From a virus (lineage: Duplodnaviria > Heunggongvirae > Uroviricota > Caudoviricetes), in the IMG/VR virus record IMGVR_UViG_3300029647_000066: a stretch of 12,210 nucleotides of DNA; one strand, given 5' to 3'. Shown here piece after piece: positions 1-12,210 of this stretch (positions within the stretch are counted from its first letter, which is position 1; the number at the start of each line of letters is the position of its first letter). A program made the position numbers and the translations under genes. The notes beneath the pieces were generated by a model that saw only the letters and a list, made by a program, of their open reading frames with translations, was not told the DNA's origin and did not search any database.

Positions 1-166
1 AAAGGTGATAAAGCGAATACCTGGGCCGTCTACGGTTCCACAGGATTCAAAGGAGTGAATGCGACCAATAACTGACTTGGTAGCCCCCGCCGCAGCGGTA
101 TTTTCTGTTGTATTACAATTAGTTAAATTACTCATATCGCTTCAATTGGCTCTAGTTAACTCTGGT

Positions 167-1162
167 TTATGGACGCATTATGGACATTCCTGACACCGGG
201 TTAAGAGTCACAGCATCTTGTAAGAAATCCGGTGCAAAGTGTGCGTAGGTCATAGTTTGCTGAATGTTAGAATGACCCAGGATGCGCTGCAATGTGATTA
301 TGTTACCTCCATTCATTATAAAATGTGTGGCAAATGTATGCCTCAAAACATGCACTGCCTGTCCGTCAGGTAAATCGGGTTTTACTTCCCTGAGAGCGTT
401 GCGCACTTTGTAGTAACTGGCATTAAAAAGCCTGCCAGAATTTTTGGTTTTGATCCGTTTAATCAAGTCCTGCGAAACGGGAATTGTCCTGCGCTTTCCG
501 TTTTTAGTTTTCATAAACGTAACCATCTGGTTAATGATGTGTTCAGCTTTTAAATTAGACACTTCACTCCAGCGTCCACCAGTAGAAAGGCAGACCAGAG
601 TCGCATTTAATTCATCACCATCAAGCATGGATAACAGTCGCGTAATCTCTTCACTGGACAAAAAAGCCATTTCTGTAACAGCTTCACGTAACCGCTTAAC
701 CTCACGGAACGGGTTGTGAGAGTGGTATTCACCGGCGTCAATTAACTTGGTGAACATCCCGCTCATTATTGCCAGATGCCGATTTACGCTGGCTGGTTTT
801 AGACCATCGTTCATCATTACAACGCGATAATCAGTTATCGTTTTCTTTGTTAGCTGGTCAGCTCTGGACACTCCCATTTCTGCAAATTTGGCGATTATTG
901 TCGTTAAACGCCCCCGTTCAATATCTCCACGCTCATGTGATTTTCCGTGATATATCCACCATCTGCCTAACAACTCTGTAAGAGTTCGGCGGTCGGCTGG
1001 TTTCTCCAGCCACTCTTTGTTGTGGTAGTTAACCAGTACATGACGTCCGAATGCTTGAGCTTCACCTTTAGTTTTAAATTTCCGCCTGATACGTTTTCCA
1101 TCTGCACCCTGCGGTCTGACGTCCACTTCATAACGACCATCATCGAGCTTTTTAATAGACAT
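167..1162 (-). CDS. int: Tyrosine integrase, P2-family
   Basis: 331-aa ORF with ATG at 1162 preceded by GGAGGG. N-terminus MSIKKLDDGRYEVD and C-terminal HxLRHTFATH, ITLQRILGH and TYAHFAP motifs are typical of P2/186-type integrases. Same strand as, and downstream of, the C repressor as in P2. Confidence 0.9.
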   Translation of the reverse strand: MSIKKLDDGRYEVDVRPQGADGKRIRRKFKTKGEAQAFGRHVLVNYHNKEWLEKPADRRTLTELLGRWWIYHGKSHERGDIERGRLTTIIAKFAEMGVSRADQLTKKTITDYRVVMMNDGLKPASVNRHLAIMSGMFTKLIDAGEYHSHNPFREVKRLREAVTEMAFLSSEEITRLLSMLDGDELNATLVCLSTGGRWSEVSNLKAEHIINQMVTFMKTKNGKRRTIPVSQDLIKRIKTKNSGRLFNASYYKVRNALREVKPDLPDGQAVHVLRHTFATHFIMNGGNIITLQRILGHSNIQQTMTYAHFAPDFLQDAVTLNPVSGMSIMRP

Positions 1163-1255
1163 AAAGCCCTCCGATGACGCTGTTTACTTCTACTACTTGA
1201 AAATTAATGCAATTTTCTTTCGTACATTTACTACACACATATGCTGAATAAATCG

Positions 1256-1555
1256 TCAGCCAGTTTTCTGGTCTGAGTGGTGCAAGGTTGTTGAGTCTTG
1301 CCCAATGTGTGCGAGAGCCGGGGCTATTTGTCCAGCTGCTGGATCTGTTTCATCAAACATGAACCAGTCACGATACTTGCGAAAGCGTGGATGCTTAAAC
1401 AGCTTCATACCTGCTTCCATAGGCATTTTTGATTTTCCTGATTCATATCCATGATATGTGTAGTAATTAATTCCAATTAATTCAGCAAGTTCCTTAGTTT
1501 TAAGGCGTTCGGATTCACGGATGAGCTTTAGTTTTTCACTTTGTTCACTTGACAT
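1256..1555 (-). CDS. C: Immunity repressor, P2 C-type (HTH)
   Basis: The ORF track begins at a TTG at 1573; the first ATG is at 1555 and gives 99 aa. HTH segment LKTKELAELIGINYYTYHGYESGKS and the C-terminal GQIAPALAHIGQ motif match my recollection of P2 C. Divergent from the cox-like gene. Confidence 0.8.
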   Translation of the reverse strand: MSSEQSEKLKLIRESERLKTKELAELIGINYYTYHGYESGKSKMPMEAGMKLFKHPRFRKYRDWFMFDETDPAAGQIAPALAHIGQDSTTLHHSDQKTG

Positions 1556-1648
1556 AATTTTGCTAATCTCCAATTATATTGCTACTTGGCAATTTGTGAT
1601 TCACTCAAAAAGGCTCTAGAAGGCTCCAGTTGGTGAATCGCAAATCTT
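1556..1648. promoter_or_regulatory. Lysis/lysogeny switch region with divergent promoters and candidate operator repeats
   Basis: Intergenic region between divergent C and cox-like genes. Direct repeat AGGCTC at 1611-1616 and 1621-1626 (10-bp periodicity), flanked by an imperfect inverted pair GTGATTCAC (1596-1604) and GTGAATCGC (1633-1641). Exact -35/-10 elements not resolved. Confidence 0.5.
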
Positions 1649-2020
1649 ATGGAGGATAGCAAAGTGACGACAAATGTAGAAATTTCTTGTCCAACTAGCG
1701 ATGAGGCAAGTTTCGAAAATGAAGCCAAACGTAAAAGCATTCAGATTTCAGAGCGCCCATCTGATTTGCTGTCGAAAGAAGGTTTTGCTCTTTACATCGG
1801 TAAGACACCACGCGCGGTGGCTGAAATGGCTAAAGCAGGAAAGCTGCCAGCCTTCTACATGACAGACCCATTAAAACCAAGAGGGAAAGCTGAATTATGG
1901 ATTAATCGCCGTGAGTGGGACAAGTACGCAGCCCAACTGGTTGATGAAGCTCCGACAGAATGGCATGACTGGAAAAATCGCATTAGTTACAGCAAATCAA
2001 GACATGGCCGTGCGGCTTAA
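1649..2020 (+). CDS. cox: Cox-like excisionase / early-promoter regulator
   Basis: First gene of the rightward operon, divergent from C. Segment GFALYIGKTPRAVAEMAKAGKLPAFYMTDP resembles the Cox/AlpA-type HTH region. Start uncertain: an in-frame GTG at 1664 has a better-placed GGAGGA than the ATG at 1649. Confidence 0.7.
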   Translation: MEDSKVTTNVEISCPTSDEASFENEAKRKSIQISERPSDLLSKEGFALYIGKTPRAVAEMAKAGKLPAFYMTDPLKPRGKAELWINRREWDKYAAQLVDEAPTEWHDWKNRISYSKSRHGRAA

Positions 2021-2030
2021 GGTGGAAAGG

Positions 2031-2201
2031 ATGAACGAGCCTCGTTGTATTGCTCAGTTATTGCGTAACGAAAGCCCCAGGGCGATTGACTTCACCATCA
2101 CCCACGGAAAGGGTCGCAAGGGAATCATTATCCGCACCAAAAAACAGAGTCCGTTAAAAAAGGTTCTGACCTTTCTGAAAAGCCGGAGGGTATGGAAATG
2201 A
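2031..2201 (+). CDS. Small hypothetical early protein (P2 orf78 position)
   Basis: 57-aa ORF with ATG at 2031 after GGTGGAAAGG. Its stop overlaps the next start as ATGA (2198-2201), suggesting translational coupling. No recognisable domain. Confidence 0.4.
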   Translation: MNEPRCIAQLLRNESPRAIDFTITHGKGRKGIIIRTKKQSPLKKVLTFLKSRRVWK

Positions 2202-2698
2202 CAGTGATGACGCTCAATCTCGTTGAAAAACAGCCAACAACTATGCGCCGGATAATTGGTAAGCATCTGGCCGTCCCTCGCTGGCAGGAGACATGCGATT
2301 ATTATAATCAGATGATGGAACGCGAACGGTTAACGGTTTGCTTCCATGCGCAGTTAAAACAACGTCACGCAACGATGCGTTTTGAAGAAATGAACGACGT
2401 CGAACGTGAACGGCTGGTTTGTGCAATTGATGAACTGCGCGGGGCATTCTCAAAACGCCGTCAGGTCGGTGCAAGTGAGTATGCATATATTAGTTTTTTA
2501 ACAGTCAGTCAGCGTCGTACTTTATTTATGCATGCGGGATTGACAGAAAAAGAATTCAATCAGCCGTACTGGCGCATTAATGAAGAATCATGTTACTGGC
2601 GTGATGCTTTATTCCGTGCATTACGTGAATTATTCAGTCTGTTTGAGTATGCACCGACAATTCTGACGTCGGTAAAACCAGAGCAATATCTGCATTAA
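2198..2698 (+). CDS. Early replication-associated protein, assigned by position to the P2 gene B slot
   Basis: 166-aa ORF with ATG at 2198 seven nt after GGAGGG (the ATG at 2192 is too close to the SD). Same position and length as P2 B. Sequence similarity to B was not verified. Confidence 0.6.
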   Translation: MTVMTLNLVEKQPTTMRRIIGKHLAVPRWQETCDYYNQMMERERLTVCFHAQLKQRHATMRFEEMNDVERERLVCAIDELRGAFSKRRQVGASEYAYISFLTVSQRRTLFMHAGLTEKEFNQPYWRINEESCYWRDALFRALRELFSLFEYAPTILTSVKPEQYLH

Positions 2699-2761
2699 GT
2701 AATTAACCCGAGTTTTTAACGCACTTAATTGTGCGGGGCTTCTTTTTGCCTGGAGAAAGTC

Positions 2762-2986
2762 ATGCATACAGTTTCTGAAAATCAGTGCGGTAAATACGCA
2801 TTACTGCTGCAACAGGCCAGAACCGAAGCACAGGCCGACGCAGCGACGCGCTTCTCTTCTCATCTTGACGCCATGATTCGCCACATCACAAAGGCGGAGT
2901 TATCCCGCGTGGAGATAGTCGAGCTGCTCAGTCAGGAGTCGGAAAAATTTCACAATATCGGATTATCTCGCGGGGAGGTGCTTTGA
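2762..2986 (+). CDS. Small hypothetical early protein (P2 orf80 position)
   Basis: ORF track starts at a TTG at 2729; ATG at 2762 follows GGAGAAAG. 74 aa. Stop overlaps the next start (TGATG). Confidence 0.55.
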
Positions 2987-3288
2987 TGTCCTGTTCTCAT
3001 TCAGTTGTATTACTGAATAACGCCTTAAAAATCGCCGTTATGAAAAATGGCGATTTGTCTCTTATTCAGCTTGGTCTTGATAAAGAAAAACGCGAAATAA
3101 CTGAATCTGTTATCGCGATTTATCAGAACGAATTAAACCTCCTGTCTGATGTGGTCAATTTACTTGTGAAACGCGCTGTATTTAACAAGCAAATCTCCTC
3201 CGTGGATGAACTGACGAAATTAACGACAGAAATCGCCAGCTATTGCGCTGATGAATTTAAGAAGCTGAACGACAAAAGGAGCTGGTAA
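2986..3288 (+). CDS. Small hypothetical early protein (P2 orf81 position)
   Basis: ATG at 2986 seven nt after GGGGAGG. 100 aa. Stop overlaps the next start (TAATG). Confidence 0.6.
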   Translation: MSCSHSVVLLNNALKIAVMKNGDLSLIQLGLDKEKREITESVIAIYQNELNLLSDVVNLLVKRAVFNKQISSVDELTKLTTEIASYCADEFKKLNDKRSW

Positions 3289-3512
3289 TGCCGGACAACG
3301 TAGATTTTATTCAGGAACAACAGGCTGAATTACTGGAGCGCCAGATTAACGCGGCAAGGGTAAAACATTGCGGTGTTTCTGCGCTGGTTTGCGAAGAGTG
3401 TGACGCGCCAATACCTGCTGCCCGTCGTGCGGCTTATCCGTCAGCCACGCGTTGTGTTTCCTGTCAGTCAGTCTTTGAAGCAAAAAACAAACATTACCGG
3501 AGAATGGCATGA
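3288..3512 (+). CDS. TraR/DksA-family C4 zinc-finger protein (P2 orf82 position)
   Basis: 74 aa with CEEC...17 residues...CVSC, the C-x2-C-x17-C-x2-C spacing of TraR/DksA zinc fingers. AAAGGAG six nt upstream of the ATG. Translationally coupled on both sides. Confidence 0.75.
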   Translation: MPDNVDFIQEQQAELLERQINAARVKHCGVSALVCEECDAPIPAARRAAYPSATRCVSCQSVFEAKNKHYRRMA

Positions 3513-3784
3513 GCATTCGTATTGAAATTGGCGAACGTTATGTCGTTACCAGTGACAGCTTTCAGTTTATTCTCCACGAGAAAAAGAGAGCGGAAAGCGG
3601 TAAAAACGCCGGTCAGGAATGGCTGTCGGTGGTTGGTTATTACCCGAAATTAAGCCAGCTCGTTTCCGGCCTGATGCATCACGATATTCTGACCGGAAGC
3701 GCAAAGTCTTTTGCTGATTTAAACGCGCAGGTTGAGCAACTCAGCAGGCGTTGTTCAGAGGCTTTTGGCTCATATGGCCGTTAA
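3509..3784 (+). CDS. Small hypothetical early protein (P2 orf83 position)
   Basis: 91-aa ORF with ATG at 3509 overlapping the previous stop (ATGA). Its 3' end overlaps the gene A start by 11 nt. Confidence 0.6.
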   Translation: MSIRIEIGERYVVTSDSFQFILHEKKRAESGKNAGQEWLSVVGYYPKLSQLVSGLMHHDILTGSAKSFADLNAQVEQLSRRCSEAFGSYGR

Positions 3785-6059
3785 AGCCTCCGGGCGTTTT
3801 GTCCCTCCGTCAGCATTTGCCGCAGGCACCGGTAAGGCGTTTACCGGTGCTTATGCATGGAACGCGCCACGCGAGGCTGTCGGGCGCGAAAGACCCCTTA
3901 CACGTGACGAGATGCGTCAGGTGCAAGGTGTTTTATCCACGATTAACCGCCTGCCTTACTTTTTGCGCTCGCTGTTTACCTCACGCTATGACTACATCCG
4001 GCGCAATAAAAGCCCGGTGCACGGGTTTTATTTCCTCACATCCACTTTTCAGCGTCGTTTATGGCCGCGCATTGAGCGCGTGAATCAGCGCCATGAAATG
4101 AACACCGACGCGTCGTTGCTGTTTCTGGCAGAGCGTGACCATTATGCGCGTCTGCCGGGGGTGAATGACAAGGAACTGAAAAAGTTTGCCGCCCGTATCT
4201 CATCGCAGCTTTTCATGATGTATGAGGAACTCTGCGATGCATGGGTTGATGCACATGGCGAGAAAGAATCGCTGTTTACGGATGAGGCTCAGGCGCATCT
4301 GTATGGTCATGTTGCTGGCGCTGCACGAGCTTTCAATATTTCCCCTCTCTACTGGAAAAAATACCGTAAAGGACAGATGACCACGAGGCAGGCATATTCT
4401 GCCATTGCCCGTCTGTTTAACGATGAGTGGTGGATTCATCAGCTTAAAGGTCAGCGTATGCGCTGGCATGAGGCGTTACTGATTGCTGTCGGGGAGGTGA
4501 ATAAAGACCGTTCTCCTTATGCCAGTAAACATGCCATTCGTGATGTGCGTGCACGCCGCCAGGCAAATCTGGAATTTCTTAAATCGTGTGACCTTGAAAA
4601 CAGGGAAACCGGCGAGCGCATCGACCTTATCAGTAAGGTGATGGGCAGTATTTCTAATCCTGAAATTCGCCGGATGGAGCTGATGAACACCATTGCCGGT
4701 ATTGAGCGTTACGCCGCCGCAGAGGGTGATGTGGGGATGTTTATCACGCTGACCGCGCCGTCAAAGTATCACCCGACACGTCAGGTCGGAAAAGGCGAAA
4801 GTAAAACCGTCCAGCTAAATCACGGCTGGAACGATGAGGCATTTAATCCAAAGGATGCGCAGCGTTATCTCTGCCGTATCTGGAGCCTGATGCGCACGGC
4901 ATTCAAGGATAATGATTTACAGGTCTACGGTTTGCGTGTCGTCGAGCCACACCACGACGGAACGCCGCACTGGCATATGATGCTTTTTTGTAATCCACGC
5001 CAGCGTAACCAGATTATCGAAATCATGCGTCGCTATGCGCTCAAAGAGGATGGCGACGAAAGAGGAGCCGCGCGAAACCGTTTTCAGGCAAAACACCTTA
5101 ACCGGGGCGGTGCTGCGGGGTATATCGCGAAATACATCTCAAAAAACATCGATGGCTATGCACTGGATGGTCAGCTCGATAACGATACCGGCAGACCGCT
5201 GAAAGACACTGCTGCGGCTGTTACCGCATGGGCGTCAACGTGGCGCATCCCACAATTTAAAACGGTTGGTCTGCCGACAATGGGGGCTTACCGTGAACTA
5301 CGCAAATTGCCTCGCGGCGTCAGCATTGCTGATGAGTTTGACGAACGCGTTGAGGCTGCACGTGCCGCCGCAGACAGTGGTGATTTTGCGTTGTATATCA
5401 GCGCGCAGGGTGGGGCAAATGTTCCGCGTGATTGTCAGACTGTCAGGGTTGCCCGTAGTCCGTCGGATGACGTTAACGAGTACGAGGAAGAAGTCGAGAG
5501 AGTGGTCGGCATTTACGCGCCGCATCTCGGCGCGCGTCATATTCATATCACCAGAACGACGGACTGGCGCATTGTGCCGAAAGTTCCGGTCGTTGAGCCT
5601 TTGACTTTAAAAAGCGGCATCGCCGCGCCTCGGAGTCCTGTCAATAACTGTGGAAAGCTCACCGGTGGTGATACTTCGTTACCGGCTCCCACACCTTCTG
5701 AGCACGCCGCAGCCGTGCTTAATCTGGTTGATGACGGTGTTATCGAATGGAATGACCCGGAGGTCGTGAGGGCGCTCAGGGGCGCATTAAAACACGGCCT
5801 GAGAACACCAAACCGTCAGCAAAGAAACGGAAGCCCGTTAAAACCGAATGAAATAGCGCCATCGGCCAGGCTGACCCGGTCGGAGCGTATGCAAATTACC
5901 CGTATCCGCGTTGACCTTGCTCAGAACGGTATCAGGCCGCAGCGATGGGAGCTTGAGGCGCTGGCGCGTGGCGCGACCGTAAATTATGACGGGAAAAAAT
6001 TCACGTATCCGGTCGCTGATGAGTGGCCGGGATTCTCAACAGTAATGGAGTGGAAATGA
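3774..6059 (+). CDS. A: Rolling-circle replication initiator endonuclease, P2 gene A family
   Basis: ORF track starts at 3732, but the internal ATG at 3774 (MAVKASGRF) gives 761 aa and avoids a long overlap with the upstream gene. HUH-type motif in GLRVVEPHHDGTPHWHMMLF and paired-tyrosine motif in AAGYIAKYISKNIDGY are hallmarks of phiX174/P2 A-type initiators. Confidence 0.9.
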   Translation: MAVKASGRFVPPSAFAAGTGKAFTGAYAWNAPREAVGRERPLTRDEMRQVQGVLSTINRLPYFLRSLFTSRYDYIRRNKSPVHGFYFLTSTFQRRLWPRIERVNQRHEMNTDASLLFLAERDHYARLPGVNDKELKKFAARISSQLFMMYEELCDAWVDAHGEKESLFTDEAQAHLYGHVAGAARAFNISPLYWKKYRKGQMTTRQAYSAIARLFNDEWWIHQLKGQRMRWHEALLIAVGEVNKDRSPYASKHAIRDVRARRQANLEFLKSCDLENRETGERIDLISKVMGSISNPEIRRMELMNTIAGIERYAAAEGDVGMFITLTAPSKYHPTRQVGKGESKTVQLNHGWNDEAFNPKDAQRYLCRIWSLMRTAFKDNDLQVYGLRVVEPHHDGTPHWHMMLFCNPRQRNQIIEIMRRYALKEDGDERGAARNRFQAKHLNRGGAAGYIAKYISKNIDGYALDGQLDNDTGRPLKDTAAAVTAWASTWRIPQFKTVGLPTMGAYRELRKLPRGVSIADEFDERVEAARAAADSGDFALYISAQGGANVPRDCQTVRVARSPSDDVNEYEEEVERVVGIYAPHLGARHIHITRTTDWRIVPKVPVVEPLTLKSGIAAPRSPVNNCGKLTGGDTSLPAPTPSEHAAAVLNLVDDGVIEWNDPEVVRALRGALKHGLRTPNRQQRNGSPLKPNEIAPSARLTRSERMQITRIRVDLAQNGIRPQRWELEALARGATVNYDGKKFTYPVADEWPGFSTVMEWK

Positions 6060-6511
6060 TGGCAAAAATTCACGAGGTAAAGCTGCACGCAAAATATTTT
6101 GACCTTGTGCTGGAAGGAAAGAAACGCGCAGAGTTTCGGAAAAATGACCGTAATTATGAGCGCGGGGACACGTTGATTTTGCATGAATGGGTGCAGGGTG
6201 TGTATACGGGGCGAAAGGTTGAAGCCCGGATAACAGATGTTACTGACTTGTCAGACTGGCTGGAAGATTATGTCTTGCTAAGTATTGAGCTGCTTAATAC
6301 AGGCGCATATGAGTTTGTGAACTGGAAAGAACTTAGTGAGCGTGGTCTGGTATTCAGAATTAATCATGAAATTATGCATCAGCTCGGCCTTGCTGTTGTG
6401 TATGAACCAGAGACGGGGATGTCTGGCGGGGCAGTGGTTGGTGCGGATGGGATATGGAACTATTCAGATGAACAGGTGGAGCGTGCACAGCAAAACGGGT
6501 GGCTTGGATAA
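6056..6511 (+). CDS. ASCH / DUF3850-like domain protein
   Basis: ORF track starts at a GTG at 6023; the ATG at 6056 overlaps the A stop (ATGA) and follows GGAG. N-terminal KIHEVKLHAKYFDLVLEGKKRAEFRKNDRNYERGDTLILHEW fits the DUF3850/ASCH pattern common in phage genomes. C-terminal half uncharacterised. Confidence 0.7.
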   Translation: MMAKIHEVKLHAKYFDLVLEGKKRAEFRKNDRNYERGDTLILHEWVQGVYTGRKVEARITDVTDLSDWLEDYVLLSIELLNTGAYEFVNWKELSERGLVFRINHEIMHQLGLAVVYEPETGMSGGAVVGADGIWNYSDEQVERAQQNGWLG

Positions 6512-6717
6512 TGCACAGAATACCAGGCGAGATACCGCAGCATAAAACTAAAAATATCAAGCTGATGGCCATTGTTCACCGTCTACAGCAGATTATGGTC
6601 AACGAAAATCTGACGCCCGATGAGCTGGTCGGGTGTGCCGAAATAGTCCGGGATAATTACGTATGGCTTAACTATATCGGTCAGCCCAGCGCTGCACCGC
6701 CACCACGCAGACGATAG
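6511..6717 (+). CDS. Small hypothetical protein
   Basis: ORF track starts at a GTG at 6499; the ATG at 6511 overlaps the previous stop (TAATG). 68 aa, no recognisable domain. Last ORF before the compositional shift to AT-rich DNA. Confidence 0.4.
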   Translation: MHRIPGEIPQHKTKNIKLMAIVHRLQQIMVNENLTPDELVGCAEIVRDNYVWLNYIGQPSAAPPPRRR

Positions 6718-7025
6718 AGAACGCAGCCAGCTCAGGATTGGCGGGGGATAGAATAACGAGCATAGTGATGCGATTAGACAAACAGACTGACTGGTACACT
6801 TAGGATGGTTATAGTGGTTTCTAAGTGCTTTAGCGATACATCTGGTGGACTGTTTTACCAACCTCAGAGTTAGCTGAATTTTTAACAAAATACCATTTTG
6901 ATAGATTTGCCTAATTTATTAATTAAACTATACTGGACTTATACACAGTGTTCTGTTAATTGTTAGGTTGGTAAGATATTGTGAGGAGGTGATTACTATC
7001 TTGGCATCAATCAAGTGGAGGTTAA

Positions 7026-7262
7026 ATGATGAATATATTTGAACGTATTATAGGTAAAGCTGCTATTGAAAAGGAAAGAGAACTGGCGAGGAGGCTTGAA
7101 GCATCTGGAACAAACACTGTTGAGGTGGTAGGTCGAGGCGCGATTATCACGTCTAAAGAAGACTTGGCAAGCTCAGATACAGTAAAATTGATGAAAATTA
7201 AAGCAAGAAAAATAGTTTCTGAGCAGGTAAAGCAAGAAGAAAAAATGGCTAAAGGGAATTAA
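7026..7262 (+). CDS. Small charged hypothetical protein, first gene of the rightward cargo operon
   Basis: 78-aa ORF, Lys/Glu-rich and probably helical. GGAGG at 7017-7021 four nt before the ATG. AT-rich codon usage unlike the backbone. The next gene starts 3 nt after its stop. Confidence 0.6.
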   Translation: MMNIFERIIGKAAIEKERELARRLEASGTNTVEVVGRGAIITSKEDLASSDTVKLMKIKARKIVSEQVKQEEKMAKGN

Positions 7263-7264
7263 TA

Positions 7265-8026
7265 ATGTTTGCTTTATTAATTATTCCATTACTTGTGAGT
7301 GGTTATATTGTATTAACCACTCATCCTTATCATTTCTATAGATTACACCGTTATGATGGGCAGTTGTTATATATGAAGTCAGCCGCCTTTGGTCTGTGGT
7401 GTTTTATATGGACATTGATTATAGCTTACTTAATAAAATGGATATGTCCTAGCTTCCATCCTGTCACGATGGTTCGGGAACAATTAGATCTCAAACTTAG
7501 TGACAATGGTACTGAAAGAATCATAGGATGGATGATTTTACTTTCATGTGGAACGATATTTTTGGCTTGGATATGGAGTGTCGGTGCTAGATATTTGGTT
7601 ATATATAGAGCTAAAATTATAAATTATATCCAAGGGGTAAAGGCTGCCAATATTGATTATGAGAATCTTGTCATGCTAAGGATGAGGCAAGAGCTTATTA
7701 ATGATAATCCAATGGATGAAATATTTTTTGATTCGTTAGTTGATAGACGTTCAATACTTATTACGTTGCAAAATAAAAAGACATATGTAGGAATTGTTAA
7801 CGCATTAGGTGAGCCTAACGAGAAAGAAGGACCTAACCAGTATGTTTCAATCTATCCTATTATCTCTGGGTATAGAGATAAGGATTCATTGAAAGTAATC
7901 TTGGTGAATGAATATAGAGAGCTTGAGGATGCTGATACTAGTATCATCTTTCCACTAAAAGAAATTTCGCAAGTTTCTTGGTTTGATATGGATATTCATA
8001 AAATAGTTGAAAATAATAAGGTGTAG
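7265..8026 (+). CDS. Predicted integral membrane protein (about 3 TM helices N-terminal, soluble C-terminal domain), function unknown
   Basis: 253-aa ORF with AAGGGA seven nt before the ATG. Hydrophobic segments FALLIIPLLVSGYIVL, AAFGLWCFIWTLIIAYLIKWI and IIGWMILLSCGTIFLAWIWSVGA, followed by a hydrophilic domain of about 130 aa. AT-rich. Ends just before a hairpin shared with the convergent operon. Confidence 0.7.
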   Translation: MFALLIIPLLVSGYIVLTTHPYHFYRLHRYDGQLLYMKSAAFGLWCFIWTLIIAYLIKWICPSFHPVTMVREQLDLKLSDNGTERIIGWMILLSCGTIFLAWIWSVGARYLVIYRAKIINYIQGVKAANIDYENLVMLRMRQELINDNPMDEIFFDSLVDRRSILITLQNKKTYVGIVNALGEPNEKEGPNQYVSIYPIISGYRDKDSLKVILVNEYRELEDADTSIIFPLKEISQVSWFDMDIHKIVENNKV

Positions 8027-8029
8027 TAA

Positions 8030-8054
8030 ATGGTCACCTATAAAAGGTGACCAT
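8030..8054. terminator. Bidirectional hairpin terminator between the convergent cargo operons
   Basis: Perfect 10-bp inverted repeat ATGGTCACCT (8030-8039) and AGGTGACCAT (8045-8054) with a 5-nt loop. It sits between the stop of the + gene (8026) and the stop of the - gene (8060), with T-rich sequence downstream on the + strand and A-rich sequence upstream. Confidence 0.6.
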
Positions 8055-8059
8055 AATGC

Positions 8060-10324
8060 TTATTTTTGACGAATCCTGATTTTTGGTTGTTCACGAACAA
8101 CAATATCAGTTTCTTTCCAACCAAGATTATTTATTTCAACCTCGGCTTCGTTGTAGACTGTAGTAGAATTGGCAAGAGATCTTAACGTAATAGCCAATAC
8201 AGCACGTTGAGGTGAAGATAGAGGCTCTTGCTCTGCTCGTCTCTGAACATCAAGTTTAAGTCTCCATTGCTCCCCATTTATACCTTGCGGAAATTGTTTT
8301 CTATAAACTTTGACTGGAGACCATTTGAAGCCATTTTCTATCAGTACCTTTTCAAATAATTCACTCTTTTCTTTTATTTGTGGAATTTTTCCGCTATGTA
8401 TCCATTTAGCGTTAACTGGATCATAAGTGTAAGTCCCGAATGACACATCCACATTAGAACGGCAATATTCAGATGGGTAGTCATAATCAAGCGGTGGAGA
8501 ATAAACGAGTGTCATAATAATTTCACCTGTGAATTTTCCATCCTCAGTACGTAATGACTGTGGTATTACAAATGGCGTTCTACTGAATTCAATACCTTCT
8601 CGGGTATCTATTTCAAATAGAAATGTAATCTCATTTTTATTGCAACCAATAATATCATTTATATGATCGCTTGGGCGTCCAAATCCTTGATAATTAAACG
8701 CATAATGCTCCGTTTTGGCTGGTGAGTTTTTTAACGCAGAATGAATTAATAGTGCCTTGATACGTTCAGGCGATGGTGAAATAGAACCATTAACATCTAG
8801 TTCATGCCACAGTGATGCCGCTAAACTTGAGATTAACGGTGCTGATAAACTTGTGCCAATACTTTCGCAAAGAGCATTGTCCTCGCCAATAGCTATGATT
8901 CCGGTATGTTCACAGTTTAATTTACTGTCACAATTACCTCCAAAGTGATTTATCTCTGGTTTGGGTATAAAGGCTGGGCCGGGACCTCTTCTAGAAAAAG
9001 ATGAAGGTTCAAATCTTTTGACCACAGAGTCAGACGATTCTAAATGGGCAACTGAGCCAACAGTTAATGAACGAACAGAATCTGCGGGGGCTGATATTCT
9101 GTCATGCCCACCTAATTCTTGAGGAGGCCAGGTTCGTTGAGGATCATAAATGTAGTTGCCGGATGCTACGACGAAAAGACAATCATGCTCATCATGAAGT
9201 GCATTTAAAAAATGCCCCAATTCAGAGAAGCTGTCTTCAGAACATGGGGATTGACAACCTAATGACAGATTCCATACACGTACTTCTGGATAGGTGGTCA
9301 CAGCCTCTCGGATAGCTTTCATTAATTGTGGCAATTTGAGCGTACCATCTTTGGGAAAGGCTGCAACATCAACAATTTCAGCTTGGCATTGAGGAAAACC
9401 AGCATAGTTATTCAACCATCTTCCATTAATTGCTAAACTTGCAACCATGTTCCCATGAGAATAGTCGTGTTCTCCTTTTACTAAATCTAAACTATCCCAA
9501 ATCCATGGCCTAAGTATGTTGTTATTGGGATCGACTCCGCTATCTATAATTCCGAGTAGTGGATAATGTTTATCCTCTTGAGGTAAGGGAAAATCATCTA
9601 GGTCTAGAGTTTCAGCAGGAATATATTGCGATACTGTATGAGTAAGACCAAATGTTGGCATAGGTTCTAATTTTCGTATGCCAATAAAACTTGCCAGTTG
9701 GGCGATGTTATCATTCCCTTTTACTTCATATATACTCAAATCTGAACTGATATCATACTTTTTGGGTTTTTGTATTCCTAGTTCATCTGCAAATTCCATT
9801 AATTCTTTGTCGATACTGCGGTTAGTTGTTCTATCTTTATGGTCAAAGAGTTTCAGAAGAAAACTATCTGATTTATTTTTATCTATAACATCATGGTTAA
9901 GACTAAAAGGTTCGATCTTTTCAATTACAGCAATATGTACTGTCCCATTATGAGAATTAGTGCTATTTTCAATTTTTTTGCGAAGTTGTGCTAACCCTTT
10001 TTCAGTAACACTTATAAGTAATTCTCCAAAATTATCACTGCCTATTACGGGACATGTATTATCACCTAATAGGCTTGATGGGCGATGTGACTTAGCAAGA
10101 GCTTTTTCATGAAGAGTAACTCTAGCCACCGCCGGTATATTGGGCCATTTTTTAAATGAGCTCTGGAAAAAATTTTTAACGTCATCGACTTCTTGTTTGA
10201 GTCTATTTTTTAGACTAGTTGTTACTGTTCGGATAGGTTGTTTCTTTCCGAAATTATATGTTTTTTCAGTAAAATCTTGAGGTGTCGCCTCAATTATTTT
10301 TATTGGTCTTTCTTTGTTACTCAT
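8060..10324 (-). CDS. Subtilisin-like serine peptidase (S8 family), predicted cytoplasmic, with N- and C-terminal extension domains
   Basis: 754-aa ORF. S8 catalytic motifs in canonical order: Asp in LLGIIDSGVD (about residue 261), His in DYSHGNMVASLA (about 290), oxyanion Asn in FVVASGNY (about 390), Ser in GTSLSAPLISSLAASL (about 492). No N-terminal hydrophobic signal sequence. Its ATG overlaps the stop of the upstream ATPase gene (ATGA at 10321-10324). Confidence 0.9.
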   Translation of the reverse strand: MSNKERPIKIIEATPQDFTEKTYNFGKKQPIRTVTTSLKNRLKQEVDDVKNFFQSSFKKWPNIPAVARVTLHEKALAKSHRPSSLLGDNTCPVIGSDNFGELLISVTEKGLAQLRKKIENSTNSHNGTVHIAVIEKIEPFSLNHDVIDKNKSDSFLLKLFDHKDRTTNRSIDKELMEFADELGIQKPKKYDISSDLSIYEVKGNDNIAQLASFIGIRKLEPMPTFGLTHTVSQYIPAETLDLDDFPLPQEDKHYPLLGIIDSGVDPNNNILRPWIWDSLDLVKGEHDYSHGNMVASLAINGRWLNNYAGFPQCQAEIVDVAAFPKDGTLKLPQLMKAIREAVTTYPEVRVWNLSLGCQSPCSEDSFSELGHFLNALHDEHDCLFVVASGNYIYDPQRTWPPQELGGHDRISAPADSVRSLTVGSVAHLESSDSVVKRFEPSSFSRRGPGPAFIPKPEINHFGGNCDSKLNCEHTGIIAIGEDNALCESIGTSLSAPLISSLAASLWHELDVNGSISPSPERIKALLIHSALKNSPAKTEHYAFNYQGFGRPSDHINDIIGCNKNEITFLFEIDTREGIEFSRTPFVIPQSLRTEDGKFTGEIIMTLVYSPPLDYDYPSEYCRSNVDVSFGTYTYDPVNAKWIHSGKIPQIKEKSELFEKVLIENGFKWSPVKVYRKQFPQGINGEQWRLKLDVQRRAEQEPLSSPQRAVLAITLRSLANSTTVYNEAEVEINNLGWKETDIVVREQPKIRIRQK

Positions 10325-11484
10325 AATATCTCTCTATAGTTCTTAGTTAGCCTTGACACTTTAGCATTTGAAAGCCCTAGTATTTTTGCTATCTTTCGTA
10401 TTGTAAATCTTTTGGGATTGTATTCTCTGAGAGTGGTCACAATCTTTATAAGTAAATTATCTTCTTCATCAAATGTAACTCCCTTCGCTTCTAAGATAGC
10501 CTCGACTAAAAATCGGGTATCGATTTGTTTATTATTGTAAACCAGAGCATGTCGCTCAGATCTTAAGCAGCATTGTTCTATAAATGAGCAGTTTAGCCCT
10601 GATGATATTTCCGCAAGGTCATCAACAAAATCGTCATATGTAGCTTTTATGTTTGAATATTGTTCAAATAGTTGTTTTCTGACTTCAAAATCAGGCAATC
10701 CAATAGATATTCTATACTCAAAGCGCCTCCAAACTGCGCTATCTAGAAGATTTTCATGATTACTTGCAGCAATCAATATTGTTTCTTCAGGTAGATTGTC
10801 AATATTTTGCAATAAAGAAACCACCACCCTCTTCAGTTCACCTAACTCATGCTGATCATCTCTAGCCTTTGCTAGAGAATCTAGTTCATCTAGAAATAAA
10901 ACACATGGTGCTTTACTTGCATACTCAAATAGCTGCCTGATATTTTTAGAAGTAGACCCCAGATATGATGAGACTAAGGAGTCACATCTTGCAGTAAGAA
11001 GCGGTAAATTTAGACAGGATGCAATATATTTTGATGTCAAGGTTTTACCACAACCTGGTGGCCCATATAAAATCATAGAGGATGTCACGCCAAGACCGGC
11101 ATCCTTTAATTCTTTAGCTCGTTCAGTGAAAGTCAAAAATTCTTTAATTTTTTTCAGAGTGCTATCTTTCAACAATGGGAGTTGAATTTCAGAAGACGGT
11201 TGAGTTACGTCTGCTAAATCAAATTTAGTTTCTTTATCTACAGGTAATGTATCAAGACGTTCAAAAATAGGTGATGTACTGCGTGATACTTTCTGCAAGT
11301 TAAACGTGTTTTTATCTTGAATACTACCTCTAATGGCTGAAGCAAGCTCAGGCAGCCCCATAGAATCATAGGAACGCGCGAGTTTCGAAGCCTGCCGAAC
11401 AAAAGCAACTTTATCCCCTTTGAGTCCAAGACTGATAAGCTGCGAAAGTATCTCGTTTGTGGTCATTTGTGATACAAACCTCAT
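10321..11484 (-). CDS. AAA+ ATPase (classic-clade AAA domain) with C-terminal HTH-like tail
   Basis: 387-aa ORF. Walker A in LYGPPGCGKT (about residue 147), Walker B in CVLFLDELD (about 199-200), second-region-of-homology-like segment in AASNHENLLDSAVWRRFEYRISIGLP. C-terminal RKIAKILGLSNAKVSRLTKNY resembles a helix-turn-helix. First gene of the leftward cargo operon; start could instead be the second ATG at 11466. Confidence 0.9.
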   Translation of the reverse strand: MRFVSQMTTNEILSQLISLGLKGDKVAFVRQASKLARSYDSMGLPELASAIRGSIQDKNTFNLQKVSRSTSPIFERLDTLPVDKETKFDLADVTQPSSEIQLPLLKDSTLKKIKEFLTFTERAKELKDAGLGVTSSMILYGPPGCGKTLTSKYIASCLNLPLLTARCDSLVSSYLGSTSKNIRQLFEYASKAPCVLFLDELDSLAKARDDQHELGELKRVVVSLLQNIDNLPEETILIAASNHENLLDSAVWRRFEYRISIGLPDFEVRKQLFEQYSNIKATYDDFVDDLAEISSGLNCSFIEQCCLRSERHALVYNNKQIDTRFLVEAILEAKGVTFDEEDNLLIKIVTTLREYNPKRFTIRKIAKILGLSNAKVSRLTKNYREIL

Positions 11485-11725
11485 TAATCTGTTGTCTAAA
11501 TGGCTTATAGGTGAGACAAATTTCTATTTTAATGTAGTTTATATGTATTTTGGTGAAACGAACACTATGTTTTACATAAATCTTTCAGGTTTGGAGTTCT
11601 TGGAGGGCATAGAGTTGCATCAATTTGCATTCTAATTAGACTTTTTTATTGCTATCGTATTCTACATGTGACTAGGTCTGCCCTTCCTGATGCGTTTGCA
11701 TTAAAACCTCCCCATGAAGCGGGCG

Positions 11726-11744
11726 GGCGAGGCGGGGAAAGCAC
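11726..11744 (+). other. cos site (P2-type 19-nt cohesive end)
   Basis: GGCGAGGCGGGGAAAGCAC is present exactly and matches the P2 cohesive-end sequence as I recall it. It lies in a GC-rich block just after the cargo island, where the P2 map places cos (after the tin/old slot). Confidence 0.6.
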
Positions 11745-11883
11745 TGCGCGCTGGCGGTGGTGCTGATTTTATTTTTTCAGCGTCTGAGCGCGTCTTGATG
11801 GCGTTTAGATTGTGCGCCGGGGCGTTGGTGTGTCTGCGGGGTGTTTTGTGCGGTGGTGAGCGTGTGAGGGCGTGATGACGGGG

Positions 11884-11908
11884 TGTAAAAAAGCCGCCCG
11901 CAGGCGGC
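11884..11908 (-). terminator. Rho-independent terminator for the leftward transcript ending near cos
   Basis: GC hairpin GCCGCC (11893-11898) and GGCGGC (11903-11908) with loop CGCA. On the minus strand it is followed by a run of six T (plus-strand AAAAAA at 11886-11891). It sits 5 nt downstream of the stop of the minus-strand ORF ending at 11914. Confidence 0.5.
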
Positions 11909-11913
11909 GATGT

Positions 11914-12126
11914 TCAGCCGTTGTCAGTGTCCAGTGAGTAGTTTTTAAAGCGGATGACCTCCTGGCCGAGCCAGCCGTTTATTTCCCGAATCCTGTCCTG
12001 TAACGGGATAAGTTCATTGCGGACAAAGACCTTTGCCACTTTCTCAATATCACCCAGCGACCCGACGTTCTCCGGCTTGCCGCCCATCAACTGAAAGGGG
12101 ATGCGGTGCGCGTTGCGTATTTTCAT
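11914..12126 (-). CDS. Hypothetical 70-aa protein, last ORF of a leftward transcription unit next to cos; may be a fragment of a larger late gene
   Basis: Complete ORF by ATG and stop, but with no Shine-Dalgarno and an in-frame stop 3 codons upstream. Backbone-like GC content and followed by a terminator. In P2 the leftward portal gene ends near cos, so this could be the 3' portion of an interrupted portal-like gene. Not verifiable here. Confidence 0.35.
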   Translation of the reverse strand: MKIRNAHRIPFQLMGGKPENVGSLGDIEKVAKVFVRNELIPLQDRIREINGWLGQEVIRFKNYSLDTDNG

Positions 12127-12210
12127 GAAAGGAGATCACTCAATAACTTCCATCGAGATCGGGTAATAACATTTGAACAGATCGCTGAATAACATCGATG
12201 GAGATCACTT

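Follow-up and report, generated by a model that had tools for sequence, protein, structure and literature searches.

Related systems

In the reference genome of phage P2, the interval between replication gene A and cos/gpQ holds orf91, tin and old, with old-tin transcription running leftward from the cos end. Rousset et al. 2022 (PMC9122126) and a 2026 preprint by Moura de Sousa et al. identify this interval as the principal defence hotspot in P2-like phages, where conserved flanks enclose swappable AT-rich anti-phage cargo of 3.2 kb on average (Rousset et al. 2022). A second point of reference is IetAS (Gao_Iet; IteAS in NCBI naming), a defence system comprised of an AAA+ ATPase and an S8 protease, first described as a toxin-antitoxin system of plasmid pTiC58 and with a homologous toxin-antitoxin pair on SGI1. 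In IetAS the toxin is the protease, whose activity is required for defence, while the ATPase serves as antitoxin (PMC13069673; PMC5006074); the phenotype is abortive infection with a phage protein as trigger (preprint 10.1101/2022.08.27.505566). In one IetAS lineage, ietHAS (Liu-DS4; PMC13069673), an essential SNF2-like helicase has been acquired. A third class are small two-gene modules that act in abortive infection or as toxin-antitoxin systems, in which a small regulator gene is translationally coupled to the gene of a membrane effector; they are found at moron positions of prophages, on plasmids and in defence hotspots.

Position and distribution of the island

The window, that is, the whole stretch of 12,210 nucleotides analysed here, belongs to a P2-like (Peduovirus) E. 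coli prophage. Its left flank contains the P2 replication gene A (3774..6059, plus strand), a nicking endonuclease that matching phage records label 'nicking at origin of replication', with 96.9% DNA identity to P2 A taken across window positions 2017-6279. The next gene (6059..6511, plus strand; RefSeq coordinates via L097) encodes an orf91-like protein with matches to the Pfam families DUF3850 (7.8e-18), ASCH (6.9e-11) and DUF7415 (4e-13). It opens the hotspot interval and is semi-conserved; homology to reference P2 stops within it, at 6279. It is followed by a small hypothetical ORF of 68-72 amino acids (orf68; 6511..6717, plus strand; phrog_11386, 1e-39), the last gene common to the closest P2-like phages. 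The right flank starts with the P2 cohesive-end sequence GGCGAGGCGGGGAAAGCAC (11726..11744, plus strand), identical to cosR of NC_001895, and continues to the 3' end of portal gene Q (11914..12113, minus strand; 'phage portal protein' in matching genomes), where backbone homology ends at 12113. Q is interrupted, outside the island, by an IS21-family ISEc12 copy whose end lies at 12102..12210; this is a multi-copy sequence (median 3 copies per genome), and E. coli BCE-1 shares the junction, with the ISEc12 genes istA and istB annotated between two portal fragments.

Between these flanks lies an AT-rich cargo island (6730..11725) consisting of a four-gene cassette and two non-coding leaders, as delimited by GC content, change-point fitting and homology breaks. 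It occupies the slot that holds orf91, tin and old in P2, likewise after gene A and orf91-like genes and before cos and Q, and part of its cargo is likewise transcribed leftward from the cos side. P2 Tin and Old have no homology to the cargo, and no Tin or Old homologue was found in the window. At about 5.0 kb and with two convergent operons, the island is larger than the average P2 hotspot cargo.

Both flanks are present in 2157 of 5426 complete E. coli genomes, the cargo in 12 of them, and the block is 99.5-99.7% identical across these 12; among 50,697 phage records, the cargo was found in none. The flanks of the hotspot are thus conserved and the cargo is variable, in line with the first-pass annotation, which had placed the block after gene A and two small ORFs and before cos, at the P2 tin/old site, and had described this site as a variable antiviral hotspot. 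The homology breaks and the exact cos sequence agree with the placement, and the genome counts as well as the two published surveys (PMC9122126; Moura de Sousa et al. 2026) with the description. Exactly these genes, in this order and under identical protein accessions, are listed in Table S5A of Rousset et al. 2022 (PMC9122126), and the island is therefore already known. The block is ordinary swappable cargo in a known anti-phage hotspot.

Base composition and edges

The GC content of 6730-11725 is 0.366, compared to 0.523 for the preceding stretch from gpA to orf68 (3732-6717) and 0.575 for cos to Q (11726-12113). Across non-overlapping 200-bp windows, GC in the island is lower than in the backbone as a whole (Mann-Whitney p = 5e-9), and also lower when only the adjacent backbone is compared (p = 2e-7). 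The four island genes have a GC3 of 0.25-0.30, against 0.47-0.55 for gpA, the DUF3850 gene and orf68, and the cargo is foreign in composition. The sharp drop to AT-rich sequence from about 6720 to 11650, noted in the first reading of the sequence, was recovered at near-identical coordinates (6751-11650) as the best solution of an unbiased two-breakpoint segmentation. By homology, matches to the closest P2-like phages cover 58-6730, the backbone megablast reaches 6730, and matches to these phages restart near 11743; reference P2 matches the window at 2017-6279 and again at 11697-11744. With homology breaking at 6730 and 11697, the right edge is better set at about 11697-11725 than at 11650. Direct repeats flanking 6730-11725 were searched for and none were found.

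The backbone itself is uneven in composition, with a GC of about 0.38 in the C/cox region. Such heterogeneity would speak for the block being a compositional fluctuation or decayed DNA devoid of functional genes. This reading is refuted, and we consider it vanishingly improbable: four long, intact ORFs account for 88% of its length, all catalytic motifs are present, the near identity across 12 genomes is joined by protein-level conservation of the cassette in other genera, with identities as low as 55%, and both composition tests are significant.

Operon layout and leaders

The coordinates of the four ORFs bear out the proposed layout, two convergent operons of two genes each (7026-7262 and 7265-8026 on the plus strand; 10321-11484 and 8060-10324 on the minus strand). 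The two convergent stop codons are 33 bp apart and enclose a hairpin with a 10-bp stem and a 5-nt loop (8030..8054; predicted -19 kcal/mol), a candidate bidirectional intrinsic terminator. Diverged cassettes (L017, L020, L013, L109 and L103) each have a hairpin at the equivalent site, though its sequence differs, in line with the shared terminator anticipated in the earlier reading.

AT-rich non-coding DNA of 240-300 bp precedes both operons. The rightward leader (6730..7025, plus strand) has its best promoter-like site at 6907-6934 (TTGCCT-16-TATACT; consensus match only), bracketed by the 10-bp inverted repeat TTACCAACCT / AGGTTGGTAA (6855-6864 / 6965-6974), and a GGAGG consensus ribosome-binding site lies upstream of the ATG of the first gene. 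In the leftward leader (11485..11725, minus strand) a single promoter-like match (8 of 12) was found, and no homology to the P2 old-tin promoter region before 11697. Promoter-like matches are weak (best 9 of 12) and no commoner than in shuffled sequence (19 found, 18 +/- 4 expected), hence the suggestion that each operon has its own promoter region is only plausible.

The leftward operon

The first-pass annotation left the genes unnamed; half of the cargo is the recognised antiviral system IetAS. The proximal gene, ietA (10321..11484, minus strand; 387 amino acids, or 381 with the RefSeq start at 11466) encodes a classic-clade AAA+ ATPase that matches the PADLOC model PDLC02196 over its full length (9e-132), Pfam AAA (1e-31) and the D2 domain of VAT/p97 (E 2e-50). 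A Walker A motif (141-148), a pore loop YLG (174-176), a Walker B motif (197-202) and the arginine finger (Arg 253/254) are in place, and a C-terminal segment (359-379) is HTH-like; Rousset et al. 2022 label this protein 'AAA/HTH_50' in Table S5A (PMC9122126). The stop codon of ietA overlaps the start of ietS by 4 nt. IetS (8060..10324, minus strand; 754 amino acids) is an S8 (subtilisin-like) serine protease that matches PDLC02197 over its full length (1e-273) and Peptidase_S8 (6.7e-24), and the motif check found the catalytic residues D261, H290, N390 and S492 all kept. Gene order, gene overlap, full-length HMM matches, the intact triad and AAA+ motifs and carriage on a mobile element are as in described IetAS, and to judge by these features the leftward operon encodes this toxin-antitoxin-like abortive-infection defence. 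The top NCBIfam matches, IteS and IteA, score below their equivalog cut-offs (782 against 900 bits and 387 against 510 bits, respectively), which makes this a divergent, enterobacterial IetAS branch; most other IetS share no more than 45% identity with the island protein.

On the model of its characterised homologues, IetS would be a toxic effector restrained by IetA, a Cdc48/VAT-like unfoldase with an intact pore loop and the C-terminal HTH-like segment. A phage protein made upon infection may release IetS, whose proteolysis would stop or kill the infected lysogen before the competing phage finishes its cycle.

The rightward operon

The rightward operon encodes a small soluble protein of 78 amino acids (orf78; 7026..7262, plus strand; phrog_37504, 3e-53) and an inner-membrane protein of 253 amino acids (orf253; 7265..8026, plus strand). 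The layout of orf78 is helix, beta-hairpin ('VEVVGRGAII') and helix, with a poor AF2 model (pLDDT 55). The membrane protein has three transmembrane helices (about 1-20, 39-64 and 85-108) and a predicted cytoplasmic C-terminal beta-barrel of the Sm/LSm/Hfq type (about 160-240). The barrel shares only 8-18% sequence identity with Sm/LSm/Hfq barrels and with the ligand-sensing WYL domains of the defence regulators BrxR, CapW and DriD; it differs from these in its tether of three transmembrane helices and in having no DNA-binding domain attached. The orf253 gene starts 2 nt past the orf78 stop, and the two genes are translationally coupled. Neither matched a Pfam, PADLOC or NCBIfam model.

Such gene pairs form a large family (2574 cluster representatives). 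Of 79 loci, 77 have a small same-strand ORF of 55-90 amino acids abutting the membrane-protein gene, with homology among 60 of those ORFs by iterative HMM; orf78 is a conserved upstream partner of orf253-type membrane proteins. The pairs occur in moron or hotspot positions of prophages and plasmids, adjoining int/attP, on IncC plasmids and, in a Klebsiella P2-like hotspot, next to bSEFIR. Neighbours include integrases and gpA, with single matches to PD-Lambda-4, JetD, a CBASS cyclase, AbiLi, AriA, SoFic and DpdF, and many family members lie among housekeeping genes.

In operon layout, small size and location the pair resembles the two-gene membrane-effector modules, although it lacks detectable homology to catalogued systems (PADLOC, Pfam, NCBIfam). 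Its architecture and genomic context suggest, as the most likely reading, a second module of benefit to the prophage that is self-contained and would act by abortive infection or exclusion. In this model the membrane domain of orf253 would be the effector, the Sm-like (Sm/Hfq/WYL-like) barrel an oligomerisation or ligand-sensing part, and orf78 a regulator or antitoxin. A small gene coupled upstream of a membrane protein is also a common toxin-antitoxin layout. We regard it as unlikely that the pair is not anti-phage, being instead a membrane-acting toxin-antitoxin (addiction) module that keeps the cassette, or the element carrying it, stable, or serving lysogenic conversion or superinfection exclusion unrelated to abortive infection. 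The unmatched PADLOC models, the housekeeping genes flanking many members and the occurrence beside integrases at the ends of prophages and on IncC conjugative plasmids, which are sites of stabilisation and conversion genes, point in this direction; however, the pair recurs in documented defence hotspots by bSEFIR, IetAS, PARIS AriA, the CBASS cyclase and others, and searches of Pfam, PADLOC, NCBIfam and PHROG found no sequence similarity to known toxin-antitoxin families.

Linkage of the pair with IetAS

Canonical IetAS lacks the convergent pair, whereas all sampled IetS at least 58% identical to the window IetS have the four genes together in the same convergent layout, with the convergent ietS and pair genes 24-37 bp apart and a hairpin between them. 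This holds for at least 13 distinct examples (the window, L017, L018/L102, L020, L013/14, L103, L109/114/115, L116, L117, L119, L122, L123 and same-contig pairs in Pectobacterium and Rahnella). Mobile elements of at least five kinds carry the block, which recurs in P2-like hotspots, a lambdoid prophage, islands with P4-type integrases and a ParB/RepB element, and the four proteins co-diverge (pairwise identity matrices, r = 0.98-0.99; three deep lineages, 55-64% identity).

The four genes may be a single functional system that represents a distinct subtype of IetAS, with orf78 and orf253 serving the protease/ATPase pair as accessory sensor, regulator or membrane effector, like the ietHAS helicase. 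We hold this to be possible, if doubtful. The strict association, the co-divergence and the recurrence of the block across element kinds, though hotspot cargo is reported to swap very fast (preprint 10.64898/2026.02.27.708500), are in its favour, and IetAS is known to recruit an essential accessory gene (PMC13069673), a precedent for a stably associated extra component modulating toxicity or defence. In contrast to ietHAS, the island has no helicase; its additional proteins, one small and soluble and one a membrane Sm-like protein, are encoded on the opposite strand with their own leader. The operons are convergent and not co-transcribed, and no leader motif of 9 nt or more is common to both. 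IetA and IetS show neither domain loss nor gain relative to stand-alone relatives (lengths, coverage), and each module is autonomous in most lineages. The co-divergence stems from only three deep lineages, and block transfer of neighbouring independent systems predicts the same. One four-gene system and two independent modules account about equally well for the strict co-inheritance with IetAS.

Our preferred reading is that the horizontally acquired cargo is probably a compact mobile cassette, combining ietAS with a second prophage-benefit module in the tin/old slot. The pair occurs without IetAS in 77 of 80 species-level loci, and IetAS at 56% identity or less occurs without the pair; both modules are therefore autonomous elsewhere, while this enterobacterial lineage inherits and transfers them as one block. 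New here are the uncharacterised pair and the finding that it is linked to IetAS.

Location of the island in the gpA-gpQ interval

The window represents the early/right arm of a P2-like (Peduovirus) prophage, into which an AT-rich island of four genes (6730-11725) is set. In a megablast search of 50,697 phage records, P2-like phages are 95-97% identical over two stretches, 58-6730 and about 11743-12113, with no match between them; the backbone is matched by 99 records, the cargo by none. Homology to the annotated P2 reference covers 2017-6279, spanning the end of cox, P2 orf78 (not the island gene of the same name), B, orf80-83, A (gpA at 3774-6059, 96.9% to P2 A) and half of orf91, and resumes at 11697-11744. 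The last 19 nt of this second block are the exact P2 cosR sequence GGCGAGGCGGGGAAAGCAC (11726-11744), followed in the right flank by a fragment of the portal gene Q (11914-12113). The corresponding interval of the P2 reference contains orf91, tin and old. The first-pass annotation had assigned the island to the slot between gene A and cos where P2 carries tin and old, an assignment that the positions of gpA and cos and the content of the reference interval bear out. An identity of the cargo with tin and old themselves was dropped, as tblastn and blastp searches with P2 Tin and Old as queries found no homologue in the window or among the island proteins (best E = 0.099).

In P2-like phages, the gpA-gpQ interval has been described as the principal defence hotspot, with conserved flanks and variable cargo (Rousset et al. 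2022, PMC9122126; Moura de Sousa et al. 2026). Among 5426 complete E. coli genomes the flanks are present in 2157, as against 12 that harbor the cargo, the latter at 99.5-99.7% identity. Conserved flanks around variable cargo match the described hotspot and therefore support the earlier interpretation of a variable hotspot within backbone-like sequence; by its position, flanks and variability, the island belongs to the cargo class of the P2 gpA-gpQ hotspot. Protection of the lysogen against phages is suggested by homology of the cargo to IetAS.

The gene to the left of the island (6059-6511) is orf91-like; its product is an ASCH/DUF3850 protein that is extended at the C-terminus by a DUF7415 part. 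The match to the P2 reference ends inside this gene, at 6279, so that the left boundary of the hotspot varies with the P2-like phage chosen for comparison. At the other end, the window closes with a terminus of ISEc12 (IS21-family, 12102-12210), inserted in Q with a junction at about 12113. The sequence of this ISEc12 end occurs in several copies in E. coli genomes (median 3). The Q/ISEc12 junction recurs in E. coli BCE-1, there in combination with a different hotspot cargo. Because ISEc12 lies inside Q, the source genome probably carries a packaging-defective prophage. An identical island is found in E. coli E302 (NZ_AP022362.1, locus L097, 3691-8560), where ISEc12 breaks gene A and frameshifts affect several late genes. 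The island persists in decaying P2-like prophages.

Base composition and island edges

The sharp drop to AT-rich sequence claimed for about 6720 to 11650 is confirmed. In a sliding-window profile, the GC content is 0.51-0.57 at 3600-6600, 0.32-0.44 between about 6800 and 11600, and 0.53 thereafter; averaged over 6730-11725 it amounts to 0.366, compared to 0.523 from gpA to the last shared small ORF and 0.575 from cos to Q. The best two-breakpoint fit, obtained without bias, is 6751-11650, very close to the coordinates of the first-pass annotation. In non-overlapping 200-bp windows, the GC content of the island is lower than that of the adjacent backbone (Mann-Whitney p = 2e-7) and of all backbone (p = 5e-9), the P2 backbone itself being uneven in composition, with an AT-rich C/cox region. 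The codon usage follows the same pattern: GC at third codon positions is 0.25-0.30 in the four island genes versus 0.47-0.55 in neighbouring backbone genes. A repeat search found no direct repeats at the edges of the island, and hence nothing that points to transposition or site-specific insertion. The lack of such repeats would fit an exchange of the island by recombination in the flanks rather than by transposition.

Organization of the four genes

As the first-pass annotation had it, the genes form two convergent operons. The rightward operon consists of orf78 (7026-7262), whose start is preceded by a GGAGG ribosome-binding site, and orf253 (7265-8026), which follows after 2 nt. The leftward operon, on the minus strand, consists of the ATPase gene ietA (10321-11484; RefSeq start 11466) and the protease gene ietS (8060-10324), with an overlap of 4 nt. 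Both operons converge on a 33-bp spacer that holds a hairpin with a 10-bp stem (8030-8054), from its sequence a candidate for the shared terminator that had been proposed, and probably bidirectional. In diverged copies of the four-gene cassette the equivalent position is likewise occupied by a hairpin, of unrelated sequence, which makes this predicted terminator a conserved feature.

Each operon was also said to have its own promoter region. An AT-rich leader of 240-300 bp indeed precedes each of them; the promoter-like matches in these leaders are weak, and shuffled sequence yields them no less often, so that the promoters as such are putative. A search for shared operators found no word of at least 9 nt that occurs in both leaders. 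A perfect 10-bp inverted repeat (TTACCAACCT at 6855-6864, AGGTTGGTAA at 6965-6974) is located upstream of orf78, where it brackets the best promoter-like site (6907-6934), and may constitute a pair of operators. No Rfam family is found anywhere in the window.

The leftward operon encodes a divergent IetAS

The leftward operon consists of adjacent, co-oriented genes for an AAA+ ATPase and, downstream, an S8 peptidase of about 750 aa (Pfam AAA and Peptidase_S8). Both proteins match the PADLOC profiles of the IetAS defence system almost end to end: IetS with 908 bits (1e-273, residues 1-747 on positions 1-747 of 749) and IetA with 438 bits (9e-132, residues 9-382 on positions 3-370 of 374). The top-ranked NCBIfam models are likewise IteS and IteA, the NCBI names of the two proteins, at scores (782 and 387 bits) below the respective equivalog cut-offs of 900 and 510; PGAP therefore assigns just the names 'S8 family peptidase' and 'AAA family ATPase'. 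The island thus shares gene order, full-length profile matches and catalytic residues with IetAS (Gao_Iet / IteAS), but misses the NCBIfam equivalog threshold. Judged from its sequence, the operon is a divergent branch of the IetAS family, and the low scores represent no failure of homology. The related ietHAS system has an additional SNF2-type helicase, whereas the island contains no further ORF of at least 100 aa and no helicase domain in any of its proteins; ietHAS is excluded, as the operon has no gene for an SNF2-type helicase.

The subtilase residues D261, H290, N390 and S492 of IetS are retained and are invariant in alignment A2. IetA has a Walker A motif (GPPGCGKT, 141-148), a Walker B motif (FLDELD, 197-202), a pore-loop YLG (174-176), an arginine pair (253/254) and a C-terminal HTH-like stretch (359-379) that is labelled HTH_50 in the table of Rousset et al. 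A PDB sequence search identified the D2 rings of the unfoldases VAT/p97/Cdc48 as nearest solved relatives of IetA (E 2e-50) and none for either protein beyond generic subtilisin and AAA+ cores. A scan of viral contigs with the IetS alignment recovered close relatives only, at 7 loci; the breadth of our IetS sampling derives from protein searches and contig look-ups.

The ietAS genes were originally reported from a plasmid, as a toxin-antitoxin system in which the protease is the toxin and the ATPase serves as antitoxin; the protease activity is needed for anti-phage defence, the mechanism of which 'remains unknown' (PMC13069673; PMC5006074). For a Bacillus IetAS, abortive-infection behaviour has been reported, with a phage protein as the trigger (preprint 10.1101/2022.08.27.505566). 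By analogy to these homologues, IetS of the island would be toxic without IetA, and protection would proceed by abortive infection. Together with the intact motifs, the homologues suggest that an IetA hexamer may restrain IetS until a phage product interferes, upon which proteolysis by IetS would arrest the cell.

The rightward operon encodes a widespread membrane-protein pair

Neither orf78 nor orf253 matches any Pfam, PADLOC or NCBIfam model, except for a sub-threshold match to STM3941, and all PHROG families matching them are of unknown function. PADLOC-DB v2 gave zero matches at E <= 0.01 for both proteins as well as for three phage-borne homologue pairs. The orf253 product has three hydrophobic segments (approximately 1-20, 39-64 and 85-108), and its monomer model contains a five-stranded bent beta-barrel after a helix, that is, an Sm/LSm/Hfq-like fold; by the positive-inside rule the barrel would be cytoplasmic. 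Foldseek searches against BFVD and PDB re-found the Sm fold only, with no full-length analogue. The orf78 product is soluble, with a predicted succession of helix, beta-hairpin and helix; its AF2 model (pLDDT 55) is unreliable and too poor for a fold search.

The family of the pair is large. An exhaustive HMMER search yielded 2574 cluster representatives at E <= 1e-3, the top 150 of which are all 200-350 aa in length and free of domain fusions; a scan of one genome per species gave 179 loci, predominantly in Gamma- and Betaproteobacteria. In 77 of 79 loci, a same-strand ORF of 55-90 aa immediately precedes the big gene. The spacing between the two ranges from -65 (overlap) to +13 nt and does not exceed 30 nt either way in about 70 of the 77 cases. 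Of the small ORFs, 60 can be recognised as homologues of orf78 by the motif (K/R)VVGRGT...D..E. The pair is therefore a conserved, translationally coupled unit, and orf78-orf253 has the conserved coupled two-gene operon expected of toxin-antitoxin and abortive-infection systems.

The genomic contexts of the pair are typical of accessory cargo. It adjoins int/attP in Cronobacter phage phiES15 and in E. coli and Klebsiella prophages, occupies the same P2-type hotspot in Salmonella phages SEN4 and SEN5 and, beside bSEFIR, in a Klebsiella phage, and is also carried on IncC plasmids. Flanking ORFs include integrases, gpA, terminase and many housekeeping genes, with single matches to PD-Lambda-4, JetD, CBASS cyclase, AbiLi, PARIS AriA, SoFic and DpdF; sampled at one ORF per flank, these neighbours give a rough indication, rather than a statistic, of enrichment in mobile-element and defence genes. 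A distant homologue of the pair adjoins a TIR gene in Klebsiella phage ST15-OXA48phi14.1, which had raised the idea that the pair belongs to the 2TM-1TM-TIR system of Rousset et al.; this membership was rejected, as the neighbouring TIR protein is bSEFIR and the pair has no PADLOC match. We tentatively regard the pair as a second module of benefit to the prophage, of the abortive-infection or exclusion type, in which the membrane domain of orf253 would act as effector, the Sm-like barrel as oligomerisation or sensing part, and orf78 as regulator of orf253.

Three further settings of the pair may be mentioned. On the Salmonella IncC plasmid pSTY1-2010K-1587 (locus L118, 2872-5789), a homologous pair of 68 and 262 aa (33% identity) is located directly downstream of a 547-aa AAA-family ATPase, beside a mer operon; such plasmids are conjugative, 26 Salmonella plasmid records match, and the ATPase is possibly an alternative partner of the pair. 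In about 13 species of the Pseudomonas fluorescens group (loci L052-L069), the same ORF of about 650 aa (at about 5170-7120 of the loci) is found upstream of the pair at a fixed distance, and here the pair may be part of a conserved chromosomal neighbourhood rather than mobile cargo. In Arsenophonus (loci L019, L021 and L083) the big gene is cut to 36-93 aa and the small ORF is retained, with no IetAS remnant detected at these loci; these copies look like pseudogenes in reduced symbiont genomes.

Co-occurrence of the pair and IetAS

The association of the two operons is asymmetric: 77 of 80 pair loci are without IetAS, but the pair and the convergent layout accompany every sampled IetS that is at least 58% identical to that of the window. 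At 56% identity or less IetAS occurs without the pair, namely on two metagenomic contigs, in an Acinetobacter island, in another genome and, as canonical iteAS, in an E. coli integrative conjugative element; the 'AAA/HTH_50 + Peptidase_S8' entries in the table of Rousset et al. also have no pair. The complete cassette is found in P2-like prophages of E. coli, Enterobacter bugandensis, Citrobacter youngae and Scandinavium, in P2/186-like prophages of Yersinia enterocolitica, in a Salmonella/Citrobacter island with a P4-type integrase and AlpA, in an integrase island of Providencia rettgeri, on a sequencing-run (Logan) contig within a ParB/RepB and recombinase element, in a lambdoid Rac-like prophage of E. 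coli, as well as in Enterobacter cloacae and a metagenomic genome; in Pectobacterium and Rahnella, IetAS and the pair were recorded on the same contig. The lambdoid copy (E. coli NRZ103545, NZ_OZ501623.1, locus L119, 2849-7346) belongs to lineage B of the cassette, has about 67% DNA identity, and is flanked by the ydaV replication gene on one side and a hok/nin-region block on the other. Its presence there indicates that the cassette moves between unrelated phage types.

Across three deep lineages, which differ by 36-45%, the pairwise identities of the four proteins correlate with r = 0.98-0.99. Such linkage might reflect a four-gene subtype of IetAS with a functionally integrated membrane module, for which ietHAS offers a precedent of IetAS with an added component. 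The linkage also lasts across element types, although hotspot cargo is reported to be exchanged very rapidly as a rule. Nevertheless, the operons are convergent, their leaders share no word of at least 9 nt, the architecture of IetA and IetS is unchanged, and each module is autonomous elsewhere. We consider the integrated subtype rather unlikely; for the same reasons, two independent systems that moved as one block are slightly favoured. It is likewise rather unlikely that the pair, as a new and widespread anti-phage or exclusion module, has in enterobacteria been integrated with IetAS into a membrane-linked four-gene subtype. If it has, the membrane protein could be gated by IetS proteolysis or, alternatively, an Sm-like ring could sense infection at the membrane and free IetS from IetA.

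Relation to described systems and implications

The island as such is already known. Table S5A of Rousset et al. has an entry of DUF3850/ASCH, hypothetical WP_000457800, Peptidase_S8, AAA/HTH_50 WP_000210436 and hypothetical WP_021570510, which by accession match is the arrangement of the island with the same RefSeq proteins; these accessions are absent from the main texts searched and appear only in the supplement of PMC9122126. The hotspot phenomenon, the IetAS family and the exact arrangement are thus all in the literature, and a specialist would expect such a textbook instance of the P2 defence hotspot at this locus. The observation made on the DNA is confirmed and its interpretation supported, showing that a sequence-only reading can spot hotspot cargo. 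New, as far as we have searched the literature, are the orf78/orf253 family and its invariant linkage to one IetAS clade.

A lineage in which IetAS never parts from a membrane module provides a handle on the trigger or target of the protease. The pair itself represents a large, unannotated family, found across Proteobacteria at cargo sites of prophages, plasmids and hotspots; it is a candidate for defence or exclusion that is cheap to test.

Follow-up and report, generated by a model that had tools for sequence, protein, structure and literature searches.

Two adjacent genes in the window, the whole 12,210 nt stretch of viral DNA that was analyzed (IMG/VR record IMGVR_UViG_3300029647_000066), form an obligate pair that is a widespread, self-contained module without a name. 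In this lineage, the pair has long been co-inherited with the neighboring IetAS operon as a fixed four-gene cassette; more distant IetAS operons and more distant pairs exist without each other. The initial annotation had left a choice between an independent module and an accessory of the adjacent system, and both descriptions apply, each at its own scale: the pair is self-contained across Proteobacteria and co-inherited with IetAS in this lineage. We infer, tentatively and with rather less than even confidence, that the pair is a phage-exclusion or abortive module, undescribed and self-contained, that acts at the membrane and is here locked to IetAS.

Two coupled genes in the cargo hotspot of a P2-like prophage

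Both ORFs of the initial annotation were found on the + strand, the small partner gene at 7026..7262 (78 aa) and the membrane protein gene at 7265..8026 (253 aa; three transmembrane (TM) helices and a cytoplasmic Sm-like domain). The stop codon of the former and the ATG of the latter are separated by 2 nt (7263-7264), not by the 3 nt given originally. Each gene has its own Shine-Dalgarno sequence, as had been noted: GGAGG (7017..7021, + strand, read from the sequence) lies 4 nt 5´ of the first ATG, with GGAG(G) kept 5´ of the small-gene start codon in 7/7 aligned cassettes, and AAGGG is found 5´ of the second ATG. A consensus scan of the 308 nt AT-rich spacer 5´ of the small gene gave a weak candidate sigma-70-like promoter on the + strand (TTGCCT-16-TATACT, 6907..6934, 9/12 matches), in a region where the number of promoter-like sites is not above that in shuffles; the TATACT block and its flanking bases are kept in the Enterobacter copy. 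The 33 nt convergent spacer at the other end of the operon is filled by a hairpin with a 10 bp stem and a 5 nt loop (8030..8054), likely a bidirectional terminator shared by the pair and ietS, and perfect hairpins of differing sequence occupy the 24-39 nt spacers of 7/7 cassettes compared. An Rfam scan of the window returned no RNA family.

The GC content is ~0.49-0.56 in the phage replication genes but only 0.33-0.39 over 6750-11500, in agreement with the AT-rich island described initially, and the composition of the pair region is foreign. The locus belongs to a P2-like prophage and is its AT-rich cargo hotspot between gpA and portal. The defense-hotspot setting that had been suggested for the pair was thus borne out: it occupies the P2 gpA-to-gpQ hotspot of Rousset 2022, which experiments have established as a reservoir of anti-phage systems (PMC9122126). 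Table S5 of that study lists the locus as ‘hypothetical’ entries only, outside the systems tested there (PMC9122126). The locus is absent from the DefensePredictor supplements, and the protein accessions and PHROG ids are not mentioned in the full texts searched.

An obligate pair outside named families

An exhaustive profile search for the membrane protein (E ≤ 1e-3) gave a family of 2,600 cluster representatives (50% identity clusters), and 241 homologues were present among candidates gathered by word-indexed search. A homologous gene encoding 60-90 aa, with a VVGRGT hairpin motif, lies directly 5´ of the membrane gene in 47/57 species-level loci, and the stop and start codons of the two genes are 0-20 nt apart or overlapping in nearly all loci, in keeping with the tightly coupled operon first proposed. 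No stray copies of the small gene were found elsewhere in ~1.3 Mb of loci; the small and membrane genes are an obligate pair. The dN/dS values relative to the Enterobacter copy are 0.049 for the small gene and 0.048 for the membrane gene. Because dN/dS is ~0.05, homologues are many and the small gene is repeatedly 5´ of the membrane gene, both ORFs are genuine genes, kept by strong purifying selection, rather than chance ORFs. The pair occurs across Proteobacteria and in temperate phages, and in E. coli it has a rare accessory distribution (12 and 17 of 5,426 genomes).

The initial impression that neither protein belongs to a nameable family held up in all searches. Pfam, NCBIfam and PADLOC gave no match for either protein, among 40 distant relatives of the membrane protein or among 24 relatives of the small protein, and PHROGs gave only families of ‘unknown function’, the membrane protein being PHROG 3630 (‘unknown’). 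PADLOC-DB v2.0.0, which includes PDC candidates, Rst_2TM_1TM_TIR and Cap15-type effectors, returned nothing at E ≤ 1 for the pair or for the diverged pairs of phages ST15-OXA48phi14.1, SEN5 and phiES15; within this search, which covers six family members (the window pair plus the three diverged pairs), no homology to validated defense proteins was found. Sequence-profile searches of the PDB gave nothing meaningful. Neither protein of the pair has a Pfam domain of any kind; of the P2 genes in this slot, Old would be expected to show ATPase and Toprim domains.

A predicted Sm-like barrel on three TM helices

Hydrophobic segments of the 253 aa protein (Kyte-Doolittle) agree with the AlphaFold2 helices in placing three TM helices within 7265..7588 (+ strand): TM1 at aa 1-21 (7265-7327), TM2 at aa 39-62 (7379-7450) and TM3 at aa 85-108 (7517-7588). 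The remainder is soluble, and the originally proposed layout of three N-terminal helices and a soluble C-terminus is the one we recovered. Hydropathy and positive-inside counts give an estimated topology with the N-terminus out and the C-terminus in. Residues M1, L5, P8, S12, G13, L27, G32, Q33, L35, Y36, K38, G43 and S94 are invariant, and the cytoplasmic loop RLHRYDGQLLYxK between TM1 and TM2 (aa 26-38, + strand) is conserved. Conservation is highest in the cytoplasmic or intramembrane parts, not the periplasmic ones, and the TM2-TM3 periplasmic loop varies more than any other part, in length as well as in sequence. Since TM1 (P8, S12, G13) and the juxtamembrane loop are near-invariant, the sequences suggest a role for the TM part beyond anchoring.

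The C-terminal region is predicted to form an Sm/Hfq/LSm/WYL-like β-barrel of five to six strands (7745..7987, + strand, aa ~161-241) with the invariant loops EPNE...GPN and SGYRxKD. In the AlphaFold2 model, which is of moderate quality (pLDDT 79.7, pTM 0.55), this is a strongly bent five-stranded antiparallel β-barrel that is superposable on Sm/Hfq. Neither the protein nor its 40 distant relatives gave a hit to the Pfam LSM/Hfq models (E ≤ 1) that would indicate Sm1/Sm2 sequence membership, and a search of viral structures in BFVD gave weak partial Sm-like matches only, none at E ≤ 0.001. MscS has the same plan of three TM helices and then a cytoplasmic Sm-like β domain, from which it builds a heptameric channel; MscS homology over TM3 and the β-domain core was rejected (hhalign probability 0.04%). 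BrxR, CapW, DriD and PafBC also have WYL/Sm-like sensor domains, but these are soluble HTH transcription factors, whereas the barrel here is placed on three TM helices, has no DNA-binding domain and leaves the Pfam WYL model unmatched.

The small protein is charged, as had been recognized, with 16 K+R and 12 D+E in 78 residues. It has no hydrophobic segment (Kyte-Doolittle) and is predicted to be cytoplasmic, with a helix, a β-hairpin (VVGRGA, aa 32-42) and a long Lys/Glu-rich helix in that order. The swapped-hairpin antitoxin fold of AbrB/MazE (SpoVT_AbrB) was found neither with Pfam nor in the predicted structure.

A four-gene cassette with IetAS

The ATPase-protease operon on which the pair was said to converge is the known system IetAS (PADLOC). 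On the - strand, ietS (8060..10324) encodes an S8 serine protease (full-length PADLOC IetS match, 1.1e-273; Pfam Peptidase_S8) and ietA (10321..11484) an AAA ATPase (PADLOC IetA, 9.1e-132; Pfam AAA, 1.1e-31), with a 4 nt overlap between the two genes. These adjacent AAA ATPase and S8 subtilase genes (8060-11484) account for the IetAS membership; neither protein of the pair is a recognized IetAS component (no PADLOC hit at E ≤ 1).

In the clade that shares at least 54% identity with this copy, 8/9 genera examined have the pair linked to IetS-IetA, with the small and membrane genes facing ietS and then ietA across a 24-39 nt hairpin spacer in all eight. The holders are E. coli, Enterobacter, Citrobacter, Scandinavium, Yersinia, Rahnella, a Salmonella/Citrobacter island and Pectobacterium. 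The four cassette proteins diverge in step, from 89/88/90/84 down to 55/54/58/54% identity, and gpA of the carrier phage is not in step with them (34-79%). The cassette is found in three contexts (the P2 hotspot, an island with AlpA and a P4-type integrase, and an IS3-flanked chromosomal site), and the identical 12 E. coli genomes carry both the pair and IetAS.

These features favor the view that the pair is a functional part of a four-gene IetAS variant resembling ietHAS. The pair would then be required for, or modulate, the defense that this IetAS subtype provides: the IetS protease could, for instance, have the membrane protein as its effector or anchor, or the small protein as its substrate or regulator. 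There is a precedent in ietHAS, where IetAS recruited an essential extra gene, a helicase (PMC13069673), and the sub-lineage described here is likewise stably tied to extra genes. In addition, other cargo of the P2 hotspot turns over rapidly (PMC13586616), and therefore the persistence of the block suggests selection. We nevertheless regard this explanation as unlikely. Two genes suffice for B. cereus ietAS in B. subtilis and for the plasmid toxin-antitoxin (TA) system (PMC13069673), and neither the plasmid IetS homologues at ≤44% identity nor other E. coli P2-hotspot AAA+S8 loci are accompanied by the pair. Conversely, IetAS is beside the pair in only 3/57 species-level loci and missing from the other 54/57, and Arsenophonus, the exception among the nine genera, retains the pair intact (69% identity) but has no IetAS within 8 kb. 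The extra genes here also differ from those of ietHAS in encoding a membrane and a small protein rather than a helicase, and in forming a separate convergent operon that is far commoner without IetAS. The convergent orientation and the terminator between the operons make them separate transcription units, and adjacent defense systems can co-transfer simply as a small island.

Phage cargo sites and chromosomal sites

Three diverged versions of the pair are present in the P2 hotspot: the clade considered here, that of Klebsiella phage ST15-OXA48phi14.1 (21% identity, beside bSEFIR) and that of Salmonella SEN4/5. In Cronobacter phage phiES15 and E. coli lambdoid prophages, the pair is flanked by int and attP; copies also lie at the edge of a Klebsiella prophage, terminally in the genomes of Pseudomonas phages, and adjoining a satellite-like element in Legionella. 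Diverged copies are thus placed recurrently and independently in phage cargo sites. Known defenses adjoining family members are IetAS, bSEFIR and type III CBASS, one member being directly 3´ of a type III CBASS operon. The two SMODS hits in a survey of 21 diverse loci both come from a single Asticcacaulis locus.

Homologues mainly in non-mobile core-genome contexts with a housekeeping role had been named as what would speak against a defense role, and the contexts point both ways: the phage cargo sites recur, but the pair also has a fixed chromosomal site. In the Pseudomonas luteola/oryzihabitans group, its chromosomal position is a single syntenic, non-mobile one next to transport and nitrate-regulation genes, and its inheritance there is apparently vertical. 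A PP2C-kinase gene was seen beside the Pseudomonas copy and probably accounts for the ‘PD-T4-6’ hits of a neighborhood scan that gave no per-locus detail. Outside Enterobacterales and Legionella, the neighbors are mostly ordinary, variable chromosomal genes. The commonest neighbor families across the 21 diverse loci are MFS transporters, two-component systems and TonB receptors; integrases are found in only 2/21 of these loci, 0/19 diverse non-enterobacterial loci have an integrase within five genes, and no third partner gene recurs. These ordinary neighborhoods and the fixed Pseudomonas site count against a defense reading.

They leave some room for the view, which we hold to be improbable, that the pair is not primarily anti-phage and is either a TA-like addiction module that stabilizes its element, with the small upstream antitoxin neutralizing a membrane toxin, or an acquired device for membrane stress or ion homeostasis. 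The layout of a small 5´ gene translationally coupled to a larger 3´ gene fits type II-like TA logic, and the neighboring IetAS was first described as a plasmid-stabilizing TA system (PMC13069673). The syntenic Pseudomonas copy, the heterogeneous non-mobile neighborhoods in other Proteobacteria and the three-TM plus Sm-like plan at the core of MscS channels are further points in its favor. On the other side, the pair has been captured repeatedly by different phage hotspots dominated by defense cargo, MscS shows no sequence relationship at the hhalign probability given above, and no Pfam or NCBIfam TA family was matched. Many hotspot TA modules prove to be abortive-infection systems, and this alternative therefore overlaps with the explanation that we prefer.

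A possible membrane-acting phage-exclusion or abortive module

The reading that we prefer, that of a self-contained phage-exclusion or abortive module, would operate as follows. The pair is carried as accessory cargo by temperate phages and other mobile elements, and its action at the inner membrane would most likely shield the lysogen from other phages. The 253 aa protein would hold its Sm-like barrel in the cytoplasm just beneath the membrane, where the barrels may oligomerize and the invariant EPNE/SGYRxKD loops may sense a signal; the 18-21 TM helices of the assembly could then rearrange and breach or depolarize the membrane, with an abortive outcome. The small protein would act in the cytoplasm as a regulator or antitoxin-like partner, either holding the membrane protein in an inactive state or passing the signal on to it. 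In the lineage considered here, the module has been joined tail-to-tail to IetAS, and phages and islands exchange the four-gene cassette as one unit. Sm-like domains typically form hexameric or heptameric rings, with loops that bind nucleic acids or small ligands, and it is from the predicted fold that we extrapolate to rings, bound ligands and a pore.

An abortive-infection or TA-like action of the pair may be proposed, and several known systems are close to it in some respects. The neighboring IetAS acts by abortive infection. Cap15-type effectors of CBASS/Pycsar have the same plan of N-terminal TM helices followed by a compact cytoplasmic β-barrel, and by analogy the barrel could sense a ligand and drive oligomerization and membrane disruption. 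However, there are three TM helices here and two there, the barrel here is Sm-like, no PADLOC effector was matched, and a cyclase is absent from 20/21 diverse loci, an obligate small partner being present instead. Lambda RexAB, Kiwa KwaAB and mycobacteriophage Butters gp30/gp31 are likewise prophage two-gene cassettes of an integral membrane and a soluble protein, lysogen-expressed and placed as morons or in hotspots. Neither sequence nor fold was found to link the pair to them, and it differs in that the partner is only 60-90 aa and encoded first, and in that the membrane protein bears a cytoplasmic sensor-like domain of its own.

A non-abortive superinfection exclusion, in which the membrane protein blocks entry of the incoming phage genome at the inner membrane like other prophage-encoded exclusion proteins (an Sm-like ring might capture the leading DNA end, or the injection channel might be interfered with), would suit the moron positions typical of exclusion genes (int-attP and the P2 tin/old slot), the predicted nucleic-acid-binding-type fold directly beneath the inner membrane and a TM2-TM3 loop as variable as expected on meeting diverse phage components, but is quite unlikely given that the best-conserved parts are cytoplasmic or intramembrane, that chromosomal non-prophage copies exist in Pseudomonas and that an obligate cytoplasmic partner is, to our knowledge, unusual among exclusion proteins (T4 Imm/Sp, P22 SieA, HK97 gp15). 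The variable periplasmic loop would fit a surface-exclusion mechanism equally well, a point against the reading that we prefer.

If the phage-exclusion or abortive module that we propose is indeed defensive, a large and wholly unannotated family, whose clusters number in the thousands in Proteobacteria and temperate phages, would join the catalog of such systems. We know of no description so far of a membrane-anchored Sm-like effector plan in phage defense. The boldest form of the proposal, for which we see only a slim chance, is a new anti-phage family (~2,600 clusters at 50% identity) in which a membrane-tethered Sm-like ring would sense a nucleic acid or nucleotide cue on the inner side of the membrane and open or collapse the membrane under the control of its tiny partner, together with a four-gene composite in Enterobacterales in which the module and IetAS cooperate; if true, this would offer an initial way into how IetAS kills or which target it has. 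Should the pair not be defensive, it would still be a conserved membrane/Sm-domain module repeatedly acquired by phages. A co-evolving membrane module beside a toxic protease suggests a substrate/effector relationship or a synergistic pair.

A two-gene membrane module in the cargo slot of a P2-like prophage

ORF calls, the GC profile and Pfam matches identify the window as the left arm of a P2-like prophage, in which an integrase gene (167-1162, - strand) is followed by a C-type repressor, cox and small early genes, then by the replication endonuclease gpA (3732-6059) and a DUF3850/ASCH protein (6023-6511, + strand). A portal gene fragment at the right window end closes an AT-rich block with a GC content of 0.33-0.39, compared with 0.49-0.56 in gpA, in agreement with the AT-rich island of the initial annotation. 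Between gpA and gpQ (portal), this block holds four genes: a pair on the + strand, consisting of a small gene (7026-7262, 78 aa) and a membrane-protein gene (7265-8026, 253 aa), and, convergent on it, genes for an S8 peptidase (8060-10324, - strand) and an AAA ATPase (10321-11484, - strand). Full-length PADLOC matches assign the latter two to IetS (E = 1.1e-273) and IetA (E = 9.1e-132), and the neighboring "ATPase-protease operon" is thus the known IetAS system. ORF calling recovered both genes of the pair as initially placed, though separated by 2 nt rather than 3 nt; GGAGG lies 5´ of the first ATG and, together with the start position, is conserved in homologous four-gene cassettes.

In P2 itself, the gpA-gpQ slot is occupied by old and tin. 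The slot has been established experimentally as a hotspot for anti-phage cargo in P2-like phages (Rousset et al., PMC9122126), and the sole catalogue entry for the present locus describes its genes as "hypothetical" (Rousset supplementary Table S5). By kind, the pair is a membrane module of two genes that sits in a prophage defense hotspot.

We also noted several features of the surrounding genes. The ietA and ietS ORFs overlap by 4 nt in an ATGA-type coupling, and IetA is 381 aa in RefSeq, compared with 387 aa for the longest ORF. The 6023-6511 ORF, which overlaps the end of gpA, is a DUF3850/ASCH and DUF7415 fusion (PHROG 1812); since "DUF3850/ASCH" is often the first gene in many different P2 hotspot arrangements (Rousset Table S5), it may be phage backbone rather than cargo. 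Between this gene and the AT-rich spacer lies a 72-aa ORF (6499-6717, + strand; PHROG 11386, unknown function), a "hypothetical protein" in the RefSeq annotation of Escherichia coli strain ABWA45. The early region of the ABWA45 prophage includes an IS30 insertion (3108-4259 of locus L001) that is absent from the window; the rest is near-identical save for the C repressor and cox, which are only ~74% identical, indicating a mosaic immunity region.

Both proteins belong to conserved families without a name

Searches of Pfam, NCBIfam and PADLOC at E ≤ 1 gave nothing for either protein save one sub-threshold match to the TM region, and in PHROGs the pair falls in two "unknown function" families, in line with the initial failure to name a family. 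No test that was run placed the pair in a known family, and a description of the pair's family was not found in the searchable literature. For the membrane protein, a word-indexed search returned 241 homologues, and an exhaustive profile search returned 2,600 50%-identity cluster representatives at E ≤ 1e-3 and 1,263 at E ≤ 1e-10. Almost all members listed are stand-alone proteins of ~230-340 aa, bar some shorter fragments, and 40 distant members likewise lacked a Pfam or NCBIfam model. Both genes of the pair are under strong purifying selection, with dN/dS values of 0.049 and 0.048 relative to the Enterobacter copy (dS above 1).

The three predicted N-terminal TM helices correspond to hydropathy segments at aa 1-21, 39-62 and 85-108, and positive-inside counts, taken for the window protein and as a mean of 41 relatives, indicate an external N-terminus and locate the C-terminal 145 residues, the soluble part of the initial annotation, in the cytoplasm. 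Conservation is centered on TM1 (MxALLIIPLLVSG, with P8, S12 and G13 invariant), the first cytoplasmic loop (RLHRYDGQLLYxK) and the C-terminal domain (K172, Y174, G176, E183-P184-x-E186, P198, S201-G202-Y203-R204-x-K206-D207 and S238-W239-F240); the periplasmic loop and the linker that follows TM3 are variable in both length and sequence. The MscS core shares this plan of three TM helices and a subsequent Sm-like domain, but profile comparison with E. coli MscS showed no homology (probability 0.04%), and we regard the resemblance as an architectural analogy only.

A single-sequence search with the small protein detected close relatives only. Inspection of 57 species-level loci, in turn, revealed an ORF of 60-90 aa directly upstream, on the same strand, of almost every membrane-gene homologue, with a common pattern of N-terminal amphipathic stretch, helix, hairpin (motif (V/I)(V/x)G(R/x)G(T/A/G)-h-x-h) and C-terminal helix. 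A profile of these ORFs retrieved 89 proteins, nearly all of them unnamed and short (35-109 aa; three have 120-151 aa). With an HMM, 47 of the 57 loci had the small gene as the immediate upstream neighbor, and no match fell elsewhere in the fetched DNA. The remaining 10 loci are truncated, pseudogenised or most divergent members, and several divergent loci without an HMM match keep an upstream ORF of similar size.

The pair is co-inherited with IetAS in one clade

The initial annotation had considered either an independent module or an accessory of the adjacent system; the pair is autonomous at family scale and co-inherited with IetAS in the window's clade only. Within this clade (at least 54% identity to the window protein), the arrangement in which the small and membrane genes converge on ietS and ietA is kept in eight of nine genera examined. 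The cassette was found in P2-like prophages of E. coli, Enterobacter, Citrobacter, Scandinavium, Yersinia and Rahnella, in a Salmonella/Citrobacter island with AlpA and a P4-type integrase, at a Pectobacterium chromosomal site beside an IS3-family transposase, and in five IMG/VR viral contigs; in E. coli, the same 12 genomes hold both halves. Percent identities to the window copy for the small protein, membrane protein, IetS, IetA and, where present, carrier-phage gpA are 89, 88, 90, 84 and 78 in Enterobacter (L002), 72, 76, 78, 65 and 48 in Pectobacterium (L084), 52, 59, 63, 55 and 34 in Yersinia (L086), 56, 55, 59, 57 and 79 in Scandinavium (L005), 54, 55, 60, 55 and 59 in Salmonella (L070), and 55, 54, 58, 54 and 60 in Rahnella (L088). 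The four proteins diverge in step and gpA does not track them; the cassette is thus transferred from one backbone to another as a single block. The convergent spacer (8027-8059 in the window) is always 24-39 nt in the window and these six loci, with a perfect hairpin whose sequence differs each time. Retention of the hairpin despite the changed sequence points to a structurally conserved terminator, probably bidirectional.

The link is clade-specific. Plasmid IetS homologues at ≤44% identity had no pair nearby, other E. coli P2-hotspot AAA+S8 loci lack the pair (Rousset Table S5), IetAS is present at only 3 of the 57 species-level pair loci, and Arsenophonus carries an intact, 69%-identical pair without IetAS. 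Given this autonomy across the family, a role merely as an IetAS accessory fails as a general explanation. IetAS is known to function with two genes, as an abortive system that a phage protein triggers. [quoted passage not shown] The long co-inheritance is real, and unusual for a hotspot whose cargo is otherwise shuffled quickly (PMC13586616); it gives a minor but appreciable probability that the pair and IetAS cooperate in the window's lineage. Together, the four genes possibly constitute a multi-gene IetAS variant.

The pair recurs at phage cargo sites and at a syntenic chromosomal site of Pseudomonas

In Enterobacterales and phage records, the pair is typical mobile cargo. The same P2 hotspot is home to diverged pairs in Klebsiella phage ST15-OXA48phi14.1 (21% identity) and Salmonella phages SEN4 and SEN5; in ST15-OXA48phi14.1 (L081, 4783-7492), downstream of the pair lie a 69-aa ORF and a bSEFIR defense gene (PADLOC, 6.9e-103). 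This is a second case of the pair sharing the hotspot with a known system, here with every gene in the same orientation. Cronobacter phage phiES15 carries a version of 45-48% identity between int and attP, and E. coli lambdoid prophages have it at the corresponding position (17 of 5,426 complete genomes). Pairs also adjoin a primase/terminase satellite-like element in Legionella and lie at the genome ends of Pseudomonas phages vB_Pae_U5 and U6. In Asticcacaulis sp. BYS171W (L099, 3086-9032), a distant pair lies 457 nt downstream, on the same strand, of a type III CBASS operon (AAA/TRIP13-like gene, Cap8, bacHORMA, SMODS, DUF6602 and a second SMODS); an imuB/dnaE2 mutagenesis cassette follows the pair.

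Another version is found at a Klebsiella prophage edge. In K. pneumoniae (L065-L069, 8285-8962), a 225-aa gene with a weak match to the PADLOC candidate PDC-S64/DUF3644 (E = 6.5e-07) separates the pair from the prophage integrase and could likewise be cargo of this moron locus. In one Klebsiella genome (L066, 621-4819), the pair locus adjoins a second integrase-bearing island encoding SMC_N/AAA_23, MComp1 and CTD1 proteins, a predicted conflict system, and the site thus acts as a compound defense hotspot. In the endosymbionts Arsenophonus and Phlomobacter (L006, L042, L051, L052 and L055), several membrane-gene copies are frameshifted or fragmented and others in the same genus are intact, suggesting ongoing decay of prophage cargo.

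The neighborhood survey also revealed a syntenic, non-mobile site in several species of the Pseudomonas luteola/duriflava/oryzihabitans group (including L074-L077 and L098), flanked by DUF4142/MFS genes on one side and an aminotransferase or GGDEF gene on the other, with penicillin amidase and NasS/NasT-like genes close by. No mobile genes were found nearby, and these copies look vertically inherited. A scan of 126 neighbors from 21 diverse loci found no recurrent partner gene, and integrases were near the pair at two of these loci, both enterobacterial. The family is an accessory module repeatedly captured by phages, and not confined to mobile elements.

Possible function of the pair

The initial observation is confirmed, and phage exclusion offers the simplest account of the sites in which the pair travels as cargo. 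Going beyond fold, topology and genomic association, we infer a mechanism in which the membrane protein would act on the membrane as an effector, equipped with a cytoplasmic sensor-like domain of its own, and the small protein would regulate it, a proposal held with somewhat less than even confidence. It draws on the highly conserved TM1 and juxtamembrane loop, the predicted cytoplasmic Sm/WYL-like barrel with invariant loops, and the obligate small cytoplasmic partner, whose gene comes first and is coupled in translation. Such a plan would be similar in principle to Cap15-type CBASS effectors and RexAB-like pairs. The pair could instead serve outside defense, as a toxin-antitoxin system or in membrane homeostasis, which seems improbable to us, or could block injection without abortive infection, which we consider more doubtful still.

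Part of the family resides in ordinary chromosomal contexts. The pair is a good and cheap experimental target, and its relation to IetAS is the most informative new result.

Follow-up and report, generated by a model that had tools for sequence, protein, structure and literature searches.

An intact ietAS pair among the cargo genes of a P2-like Escherichia coli prophage, at the cos-proximal defence hotspot

The two coupled genes described here are an intact ietAS system, an AAA+ ATPase (IetA) followed by an S8 subtilase (IetS), located among the cargo genes of a P2-like E. coli prophage, at its cos-proximal gpA-gpQ defence hotspot. An earlier sequence-only reading of the window, the whole 12,210-nt stretch of DNA analysed, had proposed a candidate antiphage defence system and named the ietAS architecture as its match; the ietAS identification was right, but the system is an already catalogued defence/toxin-antitoxin pair and not a new one. 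The exact arrangement is listed in Table S5A of Rousset et al. 2022 (WP_000210436 + ... + WP_000066157) under the RefSeq accessions of the proteins encoded here, and Table S5B gives ietAS as P2-hotspot system #7. Since ietAS is already recorded in the P2 hotspot with the same accessions, the locus is no new kind of system. What the present work adds is small: the pore loop and helix-turn-helix (HTH)-like tail of IetA, a set of TTYGTNTCAC repeats upstream of ietA, and a two-gene cassette that diverges together with the pair. Feature coordinates are collected in Table 1.

Table 1. Positions of ietAS, its motifs and its neighbours in the window.
Feature	Position	Strand	Remarks
Gene A (replication)	3732-6059		Left flank of cargo
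Two-gene cassette travelling with ietAS	7026..8026	+	Convergent to ietS
78-aa protein gene	7026-7262	+	
253-aa protein gene	7265-8026	+	Three N-terminal TM-like segments (hydropathy)
Perfect 10-bp palindrome (ATGGTCACCT-ATAAA-AGGTGACCAT)	8030..8054	.	Candidate bidirectional terminator between convergent ietS and 253-aa gene
ietS, 754-aa cytoplasmic S8 subtilase (toxin/effector)	8060..10324	-	Pfam, PADLOC, NCBIfam
S8 catalytic domain of IetS	8678..9562	-	PF00082, residues 255-549
Ser492 (GTSLSAP)	codon 8849-8851	-	Catalytic
Asn390 (ASGNY)	codon 9155-9157	-	Oxyanion
His290 (SHGNMVAS)	codon 9455-9457	-	Catalytic
Asp261 (IIDSGVD)	codon 9542-9544	-	Catalytic
ATGA overlap, ietA stop/ietS start	10321..10324	-	Read from sequence; translational coupling
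ietA, 381-aa classical-clade AAA+ ATPase (antitoxin/regulator)	10321..11466	-	PADLOC, Pfam, NCBIfam, RefSeq start
C-terminal three-helix HTH-like tail of IetA (FTIRKIAKILGLSNAKVSRLT)	10327..10464	-	Family conservation, AlphaFold2
AAA+ core of IetA	10699..11076	-	Walker A GPPGCGKT, Lys codon 11044-11046
Three direct repeats TTYGTNTCAC	11469..11562	-	Spacing exactly 42 bp; candidate operator/promoter region
P2 cos cohesive-end sequence GGCGAGGCGGGGAAAGCAC	11726..11744	+	Exact match, 0 expected by chance; right edge of cargo hotspot
Portal gene Q	begins 11914		Right of cos

ietAS was reportedly described by Gao and colleagues in 2020 as an anti-phage module of the ATPase IetA and the S8 peptidase IetS. 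The present copy shares with the family, as represented in PADLOC (IetA/IetS), DefenseFinder (Gao_Iet) and NCBIfam (IteA/IteS), an AAA+ gene followed by a coupled S8 gene on one strand, full-length HMM matches, intact ATPase and catalytic motifs, and carriage on a mobile element. Pfam and PADLOC profile searches, which had been proposed as a check, matched both proteins: AAA (1.1e-31) and PDLC02196 (9.1e-132, 438 bits, residues 9-382 against model positions 3-370 of 374) for IetA, and Peptidase_S8 (PF00082, 6.7e-24) and PDLC02197 (1.1e-273, 908 bits, residues 1-747 against model positions 1-747 of 749) for IetS. The NCBIfam models IteA_antiphage (NF042959) and IteS_antiphage (NF042956) were by far the best matches, likewise over the full length, with 387.3 bits against an equivalog cut-off of 510 and 782.4 bits against one of 900. 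The pair thus belongs to the wider family but falls outside the strict NCBI equivalog. Because of these scores, its proteins carry only the RefSeq names 'AAA family ATPase' and 'S8 family peptidase', the strict PGAP cut-offs leaving this lineage as a generic ATPase and peptidase. The present IetA is only 34% identical to that of the commonest P2-hotspot ietAS lineage, and IetS is distant from its Ri/Ti-plasmid homologues (about 24% identity over residues 246-681, the protease part only, E=6e-14). Because the HMM matches are full length and identical proteins occur on hundreds of contigs (the cluster 100% identical to IetA is present on 690), we rejected chance open reading frames as an explanation.

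Outside the cargo, the window is 95-97% identical to Peduovirus genomes, which identifies the prophage as P2-like. The pair had been noted to sit in AT-rich DNA exactly where P2 carries tin and old, and both observations held up: the cargo has a GC content of 0.33-0.43 versus 0.44-0.56 for the P2 backbone, and ietAS is placed between gene A on one side and an exact cos and gene Q on the other, in the published hotspot defined as gpA-cos-gpQ, the slot holding tin and old in P2 (Rousset et al. 2022, PMC9122126). The locus thus has in common with tin/old and other gpA-gpQ cargo its cos-proximal position, low GC and an anti-phage role, whereas Old (an ATPase-TOPRIM nuclease) and Tin are unrelated to IetA and IetS in protein and mechanism. 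Among sequenced phage records, we found no close copies of the present ietAS, the best being 32% identical and from a lambdoid phage.

The longest open reading frame for ietA (10321-11484, minus strand, 387 aa) had been taken as the gene. We corrected the start to the ATG at 11466, which is the RefSeq start, the point at which the family models begin, and the sole start conserved across seven aligned upstream regions; the first six codons from 11484 are non-conserved. The description of the product as a classic AAA+ ATPase was well founded, with Walker A and Walker B (FLDELD) intact and accompanied by a pore-loop-1 S-Y-L-G, a sensor-1 Asn and the WRRF arginines. The Walker motifs, sensor-1 and arginines are invariant in the family alignment, and the Ar-hydrophobic-Gly pore loop is conserved in the family. 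Sequence search of the PDB returned generic AAA proteins and no solved IetA structure, the nearest relatives being VAT, p97, FtsH, Vps4, Msp1 and Trip13. These features suggest that IetA may be an unfoldase-type motor, a classical-clade remodelling ATPase bearing a pore loop. Its C-terminal tail is modelled by AlphaFold2 as helices at residues 335-349, 356-363 and 367-380; all 17 Pfam HTH matches to this tail are sub-threshold (best HTH_28, E=0.001), and Rousset et al. 2022 annotate these proteins as AAA/HTH_50.

IetS comprises an N-terminal region (residues 1-245), the catalytic domain and a C-terminal beta-sandwich (565-745). Its Asp/His/Asn/Ser motifs, previously described as intact, are so: the four residues are invariant in 33 aligned homologues with identity down to 37%, with no loss of a catalytic residue, and in an alignment with the Tk-subtilisin-like 9ues_B they fall on its catalytic residues. 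The lack of a signal peptide was likewise borne out, by a hydrophilic N-terminus (MSNKERPIKIIEATPQDF) and a highest 19-residue Kyte-Doolittle mean of 1.15; that of IetA is 1.06, and IetA has no signal-peptide-like or TM-like stretch either. A secreted or virulence protease was rejected because IetS has neither signal peptide nor TM segment by hydropathy. The N-terminal region carries an invariant AxAKSHRP motif and, in the predicted structure, residues 154-221 follow a beta-alpha-beta-beta-alpha-beta order, as in the subtilisin propeptide, while the model aligns with pro-Tk-SP over 408 residues. IetS thus probably has a zymogen-like build with a propeptide-like N-terminal module. The pro-subtilisins Tk-SP and KP-43, which have a C-terminal beta-jelly-roll, share with IetS the catalytic and C-terminal beta-sandwich folds and probably the propeptide-like module; unlike IetS, they are secreted, and IetS has a much larger N-terminal region and the invariant AxAKSHRP. 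Generic subtilases (E about 5e-4) were the only matches to IetS in a sequence search of the PDB, with no solved IetS structure among them.

Translational coupling through the ATGA had also been read correctly, and the identical 4-nt overlap is present in another locus (L006). Conserved co-occurrence, raised earlier as a check, was found: of 75 loci, 74 have an IetA homologue immediately before IetS in the same orientation, and the remaining one has an IetA fragment. These loci span Proteobacteria, Planctomycetes, Firmicutes, the candidate phyla radiation (Saccharimonas, Uhrbacteria) and one archaeon, and the same gene order is found on pRi1724, a Dongshaea plasmid and a lambdoid phage. ietAS is therefore widespread across many phyla, besides being a validated defence and toxin-antitoxin system; a cited survey found it in 35 of 79 porcine ETEC strains. 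The present locus offers a compact E. coli ietAS in its native context, with the candidate operator, the HTH-like IetA tail and the linked membrane-protein cassette as leads.

The last of the upstream TTYGTNTCAC repeats ends 2 nt before the ietA ATG. The window contains no further match, where chance would give 0.29 matches in all for this motif, which was defined post hoc from the data. Seven loci with IetA proteins of 54-84% identity conserve the boxes, and pairs of TTTGTnTCA also occur upstream of more distant ietA genes (L095 and L097). From this pattern, the repeats are a candidate operator of ietAS. A consensus scan upstream of ietA gave no convincing sigma-70 promoter; by eye, a weak candidate (TTAAAA-17-TATAAG) lies over the middle repeat.

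We consider it reasonably probable that this intact ietAS acts as a toxin-antitoxin, in which an IetS protease restrained by IetA would mediate phage-triggered abortive infection, expressed from an autoregulated operon. The toxin-antitoxin behaviour, the protease requirement and abortive infection are drawn from work on other members. By published accounts (PMC13069673 among the sources), ietAS entered the literature as a toxin-antitoxin, the toxin being IetS and the antitoxin IetA; protease activity is needed for defence, and a plasmid with mutated ietA could not be constructed (NAR 2026, PMC13069673). With B. cereus ietAS, cultures collapse at high MOI, indicating abortive infection, and the system turns toxic on expression of YosG of phage SPbeta. 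An E. coli ietAS (ECOR52) cloned alone gave only limited protection in one study and may be of another lineage than the present one. Given the low identities and the sub-cut-off scores noted above, it is by extension that we infer such a phenotype for the lineage described here.

One translationally coupled transcript would yield IetA and IetS. Unrestrained activity of the cytoplasmic subtilase would be toxic, and IetA, presumably a hexamer, may spend ATP to remodel, unfold or sequester IetS and in this way keep it inactive. An early phage product could then block or saturate IetA, or otherwise lift the restraint, and the freed IetS would cleave essential cellular or phage proteins, bringing arrest or death before phage release. 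The HTH-like tail of IetA would probably bind the three TTYGTNTCAC repeats and thereby autoregulate the operon. Autoregulation of this kind is usual for antitoxins. Restraint of IetS by IetA resembles the switching off of HORMA-CdnC by Trip13 in CBASS as an analogy of logic only, ietAS having neither a HORMA protein nor a cyclase and using a protease as effector. A propeptide-like N-terminal region of IetS would equally fit IetA as an activator; the genetics argue against that role. As the sequence-only reading had stated, papers of 2024 and 2026 (2026: PMC13069673) still describe the mechanism of ietAS as unknown, and our literature search found no mechanistic or cryo-EM paper on ietAS.

ietAS could be mainly an addiction (post-segregational killing) module stabilising its carrier prophage or island, with any phage defence as a by-product, which we think fairly unlikely. 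Yamamoto and colleagues reportedly described IetA/IetS in 2009 as a toxin-antitoxin of Agrobacterium pTiC58. In published accounts (PMC13069673 among the sources), this pair and its homologue S026/S025 of Salmonella Genomic Island 1 (SGI1), which shares 50% and 36% identity with IetA and IetS, are the founding members and figure as stability determinants of a plasmid and an island and not as phage defence; they share with the present locus the two-protein architecture and gene order (as in the pRi1724 relative). An addiction role would also suit the frequency of ietAS homologues on conjugative and mobilizable plasmids, and partitioning systems are found in about a quarter of P2 hotspots (PMC9122126), so maintenance functions do occur in the gpA-gpQ slot. 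However, cloned ietAS homologues give protection from phages outside the element that carries them (PMC13069673 among the sources), and toxicity is triggered by a specific phage protein, YosG. The addiction and defence roles are compatible with each other.

It is distinctly improbable, in our judgement, that the pair is an ATP-dependent protease of two components, a split FtsH/Lon analogue in which selected phage or host proteins unfolded by IetA are fed to IetS for direct, non-suicidal interference. The conserved pore-loop motif of IetA is that of substrate-threading unfoldases, its fold is close to FtsH, with the i-AAA protease, PAN and Mpa also among the closest folds, and coupling and near-universal co-occurrence would fit such a machine. 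To our knowledge, however, S8 subtilases are not chambered peptidases that dock under AAA+ rings. Moreover, in the published genetic work IetA neutralises IetS toxicity and does not enable it, ietA mutants could not be constructed (PMC13069673), and the collapse of cultures at high MOI points to abortive infection.

A further reading concerns the convergent cassette, whose 78-aa and 253-aa proteins have no Pfam or PADLOC matches. The cassette co-occurs and co-diverges with the present ietAS lineage: in complete E. coli genomes it never occurs apart from this ietAS (12 of 12), and all loci with IetS of at least 58% identity have it in the same convergent orientation, the four proteins diverging in step. 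Linkage extends across P2 hotspots, a lambdoid prophage and non-prophage islands. In the enterobacterial lineage, ietAS, the 78-aa protein and the 253-aa membrane protein, as protease-activated effector, sensor or anchor, might thus form a four-gene functional unit. A precedent is ietHAS (Liu-DS4; PMC13069673), an ietAS variant with an SNF2 helicase, in which the third gene is needed; both loci have an ietAS core with linked genes, whereas the present one has no helicase and instead, on the opposite strand, genes for a small protein and for a membrane protein. We nevertheless regard the four-gene unit as unlikely. The cassette is encoded on the other strand and set off from ietS by a terminator-like palindrome; about 78 other ietAS loci lack it, phage phiES15 and Pseudomonas phages carry it with no ietAS, and Rousset et al. 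2022 treat it as a separate system (#57). A P2-type cos also persists beside ietA in several 'non-P2' loci, and the linkage could therefore reflect common descent from P2 cargo. A membrane-protein partner general to ietAS was rejected, being found at only a few of 69 loci.

We also put forward, with little confidence, an extension in which the 253-aa protein of such a unit would be a protease-gated membrane effector or infection sensor and a DNA-binding IetA would read the phased TTYGTNTCAC array; if this were true, the lineage would be a tractable model for solving the mechanism of ietAS. The cassette may be an independent cargo module or else an accessory specific to this ietAS lineage; its two proteins match PHROGs 37504 and 3630.

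The sequence-only reading had claimed that this stretch carries an AAA+ ATPase gene followed by an S8 subtilase gene, a candidate ietAS defence pair; the observation was confirmed and the interpretation is supported. Both minus-strand ORFs are present as claimed, with an ATGA overlap at 10321-10324 read from the sequence. The upstream product, IetA, matches Pfam AAA (1.1e-31), and the downstream product, IetS, matches Peptidase_S8 (6.7e-24), with Asp261, His290, Asn390 and Ser492 aligning with the catalytic residues of solved subtilisins and invariant among 33 homologues down to 37% identity. A hydrophobic N-terminus was found in neither protein. The proposed match to ietAS also held, since the PADLOC profiles for both proteins were matched end to end (IetA, 438 bits; IetS, 908 bits over 747 of 749 model positions). 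The NCBIfam models 'anti-phage ATPase IteA' and 'S8 family anti-phage peptidase IteS' were the best by far, at scores below their strict equivalog cut-offs (387 vs 510 and 782 vs 900, respectively), which accounts for the generic RefSeq labels of both genes. PHROGs contains both families, annotated as 'unknown function'. We consider membership of the pair in the ietAS family virtually certain.

We scanned an IetS alignment against one genome per species and examined the best 80 of 198 confirmed loci, which span Proteobacteria, Planctomycetota, Acidobacteriota, Bacteroidota and Firmicutes, as well as Saccharimonas and Uhrbacteria (candidate phyla radiation) and a methanogen. Upstream sequence was long enough at 75 of these; in 74 the gene directly preceding ietS on the same strand encodes an IetA homologue (36-84% identity), and the 75th has an IetA fragment, indicating that the pair is obligate. 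A lack of conserved co-occurrence, which the sequence-only reading had named as a refuting outcome, is thereby clearly contradicted. The same gene order is found on pRi1724, a Dongshaea plasmid and a lambdoid coliphage.

ORF calls and Pfam matches show that the window carries the left-hand arm of a prophage related to P2. Many Peduovirus genomes are 95-97% identical to it outside the cargo, and similarity to other P2-like phages breaks off between about 6730 and 11650, where GC content is 0.33-0.43 vs 0.44-0.56 in the backbone. This low-GC stretch between gene A and cos/Q places ietAS in the gpA-cos-gpQ cargo slot of P2-like prophages, a hotspot defined by Rousset et al. 2022, and bears out the proposed location, as reference P2 carries tin and old there (Rousset et al. 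2022). The DUF3850/ASCH protein and the 68-aa ORF at the left edge are found again in many of the hotspot arrangements listed for P2 (Rousset et al. 2022). In that survey ietAS is hotspot system #7, with 400 occurrences, and Table S5A lists the exact arrangement of the window with the same protein accessions as the E. coli DCE7 annotation (WP_000210436, WP_000066157, WP_000457800, WP_021570510, WP_000554775, WP_032144906); the locus was thus already catalogued and is not itself novel. The DCE7 prophage, 100% identical to the window over the stretch tested, adjoins pflA and runs on into Q, P, O, N and tail genes. Beyond the window (DCE7 locus, 24183-27055), four of its tail/baseplate genes are annotated as frameshifted pseudogenes, reflecting either a defective prophage or indel errors of assembly.

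Features of the window, with positions and strands
Feature	Position	Strand	Remark
int	167-1162	-	P2-like left arm
C repressor, cox, B, several small genes			P2-like left arm
Replication gene A	3732-6059		backbone, left of hotspot
Gene for DUF3850/ASCH plus DUF7415 protein, 162 aa	6023-6511	+	after gene A, left hotspot edge
68-aa ORF	within 6023-6717	+	downstream of gene A, left hotspot edge
p78 gene, 78 aa	7026-7262	+	convergent to ietS
p253 gene, 253 aa	7265-8026	+	convergent to ietS; three N-terminal TM-like segments
Perfect 10-bp palindrome, 5-nt loop	8030-8054		between convergent ietS and p253 gene
ietS, 754 aa	8060-10324	-	S8 subtilase
ietA ORF, 387 aa	10321-11484	-	AAA+ ATPase
TTYGTNTCAC direct repeats (three)	11469-11478, 11511-11520, 11553-11562	-	ietA coding strand; exactly 42 bp apart
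ATGCA(A) repeat cluster, aATGCAAattgATGCAActctATGC	11590-11640	-	roughly 10-11 bp spacing; between cos and TTYGTNTCAC repeats
P2 cos sequence	11726-11744	+	exact sequence match
Portal gene Q, C-terminal part	from 11914		annotation of E. coli DCE7

As cited in later papers, ietAS was originally reported from pTiC58, where it stabilises the plasmid as a toxin-antitoxin system in which IetS is the toxin and IetA the antitoxin (Yamamoto 2009), and was subsequently shown to have anti-phage activity (Gao et al. 2020). Salmonella Genomic Island 1 is stabilised by a homologous pair. In B. cereus, ietAS works through abortive infection and turns toxic upon expression of the SPbeta protein YosG, and E. 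coli ECOR52 ietAS has been tested alone and combined with other systems. In a 2026 study, a helicase-bearing variant was found to need protease activity, a plasmid carrying a mutated ietA proved impossible to construct, and the anti-phage mechanism was stated to be still unknown. Taking IetS toxicity, neutralisation by IetA, the protease requirement and abortive infection from this literature, our leading model is that IetA would spend ATP and hold the toxic protease inactive, that a phage protein would lift this restraint upon infection, and that freed IetS would cut essential proteins, such that the cell would die ahead of phage release. The restraint step is modelled, as an unproven analogy, on Trip13 acting on HORMA in CBASS, with IetA likened to Trip13. 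As a whole the model is tentative, its chances falling slightly short of even.

Alignment of 31 IetA homologues revealed a pore-loop motif, S-Y-L-G (aromatic-hydrophobic-glycine), between Walker A and Walker B, with Ser, Leu and Gly invariant and Tyr or Phe at the aromatic position in 29, and a strongly conserved stretch past Walker B (DDQHELGELKRVVV). In the predicted IetA model an N-terminal three-helix region and a disordered linker are seen, and the segment ahead of the AAA core, LPVDxExxxxLxD, is conserved. The C-terminal tail, predicted to form three helices, is conserved across the family and gave 17 helix-turn-helix matches, all sub-threshold; Rousset et al. annotate IetA proteins as AAA/HTH_50. 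IetS was modelled by AlphaFold2 with good confidence (pLDDT 88.8, pTM 0.91), and by our own reading of the secondary structure in that model residues 154-221 appear to follow the beta-alpha-beta-beta-alpha-beta order of the subtilisin propeptide. In the N-terminal region, AxAKSHRP (residues 75-82; window about 10079-10102, minus strand) is invariant in the 33 homologues and may serve as a site of recognition or processing.

The longest ietA ORF does extend to 11484 as had been read, but the conserved start is the ATG at 11466 (381 aa), which is the RefSeq start and the only start kept across seven related upstream regions. GAGG precedes this ATG inside the last of three TTYGTNTCAC repeats, which stops two bases short of it. 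The window holds no further match, and 0.29 would be expected by chance; this statistic is only indicative, since the motif was chosen once the data had been inspected. Conservation argues more strongly: the boxes are kept in seven loci despite IetA identities of only 54-84%, and TTTGTnTCA pairs with 21 bp spacing precede ietA genes that are more distant still. We infer a candidate operator in these repeats, to which the HTH-like tail would bind, so that the operon would regulate itself as toxin-antitoxin operons usually do. The ATGCA(A) cluster is likewise conserved in related loci, including three of those compared (L007, L088 and L094).

We also noted a two-gene cassette (p78 and p253) whose products matched no Pfam or PADLOC profile. 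Functional coupling of the cassette to ietAS would fit its presence in exactly the same 12 complete E. coli genomes as this ietAS, its retention in the same arrangement at every related locus with IetS of at least 58% identity, and, across Enterobacterales, the parallel divergence of IetA, IetS, p253 and p78 at six loci (84/90/88/89, 65/78/76/72, 69/72/74/66, 55/60/56/54, 57/59/55/56 and 54/58/54/55% identity, respectively). Loci with this linkage lie in P2 hotspots (Rahnella) and in a lambdoid prophage (Salmonella), and also on islands devoid of phage structural genes (Pectobacterium, E. cloacae and a metagenomic chromosome). However, more distant ietAS loci lack the cassette, which also occurs without ietAS at prophage-end cargo positions, adjoining attP of Cronobacter phage phiES15 and in Pseudomonas phages, and Rousset et al. 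2022 treat it as a separate uncharacterised P2-hotspot system (#57, 75 occurrences). Moreover, a P2-type cos adjoins ietA at four compared loci (L006, L007, L088 and L094), even in islands without nearby P2 structural genes (E. cloacae, metagenomic chromosome), so part of the linkage could stem from common descent as P2 cargo; the cos-ietAS block may come from decayed P2-like prophages or cos-bearing satellites. We regard functional coupling as improbable. The cassette is a candidate for a defence or exclusion module in its own right. Inexpensive tests are possible for the cassette, the operator and the HTH-like tail alike. The palindrome between the cassette and ietS may act as a bidirectional terminator for both ietS and the p253 gene.

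Follow-up and report, generated by a model that had tools for sequence, protein, structure and literature searches.

The ietAS gene pair was reportedly described as an anti-phage system by Gao et al. 2020. As summarised in PMC13069673, IetAS was first known as a plasmid stabilisation system consisting of a protease toxin and an ATPase antitoxin, and the IetAS of the Agrobacterium plasmid pTiC58 goes back to Yamamoto et al. 2009, as cited there and in PMC5006074. Defence by ietAS needs protease activity, it was not possible to construct ietA mutants, and in 2026 the way in which the system stops phages was still stated as 'unknown' (PMC13069673). The system acts by abortive infection, and yosG of phage SPbeta triggers its toxicity (bioRxiv 10.1101/2022.08.27.505566). 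A homologue on SGI1, SgiAT, is a functional toxin-antitoxin (TA) pair that produced no clear post-segregational killing under its own promoter (PMC5006074). In Mycoplasma, a TA pair comprises an AAA-ATPase of 353 aa and a subtilase of 757 aa; the minimised cell Syn2.0 did not survive deletion of the antitoxin alone, while expression of the toxin in E. coli caused clumped, elongated and filamented cells (PMC8562856). E. coli ietAS has been discussed as a case of a defence system residing in a prophage or similar integrated element (bioRxiv 10.1101/2022.08.21.504612). Structural or mechanistic studies of IetAS were not found in the literature searched.

We analysed a 12,210-nt stretch of DNA (the window) in which a minus-strand ORF with an ATG start encodes a member of this family (Table 1). 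The PADLOC IetS model PDLC02197 matched residues 1-747 of the product on profile positions 1-747 of 749 (E 1.1e-273, 908 bits), and seven other PADLOC IetS models likewise matched. In NCBIfam, IteS_antiphage scored 782 bits against IetS and IteA_antiphage 387 bits against the neighbouring IetA. Both were the top matches by far and covered the whole profile, at scores below the equivalog cutoffs of 900 and 510 bits, respectively. Since both proteins stay below these cutoffs, the pair is best classified from its sequence as a divergent subfamily that still belongs to the system, its function being transferred by homology, and for the same reason PGAP and RefSeq only offer the generic names 'S8 family peptidase' and 'AAA family ATPase'. 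PHROG families exist for both proteins. Full-length IetS homologues of 740-790 aa number in the hundreds, which places the ORF far beyond chance. That is, ietS is a known kind of element, belonging to the already described IetAS toxin-antitoxin/anti-phage system. The initial annotation had recognised an S8 peptidase with large flanks, and the Pfam S8 match, the intact triad and the hundreds of homologues bear this out; it missed that the protein is the IetS of a published system. Taken together, we consider it likely that the ietS product is the toxin/effector of a coupled ietAS pair in a prophage cargo locus, subject to a zymogen-type control that we infer.

Table 1. Coordinates of the ietAS locus within the window.
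Feature	Position	Strand	Residues	Description	Basis
ietS	8060..10324	(-)	754 aa	S8 peptidase, predicted cytoplasmic; putative toxin/effector	RefSeq WP_000066157.1, PADLOC, NCBIfam, Pfam, PGAP
ietA	10321..11484	(-)		AAA+ ATPase; putative antitoxin	PADLOC, Pfam AAA, PDB matches
N1 domain	9890..10324	(-)	1-145		AF2, invariant columns, profile search
N2 domain	9659..9889	(-)	146-222	I9-like subtilisin pro-peptide-like unit	secondary structure, structural alignment
Linker	9563..9658	(-)	223-254	candidate autoinhibitory/autoprocessing segment	conserved columns, pLDDT dip
S8 catalytic domain	8675..9562	(-)	255-550		
Catalytic codons	9542-9544; 9455-9457; 9155-9157; 8849-8851	(-)	D261; H290; N390; S492		
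C-terminal domain	8063..8674	(-)	551-754	predicted jelly-roll beta-sandwich with two added helices	
Variable cargo region	6731..11696	.		between gene A/DUF3850 and cos of P2-like prophage	phage alignments, G+C, prophage context
Palindrome	8030..8054	.		perfect 10-bp stem; ietS and the 253-aa gene converge on it	

The ATPase gene ietA lies upstream of ietS in the same orientation, and its stop overlaps the ietS start by 4 bp (ATGA, 10321-10324); the two genes appear to be translationally coupled. While the longest ietA ORF starts at 11484, PGAP places the start at Met7 (11466, WP_000210436.1). The PADLOC IetA model PDLC02196 matched residues 9-382 on profile positions 3-370 of 374 (E 9.1e-132), Pfam AAA covered residues 137-262, and PDB sequence searches led to the D2 rings of VCP/Cdc48 (E 1e-50). 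Walker A (GPPGCGKT, G141-T148) and Walker B (VLFLDE, 195-200) were identified, and the pore-loop motif S-S-[Y/L]-L-G, N242 and R253-R254 are kept in four distant homologues. With Walker motifs, pore loop and arginine fingers in place, IetA has an intact AAA+ motor. The aromatic position of the pore loop is Y in two of the four sequences compared and L in the other two, which weakens a strict unfoldase reading. Pairs of the same order (AAA, then S8) occur in Pseudohongiella, a cyanobacterium and a Flavobacteriales MAG, that is, in three distant phyla and with unrelated flanks. The initial annotation was right that the neighbouring ATPase matters. No inverted repeats that might serve as operators were present upstream of ietA, and a promoter scan found 19 candidates versus 18 expected from shuffled sequence.

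IetS begins with the sequence MSNKERPIKIIEATPQDFTEK. The Kyte-Doolittle maximum was 0.46 within the first 70 aa (10-residue mean) and 1.15 for the whole protein (19-residue mean), and hydropathy and motif scans of IetS revealed no lipobox, twin-arginine motif, signal peptide or transmembrane segment. Likewise, none of 178 full-length homologues carries a signal-peptide-like hydrophobic stretch in its first 60 aa. These scans agree with the earlier statement that IetS has no secretion signal and indicate a cytoplasmic protein, the export signal being absent throughout the family examined. Pfam Peptidase_S8 spans residues 255-549 (E 6.7e-24). The catalytic residues D261, H290 and S492 and the oxyanion residue N390, found in the motifs LLGIIDSGVDP, HGNMVA, ASGN and GTSLSAP, are invariant across 62 homologues; the Asp-His-Ser triad is thus intact and the protease is predicted to be catalytically competent. 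A catalytic core at residues 255-500 had been proposed: its start at 255 was correct, whereas its end lies near 550, with the catalytic Ser at position 492. Of the two extensions, estimated at about 250 and 230 aa, the N-terminal one agrees well (254 aa) and the C-terminal one is shorter (about 205 aa).

Full-length IetS and its separate C-domain were used as inputs for the structure work. The AF2 model of the full-length protein (pLDDT 90.7, pTM 0.92) suggests a four-part architecture of N1, N2, S8 core and a jelly-roll C domain, in which both extensions form folded, conserved domains. N1 comprises a beta-hairpin and a long helix followed by a beta-alpha-beta-beta-alpha-beta order, the latter taken from the DSSP string only, and contains the invariant motif A75-x-A-K-S-H-R-P82. 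It has no Pfam or PDB sequence match; a weak match to ribosomal protein S3 in the PDB-sequence profile search (E 0.075) was taken as chance. Searched as a profile against 1.84 billion representatives, N1 gave 542 matches, the best 150 of which sit at the N-terminus of proteins of about 740-790 aa or of shorter, possible fragments. N1 therefore seems confined to IetS-like proteins, among these best 150 of 542 matches. Inside the subfamily it is conserved nearly as well as the catalytic core. In other IetS subfamilies it is absent or unrecognisable, and the matches of several PADLOC IetS models begin only at residues 143-177.

N2 is the least conserved domain of IetS, and in the AF2 model its secondary-structure order (beta-alpha-beta-beta-alpha-beta) is that of the subtilisin pro-peptide. 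The IetS model aligned to unautoprocessed pro-subtilisin E (3whi) over 318 of 355 residues and to other pro-peptide-containing structures over 329 of 423 (EpiP) and 305 of 352 residues (PCSK9), versus 234-255 residues for mature-only subtilases. Since pro-peptide-containing structures add about 75-80 aligned residues over mature subtilases, also with Foldseek, N2 sits at the pro-peptide position of the model. At the fold level, the modelled N2 superposes on the pro-peptide in the docked position, as in unprocessed pro-subtilisin. In hhalign, N1 and N2 gave probabilities below 1% against four I9 pro-peptide sequences. An internal duplication was dismissed, N1 versus N2 likewise giving a probability below 1%. 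The N-terminal extension had been suggested to act as an inhibitory pro-domain, which at the fold level is supported for its proximal part, N2. The linker that follows carries the motifs [F/M]222-P223-x-[Y/F]225 and [F/L]245-P-x-P248...Y254-P255, with P223 kept in 60, and an aromatic at 225 and P248 in all, of 62 homologues. It forms short strands at 224-227 and 231-233, and its pLDDT falls to 61 at 231-240. We regard it as a candidate autoinhibitory or autoprocessing segment.

The predicted jelly-roll of the C-domain takes the position that the C-domains have in Tk-SP and KP-43, and its invariant residues are E619-Y-C621, N624, K667-W668, W687, R696 and W736. Partner binding, proposed in the initial annotation, would be a candidate role for this domain. 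A weak match to the eukaryotic ribosomal protein eL31 in the PDB-sequence profile search (best E 0.004) was taken as chance. The best PDB matches to the IetS model are subtilases that retain the pro-peptide and/or a C-terminal beta-domain, and in the predicted structure pro-peptide-like and jelly-roll folds occupy canonical positions around the catalytic domain. In Pfam searches at E <= 10, isolated residues 1-255 and 533-754 matched no family, including Inhibitor_I9, P_proprotein and PPC. The possibility that the flanks are ordinary S8 pro- and P-domains, raised earlier, thus holds for fold likeness but not for sequence matches by Pfam and hhalign. IetS flanks are, as modelled, largely pro-domain-like and P-domain-like at the fold level, yet the enzyme appears to be cytoplasmic and ATPase-controlled.

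P2-like phages align to positions 58-6730 of the window and again from about 11697, where the P2 cosR feature aligns (about 11697-11743), but not to the cargo region between them. This region has a G+C content of 33-42%, versus 44-56% in the phage core, and holds ietAS together with a second, moron-like two-gene module; in the prophage context, portal, terminase and capsid genes follow. The neighbours of ietAS, encoded on the opposite strand, are a 78-aa protein and a 253-aa membrane protein, and the palindrome at the convergent gene ends is likely a bidirectional terminator. An Rfam scan of the window gave no hits. Among 5,426 complete E. coli genomes, 12 contain a P2-like prophage with ietAS in this A-to-cos cargo locus.

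Toxicity of IetS, its neutralisation by IetA and protection by abortive infection can be carried over from the homologues by analogy. IetS would be produced in a self-inhibited form, a cytoplasmic pro-subtilase resembling a zymogen, in whose predicted structure N2 and the [F/M]-P-x-[Y/F] part of the linker would cover the active-site cleft. The pro-domain by itself is not a sufficient lock, given that IetS homologues are toxic in the absence of IetA. Ring-forming IetA might spend ATP to hold IetS in, or return it to, a harmless state, probably by contacting N1 or a terminus. Infection or loss of the element would remove or occupy IetA, upon which IetS could mature and degrade essential proteins; growth would stop before the incoming phage finishes its cycle, protecting the lysogen population and the prophage. 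A more specific version, which we consider rather unlikely, is that IetS keeps its pro-domains and IetA acts as an 'unfoldase antitoxin' that continuously resets or restrains it via the A-x-A-K-S-H-R-P motif of N1, until phage proteins compete for or block the pore and auto-processing occurs at the linker. If true, bacterial immunity would have a new way in which zymogen control is coupled to an AAA+ motor.

The same components could be wired differently. As a classic ring AAA+ protein with pore-loop and arginine-finger motifs, IetA could instead be an activator that, on a trigger, unfolds and strips the N-terminal pro-domains of a protein resembling an unprocessed zymogen and thereby matures it. 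However, whenever homologues were tested, the protease was toxic by itself and the ATPase counteracted it, and ATPase loss or mutation is lethal or not clonable in homologues, which leaves little room for an activating role. Somewhat less improbable, though still doubtful, is the proposal of the initial annotation that the N-terminal extension is a phage sensor, here taken to bind a phage protein directly and release the protease, with IetA as an accessory. N1 is confined to IetS-like proteins among the best 150 of 542 matches listed and varies between subfamilies, as expected for an exchangeable specificity module, but its near core-level conservation inside the subfamily and its invariant motif are unlike fast-evolving sensor surfaces, and homologue genetics put control in IetA, the antitoxin.

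We give a similarly low probability to a pure addiction module that stabilises the prophage by post-segregational killing and plays no role against other phages. IetAS and SgiAT were reportedly first characterised as TA stabilisers of pTiC58 and SGI1, and the pair described here also resides on a mobile element. Yet relatives in the family confer abortive-infection phage protection, the locus is a variable P2-like cargo slot shared with another moron-like pair, and SgiAT under its own promoter showed no clear post-segregational killing; moreover, stabilisation and defence are compatible roles. A conventional secreted subtilase with the usual pro-peptide and a P-domain/PPC domain, unrelated to the ATPase, would fit the closest solved folds, since Tk-SP, KP-43 and pro-subtilisin E are secreted and possess such accessory domains. 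This explanation has next to no probability given that export signals were found neither in IetS nor in the 178 homologues, that an extra 145-aa N1 domain is present, that ietS overlaps an AAA+ gene in a pair kept across phyla, and that the IetS profile matches end to end. Both this reading and that of a phage morphogenetic protease were rejected because no export signal is present, the genes form an operon and the pair lies in a cargo locus.

Cytoplasmic IetS under inferred zymogen control thus remains our preferred reading. The locus itself adds little, as PADLOC-type tools already call ietAS and a prophage-type location in E. coli has already been discussed. Its value lies in being a clean, compact two-gene example in a P2-like cargo slot for the study of mechanism. 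The zymogen-like build of IetS offers a useful clue to how IetAS works, and the domain parse (N1, docked N2, jelly-roll and a motor-competent IetA) provides experimental handles on an ATPase that neutralises a protease toxin.

Intracellular Bacillus subtilisins (ISPs; PDB 7xr8, 4zoq) are among the structural matches to IetS and differ from it in motif spacing. The extension of ISPs is short, at about 18 residues, and we know of no folded pro-domains, jelly-roll or ATPase partner in them. Pro-Tk-SP of Thermococcus kodakarensis (3afg) and KP-43 (1wmd) are, unlike IetS, secreted and without an ATPase partner. IetS has the additional 145-aa N1, its C-domain is about twice the size of theirs (204 aa, 90-115 of them alignable) and identity is just 11-24%. 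Among described systems, ietHAS (Liu-DS4) is a variant of ietAS that includes an SNF2 helicase, shares IetA and IetS and requires protease activity (PMC13069673); the helicase gene is absent here. SgiAT of Salmonella Genomic Island 1 and TA132/133 of Mycoplasma mycoides, likened by description, follow the same logic of AAA-ATPase antitoxin and subtilase toxin at similar sizes. They are carried by a genomic island and a chromosome, respectively, and both were studied as TA systems only. Homologues on rhizobial plasmids align to IetS only from about residue 245 at about 30% identity, so that no resemblance is recognisable over the N-terminal 245 residues. With the IetAS of pTiC58 and Gao et al., the locus has in common a two-gene operon of an AAA+ gene followed by that of an S8 peptidase of about 750 aa, an intact triad and Walker motifs, and a mobile carrier, which is a P2-like prophage here and a plasmid in the case of pTiC58.

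The PADLOC IetS model PDLC02197 (a 749-position profile) matched residues 1–747 of the 754-aa S8 peptidase (E 1.1e-273), and the 387-aa ORF directly upstream on the same strand matched the IetA profile (E 9.1e-132). The dominant full-length NCBIfam matches were IteS_antiphage for the ietS product and IteA_antiphage for the ietA product. Neither reaches its equivalog cutoff (782 versus 900 and 387 versus 510, respectively), which accounts for their generic labels in RefSeq, where WP_000066157.1 is an 'S8 family peptidase' and WP_000210436.1 an 'AAA family ATPase'. The ietA stop overlaps the ietS start in the sequence ATGA, and AAA–S8 pairs whose flanking regions are unrelated also occur in one genome of Pseudohongiella and in two MAGs, one cyanobacterial and one of Flavobacteriales. 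The two genes are a known system, IetAS, whose protease the initial annotation had described correctly. We consider membership in the IetS/IetA family, together with a toxin–antitoxin and abortive-infection logic, probable.

The initial annotation described an S8 peptidase with large extensions on both sides and no secretion signal. The lack of a signal was upheld: the IetS N-terminus is hydrophilic (maximum Kyte–Doolittle mean over 10 residues of 0.46 within the first 70 aa), the maximum 19-residue mean across the entire protein is 1.15, a motif scan of IetS revealed neither lipobox nor Tat motif, and a signal-like stretch within the first 60 aa was present in none of 178 full-length relatives. 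Pfam placed Peptidase_S8 at residues 255–549 (E 6.7e-24), which confirms the N-terminal extension; since the core ends near residue 550, the C-terminal one comprises about 205 aa and not 230. The triad D261/H290/S492 and the oxyanion N390 lie within canonical DSG, HG, GN and GTS motifs, and none of these four residues varies across 62 aligned homologues.

An AlphaFold2 model built from these 62 homologues was confident (pLDDT 90.7, pTM 0.92) and comprised five segments (see table). The model aligned to unautoprocessed pro-subtilisin E over 318 of 355 residues, to EpiP over 329 and to PCSK9 with its pro-domain over 305, and Foldseek likewise placed these structures at the top. These alignments to pro-peptide-bearing structures place N2, the second N-terminal unit, where an I9 pro-peptide sits on its enzyme, so N2 is predicted to be a pro-peptide-like domain. 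The whole model also aligned to KP-43, which carries a C-terminal beta-domain, over 373 of 434 residues, evidence for a jelly-roll fold of the modelled C-domain. Both likenesses were undetectable in sequence by Pfam scan, PDB profile searches and hhalign. They bear on the rival reading of IetS as a secreted enzyme, for which the initial annotation had allowed should the flanks be ordinary S8 pro- and P-domains: by predicted fold N2 is indeed pro-domain-like and the C-domain P-domain-like, but the setting is non-secreted and ATPase-controlled. The proposals of the initial annotation for the flanks are upheld in part: the pro-domain idea agrees with the predicted fold of N2, and phage sensing and partner binding are candidate roles. 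A C-domain profile (8063–8674 (-), residues ~638–715) weakly matched eukaryotic ribosomal eL31 of many species (best E 0.004) and one designed DPBB protein (E 0.43), both with the pattern W...G...P.R[IL][RK]V, likenesses that are probably due to chance.

Features in and just upstream of the cargo region, and segments of IetS
Feature	Position	Strand	Description
DUF3850/ASCH + DUF7415 fusion	6023–6511	+	P2-type accessory protein, just upstream of the variable cargo
78-aa protein gene	7026–7262	+	phrog_37504; second cargo module, convergent with ietAS
253-aa protein gene	7265–8026	+	phrog_3630; three N-terminal TM-like segments
Palindrome ATGGTCACCTATAAAAGGTGACCAT	8030–8054		perfect 10-bp stem; within the 33-bp gap separating the convergent stops of the 253-aa gene and ietS
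ietS	8060–10324	-	ATG start, 754 aa
IetS N1	residues 1–145		beta-hairpin, long helix, then beta-alpha-beta-beta-alpha-beta unit
IetS N2	residues 146–222		second beta-alpha-beta-beta-alpha-beta unit
IetS linker	residues 223–254		32 residues; conserved [F/M]222-P-x-[Y/F]225 and [F/L]-P-x-P248; model confidence dips
IetS S8 core	residues 255–550		fourth segment of the model
IetS C-domain	residues 551–754		beta-sandwich with two helices
ietA	10321–11484	-	longest ORF, 387 aa, start 11484

Searching 1.84 billion representative proteins with a profile of N1, the first N-terminal segment, matched 542 clusters. Among the 150 matches listed, N1 lay at or near the N-terminus of ~740–790 aa proteins or of shorter proteins, which we take to be mostly gene fragments, and no non-IetS architecture was found. 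Within the subfamily, N1 and the C-domain come close to the core in conservation (mean identity to distant members of 37%, 43% and 46%, respectively), and the greatest variability is in N2 and the linker (24–26%), which fits a pro-domain. Rhizobial and Agrobacterium plasmid homologues align from about residue 245 only (core and C-domain, ~30% identity), and several PADLOC IetS models match from residues 143–177 onward only. Given these late starts, the N-terminal module appears to have been exchanged or to have diverged highly between subfamilies.

For ietA, PGAP and the homologue alignment favour a start at Met7 (11466; 381 aa). IetA is a classic-clade AAA+ protein; among proteins of known structure, VCP/Cdc48 D2 rings resemble it most in sequence (E 1e-50). 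Four homologues from three phyla (37–42% identical) have in common Walker A (GPPGCGK[T/S], with a T/S swap), Walker B, pore-loop-1 S-S-[Y/L]-L-G, N242 and R253-R254, and a highly conserved D-D-x-H-E segment. By these features IetA resembles an active motor that forms rings and engages substrates, and not a degenerate scaffold. Its C-terminal tail (10321–10440 (-), residues ~350–385) gave about a dozen sub-threshold helix-turn-helix Pfam matches (best E 0.0027). DNA-binding autoregulatory elements are a feature of many antitoxins, and the tail may be one; the region upstream of ietA yielded no inverted repeat.

The window covers the early part of a P2-like (Peduovirus) prophage, with integrase, C-type repressor, Cox, B, A and a DUF3850/ASCH protein. 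P2-like phages align at 96–97% over 58–6730 and again from ~11697, where P2 cosR maps, with no alignment between 6730 and ~11697. G+C is 33–42% in this ~5 kb cargo stretch (~7000–11500) versus 44–56% in the phage core, consistent with recent horizontal acquisition. The cargo comprises ietAS and a convergent 78-aa/253-aa gene pair, and the identical set was present in 12 of 5,426 complete E. coli genomes, chromosomal every time. Searches with Pfam, PADLOC and NCBIfam gave nothing significant for either protein of the pair; a single NCBIfam match (E 0.0078) was well under the cutoff for that family. Homologues of the 253-aa protein (Cronobacter phiES15, 47%; Pseudomonas vB_Pae_U5/U6, 33%; Salmonella SEN4/SEN5, partial match) sit near the ends of temperate-phage records, and the two genes are a candidate exclusion or defence pair. 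The palindrome that follows them is likely a bidirectional terminator. The DUF3850/ASCH–DUF7415 protein is kept across P2-like phages, and its DUF3850/ASCH fold is RNA-binding-like.

IetS is a subtilase of the cytoplasm with an intact catalytic site; in the model it still carries its pro-peptide-like domain in the docked position, and its gene, in a prophage cargo slot, is translationally coupled to that of a motor-competent AAA+ protein. By analogy with homologues, the protease would be the toxin and the ATPase the antitoxin, with infection or a phage protein unleashing toxicity (abortive infection). A Bacillus homologue mediates abortive infection and is toxic upon expression of SPbeta YosG (bioRxiv 10.1101/2022.08.27.505566). 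A less probable reading of ietAS is a pure addiction module: IetAS was initially characterised as a pair of serine protease toxin and ATPase antitoxin that stabilises plasmids (PMC13069673), and SgiAT of SGI1 is a functional TA system (PMC5006074). Set against this reading is the anti-phage activity of IetAS, which needs the protease activity (PMC13069673). A Mycoplasma pair of a 353-aa AAA-ATPase and a 757-aa subtilase is a functional TA system, too (PMC8562856).

How the ATPase controls the protease admits further alternatives, and the anti-phage mechanism 'remains unknown' according to a 2026 paper (PMC13069673). An activator role of IetA, which we consider unlikely, could draw on its motor-like motifs; on the antitoxin side, the minimised cell Syn2.0 did not survive deletion of only the Mycoplasma antitoxin, the toxin caused clumping and elongated and filamented cells in E. 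coli (PMC8562856), and an ietHAS variant with mutated ietA could not be constructed by its authors (PMC13069673). Direct sensing by N1 could draw on the N-terminus being the part that changes across IetS subfamilies; against it stands the N1 motif A75-x-A-K-S-H-R-P82, invariant in the homologue alignment. With IetA as antitoxin, IetS would be a self-inhibited, zymogen-like enzyme that IetA, using ATP and probably acting via N1 or a terminus, would hold in this state; once IetA is lost or occupied, IetS would mature and destroy essential proteins. In this specific form, an unfoldase-antitoxin acting on a zymogen, we regard the model as rather unlikely.

The architecture of IetS suggests direct experiments on how IetAS works. 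For E. coli, published work has named ietAS among defence systems that reside in integrated elements such as prophages (bioRxiv 10.1101/2022.08.21.504612); IetAS is an already known system.

Follow-up and report, generated by a model that had tools for sequence, protein, structure and literature searches.

Predicted helix-turn-helix tail and phased upstream repeats suggest autoregulation of a prophage-borne IetAS pair by its IetA ATPase

The window, a 12,210-nucleotide stretch of a Caudoviricetes record (IMG/VR IMGVR_UViG_3300029647_000066), carries an AAA+ ATPase gene next to a peptidase gene, and it raises the question of what this ATPase does to its partner and whether it could also control its own operon. 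The open reading frame at 10321..11484 on the minus strand encodes 387 aa and, on profile comparison, is almost certainly ietA, the AAA+ ATPase gene of the IetAS (Gao_Iet) system. The protein matches PADLOC PDLC02196 over its full length (E 9e-132, residues 9-382 on profile positions 3-370 of 374), and likewise NCBIfam NF042959 IteA_antiphage (E 7.5e-116, profile 8-367 of 367), while its partner has full-length matches to PADLOC IetS (E 1e-273) and NCBIfam IteS (E 4e-235) in addition to Pfam Peptidase_S8 (E 7e-24). An earlier note made from the bare sequence had missed this identity; IetAS itself is already known, and we make no claim to a new system. Both proteins differ from reference IetAS in scoring below the NCBIfam equivalog cut-offs (387.3 bits against 510 for IteA, 782.4 against 900 for IteS), which is why the names given by PGAP go no further than 'AAA family ATPase' and 'S8 family peptidase'. 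These scores indicate a diverged enterobacterial subtype, not another family, and results from other IetAS systems may therefore not carry over in detail. The true start of ietA is probably M7 (MTTNE..), which is the start in homologues and in the NCBI PGAP annotation, with a conserved GAGG 12 nt upstream of its ATG; the real coding sequence would therefore be the shorter one given here.

10321..11466, minus strand: ietA coding sequence, 381 aa from the probable start M7, with an upstream ATG at 11484
8060..10324, minus strand: ietS, S8 subtilase toxin/effector of 754 aa, its start overlapping the ietA stop (ATGA)

The pair resembles described IetAS in its gene order, its overlapping genes, its full-length profile matches, its intact S8 triad and its carriage on a mobile element. 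Judged by motif positions, IetS has all of the catalytic residues D261, H290 and S492 as well as the oxyanion residue N352, and the Walker A and B, sensor 1 and arginine finger motifs are intact in IetA. In nearly all of 75 loci ietA is directly followed by a gene for an IetS homologue. The system is said to have been first described by Yamamoto in 2009 on pTiC58, as an AAA-ATPase antitoxin with a subtilisin-like toxin. It was later described as an anti-phage system (Gao 2020), which NCBI names 'IteA/IteS'. Work on homologous systems has shown that the toxicity of IetS is neutralised by IetA, that defence requires the protease activity and that a phage protein can set the toxicity off; neutralisation of the protease by the ATPase is on record for pTiC58 IetAS, SGI1 SgiAT, mycoplasma TA132/133 and ietHAS. 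Similar AAA-ATPase antitoxin and S8-protease toxin pairs are SgiA/SgiT of Salmonella genomic island 1 and TA132/133 of Mycoplasma mycoides, both validated by toxicity-neutralisation assays, although they differ from the present pair in host and element and in a reported role of stabilisation or toxin-antitoxin function, not phage defence.

The IetA protein is built from an N-terminal domain, an AAA core and a C-terminal tail, an organisation common to more than 100 homologues.

11317..11460, minus strand: N-terminal three-helix domain, residues 9-56 (AlphaFold2 helices 9-22, 25-41 and 45-56, pLDDT 82-90)
11248..11316, minus strand: variable linker, predicted disordered, residues 57-79, with gaps and high entropy in the alignment
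11209..11247, minus strand: nearly invariant motif LPVDxExxxxLAD, residues 80-92, directly before the AAA fold
10699..11172, minus strand: AAA large (alpha/beta) subdomain, residues 105-262, from Pfam AAA, invariant columns and motif coordinates
11041-11064, minus strand: Walker A GPPGCGKT, residues 141-148 (K147)
10951-10971, minus strand: pore loop 1 SSYLGST, residues 172-178, with the invariant YLG at 174-176
10879-10902, minus strand: Walker B VLFLDELD, residues 195-202 (D199, E200)
10753-10770, minus strand: sensor 1, N242
10720-10731, minus strand: arginine fingers R253/R254 in WRRF, residues 252-255
10480..10695, minus strand: AAA lid (small helical subdomain), residues 264-335 (AlphaFold2 helices 266-333, pLDDT >90)

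Pfam AAA PF00004 covers residues 137-262 (E 1e-31), with Walker A at K147, Walker B at D199 and the second region of homology bearing R253/R254 where the earlier note had placed them; Walker A and B, the YLG pore loop, N242 and R253/R254 are invariant in the homologue alignment. The best matches of IetA in sequence and fold (PDB profile search and Foldseek) are p97, Cdc48, Rpt, FtsH, PAN and Vps4, and the PDB profile match to AAA proteins stops at about residues 304-316. On these sequence features, namely the second region of homology, the two arginine fingers and pore loop 1, the core can be assigned to the classic clade. The N-terminal region proposed in the same note does match no described family, but the alignment and AlphaFold2 give it about 105 aa instead of about 130. 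No meaningful family match came from scanning 29 N-terminal regions with Pfam or from a PDB profile search, the best in those scans being a TPR-like repeat (E 0.001). The three-helix domain is the most variable structured part of IetA, with high column entropy, and is followed by a linker whose pLDDT drops below 50 at residues 59-71. The motif after it has P81, D83, L90 and D92 at least 90% conserved in 109 homologues, a pLDDT of 84-91 and a strand at 91-94 (AlphaFold2). An MIT-domain-like N-terminus, with a three-helix bundle, linker and AAA as in Vps4, was considered and dropped, no support for it being found.

The activity of this core towards IetS is the point on which the best-surviving alternative turns. 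IetA could serve chiefly as the unfoldase component of an ATP-dependent protease made of two parts, and thread substrates into IetS, as in the Rpt/PAN-proteasome or FtsH, and not a simple inhibitor, the toxicity of IetS alone then being ungated proteolysis. The aromatic-hydrophobic-Gly pore loop, invariant in this classic-clade core, and the closeness of the core to p97, FtsH and the proteasomal ATPases are consistent with this, as are the overlap and constant adjacency of ietA and ietS and the apparent requirement for the ATPase, plasmids with mutated ietA being reported in the literature as not constructible. Set against these points, the genetics in four systems show the ATPase neutralising the protease, and neither a complex nor a substrate is on record, so that we regard this reading as unlikely, though the least so of the alternatives. 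It is compatible with the helix-turn-helix (HTH) and autoregulation part of our preferred explanation. The two roles that had been suggested for the ATPase at the outset part company: the neutralisation of a toxic protease in the homologous systems assayed speaks against an activator of the co-encoded peptidase, while an unfoldase stays plausible given the classic-clade core and intact pore loop. A comparison can also be made with the TRIP13/Pch2-like ATPases of type III CBASS, in which an AAA+ remodeller acts as negative regulator of a defence effector. The PADLOC match of IetA to TRIP13, however, is weak (E 1.6e-14) and confined to the AAA core; IetA has a protease as its effector and no HORMA protein as partner, and TRIP13 is without an HTH.

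The genomic setting bears on the purpose of the pair. Here a P2-like prophage of E. coli, integrated beside pflA, carries ietAS as cargo in its cos-proximal defence hotspot.

6731..11686, no strand assigned: variable segment with the cargo of the P2-like prophage hotspot, flanked by gene A/DUF3850 and cos/portal, with boundaries set by blastn against two other P2-like genomes

The segment has a G+C content of 33-42%, against 44-56% in the flanks, and holds two plus-strand open reading frames without assigned function in addition to ietAS. Two extra convergent uncharacterised open reading frames, here at 7026-8026, accompany ietAS in Enterobacterales. It is improbable, in our estimation, that addiction or stabilisation of the prophage or its cargo, and not anti-phage defence, is the main role of the pair here. 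The discovery of IetAS as a determinant of plasmid stability and incompatibility, the stabilisation of SGI1 by SgiAT and the fixation of the identical cargo in many P2-like prophages would all fit such a role; yet the P2 hotspot, described in PMC9122126, normally houses phage-exclusion genes such as old and tin, and E. coli ietAS (ECOR52) and other homologues protect against phage. The two roles are not mutually exclusive.

The most distinctive part of IetA is the tail that follows the lid.

10327..10464, minus strand: C-terminal tri-helical HTH, residues 341-386, with helix 2 at 362-369 and the recognition helix at 373-386 (SNAKVSRLTKNYREIL)

We hold with high confidence that this tail has an HTH fold, an assignment that comes from structure modelling. 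AlphaFold2 places three helices after the lid at high confidence, and the predicted tail is a tri-helical fold in which a turn joins helices 2 and 3 and the recognition helix is exposed. In the fold search the top structural matches of the tail are DNA-bound HTHs, and the segment is basic, with 11 K/R against 4 D/E. No Pfam HTH model reaches its gathering score, the best being HTH_28 at 19.7 bits against a cut-off of 25 (E 0.02 for the whole protein and 9e-4 for the tail alone, both sub-threshold), and many Pfam HTH families match below threshold, each in 2-8 of 40 tails. A search of the PDB sequences with the tail profile found no HTH, which is thus seen only by fold comparison. The HTH-like segment that the earlier note had recognised is accordingly borne out at residues 341-386, sub-threshold in Pfam and strongly supported by structure prediction and fold search. 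Structure prediction was also the check named there for the contrary case of a tail belonging to the AAA lid, and together with the fold search it predicts a separate tri-helical HTH distinct from the lid. The nucleic-acid binding or autoregulation that the note had suggested gains strong indirect support from the comparison of upstream regions, through repeats phased at 20-21 bp, their covariation with the recognition helix and their absence from tail-less loci.

Related loci were searched for with a sub-alignment of residues 203-262, which gave IetA-specific patterns; with whole-protein alignment the generic Walker A pattern dominated and mostly unrelated AAA genes were returned, and the N-terminal alignment was too variable as a locus query. 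The plasmid pTiC58 was not among the plasmid matches, and a Ri-plasmid homologue was taken instead. Same-strand 8-mer pairs 21 bp apart occur in 20 of 46 representative loci, compared with a mean of 1.9 and a maximum of 6 after shuffling, and direct-repeat pairs 42 bp apart in 18 of the 46. A pair at 20, 21, 41 or 42 bp is found between -130 and +3 in 34 of 46 diverse loci, while six control regions have the same repeat spacing in 4-9 of about 45 loci. The observation was replicated in independent metagenomic loci, 40 of 42 of which have phased repeats, in chains of 3-6 boxes. The repeats lie within the 130 nt 5' of ietA in about 85% of 88 loci, and in many loci they overlap the -35, the spacer, the -10 or the ribosome-binding site. 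The repeat signal is one of spacing, not of count. Because the upstream regions are AT-rich, a statistic that took the highest copy number reached by any 7-mer could not tell them from their shuffled versions. A palindromic operator was also sought, and no convincing inverted repeat was found upstream of ietA. Across loci the sequence type of the box tracks the type of the recognition helix, a covariation confounded by shared ancestry; one other class of tail and boxes, for example, combines TTGTTCAC with STGKIS. The three tail-less homologues, all of one clade, have no array (Fisher p 0.008).

At the present locus, three boxes are found in the window, chained at -93, -51 and -9; they are only three, at the double spacing of 42 bp, and box 1 is weak.

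11469..11478, minus strand: box 3, TTTGTATCAC, between the Shine-Dalgarno GAGG and the start codon
11510..11520, minus strand: box 2, TTTGTCTCACC, 42 bp upstream of box 3, in the candidate promoter spacer
11552..11559, minus strand: box 1, GTTTCACC, 42 bp upstream of box 2, a weaker match
11504..11532, minus strand: candidate sigma-70 promoter, read by eye, whose 17-nt spacer holds box 2
11527-11532, minus strand: candidate -35, TTAAAA
11504-11509, minus strand: candidate -10, TATAAG

Boxes 2 and 3 are the only matches to TTTGTATCAC in the window at one mismatch or fewer. Both are kept in relatives down to 57% identity, including one non-P2 context, and box 3 is conserved in the relatives L092, L094, L105 and L106. 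The sigma-70 promoter is a candidate read from the sequence: the relatives have TTAAAC, TAAATC or TTAAAT at the -10 position, and a scan with the sigma-70 consensus called no promoter upstream of ietA.

The presence of the array next to a predicted HTH could be accounted for in other ways. Were the three-helix bundle of the tail a protein-interaction module, contacting IetS, a phage trigger or a neighbouring protomer, the repeats would be bound by another factor or belong to unrelated promoter architecture; this we consider quite improbable, as the structural matches and basic charge of the tail, the agreement of box with recognition-helix type and the lack of arrays at tail-less loci all argue against it, and no second regulator gene accompanies ietAS consistently. 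That the HTH array is instead a sensor, by which IetA, bound to sites that recur on the DNA of an invading phage or on replication intermediates, releases or activates IetS, is very improbable, the repeats being precisely positioned 5' of ietA over promoter and ribosome-binding-site elements and the sole trigger identified so far, SPbeta YosG, being a phage protein whose expression suffices in uninfected cells.

Our preferred reading remains that ietAS is autoregulated by the IetA tail through these boxes. It is the best-supported one because of the family-wide phased repeats, the covariation of box and helix and the absence of arrays in tail-less homologues, and on this predictive and comparative basis the balance of evidence would favour it. 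Taken as a whole, the explanation of the locus as an ietAS toxin-antitoxin or abortive-infection cargo with an HTH tail and autoregulatory boxes is likely. We propose that IetA would be a classic-clade AAA remodeller, probably hexameric, with an intact aromatic pore loop and arginine fingers, whose use of ATP may keep IetS harmless, and that its family-specific N-terminal helical domain could be the module that binds the partner or the trigger. The C-terminal HTH would bind same-strand boxes that lie across the promoter and ribosome-binding site of its own gene at intervals of 20-21 bp, or two helical turns, the predicted sites here being 11552-11559, 11510-11520 and 11469-11478. Through such binding IetA may, like type II antitoxins, repress its operon and keep antitoxin and toxin in a constant ratio, and the phasing of multiple boxes would suit several HTHs of one oligomer on one face of the DNA. 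The weak native expression of SgiAT, whose authors considered the native promoter too weakly expressed for post-segregational killing, would fit tight autorepression by analogy.

The similarity to type II antitoxins such as HigA, MqsA and HipB extends to the antitoxin gene being first in the operon, to the predicted DNA-binding domain and to repeated candidate operator sites that overlap the operon's own promoter or ribosome-binding site, as in autoregulated type II operons. However, the neutralising part of IetA is a 330-aa ATP-driven AAA machine and not a small binding peptide, and its candidate sites are 3-6 direct repeats phased at 20-21 bp and not one or two palindromes. AAA+ proteins with a C-terminal HTH that act on arrays of sites are represented by DnaA, with domain IV and the DnaA boxes, and by the NtrC-type enhancer-binding proteins with their Fis-like HTH, but these belong to the initiator and sigma-54-activator clades, whereas the IetA core is of the classic clade. 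We know of no classic-clade AAA fused to a sequence-specific HTH. It can be hypothesised, tentatively and at somewhat less than even confidence, that a classic-clade AAA+ ring is here also a sequence-specific repressor, in which several HTHs read an iteron-like array phased at two helical turns and the assembly or nucleotide state of the antitoxin is wired to transcription of the operon; this architecture would, from the sequences compared, be conserved across bacterial phyla. No mention of the HTH tail or of phased operator boxes was found in the literature searched, the original 2009 description lying outside that search. IetAS is a widespread defence and toxin-antitoxin system, the mechanism of which is still called unknown in the 2026 literature, and what the present analysis adds is a predicted HTH tail together with a family-wide array of boxes phased at 20-21 bp at the promoter, with a possible link between the oligomer state of the antitoxin and the expression of the operon. 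If the ring is indeed also a repressor, this architecture may explain the plasmid-incompatibility phenotype that lies behind the name iet.

The ietA ORF (10321..11484, minus strand; 387 aa) belongs to the known IetAS system, in which it supplies the ATPase, as established by profile matches, the catalytic residues of its partner and the constant presence of IetS downstream. The PADLOC IetA profile matches it over its full length (E 9e-132), as does the IetS profile the neighbouring ORF 8060..10324 on the minus strand (E 1e-273), and NCBIfam IteA_antiphage (E 7.5e-116) and IteS_antiphage (E 4e-235) align end to end with the two products. The NCBIfam scores lie below the curated equivalog cut-offs (387 against 510 bits for IteA, 782 against 900 for IteS), which explains the generic names given by PGAP. 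In IetS the S8 catalytic residues are D261, H290 and S492, and the oxyanion residue is N352. The start of the IetS gene overlaps the ietA stop in ATGA, and an IetS homologue immediately follows the IetA-like gene wherever the DNA is long enough (75 loci of genomic, viral-contig or metagenomic origin). This protein falls within the known IetA family, where it represents a diverged enterobacterial subtype. The mechanical ORF begins at ATG 11484; the second ATG (M7, 11466) is the start in homologues and is the one that PGAP annotates at an identical locus in E. coli. A conserved GAGG is found 12 nt upstream of the M7 ATG, and GAGGTTTGTATCAC, directly upstream of ATG 11466, is kept across relatives.

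Earlier work has described IetAS, where it sits in prophages, and how it behaves as a toxin-antitoxin and abortive-infection system. Gao et al. reportedly listed ietAS among anti-phage systems in 2020. According to papers citing the original work, the pTiC58 pair is a toxin-antitoxin in which the subtilisin-like IetS is the toxin and the AAA-ATPase IetA the antitoxin. Homologous pairs, SgiAT of Salmonella genomic island 1 and those of mycoplasmas, behave in the same way. In Bacillus, a homologue works through abortive infection, for which the SPbeta protein YosG is the trigger, and IetAS of E. coli ECOR52 has been tested singly and in combinations. In one IetAS study, protease activity was required and plasmids with mutated ietA could not be constructed. 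The idea that the ATPase activates the peptidase, raised in an earlier note, is contrary to the genetic data; IetA would instead neutralise IetS, whether by gating it, by feeding it substrates, or by continuously remodelling or unfolding it.

The window belongs to a P2-like (Peduovirus) prophage of E. coli whose integration site adjoins pflA, and which carries integrase, C, Cox, B, A and a DUF3850/ASCH gene, followed by cos and the gene for the portal. At 11726-11744 (plus strand) lies GGCGAGGCGGGGAAAGCAC, which we take to be the 19-nt P2 cohesive-end sequence. Linear P2-like phage records terminate at 11742-11743, and only ~260 bp separate the ietA start from cos. Comparison with two other P2-like genomes delimits a variable, AT-rich cargo segment (6731-11686), the gpA-cos-gpQ hotspot, which in P2 is occupied by old and tin and elsewhere by many defence systems (PMC9122126). 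The identical IetA protein occurs on hundreds of contigs, and all 8 contexts among those listed are this prophage context. Directly before the cargo, where the conserved early region of P2 ends, 6023-6511 (plus strand) encodes a DUF3850/ASCH and DUF7415 protein found in most relatives. Two near-identical E. coli prophages, H1 (NZ_AP022362.1) and H7 (NZ_CP022154.1), have the region matching the window broken by ISEc12 (IS21-like) or IS30. Three further features lie near ietS.

Features near ietS
7026-7262, plus strand: 78-aa ORF, convergent with ietS
7265-8026, plus strand: 253-aa ORF, convergent with ietS
8030-8054: hairpin ATGGTCACCTATAAAAGGTGACCAT, 10-bp stem, between the 253-aa ORF and ietS

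The hairpin is probably a bidirectional terminator. Neither ORF was matched in Pfam, PADLOC or NCBIfam scans, and their PHROGs matches are of unknown function; towards the N-terminus of the 253-aa protein, three stretches are hydrophobic (residues about 1-21, 39-64 and 85-108). Both ORFs stand beside ietAS down to 57% IetA identity, including in a non-P2 Pectobacterium locus, and are absent beside Acinetobacter ietAS. Their identities (88/76/56% and 88/71/53%, against 84/66/57% for IetA) show divergence in step, and they may represent an accessory part of this IetAS subtype or a linked second cassette.

The AlphaFold2 model of IetA, built on a 109-sequence alignment, is confident (mean pLDDT 86.6), and its segments, together with the motifs conserved in the alignment, are as follows.

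Predicted segments (AlphaFold2) and conserved motifs of IetA (residues; entries marked "conserved" are invariant or nearly so among 109 homologues)
9-56: three-helix N-terminal domain
57-79: variable linker, predicted disordered
80-92: near-invariant motif LPVDxExxxxLAD
about 105-262: AAA alpha/beta subdomain
141-148: Walker A GPPGCGKT, conserved
172-178: pore-loop-1 segment SSYLGST, conserved
195-202: Walker B VLFLDELD, conserved
242: sensor-1 N242, conserved
252-255: two arginine fingers in WRRF, conserved
264-335: helical lid
341-355, 362-369, 373-386: three further helices

The Pfam AAA domain (PF00004, residues 137-262, E 1e-31) and these conserved motifs bear out the motif positions read earlier from the sequence, but the region preceding the AAA fold, put at about 130 aa, comprises ~105 residues in the model. 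The core is a classic-clade AAA: a PDB-sequence profile search and Foldseek alike return p97/Cdc48, proteasomal Rpt/PAN, FtsH, Rix7/NVL and Vps4, and no solved IetA structure. The N-terminal domain, with no Pfam relative and no convincing PDB relative, is the most variable structured part of the protein, and this variability would fit a role in partner or trigger recognition.

The C-terminal tail (residues 341-386) is basic, with conserved F360, T361, S372, K375 and S377. From sequence alone, the window protein and subsets of 40 homologous tails gave weak, sub-threshold matches to HTH_28, HTH_23, HTH_24, Sigma70_r4, HTH_11, MarR and others. An HTH-like end is found in nearly all IetA homologues examined, the Ri-plasmid one included, even where the sequence class differs (e.g. 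..LGVSRQTISxYLK). Since three helices are predicted beyond the lid and such ends are so widespread, the tail is predicted to be distinct from the lid and HTH-like, as the earlier note had proposed. A single small clade (L012-L014; Halomonas, Nitrosomonas and Chloroflexi contigs) lacks such an end: its proteins, of ~330-360 aa, stop at the AAA lid, and the S8 protease gene still lies immediately downstream. The PADLOC model PDLC04232 (330 positions) may correspond to this short form.

Upstream of ietA, same-strand repeats accompany a candidate promoter.

Repeats and candidate promoter upstream of ietA
11552-11559, minus strand: box 1, GTTTCACC, weaker, 42 bp further upstream of box 2
11527-11532: candidate -35, TTAAAA, read by eye
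11510-11520, minus strand: box 2, TTTGTCTCACC, 42 bp from box 3, in the promoter spacer
11504-11509: candidate -10, TATAAG, read by eye
11469-11478, minus strand: box 3, TTTGTATCAC, between Shine-Dalgarno and ATG

In all 12 kb of the window, the motif is matched by boxes 2 and 3 only, and relatives whose IetA is 84%, 66% and 57% identical keep the pair, the Pectobacterium locus outside any P2 prophage among them. A consensus promoter scan did not report the proposed promoter. The array here consists of three boxes only, at double spacing. Across the family, same-strand 8-mers recurring with at most one mismatch were counted by spacing and compared with shuffles, in the 130 nt upstream of ietA at 46 representative loci (mutual IetA identity <80%).

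Loci with repeat pairs, by spacing (shuffle mean, maximum)
20 bp: 9/46 (2.20, 5)
21 bp: 20/46 (1.9, 6)
41 bp: 9/46 (1.62, 5)
42 bp: 18/46 (1.71, 5)
63 bp: 6/46 (1.29, 5)

All other spacings were at background level in these loci. A pair at 20, 21, 41 or 42 bp was present in 34 of the 46, against 4-9 of 41-46 in six control regions further upstream or within ietA and ietS. The pattern was reproduced in 40 of 42 independent metagenomic loci (sharing <80% identity with each other and with the 46 loci above), with peaks at 20-21, 40-42 and 60-63 bp and chains of 3-6 boxes, most commonly TTGTTCA(C/T). In many loci the boxes overlap a recognisable -35, spacer, -10 or ribosome-binding site, and the Ri-plasmid homologue has four TTTAC(A/G)-type boxes ~21 bp apart. 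The box sequence varies with the recognition-helix class, a covariation confounded by phylogeny.

Recognition helix and associated box
AKVSRLT: TTTGTnTCA
STGKIS: TTCAT / TGTTCA
SKTxVS: CGTTC
SRQTIS: TTGACAA
SLRKVR: AATAACA

The tail-less loci have no array (0/3 against 35/42, Fisher p 0.008), this control being a single clade. The commonest family box, TGTTCAC(C) (e.g. loci L110, L116, L168, L172 and L212), resembles what we take to be the type I iteron bound by the P4 alpha protein, TGTTCACC, a likeness that may be coincidence; satellite phage P4 is a parasite of P2. Boxes of this kind are also present far from any P2/P4 context.

Most simply, these sequence patterns can be read as binding of IetA to its own promoter by way of the HTH. 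As 21 bp corresponds to two helical turns, the boxes would lie on one face of the DNA, where several tails of one IetA oligomer, which we infer to be a hexamer, could contact them. The nucleic-acid binding or autoregulation suggested earlier gains support from phased boxes that track the recognition helix and are missing from tail-less loci. Neither an HTH tail nor autoregulation nor phased repeats came up in the searched literature on IetA, SgiA and relatives, so we present this part as apparently undescribed. Binding at its own promoter would lead IetA to autorepress ietAS, the same logic as in type II antitoxins; it would differ from them in that the neutralising part is an ATP-driven AAA machine.

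Follow-up and report, generated by a model that had tools for sequence, protein, structure and literature searches.

Sequence anatomy of a canonical P2-like cos site beside a defence cargo and an ISEc12-interrupted portal gene

Organisation of the locus

The window (the whole stretch of 12,210 nucleotides analysed here, IMG/VR record IMGVR_UViG_3300029647_000066) carries near its right end two cargo genes, a cos site, a G+T-rich block and the 3' part of the portal gene Q of a P2-like prophage (Table 1). The cos site is located between the hotspot that follows gpA and the Q gene with its terminator tQ, a position shared with P2 and the intact relative SC480. A hotspot between gpA and gpQ, with cargo beside cos, has been published for P2-like prophages (Rousset et al. 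2022, PMC9122126).

The cargo is a known defence system, IetAS, located in the cos-adjacent hotspot to the left of cos. IetA is an AAA ATPase and IetS an S8 peptidase; Pfam AAA and Peptidase_S8 are both listed for the genes of the contig, and the two genes form the adjacent pair expected of this system. IetA and IetS also adjoin cos in 12 complete E. coli genomes, relatives with an intact Q, of which SC480 is one. Locus L023, used repeatedly below, likewise has an intact Q. Just upstream of IetAS are two unannotated plus-strand ORFs (7026-7262 and 7265-8026), which gave no PADLOC match and occur in SC480 as well.

To the right of cos, the late P-Q operon ends in an intrinsic terminator whose hairpin occupies 11893-11908, with the T-run on the minus strand; the hairpin was also recovered in the RNA fold. 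It corresponds to the P2 feature tQ at 160-181. The stop codon of the portal gene occupies 11914-11916. Homology to all P2-like phages and E. coli prophages found ends at 12113, and the fragment up to this point translates to the C-terminus of Q. What follows is the end of an insertion sequence: it begins with TG, contains internal repeats and is identical to the left end of the annotated ISEc12 copy with istA/istB in E. coli BCE-1. The window derives from a human-gut metagenome contig of 12,290 bp (ENA ERZ918399, k127_12368) that stops inside this element; beyond it lie the remainder of Q and the terminase and late genes.

Table 1. Coordinates of the cos region and neighbouring features in the window
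Feature	Position	Strand	Basis or description
IetS	8060-10324	-	PADLOC, E = 1.1e-273
IetA	10321-11484	-	PADLOC, E = 9.1e-132
P2-family cos core, 55 bp	11697-11751	+	TGCATTAAAA, 7-nt variable patch, ATGAAGCGGGCG, 19-mer, TGCGCGC
Hypervariable 7-nt patch	11707-11713	+	CCTCCCC in the window, CCGCCCC in P2
Cohesive-end sequence, 19 nt, predicted 5' overhangs	11726-11744	+	GGCGAGGCGGGGAAAGCAC; identity to P2 cosL/cosR
GGCGGTGGTGC followed by A/T tract (GATTTTATTTTTT)	11752-11779	+	GGTGGTG conserved in both clades
Direct repeat A (CGTCTGAGCGCGTCTTGATG)	11781-11800	+	Within conserved island 11780-11803
Variable G+T-rich core of the block	11804-11859	+	Between repeats A and B
Direct repeat B (CGTGTGAGGGCGTGATG)	11861-11877	+	Same composite motif as repeat A
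Intrinsic terminator tQ of the late P-Q operon	11887-11908	-	GCCGCC-TGCG-GGCGGC then TTTTTT; terminator scan
Portal gene Q, 3' fragment	11914-12113	-	Last 66 codons and stop; P2 Q has 344 codons
ISEc12 (IS21 family), left terminal 97 nt, inserted in Q	12114-12210	+	97/97 against the BCE-1 copy

The cohesive end

The 19-mer is the sole match within the window even when up to three mismatches are allowed, and no chance matches are expected (200 shuffles). It is identical (19/19) to both cosL (1-19) and cosR (33575-33593) of P2 (NC_001895) and to the first 19 nt of P4. The cohesive end of phage 186 has the form GGCGTGGCGGGGAAAGCAT and matches at 17 of 19 positions; the 186 record places the top-strand cut at the 5' end and the bottom-strand cut at the 3' end of this sequence. 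Several records of Yersinia and Escherichia P2-like phages, deposited from their physical ends, begin at the base which aligns with window position 11726. Among the 78 P2-clade loci gathered in this work, the 19-mer is unchanged in 76. The original prediction had taken this 19-mer for the cohesive end of P2-like phages, and the agreement with the P2 and 186 termini, together with the phage-record ends at 11726, bears this out.

The ends of P2 are 19-nt 5'-extruding and lie inside a 55-bp cos region required for packaging (PMC3931495, PMC9594776, PMC5694545). By analogy with the published ends (PMC3931495), the nicks would fall at 11725/11726 in the top strand and at 11744/11745 in the bottom strand, leaving 19-nt 5' overhangs. 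Since this is established P2 biology, a P2-type terminase (gpP, gpM) would be expected to nick before 11726 and after 11744, acting on the excised closed circular genome. The two nick sites, as read from the sequence, show a partial two-fold symmetry (5'-GCGGGCG^G in the top strand, 5'-GCGCGCA^G in the bottom strand).

The 55-bp cos core

Circularised junctions of P2, P4 and 186 were built and aligned with the window. All four have in common only TGCATTAAAACC..CCC..AAGCGGGCG, the 19-mer and TGCGCGC, which together make up 11697-11751. Outside the 19-mer, this conservation lies mostly to the left (11697-11725), with just 7 bp on the right. Definition of the 55-bp cos region of P2 is reportedly to be credited to Ziermann and Calendar in 1990.

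For a broader comparison we gathered loci in three sets, defined by a P2-type portal (78), by a 186-type portal (69) or, for the P4-like loci, by a search with Psu (73); these correspond to 72 P2-clade, 67 186-type and 64 P4-like unique loci (203 in total). The core is kept across all three sets: the 19-mer and TGCGCGC are invariant or nearly so, and TGCATTAAAA and ATGAAGCGGGCG are nearly invariant. The window retains every core position that is at least 90% conserved among the 203 unique loci. It agrees with P2 in 53 of the 55 positions; the two differences lie at 11709, inside the hypervariable patch, and at 11714, a polymorphic position. The window shares its left 29-mer with L023, a locus with an uninterrupted portal gene and the same cargo. 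Since the differences fall at variable positions and the same 29-mer occurs beside an intact portal gene, the core appears functional as judged from its sequence. The description of the cos as intact therefore stands in the sense that each position invariant among relatives is kept. All sequence features examined for a cos site and for P2-family membership were found, so 11697-11751 can be classed as the canonical cos site of a P2-like (Peduovirus) prophage, a site of a long-known kind.

Two side observations concern the core. First, the left 29-mers fall into 37 different sequences among the 78 P2-type loci, although the portal proteins are 99% identical, and the variation is concentrated at 11707-11713. 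A hypervariable patch thus sits inside an otherwise "conserved" 55-bp core, with nearly invariant flanks. A left-arm hairpin (CCGCCC/GGGCGG) was considered as a constraint on this part and rejected, as its 5' half is hypervariable, its 3' half is invariant and there is no covariation. Second, an imperfect inverted repeat lies at 11748-11763 on the plus strand, directly to the right of the bottom-strand nick (GCGCTGG CGG TGGTGC, then GATTTTATTTTTT). It was flagged by the terminator scan, and the 186 clade has a cleaner CGCGCCA-GAGG-TGGCGCG in the same place. This repeat could be a plus-strand terminator or a part of the nicking-site symmetry.

Mosaicism at cos

Comparison of the window with relatives (window 10420-12113 against L023 and 11476-12115 against L009) has revealed a sharp change at cos. 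The window and L023 have no differences over 10420-11763 and 20 differences over 11764-12113. In the comparison with SC480, the 12 differences are all located at or after 11709. As the differences start so sharply at cos, a recombination breakpoint at or just to the right of the cohesive end is suggested. It has been proposed that cos ends drive cargo exchange (PMC9122126), and the mosaicism of the window fits this proposal.

Interruption of the portal gene and mobility of the prophage

Q is interrupted at 12113/12114, just 369 bp to the right of cos. In BCE-1, ISEc12 is 2,581 bp long, is flanked by a 5-bp target duplication, has annotated istA/istB and splits the portal gene into pseudogenes. 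The BCE-1 insertion lies one bp from that in the window, has the duplication GCGCG and resides in a prophage with a different cargo; the one-bp offset could be due to an indel. The Q/IS junction of the window is reproducible, since a chimeric 70-aa ORF spanning it has been recorded on five contigs. No complete E. coli RefSeq genome combines the IetAS cargo with this ISEc12 insertion, which may be present in only a part of the population.

ISEc12 is found in the portal genes of P2-like prophages at three positions: that of the window (12113/12114), that of BCE-1, and the Q start codon in strain 98201 and others, where the duplication is CTCAT. The copies compared (L001 4771-7351 and L002 4260-6840) are each 2,581 bp long with a 5-bp duplication. 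Such repeated hits may reflect a preferred target, or else prophage inactivation that is tolerated or selected.

The portal protein is indispensable for the phage head. No intact Q is present in cis: 66 of the 344 codons lie on the cos side of the insertion, and P and M are outside the window. Judging by this gene structure, the ISEc12 insertion in Q leaves the prophage unable to package its own DNA. The original prediction had argued that an intact cos implies packaging and mobilisation of the prophage and its cargo, and this part of it fails at the split portal gene. An intact cos is necessary for packaging and far from sufficient.

The size of the genome points in the same direction. The prophage is estimated at about 34 kb (from SC480), and the 2,581-bp (2.6 kb) insertion would bring it to about 37 kb; the P2-like isolates listed range from 28.9 to 34.8 kb, below this estimate. 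For P4 with P2 machinery, the preferred packaging substrate is excised covalently closed circles cleaved at cos, not chromosomal DNA (PMC2231350). Loss of cos together with increased size abolishes P2 progeny (PMC9942202).

It is therefore very unlikely that the intact cos and the G+T block act as a terminase recognition region from which the prophage and its cargo are still self-packaging and mobilisable. The cos core is intact, as such a reading would have it, and the genes of the early and lysogeny modules look complete (integrase, repressor and Cox by Pfam matches, RepB and gpA in the contig gene list). It is opposed by the split Q, by the estimated size, by the absence of progeny from the enlarged, cos-less P2 and by the satellites discussed below, which are packaged by the same terminase and have no block. 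The cos site and IetAS could be mobile only with the help of a P2-like phage, co-resident or superinfecting, that supplied the portal protein in trans, and only if the enlarged genome still fitted the capsid.

Composition and anatomy of the G+T block

The segment 11745-11880 contains 75.7% G+T (G 58, T 45, C 22, A 11). Across the 12.2 kb, the highest value for a stretch of 136 nt is 77.2%, in the one that begins at 11750; the mean is 52.2% (sd 5.0). Not one of 1000 shuffles attained this value, the highest being 73.5%, so the skew is real and not due to chance. The string which had been quoted as an example of it is found exactly at 11830-11886, with 82.5% G+T. The strong skew claimed for this segment is thus the strongest in the window; the accompanying description of the strand as almost entirely G and T was overstated, about one quarter of the letters being A or C. 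The true right limit of the block is 11886, where the A-run of the portal terminator starts. The block (11745-11886) is accordingly the spacer that separates cos from the portal-operon terminator tQ, and it is specific to P2- and 186-type enterobacterial phages.

Within the spacer, parts conserved in sequence alternate with parts conserved only in composition. The A/T tract (11764-11779) precedes repeat A in both clades; its A/T-rich character is kept, and its sequence differs in 186-type phages. Island A (11780-11803) shows 83% identity between the window and the 186-type loci, close to the 87% of the core. A rare G-to-T change is present in the island of the window at 11795, where 70 of 73 relatives have G. 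The variable core between the repeats is only 34% identical between the window and the 186-type loci, yet its G+T content is 80% in the P2 clade and 75% in the 186-type set. TG/GT steps occur there at 1.1-1.3 times the composition-based expectation.

The two repeats share a composite motif, CGTCTGAG-N1-7-GTGATG, located at +36 and +115/116 from the 19-mer, about 80 bp apart. The copy at +36 is present in 55 of 60 P2-clade and 42 of 63 186-type unique loci (less than 1% of composition-matched shuffles), the copy at +115/116 in 49 of 60 and 30 of 63, respectively. Both copies were found in 50/60 P2-clade and 31/63 186-type unique loci, again compared with less than 1% of composition-matched shuffles.

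Searches for other known elements returned little. There was no RNA family match in Rfam at E <= 1 within 11400-12210, no Pfam signal in the cos/block region, no G-quadruplex motif even with loops of up to 12 nt and no exact IHF consensus WATCAANNNNTTR within 11600-11950. The window contains no exact Chi site; a single 1-mismatch site is present in the block (11750), and a Chi role was rejected, as this site is oriented so as not to protect the left end.

A plus-strand ORF of 53 aa (11714-11875) runs across cos, and a hypothetical protein is annotated there in some records. It is scarcely credible as the gene of a small protein expressed from the circular or prophage form alone. Its start codon is lost in many relatives (ATA, ACG, GTT, ATC), its frame closes after 14-35 codons in most 186-type loci, and the region gives no Pfam or Rfam signal. 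With neither start codon nor reading frame conserved, the coding candidate was rejected.

Relatives with and without the block

The block is absent from all 64 unique P4-like satellites, where the DNA to the right of cos has about 50% G+T. In these satellites conservation ends at +7, and a variable cargo hotspot begins at +8 after the 19-mer. Their conserved flank is on the left of cos instead (GGCGCGGTCTGAGCGTGTCAGTGCAAC). It includes GGTCTGAGCGTGTC at -51 to -38 (L171-L250), 12 of whose 14 nt agree with the first half of repeat A in the phages, where repeat A is on the right of cos. The left flanks of P2- and 186-type loci keep a degenerate form, GGCGCGG.T..AGAG.G...ATGCAAC; the window has GGTCTGCCC at -51 (11675-11683).

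More distant phages also do without the block. phiCTX, RSA1 and Smp131 keep the core and GCGCGC and have no G+T block beside cos; other genes lie between cos and the portal in these phages, and the composition was read beside cos. In phiCTX (NC_003278, 1-220 and 35310-35580; L252/L255), an annotated "region 3 containing R4, R5, R6 repeats" spans cos, so that repeats near cos are on record for a distant member of the family. Among the 186-type loci, a small ORF takes the place of the block in L139 and L151, L152 keeps only island A, and in L051 1.3 kb is inserted between the core and repeat A.

Since the satellites are packaged by the same terminase, and phiCTX, RSA1 and Smp131 also lack the block, it can be at most accessory and not the recognition site. 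Cosmids with the P4 cos are packaged efficiently by P2 (PMC9942202, PMC2231350), so the block cannot be an essential recognition element. Longer flanks around cos improved transduction (PMC9594776). The original prediction had proposed the block as a possible terminase recognition region. The common core lies mostly to the left of it and both satellites and distant phages manage without it, so that proposal is weak and at best partly right; the positioned repeats leave room for an accessory role.

Taken jointly, the evidence points, with a probability of about 80%, to a canonical P2-like cos site, a G+T block which is not the common recognition site and a portal gene split by ISEc12 that bars self-packaging.

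Possible roles of the block

The simplest view is that the block has no function and is a spacer inherited with the portal module, its skew being due to ancestry or to local mutational bias. Within the P2 clade it is indeed less conserved than its neighbours: the mean majority fraction is 0.924 for the block, 0.986 for the Q coding sequence and 0.968 for 11752-11799. Some relatives and all the satellites exist without it. We nevertheless regard this view as quite unlikely. The variable core remains 75-80% G+T, compared with a background of 52%, at an identity between clades as low as 34%. This counts against neutrality, because neutral drift should erode composition. The two repeats also keep both sequence and register. 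Composition that outlasts sequence decay, together with two repeats fixed in position, argues that the block is not a neutral spacer.

The composition could alternatively matter on the other strand, where a C-rich, rut-like RNA would load Rho and back up termination at tQ. Such a back-up would stop late P-Q transcription from crossing cos into the cargo genes, which have the same orientation. The minus-strand RNA from 11886 to 11745 (142 nt) consists of 43.7% C, 33.1% A, 15.5% G and 7.7% U, and about 100 nt after the tQ hairpin are essentially unpaired in both minimum-energy and centroid folds (z = -0.5). In composition and fold, this RNA has the properties expected of a rut site, namely at least about 70-80 nt that are untranslated, C-rich, G-poor and weakly structured. 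Moreover, the block is confined to genomes whose portal operon terminates right next to cos, and its composition rather than its sequence is conserved. On the other hand, tQ already looks like a strong intrinsic terminator (six G-C pairs followed by six U), and Rho loading leaves two positioned, sequence-conserved repeats unexplained. phiCTX, RSA1 and Smp131 show no such block in the composition read beside cos, a result that bears alike on a packaging and on a transcription role. Overall, this role is unlikely.

We prefer to see in the block a dispensable, phage-specific accessory site for terminase loading, similar in logic to the lambda cosB, and would put this at somewhat less than an even chance. 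The layout would comprise the nicking site, an A/T tract, a repeat, flexible TG-rich DNA and a second repeat, all on the side of the terminase genes. Conserved repeats at fixed positions beside the nicking site (+36 and +116) are what a cosB-type element should have. Its presence in all DNAs packaged by the terminase, which should also be expected, was not observed. The packaging of P4 cosmids that carry no block, its absence from L139 and L151 and the 1.3-kb insertion in L051 likewise speak against the cosB-like reading.

As an extension of the accessory-site reading, we tentatively suggest that the right-hand cos extension may be a phage-specific terminase-loading module that gives the helper a packaging advantage in cis over P4-like satellites, perhaps with a Rho-loading function as well. 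Such a module would consist of the A/T tract and two CGTCTGAG..GTGATG direct repeats bracketing the composition-constrained TG-rich core. In P4-like satellites the repeat is present as half a copy only, on the other side of cos. The Rho-loading function would shield cos from late transcription; the two roles are not mutually exclusive. The literature we retrieved describes only the 55-bp core.

Comparison with known systems

The window is closest to P2. The 19-mer is shared in full and the core almost so; the spacer, tQ and the start of Q are also nearly identical, and the map position between an old/tin-type hotspot and Q is the same. The two differ in the two left-arm substitutions already described (11709 and 11714), a few in the spacer, the cargo (IetAS in the window, old/tin in P2) and the ISEc12 interruption of Q.

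186 and PSP3 (Eganvirus) have the same succession of elements: core, GGTGGTG, A/T tract, repeat A at +36/37, G+T-rich core, repeat B at +115, terminator and portal. They differ at two nucleotides of the 19-mer (GGCGTGGCGGGGAAAGCAT), and have a variable core of unrelated sequence (34% identity).

P4 is packaged by the same helper terminase (PMC9122126, PMC2231350). Its 19-mer is identical and its 55-bp core the same as in the window, whereas it has no G+T block or repeats on the right, its hotspot starts at +8 and its conserved flank is on the left. The window is also the same in kind as the published P2-like defence hotspot (PMC9122126): cargo directly to the left of cos between gpA and gpQ, with mosaicism that breaks at cos.

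The resemblance to lambda is one of analogy only, namely a partially symmetric nicking site followed by an A/T tract and repeated motifs on the side of the terminase genes. In lambda, cos consists of the cosN nicking site and of cosB, with its IHF bend and repeats that bind terminase. The lambda and P2 sites have no similarity in sequence, and the P2 ends are 19 nt long, in contrast to 12 nt in lambda. P2 machinery prefers monomeric circles (PMC2231350), unlike lambda, which uses concatemers, and P2-type repeats are dispensable for satellites.

Overall, the cos site with its right-hand extension is not a new kind of element. Its description fixes the exact position of the window on the map of P2 (hotspot, cos, portal) and corrects an attractive inference, as an intact cos does not make a prophage mobile. 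The conserved repeats and the composition-constrained spacer, both absent from the satellites, are possibly useful for the design of P2/P4 cosmids and for understanding helper-satellite competition. Spread of IetAS from this prophage would depend on a helper phage, or on recombination at cos as suggested by the mosaic pattern.

Follow-up and report, generated by a model that had tools for sequence, protein, structure and literature searches.

The ends of IS21-family insertion sequences consist of multiple direct repeats (L1/L2 and R1/R2) at 23-bp spacing, and each repeat holds two conserved blocks that IstA reads in the major groove with its HTH-1 and HTH-2 domains (PMC10122671). For integration, each end must hold two complete repeats, and the target is duplicated over 5 bp at insertions (PMC10122671). 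An IstA tetramer synapses both ends, while IstB decamers bend the target DNA (PMC10122671, PMC11208146). ISEc12 has in common with IS21 and IS5376 the 23-bp direct repeats, the two blocks per repeat, the terminal CA, and the 5-bp duplications. The left end of ISEc12 and its relatives holds four units in phase and a fifth that is inverted, whereas the studied prototype was described with two. The inner block also differs: in ISEc12 it is GATC(A/G)C, which contains a Dam site, while the IS5376 blocks are GC-rich by the description in the paper (PMC10122671).

The stretch of DNA analyzed here, referred to as the window, is 12,210 nt long. On the phage side, the closest described system is P2, in which cos, tQ, and the 3' end of Q follow one another as they do here, at ~ 97% DNA identity. 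The portal gene Q is intact in P2, while in the window it is cut, with only its last 65 codons contiguous. Judging from the sequence, ISEc12 (IS21 family, 2581 bp) has very probably transposed into gene Q of a P2-like prophage adjoining pflA. The inactivation of a prophage by an insertion sequence is an ordinary event, and the visible part of ISEc12 shows no difference from complete copies; only the insertion site is new.

The junction between gene Q and ISEc12

The closest intact relative of the prophage is found in E. coli DCE7, where it occupies the same site adjoining pflA. It is 98.7% identical to the window over 1-12113, and its portal gene is uninterrupted at this point and encodes 344 aa. 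Window positions 1-166 correspond to the 3' end of the chromosomal pflA region, and the prophage integrase follows at 167-1162 on the minus strand. P2-type DNA spans 11698-12113 and includes cos, the terminator tQ, and, on the minus strand, the final 65 codons of Q. The fragment lies where gpQ is encoded in P2, as the last gene of the P operon, ending beside tQ and cos. A complete ~344-codon gpQ ORF was not found in the window, and the 65 contiguous codons represent a gene fragment, not a functional member of the family. The features around the junction are as follows.

11726-11744, no strand: P2-type cohesive end (cos), GGCGAGGCGGGGAAAGCAC, identical to bases 1-19 of P2 (AF063097), there annotated as cosL
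11893-11908, minus strand: tQ, the rho-independent terminator past Q, GCCGCC-TGCG-GGCGGC then TTTTTT, found by terminator scan and aligning with the annotated tQ of P2 at 160-181
11914-12113, minus strand: 3' remnant of Q (the stop, the 65 codons before it, and 2 nt of one codon more), 96-97% identical in DNA to P2-like phages across their annotated portal gene up to 12113; the reverse-strand reading of Q begins at 11914 in the alignment with AF063097
11914-12126, minus strand: chimeric 70-aa ORF, not a gene, from its translation and comparison with the intact portal
12109-12113, no strand: CGCGT, which would be the left copy of a 5-bp target-site duplication, predicted from the 5-bp duplications of other ISEc12 copies
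12114-12210, plus strand: left terminal inverted repeat of ISEc12, of which the first 97 nt, starting with TG, are visible, at 97/97 identity

When positions 11600-12210 were compared with 50,697 phage records by megablast, P2-type similarity ended at 12113. A total of 80 P2-like phages matched at 94-97% identity, and all of these matches ended at 12113, over the annotated portal gene. In the alignment, ...GGTGCGCGTCCAGCAGG... is found both in P2 (AF063097) and in the intact relative, and the window has ...GGTGCGCGT up to the breakpoint and TGCGTATTTTCATG... beyond it. Put another way, GCGCGT is followed by CCAGCAGG in P2 gene Q and by TGCGTATT in the window; the intact Q at the target site (12109-12113) reads GCGCGTCCAGC. 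The breakpoint between 12113 and 12114 lies 200 nt from the Q 3' end, and istA is directed away from cos. The TG terminus of the element occupies 12114-12115, exactly where P2 similarity stops. The earlier note, made from the letters of the window, had suggested a disrupted portal-like gene in a cryptic prophage, which is supported by portal similarity stopping at 12113 and the ISEc12 left end beginning at 12114. Its other suggestion, an insertion scar, was right about the insertion and wrong about the scar, since what begins at 12114 is the terminal inverted repeat of a most likely whole, live IS.

The 97 nt are identical at every position to the left ends of three complete 2581-bp copies annotated as ISEc12 in RefSeq, in which istA and istB follow. 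Of 5426 complete E. coli genomes, 2447 contain this sequence, both in chromosomes and in plasmids, with a median of 2 and a maximum of 16 places per genome; the identity is 99% or higher in 1848 records. Where records are annotated, the istA and istB genes of "IS21-like element ISEc12" follow it directly. A MITE or solo repeat was considered, as many matches to the 97 nt are unannotated, and was rejected. In every complete copy examined, the 97 nt fall within a 193-nt untranslated leader upstream of istA that carries no annotated feature, which is the likely reason for the unannotated matches. Complete ISEc12 starts TGCGTATTTTCATGAAAGGAGATC and ends GATCTCCTTCACGGTAATACGCA over its 2581 bp. 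Its CA terminus lies outside the window and is known from identical complete copies (7350-7351 in the copy at locus L001). The genes of the complete copies match rve and Mu-transpos_C_2 (IstA) and IstB_IS21 at 2e-67 in Pfam. These copies are flanked by 5-bp target duplications, GCGCG at L001, GCCTT at L003, and GGGGA at L004, and 5-bp duplications were also observed in the related elements at L010 and L048.

The window ends 97 nt into ISEc12, and the right junction and the 5' part of Q would lie outside it. Contigs break at the ends of multicopy insertion sequences, which explains why the sequence stops at 12210. On the basis of five comparable cases, described below, the most likely continuation past 12210 is a complete ISEc12 followed by the rest of Q. 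The right flank past the element would then read ...AATACGCA joined to CGCGTCCAGCAGG, with the duplicate of CGCGT and the remaining ~ 835 nt of Q. The exact junction had no match in the 5426 complete E. coli genomes, nor in IMG/VR or JGI metagenome contigs, the latter two being searched with a gapped junction pattern.

The 70-aa ORF on the minus strand (11914-12126) translates as MKIRNAHRIPFQLMGGKPENVGSLGDIEKVAKVFVRNELIPLQDRIREINGWLGQEVIRFKNYSLDTDNG. The IS end contributes its first 13 nt including the ATG, ATGAAAATACGCA (12126-12114), and all that follows encodes the C-terminus of the portal. From residue 6 to residue 70, the ORF shows no difference from the final 65 residues of the 344-aa DCE7 portal; in intact relatives, these codons are the end of the portal gene and not an independent conserved gene. 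As the earlier note had remarked, the ORF has no Shine-Dalgarno match and an in-frame stop just upstream. On the minus strand the sequence upstream of the ATG reads ...GAGTGATCTCCTTTC, and the stop is a TGA 12 nt upstream, within IS unit L1. No promoter-like site was found near the ORF in our scan. A Pfam search with the 70-aa ORF returned no family above threshold, only a sub-threshold chance match to Ribosomal_L9_N. The portal Pfam model is too long for such a fragment, and its identity was therefore settled by DNA and protein comparison with intact portals. RefSeq names the equivalent fragment in E. coli BCE-1 "portal protein, incomplete, missing N-terminus" and treats it as a pseudogene. 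The three minus-strand frames of 12127-12210 are all short or interrupted, and none of them extends a long gene. Read from its sequence, the ORF is an accident of the junction, in which an ATG supplied by the IS shares, by chance, the reading frame of the 65 remaining portal codons, and it should not be annotated as a gene.

Repeat units of the ISEc12 end and their predicted role

The repeats reported in the earlier note were recovered, and their extent had to be corrected: the block does not span 12127-12210 but begins at 12114, inside the ORF. The decamer GGAGATCACT occurs at 12131-12140 and 12200-12209, where 0.03 occurrences are expected and 2 were reached in 0 of 200 shuffles. AATAACAT also occurs twice, at 12165 and 12188, which alone is unremarkable (45 of 200 shuffles reach 2). 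The four GATC sites at 12134, 12157, 12180, and 12203 are spaced exactly 23 bp apart. We found that these repeats make up four 23-bp-phased units, L1-L4, which the first reading had missed. Tandem Repeats Finder likewise reported a period of 23 on the identical sequence at L001.

12114-12140, plus strand: unit L1, TGCG + TATTTTCATGAAAGGAGATCACT, with GATC at 12134; its inverted-repeat partner is R1 at the L001 right end
12141-12163, plus strand: unit L2, CAATAACTTCCATCGAGATCGGG, with GATC at 12157
12164-12186, plus strand: unit L3, TAATAACATTTGAACAGATCGCT, with GATC at 12180; the most degenerate unit
12187-12209, plus strand: unit L4, GAATAACATCGATGGAGATCACT, with GATC at 12203

By analogy with the described ends, GGAGATCACT and AATAAC(A/T)T would be the inner and outer conserved blocks of predicted IstA-binding units. 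The right end of complete copies has two phased units and an inverted one inside the 3' end of istB. At the left end, L4 pairs with an inverted fifth unit that lies 20 bp further on in complete copies, past the window edge. Complete ISEc12 thus has an extra inverted terminal-type unit at each end (4887-4908 and 7252-7267 at L001), and that at 4887-4908 forms with L4 a 22-nt inverted repeat that is 95% complementary. This left-end unit might serve as an operator of istA expression. The proposal that the GATC cluster serves phage regulation has to be given up, the cluster belonging to the ISEc12 end. GATC is strongly depleted in the P2-type part, with 11 sites in the other 12.1 kb (1-12113) against an expectation, for the whole window, of ~ 46 from dinucleotide-preserving shuffles. 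Against this depletion, the four sites within the 97 nt of the IS are all the more conspicuous.

If ISEc12 behaves as work on IS5376 suggests, a tetramer of IstA, with its two helix-turn-helix domains, would assemble on units of the L1-L4 type and synapse the two ends. The AAA+ ATPase IstB would bend the target, and integration would give the 5-bp duplication. A split Q would leave no functional portal, and the prophage would then be unable to package its DNA and be locked in. Given the established role of the portal, the prophage can probably make no particles, and we suggest that the portal gene be annotated as interrupted and the prophage as probably defective.

A prophage locked in this way would keep its immunity genes and its defence cargo. 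The cargo at 8060-11484 is an IetA/IetS anti-phage defence system, which the probably defective prophage still carries. The variable cargo slot, located between gene A and cos, holds IetS (8060-10324, minus strand), an S8 peptidase (PADLOC, 1e-273), and IetA (10321-11484, minus strand), an AAA ATPase (PADLOC, 9e-132). In the other P2-like prophages examined, the cargo of this slot is different, for example DUF7380, HIRAN together with an exonuclease, or a cytosine methyltransferase accompanied by an ATP-binding protein.

ISEc12 in other P2-type portal genes

Including the window, we identified six independent insertions of ISEc12 in P2-type Q, in both orientations. The loci are L001 (4771), L004 (5203), L003 (5355), L060 (~3811), NZ_CP187189.1 (H101), and the window (12092-12114).

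STE15: 188 nt from the Q 3' end, same orientation as the window
BCE-1: 199 nt from the Q 3' end, same orientation as the window
Window: 200 nt from the Q 3' end, reference orientation
EcPF20: ~ 297 nt from the Q 3' end, opposite orientation to the window
S6: 341 nt from the Q 3' end, same orientation as the window
22AR0010: ~ 740 nt from the Q 3' end, opposite orientation to the window

In BCE-1, S6, and STE15, ISEc12 interrupts the Q of three different P2-like prophages with different cargo genes, and their Q fragments differ from that of the window at 2-6 of 189 positions. When the element and one copy of the duplication were removed in silico, a 344-aa portal was restored in all three, matching the DCE7 portal at 344/345, 342/345, and 341/344 positions. 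The insertion in the window is an independent event, as its site is offset by 1 bp from the BCE-1 site, which lies in a different P2-like prophage, and by 12 bp from the STE15 site. We considered whether the window and BCE-1 might share a single insertion and rejected this, the junction being 1 bp off, with 4 of 189 Q positions differing and different cargo. An apparent orientation bias, all of the first three cases being alike, was an artifact of query design; a query for the opposite orientation gave two more insertions.

Three of the six insertions fall within 12 bp of one another, for which P is ~ 0.01 if insertion is uniform, in a small sample that was seeded by the window itself. Beside these clustered insertions, TGAAAGGGGATG at 12092-12103 weakly resembles TGAAAGGAGATC in L1, with ~ 1.2 chance matches expected in the window, and a 16-mer version of this L1-like target match gave no hit outside the IS; the resemblance is kept as a weak idea. 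A preferred ISEc12 target in P2-type Q is a weaker possibility than the gating by Dam considered below. The recurrent insertion of ISEc12 in the P2 portal gene is nonetheless a side result of wider interest. A near-identical prophage (98.6%) was also seen in E. coli E302 (NZ_AP022362.1, H86). There, ISEc12 seems to sit not in Q but in gene A, which encodes the replication endonuclease, as its match row lists the replication endonuclease twice together with istA and ~ 2.5 kb more than the query. If so, it would be another independent ISEc12 insertion in the same prophage type.

These cases also bear on what may lie past the window edge. After the insertion, recombination between copies of ISEc12, or an adjacent deletion or inversion mediated by the element, could have eliminated the late genes and the remainder of Q or moved them elsewhere, leaving a prophage truncated at 12113 or a solo IS end. 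The window ends within the IS, with nothing beyond it known, and ISEc12, at a median of 2 and a maximum of 16 places per genome, offers substrates for recombination; truncated copies also exist, such as one with an istA pseudogene at L002. We nevertheless consider such a rearrangement unlikely, because the five other cases of ISEc12 in Q are all simple insertions in which both portal fragments flank a complete IS, precise excision restores Q in three of the five, and the visible 97 nt are identical to intact copies. Another possibility is that a short-read prophage contig was misjoined to a collapsed multicopy IS end. A stop 97 nt into a multicopy repeat is typical of short-read contigs, and none of the collections searched contains the exact junction, yet a random misjoin would not respect the IS terminus. 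The junction lies exactly at the TG, as in true transposition, and complete genomes have verified insertions at distances of 1 and 12 bp, so that an assembly artifact is very improbable.

We give still less credence to reading the 70-aa ORF as an independent small late gene beside cos, with the repeats as a Dam-responsive regulatory region of the phage. An ATG-initiated ORF of 70 codons does exist, with four GATC sites just upstream, but its residues 6-70 are the C-terminus of a 344-aa portal, none of the 80 matching P2-like phage records contains the sequence past 12113, and the latter is the end of an IS that also occurs, in unrelated surroundings, on chromosomes and on plasmids. The missing Shine-Dalgarno and promoter-like sites and the in-frame stop point the same way, and the chance that this reading is correct is close to nil. 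A simple insertion of ISEc12 into Q is the reading that we prefer.

Dam sites in the terminal units of ISEc12 and its relatives

In ISEc12, one GATC is present in each of L1-L4 and in R1 and R2. Relatives of the element were found with ISEc12 IstA, taking one genome per species. Left ends (~ 170-220 nt upstream of istA) were compared at loci L010, L016, L021, L031, and L033, and right ends at L010 and L048, with L041, L043, and L053 as contrast loci. Elements from Psychromonadaceae, Psychrobium, Pseudoalteromonas, Aeromonas, and Rheinheimera have IstA proteins that are 55-59% identical to that of ISEc12. GATC(A/G)C is kept in nearly every unit of these relatives, including those of Enterobacterales, while the rest of the unit has diverged; the unit sequences around it, by lineage, are GGAGATCAC, GCTGATCAC, TTTGATCAC, and GCCGATCAC.

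Several of the 55-59% relatives have four left units at 23-24-bp spacing, every one of them with a GATC, and in many cases another GATC, the fifth, 30 bp on. A GATC 30 bp past that of L4, seen in several distant relatives, matches the position of the inverted unit at the ISEc12 left end. Two Pseudoalteromonas elements have only two phased units and a third GATC 30 bp on, and Rheinheimera SA_1 has one unit without GATC. On the right, the Psychromonadaceae end (two copies), which is the only one from a relative lineage to be confidently located, has three units, all with GATC; in one Pseudoalteromonas right end, GATC was present in only one of two units. The IstA proteins of three relatives at a greater distance (Nitrosomonas, a Francisellaceae MAG, and an unclassified MAG) are 47-52% identical, and these elements retain 23-bp units, three to five in number. 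In place of the GATC block they have GCTGCCAC or TCGAACAC, with no GATC; in the Nitrosomonas and Francisellaceae elements, GCCAC or GAACAC takes the place of GATC(A/G)C. We take the GATC-bearing hosts to belong to the Dam/SeqA/MutH group of Gammaproteobacteria, to which the hosts of the elements without GATC probably do not belong.

The pattern of GATC(A/G)C fits either a plain recognition core for IstA or gating by Dam. That Dam methylation gates the binding of IstA, and hence transpososome assembly, is a tentative reading of these sequences that we regard as possible and rather doubtful. A search of the literature found no report linking Dam with the IS21 family or with IstA. If Dam gating were true, transposition would be coupled to the passage of the replication fork, as in IS10, through all 6-9 predicted binding sites together. 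The conservation of the Dam sites is the only lead here that we consider worth an experiment, and structures of IS21 transpososomes now exist.

IS10, IS50, IS903, and IS3 are Dam-regulated, and the effect of methylation has been demonstrated for them. Like ISEc12, they carry GATC inside terminal transposase-binding sequences, which in ISEc12 are predicted. They have one or two GATC sites per end or promoter, whereas ISEc12 has one in every unit.
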